34,530 bases of DNA from Arcobacteraceae bacterium (GTDB taxonomy: Bacteria > Campylobacterota > Campylobacteria > Campylobacterales > Arcobacteraceae). The DNA is taken from NCBI GenBank assembly GCA_048268245.1, contig JBLWVX010000027.1, positions 1-34,530 of the forward strand, given 5' to 3'. Made by a program: the position numbers and the translations under genes. The notes beneath the pieces were generated by a model. That model worked only from the letters and a program-made list of their open reading frames with translations, searched no databases and was not told where the DNA came from. Shown here one piece after another: positions 1-34,530 of the stretch (position 1 is the stretch's first letter; every line of letters starts with the position of its first letter).

Positions 1-86
1 TCAGTGAGATTATGGAAAAATATACTAAGTGATTAAAAAGTAACTGGTGGGTTTACACAGTTTAATTTACAGGGTCTAAAAGAAGA

Positions 87-2120
87 TTAGATGTCTTCTT
101 TTATTTTCTCTAAATCACTTATTTTTTCGTGGTACTCATTCTCTTTATTTCTTACAAATTTTATTCTATCTTCATTTATTTCTAAGTACTGTTCTTTTGA
201 GTATTTTATAATTTTATATAAATAGTTTCTTTTTGAAGTTAAAAAGTCTTCAATTTTTTCAAATCCAAAGTTTGCTTTTAATTTTGTAAGTATTTGATCT
301 TCTCTTGGATGTTGAATAGCAAATCTTGTAGGCTCTTTTTTATAAAGCTCTTCTGACTCTAATATTTGTTGTTCAAAGTGAGCAATTGTTGCTTGTGTAG
401 TTTGAATATATGAGTACGATAAGGCACCATTAAAGTATGCAAATTTCTTTCTTAAGGCAGAAATATTTTCTAAAATAGCTCTATGATATGATCTTAATAC
501 ATTTTCATATACTTTTGCGGCAAAATGTCTAGTATTTGAAAACTCCAAATCAGAAGCAATTTCTCTATGTTTTCTAATAAGTTCATATGGCTCTTGCCAT
601 TTAGCAACTTCATTTTTAATAATTCTATAAACATCTCTAAACGCTTCATCTGTATTTAGTTCAATATTCTTTAAAAGTTTGATAGATCTTTTAAACATCT
701 TATCAATTTTTTGATCATCATAGAAAAGGTTTTTGTAGATATTATCCGCATCAATCCAGTAAGTTTCGTACTCAATTTTTTCAATTTTCTCAGATTTTAA
801 GAAACCACTTTTTGATTCTTCAAATCTATAGGCTTTTTTTCTTTTAATATTTTTGTATGTTTCATGTGCCATTTTTTCCATAATTGATTCTAAAGAGTTG
901 TAAATTGTAAATAGCTCTTTTGAGTATTTCTTATGAATATTATCTAAAGCATCAACAACATCATTTTCACAATTTCTTAGTATATTACTTAATGCATCAT
1001 AAACACCAATAATAGTTTGATACTCTTTGATTAAAATATCACAAATACCTTTTAAATCTTTTTTGATTGCATACTCTTTTGACTCTTGTGCCTTAGGTCT
1101 TATTGTATGTTCTATAAAGTCTAAAACCTCTTGAATATTCGAATCATGTAAAAGCTTCATATTTGAAGTAATATCTTGATATTTTATCTCTTTTATTTGT
1201 TTTTGGAATTCATCATATTTTTGTCTAAAGAACTCTAGTGAAGTACAATCTAAGTTTTCATTTAACTCAGTTTTAAACTCTTTTAAAACCTTCTCAACGC
1301 TATTTTCTATAAGTACTGATTTATGTGCAGCTCTTGAATCTAATGCCATTTTTGCTGAAATTGGAGTAACTTGAGCAAAGTATTTTGCAAACTTTTCTTT
1401 TACATAGTTTGTAGTAGTATCTATTTGTTCTTGAGAGAATTTATCTTTTTGATTTAATACACATAAAGTTTTATCTTTAAAGTGAGTCATATATTCATCT
1501 AAAATATCAGCTTCAGATTTTTTACCTGCATTGTCAATTAATGTAAGCCAAATAATACCACCAACATCTCTTAATACTTTTCTTGTTGTATCTGTATCAC
1601 TTTGAGATTGAGAGTTAAGTCCTGGTGTATCTACAAAAGAGATTTCTTTTAATATATCCATTGGAGCATAAAGTGTAAGATACTTAATATCTTGCATTTC
1701 ATCTTGTCTTTGGTCTGTAAAATCAGCAATAGCTTCAATTGGAGCATATTCATGTGCTCCTGAATAATAAGTGATTTTTAGTTTATACTCTTCACCATAG
1801 TTGATGAAATTTACTTTTGAAGTAACAGGTGTAATACCTGTTGGTAAAATATTTCTAGAAAGTAAAGCATTTAAAAAAGTTGATTTACCAGCTGAAAATT
1901 GACCAGTAATAGCAACTTCCATAGGATATCTAGCTCTTCTAATTTGTTTTTTTAGAATACCTTCTAATTGTCTTGATGGTAAAAACTTTTCATCAAGTAA
2001 TTTATCTTGAGTTTTTTTAATATCACCAACTAAACCACTTTCATAAACTACTTCTTTTTTTGTATAAGTATCTCTAAATTCATTAATAAAATTATCTAAT
2101 ATATTTATTGCTTTACTCAT
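87..2120 (-). CDS. Bacterial dynamin-like GTPase, second of pair (DLP2 / Cj0412-like)
   Basis: 677 aa ORF. G1 GQFSAGKS, G2 region PTGITPVT, G3 DTPG, G4 NQKD, then a long helical stalk. ATG overlaps the upstream stop (TAATG at 2118-2122). Confidence 0.88.
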   Translation of the reverse strand: MSKAINILDNFINEFRDTYTKKEVVYESGLVGDIKKTQDKLLDEKFLPSRQLEGILKKQIRRARYPMEVAITGQFSAGKSTFLNALLSRNILPTGITPVTSKVNFINYGEEYKLKITYYSGAHEYAPIEAIADFTDQRQDEMQDIKYLTLYAPMDILKEISFVDTPGLNSQSQSDTDTTRKVLRDVGGIIWLTLIDNAGKKSEADILDEYMTHFKDKTLCVLNQKDKFSQEQIDTTTNYVKEKFAKYFAQVTPISAKMALDSRAAHKSVLIENSVEKVLKEFKTELNENLDCTSLEFFRQKYDEFQKQIKEIKYQDITSNMKLLHDSNIQEVLDFIEHTIRPKAQESKEYAIKKDLKGICDILIKEYQTIIGVYDALSNILRNCENDVVDALDNIHKKYSKELFTIYNSLESIMEKMAHETYKNIKRKKAYRFEESKSGFLKSEKIEKIEYETYWIDADNIYKNLFYDDQKIDKMFKRSIKLLKNIELNTDEAFRDVYRIIKNEVAKWQEPYELIRKHREIASDLEFSNTRHFAAKVYENVLRSYHRAILENISALRKKFAYFNGALSYSYIQTTQATIAHFEQQILESEELYKKEPTRFAIQHPREDQILTKLKANFGFEKIEDFLTSKRNYLYKIIKYSKEQYLEINEDRIKFVRNKENEYHEKISDLEKIKEDI

Positions 2121-4468
2121 TAGTGTAGTCCTTTTATACTAGATAAGATATTATCTAGTTTTTTTATCTTTTTATGAATCTCAATTGATTGTTCAGCTCT
2201 ATTTTCATTGTTTTGTTCAAATGATTCAATTTGATTTTGTAGGATTTTTTCATCATTTTCAAGTTTTTGTTCAAAGGCTTTTAAAGGAGCATTTAGTGTT
2301 TCAAAAAATGACTCAATTAATAAAGTAGAAACTTTTTTTGCTTTAGATTTTATATCTTCTTCAATTGCTTTGAATTGTCCTTTTATAAAACCTTCTATTT
2401 GTCTATCTAGTTCATTTAGTTTTTTTTCTTTTGCTTTTGATACAGCTTGAGTTACTTGATTTACTAAAACCTCATTATTAGATGTTAAGAAACCAGTTTT
2501 AAAATCATCTTGGAAGAATCCTCTTGCATCAAAGTTATCATTTTTATGACCTATTGAGAAACCAAAATCATGATATTTTTGTTCACATTGTTCACCAATA
2601 CTTTGAGACTTTTTAATAAACTTATATCTATAGTCTCTAATTACATCAATAATACCATCTTTAATAGCTGTTTCTACTATTACTTTAATTCTTGAGTTTT
2701 CAGGTCTTTTTCTAAACTTTTCAAAAGAGTATCTTACATCTGATATAACTCTTTGTTTTATTACATTTTGTAAATCAATAAGTTCACTTTGTAAGAAAGT
2801 TTCAAGAGAATCAATATAGCTTTTTGCATCATTTTTATAAAAGTTTATATCTTCTTTCATTGCAGTAAAGATTCTTTCATTTACAGCTTTTTTCTTATTA
2901 AATTCTTCAAGTTCTTTATTTAGTTCTTCTTTAGATTTTGAAAGAAGTTTCATTTCATAGTTTAAAGCATTTGTTTGTTTTTCAATAGTTCTTGCTAGTT
3001 GAGTTTTTGAAGATTGTACAATTAGCTCACTTTTTTGAGAATTTGAACCAAAAAGTGTTTCTTTTAAATATTCTTCTATTTCTAAAATACCAGTATCTTC
3101 TATTTTAAATCCAGCATCTAAAGCTTCTTGTTCTCTCCCTGTTCTATGAAGTAATGCCATTTTCCCAGAAATAGGAATAAACTTAATAGTTTTTAGTATG
3201 TAGTCAAGCTGAGAGTCTTTGTTTTGAGCTTTAAGTTGTCTTTTAATAGATGATTTTGTATATTCAATAACCTCTTGTAGTTGTTCTTTTGTAACTGTAT
3301 CAGCTCTTGTGATTACAATTAAAAGTTTTGAGATATTTTGATAAAGTAGAGCATCTATAATAAATTCTACATCTTTTAATGTTGCACTTTGAGATACATT
3401 CATTAAGTGAAGCATCATATCACACTGTGAGATATACTCTTTTGTGATTTCTTCTCTTTGAATAACTGGGTCATCAAGTCCTGGAGTATCAACTATTTCA
3501 ATACCATCTGATAGGAATTCTAAATTTGAACCTAATTCAACATATTTTACAAGGTTACATTTTTTTCCACTAGCTTCTGCTGATGTATAACTTGATAAAT
3601 CATTGATATCAACTTCATCATATCTTGATTCATCTTTTATATAATCTTTTAAAGAATCACCAAATATTTTATTTGTTTCATTTACATAATCTTTCATAGA
3701 ATCTAATTCAGCAGCAGAACTTTCTATTCTAGACCATTCATTTTTATTCCAATAAAATACTTTTGCATTTTCAGTAGGGTTATGTTTTACAATAGTTAAG
3801 TTTGCAGTTTCAGGAACTACTGCACTTCCAAGAATTTCTCTTCCCATTAGTGCATTTAACATAGTAGATTTACCAGCATTCATTACACCTGTAATACCAA
3901 TAGAGAATTTTTGATTATTTAAGTAGTTTTGACATTCATCTAGTTCACTATTAATCTCATCATTTGAATTTTCATTTTTTAACTCATTAATAAACTCTTC
4001 AAGAGATGATTTTAATTCTATAAATGTAGATTTATATTCAAGTTCATCTTCATCACTATAACTTGAATCACTATTATCAATATCTAATTCTTGGTAGTCA
4101 AACAATGAACTAAGTTTAGTATAGTTTTCTTGGTTTAAGATGCCATTATTATTTAGATGTTCAAAAGAGTTATGAAGTACATCAATATATGATTTTTCTT
4201 TGTTTTCTTGAATGTTTTCAATAATATTATGTTGTAAGTGGTTTAACTCACTTATGTTTGTTGGTGTTTTTACATTTAATTTATTACATAGTTTTTCAAA
4301 AGACTTTAATGGAATAAATTTTTTGTACTCTTTTCTTGATGCACTTAAAACTAAGGCATAAATACTAAAAGTTTCTTCATCTATTAAAGTATCAATTGGT
4401 TCTACATCTAAATTTTGTTCAAATGTTATACCATGATAAAGTAAAAAGTAGTCATTTGCTAAGTTCAT
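2120..4468 (-). CDS. Bacterial dynamin-like GTPase, first of pair (DLP1 / Cj0411-like)
   Basis: 782 aa ORF. G1 GVMNAGKS, G3 DTPG, G4-like TRAD, coiled-coil C-terminus and an N-terminal extension of about 185 aa. Purine-rich RBS GGGAGAG upstream. Confidence 0.88.
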   Translation of the reverse strand: MNLANDYFLLYHGITFEQNLDVEPIDTLIDEETFSIYALVLSASRKEYKKFIPLKSFEKLCNKLNVKTPTNISELNHLQHNIIENIQENKEKSYIDVLHNSFEHLNNNGILNQENYTKLSSLFDYQELDIDNSDSSYSDEDELEYKSTFIELKSSLEEFINELKNENSNDEINSELDECQNYLNNQKFSIGITGVMNAGKSTMLNALMGREILGSAVVPETANLTIVKHNPTENAKVFYWNKNEWSRIESSAAELDSMKDYVNETNKIFGDSLKDYIKDESRYDEVDINDLSSYTSAEASGKKCNLVKYVELGSNLEFLSDGIEIVDTPGLDDPVIQREEITKEYISQCDMMLHLMNVSQSATLKDVEFIIDALLYQNISKLLIVITRADTVTKEQLQEVIEYTKSSIKRQLKAQNKDSQLDYILKTIKFIPISGKMALLHRTGREQEALDAGFKIEDTGILEIEEYLKETLFGSNSQKSELIVQSSKTQLARTIEKQTNALNYEMKLLSKSKEELNKELEEFNKKKAVNERIFTAMKEDINFYKNDAKSYIDSLETFLQSELIDLQNVIKQRVISDVRYSFEKFRKRPENSRIKVIVETAIKDGIIDVIRDYRYKFIKKSQSIGEQCEQKYHDFGFSIGHKNDNFDARGFFQDDFKTGFLTSNNEVLVNQVTQAVSKAKEKKLNELDRQIEGFIKGQFKAIEEDIKSKAKKVSTLLIESFFETLNAPLKAFEQKLENDEKILQNQIESFEQNNENRAEQSIEIHKKIKKLDNILSSIKGLH

Positions 4469-4488
4469 TATATCTCTCCCTAAAATAC

Positions 4489-4528
4489 AAAAAGTTAAAT
4501 ATCAAATGAAATTGATACTTAACTTTTT
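4489..4528 (-). other. 17-bp-arm inverted repeat just upstream of the dlp1 RBS (second terminator, attenuator or operator)
   Basis: AAAAAGTTAAATATCAA-atgaaa-TTGATACTTAACTTTTT. The one mismatch is a G-U pair in the minus-strand RNA, and the right arm ends in a U-run. Confidence 0.55.
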
Positions 4529-4547
4529 CTACTTATATAATGAATAA

Positions 4548-4573
4548 AACAAAAGAGGTAATCCTCTTTTGTT
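4548..4573 (-). terminator. Intrinsic terminator after frdB
   Basis: Perfect 11-bp inverted repeat AACAAAAGAGG-taat-CCTCTTTTGTT, starting 1 nt after the frdB stop. U-rich tail (UUUUGUUUUAUU) on the minus strand. Confidence 0.8.
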
Positions 4574-4574
4574 A

Positions 4575-5309
4575 TTATCTTAATGCTACTAGTTTTCTTC
4601 TTAAGTAAGCAATTTTATTTTGTAATGGTAAGTGTTTTGGACAATGGTCTTCACAAGCCATTAATGACATACAACCAAAGATACCATCATCATCACCGAT
4701 TAACTCATAGAAGTCTTCAGCAGTTCTCTTATCATGAGGGTCAACTTCAAATCTAGCAACTCTGTTTAATCCAACAGGTCCTACGAAATCTGGTCTCATA
4801 AGTTTTGTACCACAAGAAGCAACACAAATACCACATTCGATACATCTATCAAGTTCGAAAGTTTCATTTGCAACATCTGGCTCAATTCTTTCTTCCATTT
4901 TAGCAATATCAACTTCTTCACCATTATCAACAATCCAAGATTGAACTCTCTTAGACATTGCATCCATCCATTTACCAGTGTTTACAGATAAATCTTTGAT
5001 AAGTTCAAATGCAGGCATTGGCATTAATTGGATTTTTCCAGTTGGGTAATTAGCAATTAATGTTCTACAAGCAAGTGCAGGTTTACCATTTACTACCATA
5101 CCACAAGAACCACAAATACCAGCTCTACATACGAAGTCAAATGATAAATCTGGGTCATATTCTTCTCTGATTTTTGTTAATGCAATGAAAAGAGTCATAC
5201 CTGGAGTCTCTTCTAATTTATAGTCAACGAAGTGAGGTTTTGAAACCTTACTTCTTGGATTAAATTTAAGAACTGATATAGTTATTTCTCTACCTTTTTC
5301 AACGCTCAT
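4575..5309 (-). CDS. frdB: Quinol:fumarate reductase iron-sulfur subunit
   Basis: CRAGICGSC...C (2Fe-2S), [11 protein letters not shown] and [12 protein letters not shown] cluster motifs. Coupled to frdA. Confidence 0.96.
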
Positions 5310-7294
5310 TATTTGTCTCCTGCTCTTTCATTTTTCTCTTTATAGTTCATTGGTAAATCAAAAGGCATTAATGCATCTTGAATTTCATGTCTATCTTTAC
5401 CTTCAGCTTCAAGTTTCTCTGTAATAGCGTCAACTTCTTCTTGTCTCTTAGCTGATAGTTCATTTTCAATAATCATACCCTTAGCACCATAACCTCTAAA
5501 TGCTGGAGGCATTTCCATTTTCATAATATCTAATTCAGCGTATTCAATTGTTGGCTCTAATTCATCAGGATTTGGCCATGAACATAATGTTCTATTCATC
5601 CAGTTAGCATCATCTCTTTTTAGATAATCTTCTCTATAGTGTGCCCCTCTAGATTCAGTTCTGTCTCTAGCACCTTTAGCAACACATAGTGCTACTTTAA
5701 GCATTTTAGGAACTCTATAAGCTTCTTCTAACTCTGGGTTACCACATCTTTCTTTAGATTTAACAGTAATTTGTTTAGTTTTAGCTAATAATTCTTTTAA
5801 TTCTTCAACAGCAGCTTTTAAAGGCTCACCAGATCTAAAGATACCAACTTGGTCATCCATAATGTCTTGCATTCTTCTTTTAATTCTAAAGATGTCTTCA
5901 TTTCCATTGTAAGAAAGGATTTCATCTAAATAAGCATCTTGCTCATCAATGAACTTTTGAACTGTAGAAGTAGGAATAGTAACATCATTAGCTAAACAGT
6001 AATCAGCAAAGTAGTTACCAATAATCATACCAGCAACAACTGTTTCAGATACTGAGTTTCCACCAAGTCTGTTAAATCCGTGCATATCCCAACATGAAGC
6101 TTCACCACAAGCGAATAAACCATTTAATCTAGTTGCTTCACCAGTTGGTTTAGTTCTAATTCCACCCATTGAGTAGTGTTGCATTGGTCTTACTGGAGCC
6201 CAACCTTTTTTACCTTCGTCAGCTGGATCAATACCATTAAAGATTTGACAAATTTCTTGTACATCTCTTAAGTTTTTTTCAATATGCTCTCTACCAAGAA
6301 TAGAAATATCTAACCATACGTGCTCACCATATGGAGAAGGTACACCTTTACCATTTCTGATGTGCTCAATCATTCTTCTAGAAACAACGTCTCTTGAAGC
6401 AAGTTCTTTTTTCTCTGGCTCGTAATCAGGCATAAATCTGTGACCATCAACATCTCTTAAGATACCACCATCACCTCTACAACCTTCTGTTAATAAAATA
6501 CCAGATGGAACAATTGGAGTTGGGTGGAACTGTACAGCTTCCATGTTTGATAATGTTGCAATACCAGTTTCTAAAGCAATAGCAGCACCTGTACCTTCAC
6601 AGATAACAGCATTTGTTGTTTGTCTAAATACTCTTCCGTATCCACCAGTTGCAATACAAGTTCCCTTTGCAACGTAAGCTTCTAATTCACCAGTAATTAA
6701 ATCTCTAACAACAGCACCATAACATCTTCCATCTTCGTGGATTAATGATAATGCTTCTTTTCTATCTCTAATATCAACGTCATGTTTTAAAGCTTCATTT
6801 GCAACACCAAATAACATAGTATGTCCAGTTGCATCAGCTGTATAACATGTTCTCCATTTTTTAGTACCACCGAAGTCTCTTGAAGTAATTAGACCATGTC
6901 TATCTTCTTCTTCAGTAATAGTAGTTTTCTTCGCGTTGATAACTGCTTCTCTAGTACCAGCTTCAACTCTAGACCAAGGCACACCCCATGAAGCTAATTC
7001 TCTAATAGCTTTTGGTGCAGTATGTACGAACATTCTTGCAACTTCTTGGTCACATCCCCAGTCAGAACCTTTTACAGTATCAGCAAAGTGTAAATCTTCA
7101 TTGTCTCCATCAGACATTTTCGAGTTACCTAATGAAGCTTGCATACCACCTTGTGCAGCAGCAGAGTGTGATCTTTTAACTGGAACTAAAGATAAAACAA
7201 TAGCGTTTAATCCTTTCTTTTGTGCAGCAACAGCAGCTCTAAGACCAGCTAGACCACCACCAATTACTAACGCATCACAGTAATTAATTTTCAT
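5309..7294 (-). CDS. frdA: Quinol:fumarate reductase flavoprotein subunit
   Basis: GGGLAG Rossmann motif, [10 protein letters not shown] covalent-FAD His, [30 protein letters not shown]. Wolinella/Campylobacter-type FrdA. Confidence 0.97.
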
Positions 7295-8094
7295 TACGCA
7301 ATTCCTCCAATAGTTTTATTTGGCATTTTGTATTCCATAACTTGTGCAGTTGGTTGATATTTGTTTCCAACATTATTGTTGTTAACTTGATCAATACCGA
7401 TTTTCATGTAAGCTGCAAGTGAAGCAAATCCTAATACTAAGAAGAATACAGTTAATCCCCATTTTACTTTTTTAAGTTTTACTCTGTTTTCTCTTGGGTT
7501 GTCTCCATCAAACCATCCCCATTTTACACATAGTCTGTAAAGACCAATTGTTCCGTGTAATTCAACAGCTAATAAAAGTAAAATATATAATGGCCACATC
7601 CACTCAGACCAAATTCTATCAGCAGAAGCGTAAGGTCCAATATCAGCAGAGTTAGTCATGATGATATATAAGTGTACAGAACCTAGGAAGAACATAGCAA
7701 AACCTGTTCCTGCTTGTGTAAACCATAATTTTGTATCATCGTGATTCATATGCTTAGCGTGAGCTTTCATAACTTGGTACTGTTTAAAGTTACCAGGTAA
7801 CTTTCTCATACCTAAACCTGCGTGTGCAATAAATACAACAAAAATTACAGCAGCTGCAATTGTTACTAATAATGGGTTTCCACCCTCAAAAATGAAACTA
7901 GCCTCTAAAAGCTTTGTTACTTTGTACATGAAGTCTTCTGAAATTAATATCGAAGATACTAATAACATGTGAGCCCACATGAATAGTGCTAAGAATAATC
8001 CTGTTGCACTTTGAAGATAATCAAGCTTCGCAGGTAATCTACTCTTTCTTCCCTCAACCGTTTTACCTAAATAACCTTCTATTAGGTCACTCAT
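7294..8094 (-). CDS. frdC: Fumarate reductase dihaem cytochrome b subunit
   Basis: Five hydrophobic segments and four haem His (WAHML, IAHAG, SVHLY, ELHGT). The Glu in AVELHG matches the E-pathway Glu of Wolinella FrdC. RBS AAGGA upstream. Confidence 0.95.
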
Positions 8095-8118
8095 TTCCTA
8101 TCCTTTCTTGTGATTTAG

Positions 8119-8146
8119 ATTATATGAATAATAGCAATATAATAGC
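8119..8146 (-). promoter_or_regulatory. Candidate sigma70 promoter of frdCAB with an overlapping tandem direct repeat
   Basis: Minus-strand TATAAT at 8124-8119, with an alternative extended -10 TGCTATTAT at 8136-8128. ATAATAGC repeated at 8128-8135 and 8139-8146. Confidence 0.5.
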
Positions 8147-8228
8147 TAAATGGCTCTTGTTTTTTGATTAGATACGATACAGCATATTTGAATGATATTT
8201 TTATGATAAAAGTTATAAAGTGGTCAGT

Positions 8229-8247
8229 GAGCCCATAATATGGGCTC
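8229..8247. other. GC-rich perfect inverted repeat between nuoN and frdC (possible nuo 3' hairpin or operator)
   Basis: GAGCCCATA-A-TATGGGCTC, with no U-tract directly after it on either strand. Confidence 0.55.
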
Positions 8248-8254
8248 TCGTGAG

Positions 8255-8272
8255 GTAAAAATTAATTTTTAC
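8255..8272. promoter_or_regulatory. Perfect 18-bp palindrome, candidate dimeric regulator site
   Basis: GTAAAAATTAATTTTTAC is its own reverse complement. Confidence 0.4.
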
Positions 8273-8314
8273 TTAGAAAAACAATTTAATTTGTCTTGTT
8301 ACTATATGATACAA

Positions 8315-9835
8315 CTATTTTATAAACAATGATTGCACTGCTGTTTGAGCTAGGGCAATGATTTGGTCAATGTTCATAGCAGGGATAAAGAATACAATCG
8401 CAGAACCAATACCACCTAAAATAGTCAAGATTGCAACAAATGCAATTGCATAAGTTGAAACCCTTTTATCGTTAAACTCTTTTGATACACATTCTTGTTT
8501 TGTTGGGTAAAAATACATCATAGCAATTAGTTTAAAATAGTAGTAAACTGAAACAATTGTTGCTATTACTGCAAGTATAGTAAGTCCAACATATCCTGCA
8601 TGAATTGCTTCAGTGAATACGTAAAATTTACCAATAAATCCTATAGTTGAAGGAATACCTGCAAGTGAAAATAAGAATATTGTCATCATAGCAGCTAAAA
8701 AAGGTCTCTCTTTTGCTAAACCTTTGAAGTCATCATATGTTACTCTTACATTTGTCTCTGAAATAATATGTGATGCTAAACCAAATGCACCAAGTGCAGA
8801 CAATAAATAAGCAATTAAGTAAAACATTGTTGCATATGCTGAATCAATATTTACTATTTCACTATCTTTATAGCTTAATGCTATAAATGCTAAAAGTAAA
8901 TACCCTGTATGAACTATAGATGAAGCAGCTAACATTCTTTTTATTATTTGTTGAGTTACAGCTAACCAAGTACCAAATACTAATGTAAATACAATAATAA
9001 CAGACATTATAGTATCCCAAAAATCAATAGTAAATCCAAGATGTTGTAAGAAGGCTCTTAGGAAAAAAGAGAATATAGCAATCTTAAATGTAGATGCCAT
9101 ATACGCAGTAATAACCATTGGTGCACCTCTATAAACATCAAGAACCCATGATTGAAATGGAAATGCAGCAATTTTGAAAAGAAAAGTAAACAGTATTAAT
9201 GTTAAACCTATATATACAAGTATCATATTTTCATCACTTGCACTTGCAATAAATGTAGCTATTTCGTTTAAGTTTGTACTTGCAGTTGCTCCGTATACTA
9301 AAACTAAACCTAATAAGTAAAATGCACCAATAAATGAACCTAAAACTAAATATTTAAATATTGCTTCAACTCTTTTTGAATCATCACTATTATAACCAAC
9401 CATAATATATACAGAAAATGAAGCAACCTCTAACGCAACATAAGCAGTAATAAGCTCGTTTGAGTGTCCTAATAACATCATTCCAAATAAAGCAAAAAGT
9501 AAAATACAGAAAAATTCACCTTTAAAGTATGATCTATGTTGGAAGTAATGTTCACCAATAAGAAGTGTTAAGAGTGTTCCTGCAATTAATAATATATTAA
9601 AAAAGTTTGAAAATGAATCAAAAACTAATGTGTTATGAAAAAGTTCATTGTATGGTTGTGCTTTATATAAAGTCCCTAAATCTGCTAAAGAAAAACCTAA
9701 AGCAACAATTAAAAATAAAGAAGCAACAACTATAAAGTTTTTAACTGAATATTTTTCATACATACTCATTATCATTAGTGTTAATGCACCAAGTAATACT
9801 GTTAATGCTGGAATTAAATAGATAAATTGACTCAT
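8315..9835 (-). CDS. nuoN: Complex I antiporter-like subunit N
   Basis: 506 aa polytopic membrane protein with [24 protein letters not shown] and [14 protein letters not shown]. Last gene of the nuo series. Confidence 0.95.
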
Positions 9836-11319
9836 TTTGTTGCTCCAATTTGTAAGATGTCATTTAAGTAGTGAGTAACTGTTGGCTCAAACTTATCCAT
9901 GAATACCTCAGGATAGAATCCCATAAGAAATACTAAAAATACCCAAGGAGCTAGTCCAATGATTTCTTTGATTTTTAAATCTCTCATTTTTACAACAGTT
10001 GAACCCTCAGGTCTATCTTGTAAAATTGCTCTTTGAAACATCCATAACATATATGAAGCACCTATAATTACAGTAAGTGCTGAAATATATCCTAAGGTAT
10101 GATTGAATTCATAAATACCAAAGATAATTAAAAGCTCTGATACAAATCCATTTGTTCCTGGAAGTCCAACATTTGCAAAAAGCATAATTGCAAATATAAA
10201 TGTAAAAATTGGTGCTTGTTTTGCTATTCCACCTAAATCTTTGATAGTTTTAAACCCTGTTTCTTCTTGTAGTAATCCAATAAGTAAAAATAAAGCACCT
10301 GTTGCAATTGCATGGGCAATAATTAAATAAAGTGCTCCATTTATACCATATTCATTTAATGAGAAAATACCAGCAGCAATAAAACTTAAGTGTGATGCTG
10401 ATGAGTAAGCAAACATTCTTTTAATATCATCTTGCATAAGTGCAGCAATACCAAAATAGATTAAACCAAATAATCCAATAGCTACAAACCAGGCAGAAAA
10501 TTCAACATAAATATCTGGGAATATTGGAATCATAAATCTTACGATTGCATAAACACCAAGTTTTGCCATTATAGAAGATAGTAAGAAAACTGCACCTGTA
10601 GGAGCATTTTTATATGTTTCCATAATCCATGTATGAAGTGGGAAGATAGGTATTTTTATAGCAAAAGCAGCTAAGAAACCTAAAAATAACCAAACTTTTT
10701 GACTATACCCAATAGTTGTAATTTTAGTTAATTCATCATAAGCAAAAGACCAAACTCCAAATTCATTAAAGTAAGCCACACCTAAGTATAAAATAGCAAT
10801 AAACATTAAAAGTGAGCCAACCATAGTATAAACAGTTACTTTAATAGTTGTAAATACTTTATTCCCAAACCCATACTGTCCTATAAGTAAAAATACTGGC
10901 AGAAGCATAATTTCCCAAAAGAAGTAGAAAAGTACAACATCAAGTGAAAGTAAAGTTCCTGTAACACCTGTTTGAACTAAAAGCATATTAATCCAGTAAC
11001 CTTTTGTTTTACCTTCCCATAAAAGAAGGTAAGAAGTAGGGATTAAAATAGCAATCATCATTAGAATTGTAAGTGAGAATCCATCTAAACCAATATAATA
11101 GTTAATACCATATGTACTAATCCATGATACATTTGTAACAAATTGCATGCCAGCACTTGGTTCAAATTCAATATAGATTTTTAAAACTAAAGCTAGAATA
11201 ACAGTAGTAGTTAAAAAAGCGATATTTCTAATTGTATTAACATCTCTTGTTGTAAGCATTAATCCAAATGCAACAACAGCAGGTAAAAATATAATAAATG
11301 AAAGAATATCTGAACTCAT
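9832..11319 (-). CDS. nuoM: Complex I antiporter-like subunit M
   Basis: [38 protein letters not shown]. Confidence 0.96.
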
Positions 11320-11320
11320 A

Positions 11321-13207
11321 CTATAATCCTAATGTATAAATTAAGTAGATAAATACGCATGTCATACCAACTAGCATAAACACTGCATAAAATCTTACGT
11401 TTGCATTTTGTATTATTGCAACTTTTTTACCTATATTTACAAATGTTTTAGATGAGTTCATTATAAATGCATCAATAATCTTATCATCTAAAACTTTGTC
11501 TATAAATAAAGATAGTTTTTTTGATGTTTTTACAAATATTGCATCGTAAATTTCATCAACATAGAATTTATTACCAATAAGACCAATTTCTTCTTCTGGT
11601 TTTTCTACATCAAACTTTGCATATTTTTTATAAGCAACAAAAATTCCTCCAACAGCAACAGCAACTGATAAAACAATTAATATCCATTCAACTGCTTGAC
11701 TCATATGTATTGTTTTAGAATTTAACTGAGCAAGCCAAGAGTCAACTTGTGCTTCTCCTCCAAAAATAGGAGCTAAGTTTAGATATCCTGCAAAAACTGC
11801 TCCAATGGCAAGAAGAAGCAATGGTATAGTTATAGTTTTTGATGTATAAACATATTCTACTTTGTGCTTAGTAGGAGCTACAAAAACAATGAAGTACATT
11901 CTAAACATATAAAATGCTGTTAAGAAAGCTGTTCCTAAAGCAATAAGCCAAATTAGGTATTGACCTTCTTGAAATGCAGCTGCTAAGATTGCATCCTTTG
12001 AGAAGAATCCTGAGAAAAATGGAATACCTGAAATTGCAATAACACCAATTAAGAATGTAAACTTGATAATTGGAAGATGTGCTCTATGTTGTGCTATTTC
12101 AAAAATATTTTGTTTATGATGAAGTGCAATTATAATACCACCTGCACCCATAAATAGCATTGCTTTAAAGAAAGCATGTGTAAATACATGAAATAAACCA
12201 GCAGAATAATAACCAAGTCCAACAGCTATAAACATATATCCTAATTGACTCATAGTTGAATAAGCAAGAATTTTCTTAATATCTGTTTGCCTTGTAGCAA
12301 TTATAGCAGCAAGTAGGGCAGAAAATGCACCAATATAAGCTATAAAAAGTCCAATCTCTTCAGCTTCAACATATAAGAAATGAAACCTTGCAACCATATA
12401 CACACCAGCTGTAACCATAGTTGCAGCATGAATTAGTGCAGAAATTGGTGTTGGTCCTGCCATAGCATCAGGAAGCCAAACATATAAAGGAATTTGTGCT
12501 GATTTACCCATAGCTCCTACAAATAGTAAAAAGCCTGATAAAACTAAAAGTTCACTTGAAGCATTTGTGATATTCTCTTCCAAAGAAGCAAAAGATAAAT
12601 CAACTCCTCCTAAAGCAAAAAATAGTGTTACAACTCCAAGTAAAAATCCAAAATCTCCAACTCTATTTGCAATAAAAGCTTTATTTGCAGCTATTACATT
12701 CTCTTTTTTTCCATAATAGAATTTAATTAAAAGGTATGAACAAACACCAACACCTTCCCATCCAATAAATAAAATAATTGGATTATCTGCTAAAACTAAA
12801 ATAAGCATAGAAGCTAAGAAAAGGTTAAAATAGGCAAAGAATTTACCAAAACCATTATCCCCTTTCATATATCCTATTGCATAAATATGAATTAGCCATC
12901 CTACAAATGTTACAAACATTGACATGAAAATAGATAAATTGTCACCTAAAAGAGCCATATCAATATTTAGTTTCTCAATATTTAACCATGTAAATAAATG
13001 CTGAGAAAAAGTGATACCTTCTTCTTTCATTTGTAAGAATAGTGTTAAAGTAATTAAAAAAGAGATTAATGGAGTTATACATCCAATTAAACTAAATGTC
13101 AATTCTGATATAGGTTTTCTTTTTATATGGTAGAAATATAAAGCTCCAAGTAAAATAGAACCTAATAAAGGAGATAAAATAATCCATACTAAAAGTGATG
13201 TACTCAT
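11321..13207 (-). CDS. nuoL: Complex I antiporter-like subunit L
   Basis: GWEGVG, NRVGD, GKSAQIPLYVWLPDAMAGPTPISALIHAATMV, HAFFKA. Confidence 0.97.
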   Translation of the reverse strand: MSTSLLVWIILSPLLGSILLGALYFYHIKRKPISELTFSLIGCITPLISFLITLTLFLQMKEEGITFSQHLFTWLNIEKLNIDMALLGDNLSIFMSMFVTFVGWLIHIYAIGYMKGDNGFGKFFAYFNLFLASMLILVLADNPIILFIGWEGVGVCSYLLIKFYYGKKENVIAANKAFIANRVGDFGFLLGVVTLFFALGGVDLSFASLEENITNASSELLVLSGFLLFVGAMGKSAQIPLYVWLPDAMAGPTPISALIHAATMVTAGVYMVARFHFLYVEAEEIGLFIAYIGAFSALLAAIIATRQTDIKKILAYSTMSQLGYMFIAVGLGYYSAGLFHVFTHAFFKAMLFMGAGGIIIALHHKQNIFEIAQHRAHLPIIKFTFLIGVIAISGIPFFSGFFSKDAILAAAFQEGQYLIWLIALGTAFLTAFYMFRMYFIVFVAPTKHKVEYVYTSKTITIPLLLLAIGAVFAGYLNLAPIFGGEAQVDSWLAQLNSKTIHMSQAVEWILIVLSVAVAVGGIFVAYKKYAKFDVEKPEEEIGLIGNKFYVDEIYDAIFVKTSKKLSLFIDKVLDDKIIDAFIMNSSKTFVNIGKKVAIIQNANVRFYAVFMLVGMTCVFIYLIYTLGL

Positions 13208-13518
13208 GACTTTTCTCCTTGTGATAAAGTATTAAATATATCAGAATCAAGAGATTTTCTTGATCTATATAAAAGAATTATTACAGATAAGAAAATAGCA
13301 GCTTCAGCAGCAGCAATTGCAATAACCATAATTGTAATAATTTGTGGATCCATATCAAAGTGATACCTTGCAAATGTAACTAAAAATAGATTTACTCCAT
13401 TTAGCATCATTTCAATTGACATATAAATTACAAAAACGTTTCTTCTTGCAATTACTCCAATAACTCCAAGGGAGAAAAGTAACATTGATACAAATGCATA
13501 AGATGTTAATGAAATCAT
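13204..13518 (-). CDS. nuoK: Complex I subunit K
   Basis: 104 aa with 3 TM segments, MSIEMMLNG and AAAEAA (conserved Glu residues). Confidence 0.95.
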   Translation of the reverse strand: MISLTSYAFVSMLLFSLGVIGVIARRNVFVIYMSIEMMLNGVNLFLVTFARYHFDMDPQIITIMVIAIAAAEAAIFLSVIILLYRSRKSLDSDIFNTLSQGEKS

Positions 13519-14057
13519 GATTTCTCTCCTTGTGTGTTAATCTCATTGTGAACTTTTGATTTTCTTTTTTTTGCAAGTACAACTGAACCAATTAAAGCGA
13601 TTAAAAGAAGAATTGAAATAAGTTCAAAAGCTACTAACCAGTTATCAAAAAGTTGTATACCTATAGGTTTTATATCTCCAAAATCTGTTTCACTAATACC
13701 TAAATCTTTTTTTGGAAGTTTTGCTACAGCACTTATAATTAAATAGTTTAAAGGAACCATTATAACTGCACCTATTGCTATGTTTTGGAACTTTTTAGGT
13801 TCTTTTGGTAAATCCTCTTCTTTAATATTTAAGAACATTAAAATAAATAGAATCAAAGTCATAATAGCACCTGCATAAACTATTATTTGAACTAGAAAAA
13901 GAAAAGTAGCGTTTAAAAGTGCAAATAGTCCTGCTACACTTAACATAGAGATTAAAACTCCAAGAGCACTATACATAGGGTTTGCATAAACAATCATCGC
14001 AACTGCACCTAATATAGCTAACAATGACAAGCCAATAAATATTAAATCAATCATCAC
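13515..14057 (-). CDS. nuoJ: Complex I subunit J
   Basis: QIIVYAGAIM and FELISILLL. The start may be the second Met (14054). Confidence 0.94.
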   Translation of the reverse strand: MMIDLIFIGLSLLAILGAVAMIVYANPMYSALGVLISMLSVAGLFALLNATFLFLVQIIVYAGAIMTLILFILMFLNIKEEDLPKEPKKFQNIAIGAVIMVPLNYLIISAVAKLPKKDLGISETDFGDIKPIGIQLFDNWLVAFELISILLLIALIGSVVLAKKRKSKVHNEINTQGEKS

Positions 14058-14553
14058 TTAAGTCCTTTGCTCTTTCATTTTTCATTAATGCTTTTTTATC
14101 TAAAAGAAAGTCTTCTCTTTTTGAACCTGTAAAAGAAAAAATTCCTGTATCCATTCTAATAGCATCACAAGGACAAGCCTCTACACAATAACCACAAAAT
14201 ACACACTCTAAAAGATCAATTTTAAACTCTTTTGGTCTTTTTTCAGCTTTTTCATCAAATCTTTCTTCAGCATCAATAAAAATACACTCAGCAGGACAAG
14301 CTGTTGCACACATATAACAAGCAACACATTTTTCACTGCCATCTTCCCATTTTGTAAGTCTATGAACACCTCTATATCTTTCTGTTAAATCATCAGGTTG
14401 AACTTCAGGATATTGCATAGTTTTTAAATTGTCTATGTCTTTTAAGTTTTTAGTGAAGTGTCTAAGTGTTGTTTTCATTCCTCCTGCAATAGCAGGTAAA
14501 TATAGTCTGTCTTTAAATGACTTACCATGTCTTTTTACTACTTTGATTCCCAT
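14047..14553 (-). CDS. nuoI: Complex I subunit I (2x4Fe-4S)
   Basis: YRGVH, CVACYMCATACP, CVFCGYCVEACPCDAI. Confidence 0.96.
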   Translation of the reverse strand: MGIKVVKRHGKSFKDRLYLPAIAGGMKTTLRHFTKNLKDIDNLKTMQYPEVQPDDLTERYRGVHRLTKWEDGSEKCVACYMCATACPAECIFIDAEERFDEKAEKRPKEFKIDLLECVFCGYCVEACPCDAIRMDTGIFSFTGSKREDFLLDKKALMKNERAKDLSDD

Positions 14554-14554
14554 T

Positions 14555-15832
14555 TTAACTTCCTAGTACTATAAAAGTTGCAGTTAAGATTACATTTAAA
14601 AGTGCTAATGGAATTAAAACTTTCCATCCTAGCATTTGTAATTGGTCATATCTAAACCTTAAAACTGTCCATCTAACCCAAATATATAAAAAGGCAACTA
14701 AGAAAAATTTAACTAAGAATGTTCCAATTTGTAAAATAGCTGTAACAATATTTATTCCATTTGTTCCAAGTCCAGTAACTAAAAATAGTGCTAAAAGACC
14801 AACTATTATAAAGCATAAAGACCAAAATGCTATAGTTAAAATTTTTGTTTCTTTTTCTCTTCTTTTATCACCTGTTCCAATTGTTTTATTGTTTTTTTTC
14901 ATCCATTTTGTAAAGATAAATATCTTTATTGGAAGTAAAATCATAATTGCAACTATTACATAGCTTATATTACTATGGATAGTTTGTGTATCAAGCCAAG
15001 GAATTTGGTATCCACCAAAAAATAAAGTTACTATAATAGCAGATGAAGCAGACATAGCAGCATATTCACCAACTTGGAAAAGACCAAATCTCATAGCTGA
15101 ATATTCAGTATGATAACCTGCAACAATTTCAGATTCTCCCTCAGCTATATCAAAAGGAGCTCTGTTTGTTTCTGCAAAAGCACATACTATAAATATAATA
15201 GCTGCTAAGGGTTGTATAAAAATACCCCACATTGGAATTACACCAAGGAAAGTTCCAGCTTGTGCATTTACAATATCGGTTAAATGAATTGAACCATATG
15301 AAATAACCATAGATACAACAGCTAAAGTTAAAGCAACTTCATAAGAGATAACTTGTGCACTTGCTCTAATTGAACCTAAAAGTCCATATTTATTTTGAGA
15401 AGCATATCCCCCAAGGATTATTCCATAAATTGAAAGTCCAGCAAAAGCTAAAAACCACATGATACCAAGTTCATTTGGAATAGCAGACATAATATGTGAT
15501 TCTCCATCTATTATTAAAACATCAGCAAACGGAATTGTCGCAAATGTTAAAAATGAACAGAAAAATACAATTGCAGGTGCAATAGAAAATAAAAACTTAT
15601 ATTTGATATGTGATGGTGTAAAGTCTTCTTTAAAAACAAGTTTTAACATATCTGCAAAACTTTGAATAAGTCCACCAAGTCTTAATGGTCCTATATTACA
15701 TCTATTTGGGCCAGTTCTATCTTGCATAAGTCCTGATATTCTTCTTTCCCACCATACAAAAAGCGGAGTTAAACCTACTGCTAATAGCGATGCAATGGAT
15801 ATATTTATTATTGTTATTGCTGTACTACTCAT
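14555..15832 (-). CDS. nuoH: Complex I subunit H, long form
   Basis: WERR...QDRTGPNR, AETNRAPFDIAEGESEIVAGYHTEYS, RFRYDQL...GWK. 425 aa, including a hydrophobic insertion. Confidence 0.96.
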   Translation of the reverse strand: MSSTAITIINISIASLLAVGLTPLFVWWERRISGLMQDRTGPNRCNIGPLRLGGLIQSFADMLKLVFKEDFTPSHIKYKFLFSIAPAIVFFCSFLTFATIPFADVLIIDGESHIMSAIPNELGIMWFLAFAGLSIYGIILGGYASQNKYGLLGSIRASAQVISYEVALTLAVVSMVISYGSIHLTDIVNAQAGTFLGVIPMWGIFIQPLAAIIFIVCAFAETNRAPFDIAEGESEIVAGYHTEYSAMRFGLFQVGEYAAMSASSAIIVTLFFGGYQIPWLDTQTIHSNISYVIVAIMILLPIKIFIFTKWMKKNNKTIGTGDKRREKETKILTIAFWSLCFIIVGLLALFLVTGLGTNGINIVTAILQIGTFLVKFFLVAFLYIWVRWTVLRFRYDQLQMLGWKVLIPLALLNVILTATFIVLGS

Positions 15833-17265
15833 AGCGTTCCTTTAGAAATCATTTCTTTTAAATGTTCAATTATAGAAGTAACTGTTTCCATAGGTTCATT
15901 TTTATTCATTTGAGAAATAACTTTTTGTTTTACACCCTCACAGTTTATGTAAGTACCACTTTTCTCATAAAATGAACTAATAGGTATAGCTATATTTGAG
16001 TAGCTTATTGTTAAACAATGATGACTAAATAAAGATACTACTTTTTTACCATTTAAAAGTTCACTTCTATTTTCAAAATAGTTATTATCTACTATTACAA
16101 CTGTGCTAGATTCTTTTAAAGATTTATTAAAAAACTCTTCTGTTTCATCTATGCCTATTTCTTTGAAAGAAGCTCTATTTGCTGTTCTGTCATTTGTTCT
16201 TAGATAATCGTCTTTGAAGTTTTCATCATAAGTATCAGGACTATATCCAGATACCTTAGCATTTATTTTTGAAGCTAAGTTATTAATGTTTGACATTTCT
16301 TCATAAGAAAGATTTGCACTTAATACAAAAAGAGTACTTTTTGATGTTGATAACTCTTTAAATAAGTTTGTAATTGTGTTACTTAGATTTGTCTGCTCTT
16401 TGTTTAAAAGTGGAGTTTCAAATCTATTTTGGTTTTCATCGTGATAAGATAATCTTCCTTCATCACATATAAACCAACCATTTACATTTTTATTTACTCT
16501 CGGTCTAAATCTATAGATTTTATCATCTTCATATTTCTCTTTTCTATGGTCAACATAGATATTACATCCCTTTGAACATCCATTACATATTGCATTAAAT
16601 GTTTCTAAGAACCAAACCCTTTGTTTAAATCTAAAGTCTTTTGAAGTTAAAGCTCCAACAGGACATAAATCAACAACATTCATTGCATATGGATTCGATA
16701 GGGGACGACCAGGAAATATACCAATAGTTGAGTGGTCAGATCTATCTATTACACCTAACTCTGCTGTTTTAGTAATATCTTTACAGAATCTAACACATCT
16801 AGTACAAAGTACACATCTTTCTTCATCAAGCATTACATTTGAGCCTAAGTCAACTCTTTTTCTATGCTTATTTTTAGAATCTACATTTATCCTTGATTCA
16901 TAAAAACCAGATTCCATGTAGTAATCTTGTAATTTACACTCTCCTGCTTGATCACAAGTAGGACAGTCAATAGGGTGATTTATAAGTTCAAGTTCTAGAA
17001 TATCTCGTCTAACTTTTTCAATATTCTTACCTTTTGTTCTTACAATCATTCCATCTTTTACAGGTGTGTCACAGGCAATTTGAGGTCTTTTTTGACCTTC
17101 TATTTCAACCATACACATCCTACAGTTACCATCTTTACCAAGTGCTTGGTGATAACAAAAATGAGGTATGTGAATATTCTCATCCAATAATTTATCAATT
17201 AACAAGCTTCCTTTGGAAGCTTGCATTTGGGCACCATTGACTGTAATTTCTACCATTTCACTCAT
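15829..17265 (-). CDS. nuoG: Complex I subunit G, short form
   Basis: CYH...GNCRMC...C (N1b), HPIDCPTCDQAGEC (N5), CVLCTRC...CP (N4), CNGCSKGC...CDEGR (N7-type). Only 478 aa. Confidence 0.9.
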   Translation of the reverse strand: MSEMVEITVNGAQMQASKGSLLIDKLLDENIHIPHFCYHQALGKDGNCRMCMVEIEGQKRPQIACDTPVKDGMIVRTKGKNIEKVRRDILELELINHPIDCPTCDQAGECKLQDYYMESGFYESRINVDSKNKHRKRVDLGSNVMLDEERCVLCTRCVRFCKDITKTAELGVIDRSDHSTIGIFPGRPLSNPYAMNVVDLCPVGALTSKDFRFKQRVWFLETFNAICNGCSKGCNIYVDHRKEKYEDDKIYRFRPRVNKNVNGWFICDEGRLSYHDENQNRFETPLLNKEQTNLSNTITNLFKELSTSKSTLFVLSANLSYEEMSNINNLASKINAKVSGYSPDTYDENFKDDYLRTNDRTANRASFKEIGIDETEEFFNKSLKESSTVVIVDNNYFENRSELLNGKKVVSLFSHHCLTISYSNIAIPISSFYEKSGTYINCEGVKQKVISQMNKNEPMETVTSIIEHLKEMISKGTL

Positions 17266-17313
17266 GAGTATTATCCCCTTACACCTAGTGTTTTTATTTA
17301 AATAGTTTAACTA

Positions 17314-18600
17314 TTAGTTTCCTGTATATAATTGTCTTGGTCTAGCAATTTTATGCTTAGGATCTTGTTTTAACTCAGACCATTGTGAAATCCATCCTGG
17401 AATTCTACCAATAACAAAGATTGGAGTAAACATCTCTACAGGAATTTTAAGTGCAGTTAAAATTACACCTGAATAGAAGTCAATATTTGGGTAAAGTCCT
17501 CTATCTTTGAAGTAATCATCATTTAATGCTGCTTCTTCAACTGCTGCTGCTACATCTAATAATTTAGAGTCTAAGTTTAACTCTTCTCTTAATTTATCTT
17601 GTAGTCCTTTTAAAGTCTCAGCTCTTGGATCTCTGTTTTTGTAAACTCTATGTCCGAATCCCATTAATCTGAATGGGTCATTTCTATCTTTAGCTTTTGC
17701 AATATAAGTTGGTACATTTTTAACATCACCAATTAATTTTAATTGATCCATAACTTTTTCATTTGCTCCACCATGAGCAGAACCCCATAATGCAGAAATA
17801 CCAGATGCAATAGATACATAAGGGTGAGCTTCAGTAGAACCAACATTTCTTACTGTAGTAGTAGAAGCATTTTGTTCATGATCAGCATGTAAAGTTAAGA
17901 TTGCATCTAATGCATCAACTTCAACTTGTTTAATCTCATCATTAACACCATTTCCTAAATACTTCATATTTCCACCTGGATATGCTCTTAACATGTATAA
18001 GAAGTTTTCAGTAAAGTATCTATTTACATCTGGGTAAATTAGAGGAGTACCAATTGAGTTTCTGTAAGCCATAGCTGCAATAGTAGGCATTTTTGCTAAG
18101 ATTCTTCTTCTCATTGTTTTAAATTCATCTTCATTCTCTAAATGTAAGTGATCTTTATAGAATGCAGATAAAGCCATAGTTGCTGCACCCATAGTTGCCA
18201 TTGGATGTGCACCATCTGGTAATGCATCAAATAATCTAATGATTCCTTCGTTTAAGAATGATCTGTGTCTAATTTCTAAATCAAAGTCTTTTGATTCAGC
18301 TTCAGATGGTAATCTTCCCATCATTAATAAGTGACAAACGTCAAGGTATGAGTGCTTTCCTGCTAATTCTTTGATATCATAACCTCTATATCTTAACTCT
18401 GAGTTTTCACCGTCAATAAATGTGATTTTTGATTCACAAGATGCAGTTGAAGTATATCCTGGATCGTATGTAAACATTCCTGAATCTTTATAAAAAGTTG
18501 AAATATCAACAACGCTTGGTCCTCTTGTTCCATCTATAATATTATATTCGTATGTATCACCATTTCTATTGTCAGTAAGTGTCATAGTATTTTTTGCCAT
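17314..18600 (-). CDS. gltA: Citrate synthase (type II-like, Gram-negative)
   Basis: YDPG...ITFIDG, LHADHEQNAST, HGGANE, MGFGHRVY, PNIDFYSG, RPRQLY. Strong RBS AAAGGAGA. Confidence 0.97.
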   Translation of the reverse strand: MAKNTMTLTDNRNGDTYEYNIIDGTRGPSVVDISTFYKDSGMFTYDPGYTSTASCESKITFIDGENSELRYRGYDIKELAGKHSYLDVCHLLMMGRLPSEAESKDFDLEIRHRSFLNEGIIRLFDALPDGAHPMATMGAATMALSAFYKDHLHLENEDEFKTMRRRILAKMPTIAAMAYRNSIGTPLIYPDVNRYFTENFLYMLRAYPGGNMKYLGNGVNDEIKQVEVDALDAILTLHADHEQNASTTTVRNVGSTEAHPYVSIASGISALWGSAHGGANEKVMDQLKLIGDVKNVPTYIAKAKDRNDPFRLMGFGHRVYKNRDPRAETLKGLQDKLREELNLDSKLLDVAAAVEEAALNDDYFKDRGLYPNIDFYSGVILTALKIPVEMFTPIFVIGRIPGWISQWSELKQDPKHKIARPRQLYTGN

Positions 18601-18641
18601 TAATTTCTCCTTTAATAAATTGACTTAATTTTTTTGTTTCT

Positions 18642-19907
18642 TTATTTTTTAAAATGTGCTTCAAACTCATGTTTGAATTTCTCAACAATACTTTTTATTA
18701 TATCTTTAACTGCTGGTGCAAATACACAGATTGTTTTTCCATTCATTGTATCACACACATCAAGTATTGTTGATAAATCTTCGTTTGAACCTTCACCATC
18801 TAAAATCTTTTTGATAATTTTATCTATCCATCCACAGCCCTCTCTACAAGGTGTGCATTGTCCACAAGACTCATGATGATAAAACTCAATTAAGTTTTTA
18901 GCAACATCAACCATAGATACTCCATGGGGAATAATCATCATTCCTCCTGTACCTAAAGTTGAACCAATATCCCACATTGATTCATAATCTAAATATGCCT
19001 TCTCAACCTCCTGTGCAGTTAAGATAGGACATGAAGCTCCTCCTGGAATCACAGCTTTAAGCTCTAATCCATCTTGAAGTCCTCCTCCTATCTTATTTAT
19101 TACATCTATCATTTTATTTCCGTAAGCTAGTTCATAAACCCCTGGGTTTTTAACTGGTCCACTCATTGCAAATAGCATAGTTCCTGGTGCTTTTTCCGTA
19201 CCATATTTTGTGTATGATTCATAACCATTTAACACAATATTCGGAACAGAAGCAATAGTTTCTACATTATTTACAGTTGCAGGATTTCCAAAGAACCATT
19301 CACACTCTTTACCATGTGGTTTAAGTCTTGGATGACCTCTCTTGCCTTCAATTGACTCAATTAGTGCTGATTTCTCTCCACAAATATAAGCACCTCCCCC
19401 TCTATGAACTGTAATGTCCATTCTATAGTCATATTTATTCATAACTTTAGGACCAATAATACCTGCCGCGTAAGCTTCTTCAATAGCAGCATTTAGTCTA
19501 TCAATGAAAAATTTATATTCACCTCTTATATAAATATAACAATCATGAGCACCAATTGCATATGATGAACAAATAATTCCTTCTATTAAAAGGTGTGGGT
19601 CATATTCAAAGATTTGTCTATCTTTGAAAGTTCCTGGTTCACTTTCATCCCCATTTGCAATTAAATATCTTGGTCTATCATCTATAGGTGGCATTAATTT
19701 CCATTTAGGTCCACAAGGTGCACCACCTCCACCTTTTCCTCTTAGACCACTTTTACAAACTTCTTCTGTAACTTCATCAGGACTCATAGAAAATAGTTTA
19801 TCTATAGATTCATATCTTCCATGTTTTAAAGCTACTTCTAATTTATGAGAATTAGGAATATCAAAATTTTTACTTACGATTTTTACTATCATATCATTAG
19901 CACTCAT
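18642..19907 (-). CDS. nuoF: Complex I flavoprotein subunit F with an atypical nucleotide pocket
   Basis: GLRGKGGGG Gly-rich loop, NGDESEPGTFKDR, GAYICGE, NNVET, ESCGQCTPCREG...C (N3). Confidence 0.95.
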   Translation of the reverse strand: MSANDMIVKIVSKNFDIPNSHKLEVALKHGRYESIDKLFSMSPDEVTEEVCKSGLRGKGGGGAPCGPKWKLMPPIDDRPRYLIANGDESEPGTFKDRQIFEYDPHLLIEGIICSSYAIGAHDCYIYIRGEYKFFIDRLNAAIEEAYAAGIIGPKVMNKYDYRMDITVHRGGGAYICGEKSALIESIEGKRGHPRLKPHGKECEWFFGNPATVNNVETIASVPNIVLNGYESYTKYGTEKAPGTMLFAMSGPVKNPGVYELAYGNKMIDVINKIGGGLQDGLELKAVIPGGASCPILTAQEVEKAYLDYESMWDIGSTLGTGGMMIIPHGVSMVDVAKNLIEFYHHESCGQCTPCREGCGWIDKIIKKILDGEGSNEDLSTILDVCDTMNGKTICVFAPAVKDIIKSIVEKFKHEFEAHFKK

Positions 19908-20382
19908 TTTTACACTCCTGTATAATATTTTTTAGTTTTTCAACAGTCATATTTTCATGATACTTATTATTTAAAGCAATCATTGGAGCTCCACCACAAG
20001 CACCTTGACATTCTACTTCACTAAAATGAAATTTACCATCAGCAGAAGTTTCTCCTGGTTCAATTCCAATAGTATCTTTTATAAACTTCTTAAGTTCAGG
20101 TGCTCCCATAATCATACATGAAAGAGTTTTACATAATTCAATATGATATGTTCCAATTGGTTTTAGATTAAACATTGTGTAAAAAGTAGCAAAACTATGA
20201 ACTTCTACAGGTGATTTTTCTAGTCTATCGGCCATAAATATCATAGCATCAGGACTTATCCATCCTTCTTGTTCTTGAACTAACCAAAGTCCTGGAAGCA
20301 TCATTGCATCTGAATTAGGATATTTTTTAAGTAATCTTTGAAACTCTTTTTCATTTTCTGGTGTATATTTAAATTTACTCAT
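19897..20382 (-). CDS. nuoE: Complex I subunit E (2Fe-2S N1a)
   Basis: ATFYTMF, CKTLSC...ECQGAC thioredoxin-like 2Fe-2S ligands. Confidence 0.95.
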   Translation of the reverse strand: MSKFKYTPENEKEFQRLLKKYPNSDAMMLPGLWLVQEQEGWISPDAMIFMADRLEKSPVEVHSFATFYTMFNLKPIGTYHIELCKTLSCMIMGAPELKKFIKDTIGIEPGETSADGKFHFSEVECQGACGGAPMIALNNKYHENMTVEKLKNIIQECKNEC

Positions 20383-22016
20383 TATCTATCAAACTCCCCT
20401 GCAATAAAGTTCATACTAGCCATTGTTACAATTGCATCAGCTAACATTGAACCTTCAACGATTTTTGCATAAGCACCAAGTGAATAAAAACATGGAGGTC
20501 TACATTTTACTTTATAAGAACTACCACTTCCATCACTAACTATAAAAAATCCAAGCTCACCATTTCCAGCTTCAGTTGAACCATAATATTCGCCTTTAGG
20601 AACTTTAATCCCTTCAAAAGTAAGTTTAAATTGGTTCATTAAACCTTCAATATTCCCATAAACATCTTTTTTAGAAGGTAATATAATTCCTTGATGATCT
20701 ACATTTAAAGGACCATCAGGTAACTCTTTCATTGCTTGTCTAATAATTCTAATACTTTGAGTCATTTCTTCAAATCTACACATCATTCTGTCGTATACAT
20801 CACCATGACTTCCTATAACTAAATCAAAATCATAGTTTTCATAACCATAATAAGGTTTGTCTTTTCTTAAGTCATGAGCTATACCTGTTGATCTTAAATT
20901 TGGTCCTGATACTCCTGCACTTATTGCAAATTCTGGTTTTATAACACCAACATCTTGTGTTCTGTCATGAAAAATTCTATTTTTTGCTATTAAGCTTAAT
21001 GCATCATCAATAGCTGTTTCAACATTTTTTAAAACTTGGTTTAAATCTTCTTCAAAACCATCATATAAATCAAATTCTAAACCTCCAATTCTTGTATAAG
21101 AGTTAGTAAGTCTAGCACCTGTTAGTTTTGAAAGTAAATCATATGCATCATCTCTTGGAGCAAATAAATACCAGAAGTTAGTTAGACCTCCTAAGTCAAC
21201 CATATTTGCTGCATTACATACTAAATGATCAATAATTCTGCTTAATTCACCAATTACAACTCTAATAGCTTTAGCTCTAGGAGTTATATCGATATTTAGC
21301 ATCTCTTCTACAGCTTTTGAAAATCCTATATTATTTAAAATTGCACTACAATAGTTCAGTCTATCTGTATATGGAATAACTTGTGAATAAGTGTGAGTTT
21401 CACAAGATTTTTCAAAACCTCTATGTAAGTAACCAATCTCAGTTACACATGATGTAATTGTTTCACCTTCCATAGCCACAAAGTTTCTAATTGTACCATG
21501 TGAAGCAGGGTGTGAAGGTCCAATATTTAACATCATTAAGTCATTTATTTCAGATTCACTATAGCCTTTAGCATGTAATCTTGGTAACATCTCATCCATT
21601 AGGTTTTCTGTTTCAGTACAGATTTGTCCTTTTGTAACAGGATAATCTTTTCTTAAAGGATGACCTATAAATTGATGGTGATTTAAAATTCTTTTTAAGT
21701 TTGGATGACCTATAAATTTTATACCATATTGGTCATAAGTTTCTCTCTCACCCCAGTTAGCTGCTTCATATAAAGAAGTAATACTTTGAACTTCTAAAGT
21801 ATCATCATTTACATAAGCCTTAACACTTATTTGTTTTTTAAAAGTTGAATCTCTTAAAATATAAACAACTGCAAATCTAGATGGAGTTACATCTGGATAT
21901 TTTAAATAATCAATTGCAGTTACATCAAGTAGTAAAGTATAGTTGTCTTCATTTTTAAGTTTAGAAATAGTTGATAAAATATCATTTGAATCAATTAGCA
22001 TATCACATTTAAGCAT
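20382..22016 (-). CDS. nuoCD: Fused complex I subunit C/D
   Basis: NuoC motifs ([15 protein letters not shown]) followed in frame by NuoD motifs ([26 protein letters not shown]-terminal GEFDR). Confidence 0.94.
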
Positions 22017-22524
22017 CTAGGAATCCTTTATACTCTTTGACTCTATCTTTTAATATAGATTCATCATTTGCTTTTTCTTGAATTCTCATAATTGCATCAA
22101 GTACAGCTTCTGGTCTAGGTGGACATCCTGCTACATATTCATCAACTGGAATAATCTCATCAATTCCTTGAACTGTAGTGTAGTTATCATAAAAACCACC
22201 AGAACATGCACATGCACCCATAGAAATAACCCATTTAGGTTCACACATTTGTTCATAGATTTTTTTTAGAATGGGTGCTTGTTTATATGAAATAGTTCCT
22301 GCAACAATAAGTAGGTCTGCTTGTCTTGGTGAAAATCTTACAACTTCTGCTCCAAATCTTGATAAATCATACTTAGCTGCTGCTACTGACATAAATTCAA
22401 TACCACAACATGCAGTACCAAATGCCATTGGCCATAAAGAATATGATCTTCCCCAGTTTACTGCGTGATCTAATTTTGTAGTTACAATAGAATCACCTAA
22501 TTTTGATTCAGCTCCTAATCCCAT
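22009..22524 (-). CDS. nuoB: Complex I subunit B (N2 cluster)
   Basis: [29 protein letters not shown]. Confidence 0.97.
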
Positions 22525-22877
22525 GATAATGCCTTTTTCTTATACATATAGATTAAGCCTAAAAATAAAAGTCCAATAAAAATGAACATTTTAATTAAAC
22601 CAGTAGCACCAAGTTCGGCAACATTAACTGCCCAAGGGAACATAAAAATGATTTCTACGTCAAATAATAAAAATGAAATAGCTATTAAATAGAATTTAAC
22701 AGAAAATCTTATGTTTGTATTTCCTACTGGATTAGATACACCACTCTCGTAAACACTGTTTTTCAGAACTGCATTTTCATTTTTTGGTCCTATATATCTT
22801 GTAAGAGTAAATACACCTACAAGGATTAGACCAATAGCAACAAAAATAACAGATGCAAGAACAAGTTCTGTTGACAT
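22515..22877 (-). CDS. nuoA: Complex I subunit A
   Basis: YESG loop, FLLFDVEIIFMFPWA, C-terminal ALSWD. RBS AGGA. Confidence 0.95.
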   Translation of the reverse strand: MSTELVLASVIFVAIGLILVGVFTLTRYIGPKNENAVLKNSVYESGVSNPVGNTNIRFSVKFYLIAISFLLFDVEIIFMFPWAVNVAELGATGLIKMFIFIGLLFLGLIYMYKKKALSWD

Positions 22878-22908
22878 GTTAAATCCTATTTTTTAATATT
22901 ATTTAAAG

Positions 22909-22914
22909 ATTGTA
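22909..22914 (-). promoter_or_regulatory. Candidate -10 box of the nuo operon
   Basis: TACAAT on the minus strand, 31 nt upstream of the nuoA ATG, preceded by A/T tracts. Confidence 0.4.
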
Positions 22915-22970
22915 CAGTAATTTAAAATAGTAATAAAGTTTTTTAGCTTTTTGAAAAAATTTAATCTACA

Positions 22971-23003
22971 TTGTGAGAAAAAAGGTAATACTTTATCTCA
23001 CAA
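22971..23003. other. Imperfect inverted repeat between the patB stop and the nuoA promoter (terminator or operator)
   Basis: TTGTGAGA-AA-AAAG-gtaata-CTTT-A-TCTCACAA. Confidence 0.45.
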
Positions 23004-23008
23004 GACTG

Positions 23009-24169
23009 TTAAAAAGCGTAACATATTTTTTCTAAAGCCTGCTGTAACGGCTCTTTACTAAGGGCTAAGTTTACTCTAAAGTGCTGTTTTGCATTGCTAC
23101 CAAACGATACACCATCATTTAAAGCCACCTTTGATTGTGTTAGTAACTTTTCTTTTATTTCATTATGTGAAAGTTTATACTCCTCAAAGTTTAACCATAA
23201 AAGATATGTTGCTTCTGGTTTAAAAAATTTAATTTTTGAATTATTCTTTTCTAAATACTCTTTTGTAAAATCAATATTGTTTTGAATATACTGTTTTAAT
23301 TGTTTTACATAAGAAGAACCATTTTCATATGCTGCTTGCGTTGCTATATATCCAAAGAAGTTTACTGAATTAATTTGTCTTTTTTGTGCTATTTTTTTAA
23401 ATTTATTTAGTAACTCTTCATTTTTTGATATGGCATAAGAAGTATTTAATCCTGCAATATTAAATGTTTTTCCAGCACTGTTAAGTGTAATTGTAATATT
23501 TGCAATTTCATCATTAATAGATGCTATTGGAGTAAATTTTTTGAATGTAATATCTGCATGGATTTCATCCGAAATTATAATGATATTATTTTGGATACAA
23601 ATATTTGCTAAGTCTTTTAACTCTTCTTTACTCCAAACTCTACCTACTGGGTTATGAGGTGAACAAAGACATAAAACTTTTGTGTTTTTTGTAATCTTAG
23701 ATTTTAAGTCTTCTAAATCCATAGTGTAGTAACCATTTTCATTTTTAAGCTCATTTACAACTACTTTTCTATTATTTGCAGTAACACATTTAAATAAAGG
23801 TGGATATACAGGTGTTTGAACAATTACTTCGTCTTCTTTATTAGGACAAAATGCTTCGACACAAGCACTGTAAGCTGGAACTACTCCATTTACAATAAAT
23901 ATTTCATCTTTTTTAATTTCCCAATTATGTTCATTTTTTTGCCAGTTAATGATTGAGTTATAAAACTCATCACTTGCAAAACTGTAACCATATACTGAGT
24001 TTTTAGCAGCTTCTATTATTTTATCATTAATAAAAGAAGGTGTTTTAAAATCCATATCAGCAACCCATAAAGCTTGTAAATCTTCGTATCCAAAAACTTT
24101 TTTTAATGCATCATGTTTCTCACAATTTGTGTTTTTTCTATTTATTTGTTCATCAAAATTATAAATCAT
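23009..24169 (-). CDS. patB: PLP-dependent C-S lyase, MalY/PatB family (cystathionine beta-lyase-like)
   Basis: WVADMDF, PVYPP, CSPHNPVGRVW, SDEIHAD, SAGKTFNIAGL (PLP Lys). Confidence 0.88.
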   Translation of the reverse strand: MIYNFDEQINRKNTNCEKHDALKKVFGYEDLQALWVADMDFKTPSFINDKIIEAAKNSVYGYSFASDEFYNSIINWQKNEHNWEIKKDEIFIVNGVVPAYSACVEAFCPNKEDEVIVQTPVYPPLFKCVTANNRKVVVNELKNENGYYTMDLEDLKSKITKNTKVLCLCSPHNPVGRVWSKEELKDLANICIQNNIIIISDEIHADITFKKFTPIASINDEIANITITLNSAGKTFNIAGLNTSYAISKNEELLNKFKKIAQKRQINSVNFFGYIATQAAYENGSSYVKQLKQYIQNNIDFTKEYLEKNNSKIKFFKPEATYLLWLNFEEYKLSHNEIKEKLLTQSKVALNDGVSFGSNAKQHFRVNLALSKEPLQQALEKICYAF

Positions 24170-24201
24170 ATATAAAACCTCTATTATAAACTATTTTTTA
24201 T

Positions 24202-24210
24202 TGATAAAAT
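24202..24210 (+). promoter_or_regulatory. Candidate extended -10 for the UbiD-family gene
   Basis: TGATAAAAT (TGn-TAAAAT), 42 nt upstream of the ATG. Confidence 0.35.
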
Positions 24211-24252
24211 GATATAAGATTTATACTAATTATAAGGTTATTTGGGAAAATT

Positions 24253-26067
24253 ATGAAAGAAGCAATTGAACTATTAAAAAAACATGATCTATTAAGAGTT
24301 ATTGATGATGAATTAGATATTTATTTAGAAATACCTCATATAGCATATGTTGAAGTTAAAAAAGAAGACTCTAAGGCTTTATTATTTACAAATGTTGTAG
24401 ATAAAAAGAATAATAAGAAATTTGATATTCCAGTATTGATGAATGTATTTTGTAATGAAAAAGCAGTAAAACTGTTTATTGGAGATGGAGATAAAATTGG
24501 TAGTGAGATTGAATCATTGCTTAAAATGAAGCCTCCAACAACATTTAGTGAAAAACTATCAACTTTTGGTAAGTTATTTGCTTTAAAAAATACAATTCCT
24601 AAGAAAAATAGAGGAAAAGGTGAGTGTCAAGAAGTAGTAAAACTTGGAGTAGACGCAAAGCTTTCTGATTTACCAGTTCTTACAACTTGGGAGCAAGATG
24701 GTGGTCCATTTATTACAATGGGACAAGTATATACTACATCATTGAATGGTGAAATGAAAAACTTAGGTATGTATAGACTTCAAGTATATGAAGATAATAC
24801 TTTAGGATTACACTGGCAAATACATAAAGACTCAAATCATTTCTTCCATGAATATAAAAAAGCTGGAAAGAAAATGCCAGTATCTATCGGTATTGGTGGA
24901 GATCCTATGTATATTTGGTGTGGACAAGCACCACTTCCTATTGGTATTTTTGAACTAATGTTATACGGTTTTGTGAAAAACAAAAATGCACAATTAGTAA
25001 AATCAATTACTAATGATATATATGTACCAAGAGACAATGATTTCATAATTGAAGGATTTGTTGATACTTCAAAACTAAGAATTGAAGGACCCTTTGGAGA
25101 TCATACAGGATATTATACTTTAGAAGAAGATTATCCTTTTATGGAAGTAACTGCTATTACTCATAAGAAAGAACCAACATACTTAGCAACAGTTGTTGGT
25201 AAACCGCCTTTAGAAGATAAGTATATGGGACATGCAACTGAAAGAATTTTCTTACCTTTACTTAAAACAACAGCACCTGATTTAATAGATTATTATATGC
25301 CAGAAAATGGAGTTTTTCATAATCTAATTTTGGCAAAAATTAAAACTTTATATCCTGGTCATGCAACTCAAATGATGCATGCATTTTGGGGAGTAGGGCA
25401 AATGTCATTTGTAAAACATGCAATTTTTGTAAATGAAGATGCACCAGATTTAACTGACCATGATGCTGTAGTTGAACATATTTTAAATAGAATTGATATA
25501 GATGATCTAATGATTTCAAAAGGTGTTGTTGATGCTCTTGATCACTCATCTCCAAAATTTGCAGTTGGTGGTAAGTTGGGATTAGATTGTACTGGTGATG
25601 AAATAGATGAATTAGGTATTACTCTTCTTTCGGATTTAGAATTATTATCTAAGATGAAAGAACTAACTGATGAGGTTAAAAATCTTAAACAGTATTATAC
25701 AAATACAAAAAATCCAGTTACTGTTATAACTGTAGATAAAAAAAGAAATCAAAAAGAAGTATTTGAAGTTTTAAAACCTTTATATGAAAATATTAAAATT
25801 TTAATTATAATTGATGAGGCTAATCAAAATGATGTTGAAAACCCATACATGTTAGTGTGGAGGGTTGTAAATAATATAGATTCAAATAGAGATTTATATA
25901 TAGACTCAAATACTTTATGTTTAGATGGAACGAATAAAAACTCATTTGATAATTTCAAAAGAAGATGGCCTGATGATGTTGATTGTTCAAAAGATGTAAT
26001 TGAGTCATTAAGAAAAAGAGGTATTTTAGATATTGATGATGATTTTATAAAAAAATATCAAATTTAA
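24253..26067 (+). CDS. UbiD-family prenylated-FMN decarboxylase; menaquinone (futalosine pathway) decarboxylase, MqnL-like
   Basis: NLGMYRLQ, EGPFGDHTGYY, VVGKPPLED, KLGLDCT. 604 aa long form. Campylobacterota make menaquinone by the futalosine route. Confidence 0.85.
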   Translation: MKEAIELLKKHDLLRVIDDELDIYLEIPHIAYVEVKKEDSKALLFTNVVDKKNNKKFDIPVLMNVFCNEKAVKLFIGDGDKIGSEIESLLKMKPPTTFSEKLSTFGKLFALKNTIPKKNRGKGECQEVVKLGVDAKLSDLPVLTTWEQDGGPFITMGQVYTTSLNGEMKNLGMYRLQVYEDNTLGLHWQIHKDSNHFFHEYKKAGKKMPVSIGIGGDPMYIWCGQAPLPIGIFELMLYGFVKNKNAQLVKSITNDIYVPRDNDFIIEGFVDTSKLRIEGPFGDHTGYYTLEEDYPFMEVTAITHKKEPTYLATVVGKPPLEDKYMGHATERIFLPLLKTTAPDLIDYYMPENGVFHNLILAKIKTLYPGHATQMMHAFWGVGQMSFVKHAIFVNEDAPDLTDHDAVVEHILNRIDIDDLMISKGVVDALDHSSPKFAVGGKLGLDCTGDEIDELGITLLSDLELLSKMKELTDEVKNLKQYYTNTKNPVTVITVDKKRNQKEVFEVLKPLYENIKILIIIDEANQNDVENPYMLVWRVVNNIDSNRDLYIDSNTLCLDGTNKNSFDNFKRRWPDDVDCSKDVIESLRKRGILDIDDDFIKKYQI

Positions 26068-26093
26068 AAGATAGGGATATCCCTTCTTTTAAA
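26063..26093. terminator. Bidirectional intrinsic terminator between convergent genes
   Basis: TTTAAAAGA-T-AGGG-atat-CCCT-TCTTTTAAA spans both stop codons and gives U-runs on both strands. Confidence 0.7.
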
Positions 26094-28344
26094 GAATTTT
26101 AGTATTATTCTTACCATTTTTCTTCACGTAGTACATGGCTTCATCAGCTCTTAAAACTAAATCTTTTTTTGTATCATTTTTTATAAATTGAGTTATACCA
26201 AAACTAGCTGTAACTTTTCTGTTTATATTAAAATTACTATTTTCAATAAGGCTTTTTAAATGATTTGCACTTTTTTTTGCATCTAAGGCTGAGGTATTTG
26301 GTAAAATTATAATAAACTCTTCACCACCCCACCTTCCTAACACATCATCTTTTCTAATATGAGAGCTAATAATTTTAGAAACTTGAACTAAAATTTTATC
26401 TCCTGTTAAGTGACCTAAAGTATCATTTACAGATTTAAAATCATCGATATCAATAAAAATAACAGAAAAGATAGAATTACTTTCTTTTGCTTTTTTTATT
26501 AAACTTGAAAGAATTTTTTCAATTTTCCTTCTATTTATAACTTTTGTTAAGCTGTCTTTATTTGCATAATCTAATAAATTGTTTTCCGCAATTTTTCTTT
26601 TTTTAATTTCTTTTCTCATTCTATTATTTATATATATACTAAAAATTATAACAATAAGTAAAGGAAGTACGTATTTATAAAGCCAAGAATAATCTTTTAC
26701 TTCTTGATATACTATTAGCTGATATTTATTTATAATATTTCTTTTTTCATCTTCATTTAATTGATCAATTATCTTATTTAAAATAGGTATAACTTCTTTA
26801 TTTTCAACAGTTGTTGTTAGTCTAATATTTGTTTCATAGTCTAGTGTACCTGCTATTTTTATATTGTTATAGTTATTTTCTATAATCGTATGTGATAAAG
26901 ATAATACATTGTCTACTAGGCCAAAGATAGCATTTCTTTCAAGCAGTTTAATACCCTCATGTATGCTTTTTATATGTATAAATTTAATATCTGAATATTC
27001 ATTCTTAAGTTTTTCAAATAAATTGTTATTATTTATAATAGCTATTTTTTCACCTTTTAAAACATGTAAATCTGAAATGAAGTTTTTATCATTTATCGTT
27101 GCAATAACTAACTTTATCTTACTTAAAGGCTTTGTTGACAACTCTTTATCTTTATAGTCGAATTCAAGCTTTATATCAAAAGTTTTTATATTTTTTAGGA
27201 TTTCCTCATTTTTTGGTTTTTCACTAATATTAAAATTCGTATACAGTTTTTTTGCAAGCAGATTCCAAAAGTCAATTTCTAAGCCTAAAATTTCATCTTT
27301 TTTACTAAATGAAAATGGAATATTTGAATCATTTACAAGTAGCGTAAATGAGTTGTTTCTTATGAAGTTTTTTTCATAATCATTAAAAAGGATTTTATTT
27401 TTATCATATATAAAAGAATCTATATCAAGATTACTATTTTTACTAAGTTCAAGTAGAAGATAGAGTCTCTTAATTTCATCGATTTTTTCAATATTAATAT
27501 TTCCTAATAAACCCTCTTCATGTTTTGAAAGTTTTTTTAATACTCTACCTTCATATATCAAAGACTCAAGAGTTTTATTTTGTGTATTATATTTTTCAAA
27601 GATAATACTTGCTGTTTCTTCAATGTTCTCAAAAGCATAGTTCCAGCCTTTTATTGTGGCATCAAAAAAGTTTTTTACTCTTTTAGGGTGTTTTTTTACT
27701 TCTTTAGTTGATGTAAATAAAATACCACCATAAAAATCAAAACCATAATCTGCAGGATTAAATATATTATATTTAACTTTTTTTTCTGATAGAAGATATG
27801 GTTCATTAGATAAGTAGCATGCCATTGCATCAGTTTTTTTATTTATAAGGTCATCTAATTTAAATGAGTGTGGTATAAAGTTTATTTTATTACTTTTTAC
27901 TCCCTGTGATTTAATCATCGATATTATATTTGCAGTATCTTTTGCATCACTTGTTAACATAACTTTTTTATTGATTAAATCTTCAATTTCATTTATTCCC
28001 GTATCTTTTCTAGTAATTAAAACCATTGGAGAATTTTGATATATTGCAGATAAAAGGGTTATTTTTTTCCCTTTTAATCTTTCTATAATTAGAGATGACT
28101 TTCCTATTGCATAAGTACCTTCATTGTTTAAAGTCTCATCAATAAGATCTGTTTGGTATGTAAACTCTTTTATATTTACATCTAAGCCATTTTGTTTATA
28201 AAAGCCTTTTTCCTTTGCTATATAATATCCAGCAAATTGAAATTGATGTAACCAATCTAATTGTAATTGAACTTTATCTAAGTTTTGACAAAAAGAATAA
28301 CTATACAGTAGTATACATAATAAAATGACTTTTTTTAGTTTCAT
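26089..28344 (-). CDS. Membrane-anchored diguanylate cyclase with periplasmic substrate-binding domains (NMT1/THI5-like plus family-3-like)
   Basis: Signal-like N-terminus, LQLDWLHQFQFAGYYIAKEKGFY (NMT1/THI5-like), a second SBP-like region, TM YVLPLLIVIIFSIYI, DSLT...NRR, DIDDFK.VND..GH..GD, RKDD I-site and GGEEF. Confidence 0.9.
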   Translation of the reverse strand: MKLKKVILLCILLYSYSFCQNLDKVQLQLDWLHQFQFAGYYIAKEKGFYKQNGLDVNIKEFTYQTDLIDETLNNEGTYAIGKSSLIIERLKGKKITLLSAIYQNSPMVLITRKDTGINEIEDLINKKVMLTSDAKDTANIISMIKSQGVKSNKINFIPHSFKLDDLINKKTDAMACYLSNEPYLLSEKKVKYNIFNPADYGFDFYGGILFTSTKEVKKHPKRVKNFFDATIKGWNYAFENIEETASIIFEKYNTQNKTLESLIYEGRVLKKLSKHEEGLLGNINIEKIDEIKRLYLLLELSKNSNLDIDSFIYDKNKILFNDYEKNFIRNNSFTLLVNDSNIPFSFSKKDEILGLEIDFWNLLAKKLYTNFNISEKPKNEEILKNIKTFDIKLEFDYKDKELSTKPLSKIKLVIATINDKNFISDLHVLKGEKIAIINNNNLFEKLKNEYSDIKFIHIKSIHEGIKLLERNAIFGLVDNVLSLSHTIIENNYNNIKIAGTLDYETNIRLTTTVENKEVIPILNKIIDQLNEDEKRNIINKYQLIVYQEVKDYSWLYKYVLPLLIVIIFSIYINNRMRKEIKKRKIAENNLLDYANKDSLTKVINRRKIEKILSSLIKKAKESNSIFSVIFIDIDDFKSVNDTLGHLTGDKILVQVSKIISSHIRKDDVLGRWGGEEFIIILPNTSALDAKKSANHLKSLIENSNFNINRKVTASFGITQFIKNDTKKDLVLRADEAMYYVKKNGKNNTKIL

Positions 28345-28350
28345 AAGTCA

Positions 28351-28368
28351 ATTATACATTAAATGTAT
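28351..28368 (-). promoter_or_regulatory. Candidate leaderless promoter of the DGC with an overlapping palindrome
   Basis: Minus strand reads TATAAT-TGACTT-ATG with no SD sequence. Palindrome ATACATT-A-AATGTAT at 28354-28368. Confidence 0.55.
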
Positions 28369-28397
28369 TTAATTATCCAAGTGTTTTAGTTTAAATA

Positions 28398-29387
28398 CTA
28401 TTTTTCAATAACTTTTATATTTTCTTTTGAAATATTAAGAAATAAAGTTTTATTACTGATATTCTCAATATTTTCTAATTGTGAATGTAAGTTTTGTTCA
28501 TGTTCATAGTTTTTGAGCTTATATATTACTTCATAGTTCTCACCATAGTATGAATAATCAATAATTTCTATTTCTATACCATTATTAGAAGTTAGTTTAC
28601 AGTCTCTTGTATTTGCAATACCTATTTGATTCTCACTTATTTCAATATTTAAACTTTTAAGTAAAGAATTTGGAATGATATTTATTTCAGATAAAAAATT
28701 TGCAATATAAAAGTTTTTAGGATTGTTATACATATTTTTTGCAGTATCAAATTGAATCATCTTCTTATTATTTATAATTCCAATTTTATCAGAAATACTT
28801 AAAGCTTCTTTTTTATCATGAGTAACCAATATTGCACTTAGCTCATATTTTTTTATTAGGTTTTTAACCCACATTTTTGTTTTATATCTAAGTTGTGAAT
28901 CGAGATTTGCAAAAGGTTCATCAAGTAGAAGTATTTTGGGGTTATTTGCCATAGCTCTTGCTATTGCAACTCTTTGTTGTTGCCCACCTGATAATTGGTG
29001 TATTTGTTTTTTTCTATGGTCTACTATATCAAATTGATTTAAAAGTTTTTGAACTTTAGCTTCTCTATCTTTTTTAGAAAGTTTATCTAGTGCAAATGCA
29101 ATATTTTCTTCAACATTTAAATGTGGGAATAAAGCATAGTCTTGAAAAATATATCCCACTTCTCTATTTTTTTCATATACATCTTTTGAAGATACACAAG
29201 TATTACCAATACATATTTCACCATCATGATCTTTTTGTAAACCAGCAATTGATCTTAATATAGTAGTTTTACCACAACCACTTTTTCCAAGAAGAGTTAC
29301 GATTTCCCCTTTTTGTACTTCAAAGTTTATATCTTCAAGTATTTTTGTATCACCAAATGAGATTGAAAAATTATTTACACTAACCAT
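28398..29387 (-). CDS. fbpC: Ferric iron ABC transporter ATP-binding protein
   Basis: GKSGCGKT, FQDYALFPH, LSGGQQQR, LLLDEP. Third gene of the operon. Confidence 0.85.
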   Translation of the reverse strand: MVSVNNFSISFGDTKILEDINFEVQKGEIVTLLGKSGCGKTTILRSIAGLQKDHDGEICIGNTCVSSKDVYEKNREVGYIFQDYALFPHLNVEENIAFALDKLSKKDREAKVQKLLNQFDIVDHRKKQIHQLSGGQQQRVAIARAMANNPKILLLDEPFANLDSQLRYKTKMWVKNLIKKYELSAILVTHDKKEALSISDKIGIINNKKMIQFDTAKNMYNNPKNFYIANFLSEINIIPNSLLKSLNIEISENQIGIANTRDCKLTSNNGIEIEIIDYSYYGENYEVIYKLKNYEHEQNLHSQLENIENISNKTLFLNISKENIKVIEK

Positions 29388-29390
29388 TTT

Positions 29391-30995
29391 TTATACCTTA
29401 TTCATATTTCTTGCTAGTAAAATAACTGAAATCATACCAATGATTATAATAAACATTGAAGGTACAGATGATTCTACTATTTGAGCTTGTTGTGTTAATT
29501 CTAAGGCTCTAACTGCTAATGTATCATAGTTAAAAGGTCTTAAAATCATTGTAAGAGGAAGCTCTTTAATAACCTCAATAAATATTACTATAAATGCAGA
29601 GAAAGTAGCATTTTTAAGTAATGGTACATATATTTTAAAGAAGGTCTTTTTATCACCTATATTTAATATTTTTGCTGCATCATCATAAGAAGTAGGGATT
29701 CTTGAAAAACCTGATTCAAAACTGTTAATTGATATGGCTAAAAATCTTACACAGTAACCAAATATTACTGCAATAATAGTTCCTGAAATTATAAATGTTT
29801 CAGAAAAAATATCAAAAACATAAGTATCTAAAATAGCAAAGAAAGATAAAATACCAACTCCAACAACTGCACCAGGAATAGAGTATCCCATTTTTACTAT
29901 TTGATTTAATAAAAATGACGTTTTATCACCATTTAGTCTTACATTGTAAACAAAAAGTAAAGCCAAAGCAGTAATGATGAATGCTGAAGAAATTGCTAAT
30001 GTCAATGTTTGATATAATAAAGTCATAAAATCTTCATCTATAATCTCTTCATATGATAATAAAAACCAATAACATAATTGAATAAAAGGTAATAAAAAAC
30101 CTAAGAAAAATGGAACAAAACATATAACAAAAGCAGCTACATTTTTTCCACCACTTAATTTGACTTTATCAATAGGCTTAAAATCTTTTCCTGAACTTTT
30201 ATATACTTTATTTCTTCTTTGTAGCCTTTCAAGTACAATGATGATAAATACAAAAGTCATTAGAATACTAGCAAGCTTTGCAGCATCTTCAACAGAACCC
30301 ATTCCAAACCAAGCTCTAAATATTCCTGTTACAAAGGTACTTACTCCAAAGTATTCCATAACTCCAAAATCAGCAATAGCTTCCATTACAGCTAGTGTAA
30401 CTCCTGCTACAATTGCAGGTCTAGATACTGGTAATATTACTTTTTTTAAGATTTGCCATGAAGATAAGTTGAATGTTTTTGCAGCATCAATAATAGAAGC
30501 AGATTCAAAAGATAAATATGTCTTACAAATTAGATATACATATGGGTATAAAACTAATGACATAATTATAATTGCACCTTCTATTGACATAATATCAAAG
30601 AAGTAAACTTCATTTAATGATGTATCAAATAGTTCTAGTACAAAAGTAGTTACACTTCCTGTAATATCAAACATCCCACCATATATGAATGCCATTATGT
30701 AAGTAGGAATTGCAAATGGTAATATTAGTGCATAGTGAAAGAATCTAGAAAATGTAAATGTATACAATGATGTTAAGTAAGCTGTTGAAAAGCCTATTAT
30801 ACTTGTAAGAATTGCAACACCAAACATAATATATAAGGTATTAAAAATATATTCAAATAATAGGGTATCTTTTAAATGTTGCCAATTGTCACTTGAACCT
30901 GAGAAAAGATATAAGAATATTATGATTGCTGGTGCACTAATAAGCAGTGTTAAAAAAACACTACTTATTTTTAATTTTGAAAAACTATTTATCAA
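29391..30995 (-). CDS. fbpB: Ferric iron ABC transporter permease (two fused TM domains)
   Basis: 534 aa with two EAA-like loops (IDAAKTFN, DDAAKILN), YPYVYL and KELPLT. Confidence 0.88.
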   Translation of the reverse strand: MINSFSKLKISSVFLTLLISAPAIIIFLYLFSGSSDNWQHLKDTLLFEYIFNTLYIMFGVAILTSIIGFSTAYLTSLYTFTFSRFFHYALILPFAIPTYIMAFIYGGMFDITGSVTTFVLELFDTSLNEVYFFDIMSIEGAIIIMSLVLYPYVYLICKTYLSFESASIIDAAKTFNLSSWQILKKVILPVSRPAIVAGVTLAVMEAIADFGVMEYFGVSTFVTGIFRAWFGMGSVEDAAKLASILMTFVFIIIVLERLQRRNKVYKSSGKDFKPIDKVKLSGGKNVAAFVICFVPFFLGFLLPFIQLCYWFLLSYEEIIDEDFMTLLYQTLTLAISSAFIITALALLFVYNVRLNGDKTSFLLNQIVKMGYSIPGAVVGVGILSFFAILDTYVFDIFSETFIISGTIIAVIFGYCVRFLAISINSFESGFSRIPTSYDDAAKILNIGDKKTFFKIYVPLLKNATFSAFIVIFIEVIKELPLTMILRPFNYDTLAVRALELTQQAQIVESSVPSMFIIIIGMISVILLARNMNKV

Positions 30996-31001
30996 TTATA
31001 A

Positions 31002-32009
31002 TTACTTCCATCCTGCTTGATCAAATACTTTGATTGCAGCTGCATTATTTTCACCTAAAGTGTTAATCGAAATTGTATCATCTTTAAACTGACCCCAAGA
31101 TGAAACTAAATCAGAATTTTTAACACCTGCTAATACAGGATACTCATAGTTAGCTTTTGCAAATAATTCTTGTGCTTCTTTTGATGCCATAAATTCAATA
31201 AATTTAATTGCATTCTCTTTATTAGGAGCATATTTAGCTACACCAGCACCAGATACATTGATATGTGTTCCACCATTTTCAAATTTAGGGAAGAAAATTT
31301 TAACTTTTTTCACTGATTCTCTTTGTGAAGCATCTTTATTATTTACCATTTTACCAATGTAATATGTATTTGCAATTGCAATCGAACCAATGCCATTAGC
31401 TACAGCTTTAACTTGATATCTATCATTACCTTTAGGAGCCTTAGCCATATTTGCAACTACACCTTTTGCCCATTCTAAAGCTTTTTCTTCACCATGATGT
31501 GCAATCATTGCAGCCATTAAAGATTGGTTATAGATATTATTTGAAGACCTAACCATAATTTGACCTTTAAATTTAGGGTCAGCTAAATCTTCATAAGTTT
31601 TTAATTGATTTTCTACATCTGAACCAATTCTATATACTGCAACTCTAGCTCTTTTAGTTAATGCAAACCATTTGTTGTCTTTATCTCTTAATTTTTCAGG
31701 GATATTTGTTGTTAAATAGTTTGAGTTGATTGATTGTAATAAATCTTTTTGTTTTGCTTGGTACAGTCTTCCTGCATCTACAGTGATTAATACATCTGCA
31801 GGTGATTTAGCACCTTCACTTTCCATTCTTTTGATTAAAGCTGATGCTTTTGCTTTTACAACATTTACTTTAATTCCTGTTTTTTCTTCAAACATTTTGA
31901 ATAGTTGTTTATCTGTATCATAGTGTCTATGTGAGTATACATTTACTTCTGAACTTGCAAGTAGTGAACTTCCTAATACTACTGCTGTTAATGCTAATTT
32001 TTTTAACAT
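31002..32009 (-). CDS. fbpA: Fe(III) ABC transporter periplasmic binding protein (FbpA/FutA/CfbpA type)
   Basis: Sec signal peptide, VYSHRHY, SPADVLITVDAG, NIYNQSL, ANTYY Tyr ligands, HINVSG. Fur-like boxes upstream. Confidence 0.9.
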   Translation of the reverse strand: MLKKLALTAVVLGSSLLASSEVNVYSHRHYDTDKQLFKMFEEKTGIKVNVVKAKASALIKRMESEGAKSPADVLITVDAGRLYQAKQKDLLQSINSNYLTTNIPEKLRDKDNKWFALTKRARVAVYRIGSDVENQLKTYEDLADPKFKGQIMVRSSNNIYNQSLMAAMIAHHGEEKALEWAKGVVANMAKAPKGNDRYQVKAVANGIGSIAIANTYYIGKMVNNKDASQRESVKKVKIFFPKFENGGTHINVSGAGVAKYAPNKENAIKFIEFMASKEAQELFAKANYEYPVLAGVKNSDLVSSWGQFKDDTISINTLGENNAAAIKVFDQAGWK

Positions 32010-32035
32010 AATTTTCCTTTTTATTTTTACTATAC

Positions 32036-32050
32036 TGATAATTGTTATCG
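32036..32050. promoter_or_regulatory. Candidate Fur box 1 over the predicted fbpA transcription start
   Basis: TGATAAT-T-GTTATCG, a 12/14 match to the 7-1-7 consensus TGATAATnATTATCA. Confidence 0.75.
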
Positions 32051-32052
32051 AA

Positions 32053-32058
32053 ATTATA
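32053..32058 (-). promoter_or_regulatory. -10 box of fbpABC
   Basis: TATAAT on the minus strand, immediately upstream of Fur box 1. RBS AAGGA near 32015. Confidence 0.6.
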
Positions 32059-32088
32059 ATGAACTAAAACTTTCATTTTACTTAATAG

Positions 32089-32103
32089 TAAGAATGATTA
32101 TCA
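32089..32103. promoter_or_regulatory. Candidate Fur box 2
   Basis: TAAGAAT-G-ATTATCA, a 12/14 match to the 7-1-7 consensus. Confidence 0.65.
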
Positions 32104-32144
32104 AATTAACAATAATATGTTTTAATTAAAAAAAACAATTTTAT

Positions 32145-32153
32145 TGATATAAT
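32145..32153 (+). promoter_or_regulatory. Extended -10 promoter for pabA/trpG and downstream genes
   Basis: TGATATAAT is a perfect TGnTATAAT. RBS AGAGG lies before the ATG at 32207. Confidence 0.6.
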
Positions 32154-32206
32154 TACTCCAATAATTTAAATATATCATTTTTGATATAAACAGAGGTAAA
32201 TAACAT

Positions 32207-32776
32207 ATGGTATTAATGATTGATAACTATGATTCTTTCACTTACAATATAGTTCAATATTGTTTAGAGTTAGGTGCTGATTTAAAAGTAATTAGAAATG
32301 ACGAATTAACAGTTGATGAAATTGATAAATTAAATCCAGAAAAGATAATTTTATCACCGGGACCTGCTACACCTAATGAAGCAGGAGTGTGCTTAGATGT
32401 GATTAAGTATTTTGCAGATAAAAAACCAATTTTTGGTATTTGTTTAGGTCATCAAAGTATAGCACAAGTTTTTGGAGCAGAGGTGATAAAAGCTAAAAAC
32501 ATGATGCATGGTAAGACATCGAAAATTAAAGTTATTAAGAATTCAGAGATTTTTAAAGGTATACCAAATGAATTTACACAAACTAGATACCATTCTTTAA
32601 CTGTTAAAAAAGATACAATTCCTAAGATAGTTATACCTACATCTGTTAGTTTAGATGATGATGAAATTATGTCTTTAGAAATTAAAGATAAACAAATTTA
32701 CGGAGTACAGTTTCATCCTGAATCAATTATGAGTGAATATGGATATGAAATGTTGGATAACTTTCTAAAGTTGTAA
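32207..32776 (+). CDS. pabA: Aminodeoxychorismate/anthranilate synthase component II (class I glutamine amidotransferase, PabA/TrpG)
   Basis: IDNYDSFT, SPGP, GICLGHQ (catalytic Cys), RYHS, QFHPES. PabA and TrpG cannot be distinguished from sequence alone. Confidence 0.85.
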   Translation: MVLMIDNYDSFTYNIVQYCLELGADLKVIRNDELTVDEIDKLNPEKIILSPGPATPNEAGVCLDVIKYFADKKPIFGICLGHQSIAQVFGAEVIKAKNMMHGKTSKIKVIKNSEIFKGIPNEFTQTRYHSLTVKKDTIPKIVIPTSVSLDDDEIMSLEIKDKQIYGVQFHPESIMSEYGYEMLDNFLKL

Positions 32777-32778
32777 AA

Positions 32779-33969
32779 ATGACAAATATAAAATATGACT
32801 ATTTATTCTATTTAATTTTATCTTTTTTAGTAGTTATATTAATTTATGTTTCAAATACATTAAGTATTTCATATAAAGAAGCACTAAATGTATTTGAAAA
32901 TAGCTCAGTTCTATCTTACATTACTAATACTTCAATATATATATTTGGCCAAAATGATATTGCACTTAGGCTACCATTTATAATTTTTTATACATTAAGT
33001 ATATTATTGATGTATAAATTAACAAGTAATTATTTCAAATATAAAAAAGACCAGTTTTTATCTATATTAATTTTTATGATTCTTCCTGGTGTATTAAGTG
33101 CATCATTACTTGTAAATAGTGCAATTGTTGTTCTTTTTTTTATATTGTTATATATTTTTCTATATGACAGAAATAAAGCACATCCTATTTGGCTACTATT
33201 TTTACTTGTATTTATTGATAACTCTTTTGCAATTTTATTTTTAGCCTTGTTTTTTTATTCTTTGAAGCAAAAAGACAAAACTACTATTTATATATCACTT
33301 TTTTTGTTTGCTTTATCTATGTATATTTATGGTTTTGAAACTGATGGCAAACCAAAAGGTTATTTCCTCGATACCTTTGCAATTTATGCAACAATTTTTT
33401 CACCTTTAGTATTTATATATTTTATTTACACAATTTACAGAGCAGGCATTAAAAATAAAAGAAACTTCGTTTGGTATATTTCTACAACAGCATTAATAGT
33501 GTCTTTACTTTTTTCTTTTAGACAAAGAGTATATATTGAAGATTTTGCACCTTATGTAGTTATATCTATACCTTTTATGCTAAAAATGTTTTATCATTCA
33601 TATAGAATTAGACTCTCGATATTTAGAAAGAAACATTACATTGGAGCTATTATAGTTTTATTCATGTTAGTTATAAACTGTATTTTAACAATCGTAAATA
33701 AACCTTTATATTTATTTTTACCAAATGAAAAGAAACACTTTGCATATAAATATCATTTTGCAAAAGAAATAGCCTCTAAATTGAAAGAATTAGGAGTTAC
33801 TAAAGTAAATGTATATGATGAGAGATTACAATTAAGACTAAAGTATTATGGAATAGAAAAGTCAAATGAATATTATTTATCAAATATAAATGATGGTAAT
33901 AGAAAAAAAATATCAGTTTCATATTATGATAAAGAACTAATGCAACTATATCTTTATGAGAAAAAATAG
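32779..33969 (+). CDS. Polytopic membrane protein, probable GT-C fold (ArnT/PMT-like) glycosyltransferase relative
   Basis: 396 aa with about 10-11 TM segments. N-terminal TM, then ISYKEA, then FGQNDIALRLP, resembling the ArnT/PMT 'FG....a.R' segment. Confidence 0.55.
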   Translation: MTNIKYDYLFYLILSFLVVILIYVSNTLSISYKEALNVFENSSVLSYITNTSIYIFGQNDIALRLPFIIFYTLSILLMYKLTSNYFKYKKDQFLSILIFMILPGVLSASLLVNSAIVVLFFILLYIFLYDRNKAHPIWLLFLLVFIDNSFAILFLALFFYSLKQKDKTTIYISLFLFALSMYIYGFETDGKPKGYFLDTFAIYATIFSPLVFIYFIYTIYRAGIKNKRNFVWYISTTALIVSLLFSFRQRVYIEDFAPYVVISIPFMLKMFYHSYRIRLSIFRKKHYIGAIIVLFMLVINCILTIVNKPLYLFLPNEKKHFAYKYHFAKEIASKLKELGVTKVNVYDERLQLRLKYYGIEKSNEYYLSNINDGNRKKISVSYYDKELMQLYLYEKK

Positions 33970-34530
33970 TTTTACTCTTTTAGAATTAATACTAGTGATT
34001 GTTCTAATATCAATCTTATACACTTCTTTTAAGCTAAATATTAAAAATGACAATAAATTAGAAGAAATATCTAAAAGACTAGAGTTGCAACTTAAATATC
34101 TAAGATATAAAGCTTTGGTTGATTCTAAAAATAGTTATGAACAAGAGAACTGGTATAAAAAAAGATGGACATTGAAGTTTTTTAGATGTAACAAAAATGT
34201 TGGTGGTATATATTATAGTATTTATTCTGATGAGAATATGCTAGGTCATCCAAACAAGATTGAAAGTTTAAAAGATCCTTTATCAAAAAAATACATATAT
34301 AATTCTAATTCATGTGTTGAAAAAGATGATATAAGTAAATATACATTACTTACGAAAAACTACAATATAGAAAGAGTAGAGCTAACATGTAATGAAACAA
34401 CATCATTAGGACAAATATCAATAGGTAATAAAGGAGATGTATATACAAGACTAACAAATGATGATAATACATATAAACTAAAAGAGAATTGTAAAATAAA
34501 ACTGATAAATTTTAAAAATCAAACAAAAGA
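33956..34530 (+). CDS. Prepilin-type N-terminal cleavage/methylation protein (pseudopilin/minor pilin), runs off the window end
   Basis: Not in the ORF track. Manual translation from the ATG at 33956 gives MRKNS|FTLLELILVIVLISILYTSF...WYKKRWTLKFFRC..., open to the window end. It has Phe+1, Glu+5 and a hydrophobic helix, and overlaps the upstream gene by 14 nt. Confidence 0.85.
   Translation, partial: MRKNSFTLLELILVIVLISILYTSFKLNIKNDNKLEEISKRLELQLKYLRYKALVDSKNSYEQENWYKKRWTLKFFRCNKNVGGIYYSIYSDENMLGHPNKIESLKDPLSKKYIYNSNSCVEKDDISKYTLLTKNYNIERVELTCNETTSLGQISIGNKGDVYTRLTNDDNTYKLKENCKIKLINFKNQTK

Follow-up and report, generated by a model that had tools for sequence, protein, structure and literature searches.

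Complex I is defined by NADH. In its NuoF/Nqo1 subunit, the second Glu of the GEE motif (E183 in E. coli NuoF, E185 in T. thermophilus Nqo1) binds the adenosine ribose and excludes the 2'-phosphate. Three phenylalanines, F70, F78 and F205, reportedly stack the adenine in the Nqo1-NADH structure, which is ascribed to Berrisford 2009, and Morina 2011 is said to have found more NADPH oxidation after substitution of E183 in E. coli NuoF. To our knowledge, NADPH use by complex I is known from laboratory mutants only.

Members of the same protein family outside complex I are described as using NADP+. According to the available text of PMC10021017, NADP+ is the cofactor of the HydABC enzyme of T. kivui, and its A. 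woodii counterpart takes NAD+. In the T. kivui HydB structure (8A6T), the Gly-rich loop, Phe205 and Arg340 stabilise NADP+, as stated in the legend to Fig. 4 of the same article. Counted along our alignment, chain 8a6t_B reads FVCGESTAL ... RPPRT, with S320 at the position of the second Glu and R340 at the position of the Phe in PPFP. The NAD-type chains 7q4v_B, 7t2r_B, 9bov_B and 8oh5_B read GEE and PPFP. An engineered counterpart is the E341A/S342R variant of C. necator HoxF (Preissler et al.), which is described in the accessible portions of PMC10127272 and PMC11563201 as accepting NADP+ with a Km near the wild-type Km for NAD+. By its motif, HoxF E341 would be the second Glu of GEE.

The epsilon-type complex I of C. 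jejuni and H. pylori belongs to the same phylum as the locus described below and also departs from NADH. In this form NuoX and NuoY replace NuoE and NuoF, and flavodoxin is the donor (PMC6682613 and PMC4453560, in the sections available); it has no FMN site. The NuoEF-type enzyme of other Campylobacterota is treated as a canonical or standard NADH complex I in the accessible parts of five articles (PMC6682613, PMC4585668, PMC5630845, PMC2147049 and PMC4584990). A search of the full-text literature, covering texts outside subscription journals and bioRxiv supplements, returned no description of a GEK pocket variant or of NADPH use by a NuoEF-type complex I, and no biochemical measurement for any member of the clade described here.

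The window, which is the entire 34,530-nucleotide stretch of Arcobacteraceae DNA that was analysed, contains a nuo operon in the order nuoA-B-CD-E-F-(gltA)-G-H-I-J-K-L-M-N, all on the minus strand (Table 1). The nuoE gene adjoins nuoF, and the citrate synthase gene gltA sits between nuoF and nuoG. This placement of gltA next to nuoF was found in 28 of 29 Arcobacteraceae loci and in none of the 20 loci of the non-Arcobacteraceae lineages examined. The nuoG product keeps the N-terminal Fe-S domains, its molybdopterin-like part is truncated, and it scored 363.8 bits against TIGR01973, under the cut-off of 470. The nuoH to nuoN products matched the Pfam families NADHdh, Fer4, Oxidored_q3, Oxidored_q2 and, three times, Proton_antipo_M. 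The NuoX/NuoY replacement is absent from this operon, which encodes a PF01257 NuoE and a PF01512 NuoF instead. We take NuoF to belong to a functional complex I with the full set of 14 subunits.

Table 1. Features of the nuo operon and of the nucleotide-pocket motifs of NuoF; positions are those of the window.
Feature	Position	Strand	Basis or remark
nuoA	22515-22877	minus	Pfam
nuoB	22009-22524	minus	Pfam
nuoCD, fused	20382-22016	minus	Pfam
Block of nuoA, nuoB and fused nuoCD	20382..22877	minus	
nuoE, 161 aa, thioredoxin-like [2Fe-2S] (N1a) subunit	19897..20382	minus	PF01257, 170.5 bits; four Cys present
nuoF, 421 aa, FMN / N3 [4Fe-4S] subunit of complex I	18642..19907	minus	ORF, Pfam and homology
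Gly-rich loop of NuoF, residues 54-73, GLRGKGGGGAPCGPKWKLMP	19689..19748	minus	R58K and F63A relative to the family consensus
YICGEKSAL of NuoF, residues 174-182	19362..19388	minus	K179 in place of the second Glu of GEE
KPHGKECEWFFG of NuoF, residues 196-207	19287..19322	minus	Relative to KPPFPxxxGLWG: P198H, F199G, P200K, G204W
gltA, citrate synthase, 428 aa	17314..18600	minus	PF00285, 428.5 bits
nuoG, short form, 478 aa	15829..17265	minus	Pfam Fer2_4, NADH-G_4Fe-4S_3, Fer4_Nqo3
nuoH, I, J, K, L, M, N, membrane arm and Fe-S subunit NuoI	8315..15832	minus	Pfam

The NuoF protein matched PF01512 (Complex1_51K; 149.1 bits against a cut-off of 31.2), PF10589 (103.2 bits) and the SLBB domain. It scored above the cut-off of NCBIfam NF010120 (436 against 389 bits), below that of TIGR01959 (497.1 against 558.65 bits) and below that of NF008436. 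Solved NuoF chains in the PDB were recovered by phmmer with an E value of 1e-110. An AlphaFold2 model (mean pLDDT 93.5) superposed on solved NuoF with a TM score of 0.94 and an rmsd of 1.5-2.1 A; its confidence was lowest in the rebuilt loop, with a pLDDT of 68 for residues 191-200. With 43-50% identity, the protein resembles canonical NuoF/Nqo1/NDUFV1 of E. coli, T. thermophilus, Aquifex aeolicus and mitochondria, and it shares with them the FMN motifs (here NGDESEPG and VNNVET), the N3 cysteines, the NuoE partner and the nuoA-N operon. The N3 cysteines C348, C351, C354 and C394 are invariant in the clade alignment. An initial annotation of this DNA had regarded the FMN motifs and N3 cysteines as intact and the protein as not decayed, which was borne out. 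Decay to a pseudogene was rejected on three grounds: an uninterrupted reading frame, cofactor motifs without variation, and conservation of the variant residues themselves.

Three motifs of the nucleotide pocket depart from the canonical form. In NuoF they read RGKGGGGA, GEK and KPHGK; DNA and translation agree exactly with the reading given in the initial annotation, as does the AAA codon of K179 at 19373-19371. Residues 170-182 read GGGAYICGEKSAL and residues 194-209 read RLKPHGKECEWFFGNP. The residues that form the canonical adenosine pocket for NADH, namely the Gly-loop Phe, the second Glu of GEE and the PPFP segment, are absent and are represented by A63, K179 and H198-G199-K200; K196 is kept in the KPPFP-equivalent segment. 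The assignment of K179 to E. coli E183 and Nqo1 E185 had first been made by eye. It was upheld by BLASTP against E. coli K-12 NuoF (43% identity; K179 = E183) and by phmmer against T. thermophilus Nqo1 (2fug_1; A63 = F70, L71 = F78, K179 = E185), with no gaps near the motifs. In the same phmmer alignment, H198, G199 and K200 correspond to P204, F205 and P206 of Nqo1. Two further departures from the consensus, R58K and G204W, had been missed in the initial annotation.

The rarity of these residues was assessed in 150 sequences, the best representatives of 17,849 family hits clustered at 50% identity. Among these 150, position 179 is E in 133 and S in 5, the rest being D, G, A, M or Q, and K does not occur. 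Position 63 is F in 135 and Y in 8, and never A. P stands at position 198 in 142 and at position 200 in 134, with no H at the former and no K at the latter; 130 have F or Y at position 199, and none has G there. Two points of the initial annotation did not stand in full against the same 150 sequences. It had described the loss of all three adenine-stacking Phe residues; this holds for A63 and G199. Position 71 is variable (F in 62, L in 20) and is Leu in E. coli, so that the loss of all three is overstated. K70 had been counted among the telling basic residues, and position 70 proved variable (K in 17, R in 17) and not diagnostic.

An unbiased scan was also made, in which 24 divergent clade members were compared with the 150 representatives. 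Columns were retained where at least 80% of the representatives agree and no more than 5% of them carry the residue that is commonest in the clade. Nine columns were returned, two of which are alignment gaps; the seven real sites are 58, 63, 113, 179, 198, 200 and 204. The clade changes R to K at 58, F to A or G at 63, E to K at 179, P to H, K or Q at 198, P to K or R at 200, and G to W, F or Y at 204. Six of the seven clade-specific sites belong to the three motifs of the nucleotide pocket. E88, E90, Y174, E178, K196, NNVET and the Gly run, which lie towards FMN, the nicotinamide and the pyrophosphate, are kept. Taken together, the concentration of changes in the pocket motifs and the retention of these residues argue that remodelling is confined to the adenosine half. 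This is the pattern that the sequence would be expected to have if a nicotinamide dinucleotide binds and its far end is read differently. Relative to canonical NuoF, the protein has K58 for R, A63 for F, K179 for E, PHGK for PPFP and W204 for G, and these residues occur at chance level at most in the 150 representatives.

The same pocket was found in related bacteria. Among the 120 close homologs listed (81-91% identity), which come from Arcobacter, Halarcobacter, Malaciobacter and unnamed records, [IV]CGEKSAL is present in all 120 and KPHG in 116. A wider set of 50 Campylobacterota loci from several families, made up of the locus itself, 29 loci from the family search and 20 loci of other lineages, carries GEK, RGKGGGG[AG] and KP[HKQ] in every case, down to 54% identity. 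The initial annotation had called for a survey of GEK across Arcobacteraceae and related clades, and in both sets the relatives carry it. A single-lineage oddity or a sequencing error was rejected on the same counts. In a FastTree phylogeny that included the 150 representatives, the GEK clade is monophyletic with a support of 1.0. An ortholog-level NuoF match was found in 82 of 121 sampled Arcobacteraceae genomes and in 34 of 301 sampled genomes of the phylum.

The breadth of the clade was examined in a species-wide scan, in which one genome per prokaryote species was searched with the back-translated motif [FY][IV]CGEK[ST]AL[ILMV]E, and at least 119 stretches were returned; because the scan selects on GEK, it shows breadth and not the frequency of GEK. 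Among the matches listed, 79 of 80 loci have the Campylobacterota-type downstream motif, at G+C contents of up to 62%, and by their record titles they include Arcobacteraceae, Sulfurospirillum, Sulfurimonas, Sulfurovum and Nitratifractor. The remaining locus, an uncultured Clostridia by its record title, has a different downstream motif. Of the 76 listed loci with a readable Gly loop, 75 have K at position 58; at position 63, 73 have A, 2 have G and 1 has F. An aromatic residue (W, Y or F) stands at position 204 in 78 of the 80 listed loci. Of these 80, 65 have K and 15 have P, Q or T at position 200, and 15 have A, Q, F, P or S at position 198. The remodelling of the pocket is genuine, and selection maintains it throughout the NuoEF-type clade of Campylobacterota.

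The genome from which the window was taken encodes one NuoF and two nuo operons. The second operon, on contig C9, encodes NuoX (PF16514), a 269-aa protein without a Pfam match and an 824-aa NuoG, and is the epsilon-type, flavodoxin/ferredoxin-linked form. NuoX was found in 248 of the 301 sampled genomes of the phylum. In the Sulfurospirillum-like family f11, NuoX was found in 11 of 11 genomes and NuoF in 10, so that 10 of 11 carry both. Two genera have the GEK-type NuoF and no match to NuoX (PF16514), namely g33 (NuoF in 8 of 10 genomes, NuoX in 0 of 10) and g10 (6 of 6 and 0 of 6). Going by the available parts of PMC5630845 and PMC6682613, they probably correspond to the groups of C. fetus and A. 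butzleri. In family f7, an ortholog-level NuoF match was found in 1 of 23 sampled genomes.

Redox partners were searched in five genomes, namely the source genome and two each of g10 and g33. POR/OOR-type enzymes were found in all five (4 of 4 in g10 and g33) and flavodoxin in four (3 of 4 in g10 and g33). No PntB transhydrogenase was found in any of the five, and the control search was positive in E. coli. The NDH-2 profile PF22366 matched in none of the five genomes; its control also missed E. coli, and the result is therefore uninformative. FqrB is said to provide the link between flavodoxin and NADP+. A route from flavodoxin through NADP+ to complex I would fit the context found in g10 and g33.

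The reading that we favour, with a probability somewhat above even, is that the NuoF complex may accept NADPH, whether in preference to NADH or alongside it. The substitutions themselves are observed, as are their equivalence to pocket residues of solved relatives, their conservation and the parallel in solved HydB; from these we infer nucleotide contacts, specificity and physiological direction. Throughout the NuoEF-type clade of Campylobacterota the adenosine-binding subsite has been rebuilt. Where the site holds FMN, the nicotinamide with its ribose, and the pyrophosphate, it has not changed, which argues that hydride transfer from a nicotinamide dinucleotide to FMN is kept. In the adenosine half, the acidic reader of the 2'-OH (Glu to Lys179), the Gly-loop Phe (Ala63) and the Pro-Pro-Phe-Pro wall (His198-Gly199-Lys200) have been lost, and a new aromatic residue, Trp204, has been gained. 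The rebuilt site would most likely accept the 2'-phosphate of NADPH, with which Lys179 and the basic residues at 198 and 200 would pair, and the adenine would stack anew on Trp204. This would make the enzyme an NAD(P)H:menaquinone oxidoreductase, dual or with a preference for NADPH, and a proton pump like any complex I. Weighing against NADPH are the low model confidence in the rebuilt loop and the fact that the basic residues at 198 and 200 are not universal in the clade.

T. kivui HydB offers the closest natural comparison. It belongs to the same family and has a non-acidic residue at the second-Glu position (S320 there, K179 here). Its basic R340 occupies the position of the PPFP Phe, where the NuoF described here has G199 flanked by H198 and K200. 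HydB keeps the two Pro residues and the Gly-loop Phe, F205, at the place of which NuoF has A63. Since this Phe is an NADP+ contact in HydB and is lost here, the remodelling exceeds a simple NADP switch. HydB is moreover a subunit of a soluble bifurcating hydrogenase, with Ser instead of Lys, and not of a complex I. In the engineered HoxF E341A/S342R, the Glu is removed and a positive charge is added at the adjacent position, much as at K179; the HoxF and E. coli E183 variants are laboratory point mutants, whereas the change in NuoF is natural, multi-site and clade-wide. The initial annotation had proposed a changed electron donor. This proposal is partly supported, by the pocket change, which is real, clade-wide and limited to the adenosine half, and by the HydB and HoxF parallels; the argument from three Phe residues is overstated, K70 is not diagnostic, and the docking of flavodoxin or ferredoxin, which it had offered as the alternative, is weakened by the separate NuoX/NuoY-type operon and by the retained residues on the nicotinamide and pyrophosphate side.

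A pocket that is still NADH-specific, in which Lys179 would hydrogen-bond the ribose hydroxyls and Trp204 would replace the lost Phe stack, is considered rather unlikely. The altered adenosine binding might in that case adjust the affinity for NADH, the release of NAD+ or the reactivity with oxygen to a microaerophilic life. Because Lys can also hydrogen-bond ribose hydroxyls, the GEK motif alone is compatible with NADH; nothing has changed on the side of the nicotinamide, FMN and pyrophosphate, and the conserved aromatic residue at 204 could restore stacking. The literature cited above, in its accessible parts, assumes NADH for this enzyme. Glu to Lys at the ribose reader is nevertheless the classic NAD-to-NADP signature, and Lys179 is found in none of the best 150 family representatives. 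The solved NADP+-specific relative, T. kivui HydB, is changed at the same two positions, and HoxF without this Glu admits NADP+ (PMC10127272 and PMC11563201, in the portions available). The physiology of A. butzleri speaks for NADH, since nuoEF is reported there in place of nuoXY (available sections of PMC6682613) and a pyruvate dehydrogenase complex, which makes NADH, is predicted (available sections of PMC2147049). A NuoX-less genus with such a reported complex would need an outlet for NADH, which favours a dual enzyme over strict NADPH use.

Two other explanations keep or abandon the nucleotide in different ways. An NADP(H)-type pocket could serve an enzyme that runs mainly in reverse, in which the proton motive force would push electrons from menaquinol onto NADP+ to serve biosynthesis or the fixation of CO2. 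By record titles the clade includes the sulfur oxidisers Sulfurimonas, Sulfurovum and Nitratifractor, and reverse flow through complex I is discussed for chemolithotrophs in the accessible parts of PMC4453560 and bioRxiv 10.1101/717884. This explanation is improbable, as the clade is commonest in heterotrophic Arcobacteraceae (the 82 of 121 genomes given above), the citrate synthase of the Arcobacteraceae operon points to oxidative metabolism, and only the single f7 genome among 23 gave an ortholog-level match. Very improbable is a widened basic cavity that acts as a docking site for reduced flavodoxin or ferredoxin, with direct reduction of FMN, as an analogue of C. jejuni NuoX/NuoY. The substitutions do remove bulk and add positive charge near the cavity mouth, the GEK-type enzyme is the sole complex I found in g33 and g10, and POR/OOR-type enzymes and flavodoxin were found in the genomes of these genera as counted above. 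The source genome and 10 of 11 f11 genomes, on the other hand, hold both a GEK-type NuoF and a separate NuoX-type operon; the presence of both complex types in one genome argues that they are not redundant. One-electron carriers, moreover, need neither FMN nor E90, Y174, E178, K196 and the Gly-rich loop, all of which are under selection. A complex prediction of NuoF, NuoE and FMN with the flavodoxin of the same genome gave a score of 0.00 and no call, and weighs neither for nor against docking.

A stronger form of the NADPH-accepting reading can be put forward tentatively, as a possibility that falls well short of even: every NuoEF-type complex I of Campylobacterota may be a proton-pumping oxidoreductase dedicated to the NADPH:menaquinone reaction. 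This would apply to Arcobacteraceae, lineages of the Sulfurospirillum type, the NuoX-less Campylobacter genus and some sulfur oxidisers. If this is true, a complex I specific for NADPH would be described from nature for the first time. Where it is the sole complex I, it would supply the missing link by which electrons pass from POR/OOR through flavodoxin and NADP+ to the quinone pool. A NuoF with an adenosine subsite of NADP type, occurring naturally throughout the phylum, would explain how electrons enter the chain in bacteria with NADP-linked catabolism and without PntAB, which was found in none of the five genomes searched. The respiration schemes of Arcobacter, Sulfurospirillum and the NuoX-less Campylobacter genus would then change, and the enzyme would provide a natural template for NADPH-driven proton pumping.

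Further features of the nuo operon of the window and its surroundings are listed in the table below. The gltA gene, coding for citrate synthase, adjoins nuoF in 28 of 29 Arcobacteraceae loci and was not found in 20 loci from other Campylobacterota lineages. The order nuoCD-E-F-G occurs in 11 of 20 non-Arcobacteraceae Campylobacterota loci, and in 10 of these 11 it extends into nuoH. In the window, nuoC and nuoD are one fused gene (544 aa), and the Pfam match of NuoH is split over two stretches. NuoG is only 478 aa long, compared with 824 aa in the other nuo operon of the same genome and 908 aa in E. coli. That second operon, on contig C9, also codes for NuoX (91 aa, PF16514) and for a 269-aa protein without a Pfam family, which weakly matches part of an NCBIfam NuoG model.

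Features of the window and of the second nuo operon in the same genome
Feature	Location	Strand	Remarks
Sdh_cyt, succinate dehydrogenase/fumarate reductase membrane subunit	window 7294-8094	-	a short way downstream of nuoN
nuoH	window 14555-15832	-	long, 425 aa
nuoG	window 15829-17265	-	short form, 478 aa
gltA (citrate synthase)	window 17314-18600	-	between nuoF and nuoG, within the nuo operon
UbiD-family decarboxylase, 604 aa	window 24253-26067	+	upstream of the nuo operon, opposite strand
Second nuo operon, epsilon type	L054 (own genome, contig C9) 5927-12420		NuoX, 269-aa protein, 824-aa NuoG

In the Sulfurospirillum-like loci, the N-module genes seem to be set apart from nuoG-N, because the next ORFs past nuoF lie on the opposite strand in the one such locus with ORFs listed (L034, 1-5233, from a genome of family f11) and no nuoG or nuoH matches were found within 4 kb in any of the eight loci.

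Among the best 150 representatives (50% identity clusters) of 17,849 family matches, five long HydB-like proteins (P0164, P0189, P0221, P0235 and P0270) resemble the NADP-specific HydB of T. kivui in that they carry VCGESTAL together with an altered PPFP segment. In P0164, P0235 and P0270, KPPF is replaced by K-[YH]-[IV]-H, a variant without a solved structure. GEK also occurs in L123, a locus from a record titled uncultured Clostridia bacterium, where a NuoF-like frame reads YVCGEKTAL followed downstream by RLKSPYTNY. Among the 80 pattern-scan loci listed, of at least 119 matches, this is the sole one without the Campylobacterota-type downstream motif, and it may reflect a separate Glu-to-Lys change.

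The second Glu is also missing from a NuoF-like paralog of 535-550 aa (about 38% identical) that is found in other Campylobacterota genomes (L176-L181) and is absent from the window's own genome. The sequence at this site is GEATAL in five of the six paralogs and GETTAI in the remaining one; every one of them carries KPPHL in place of KPPFP and a Tyr in the Gly loop. The Campylobacterota as a whole phylum may be leaning away from NAD-type pockets.
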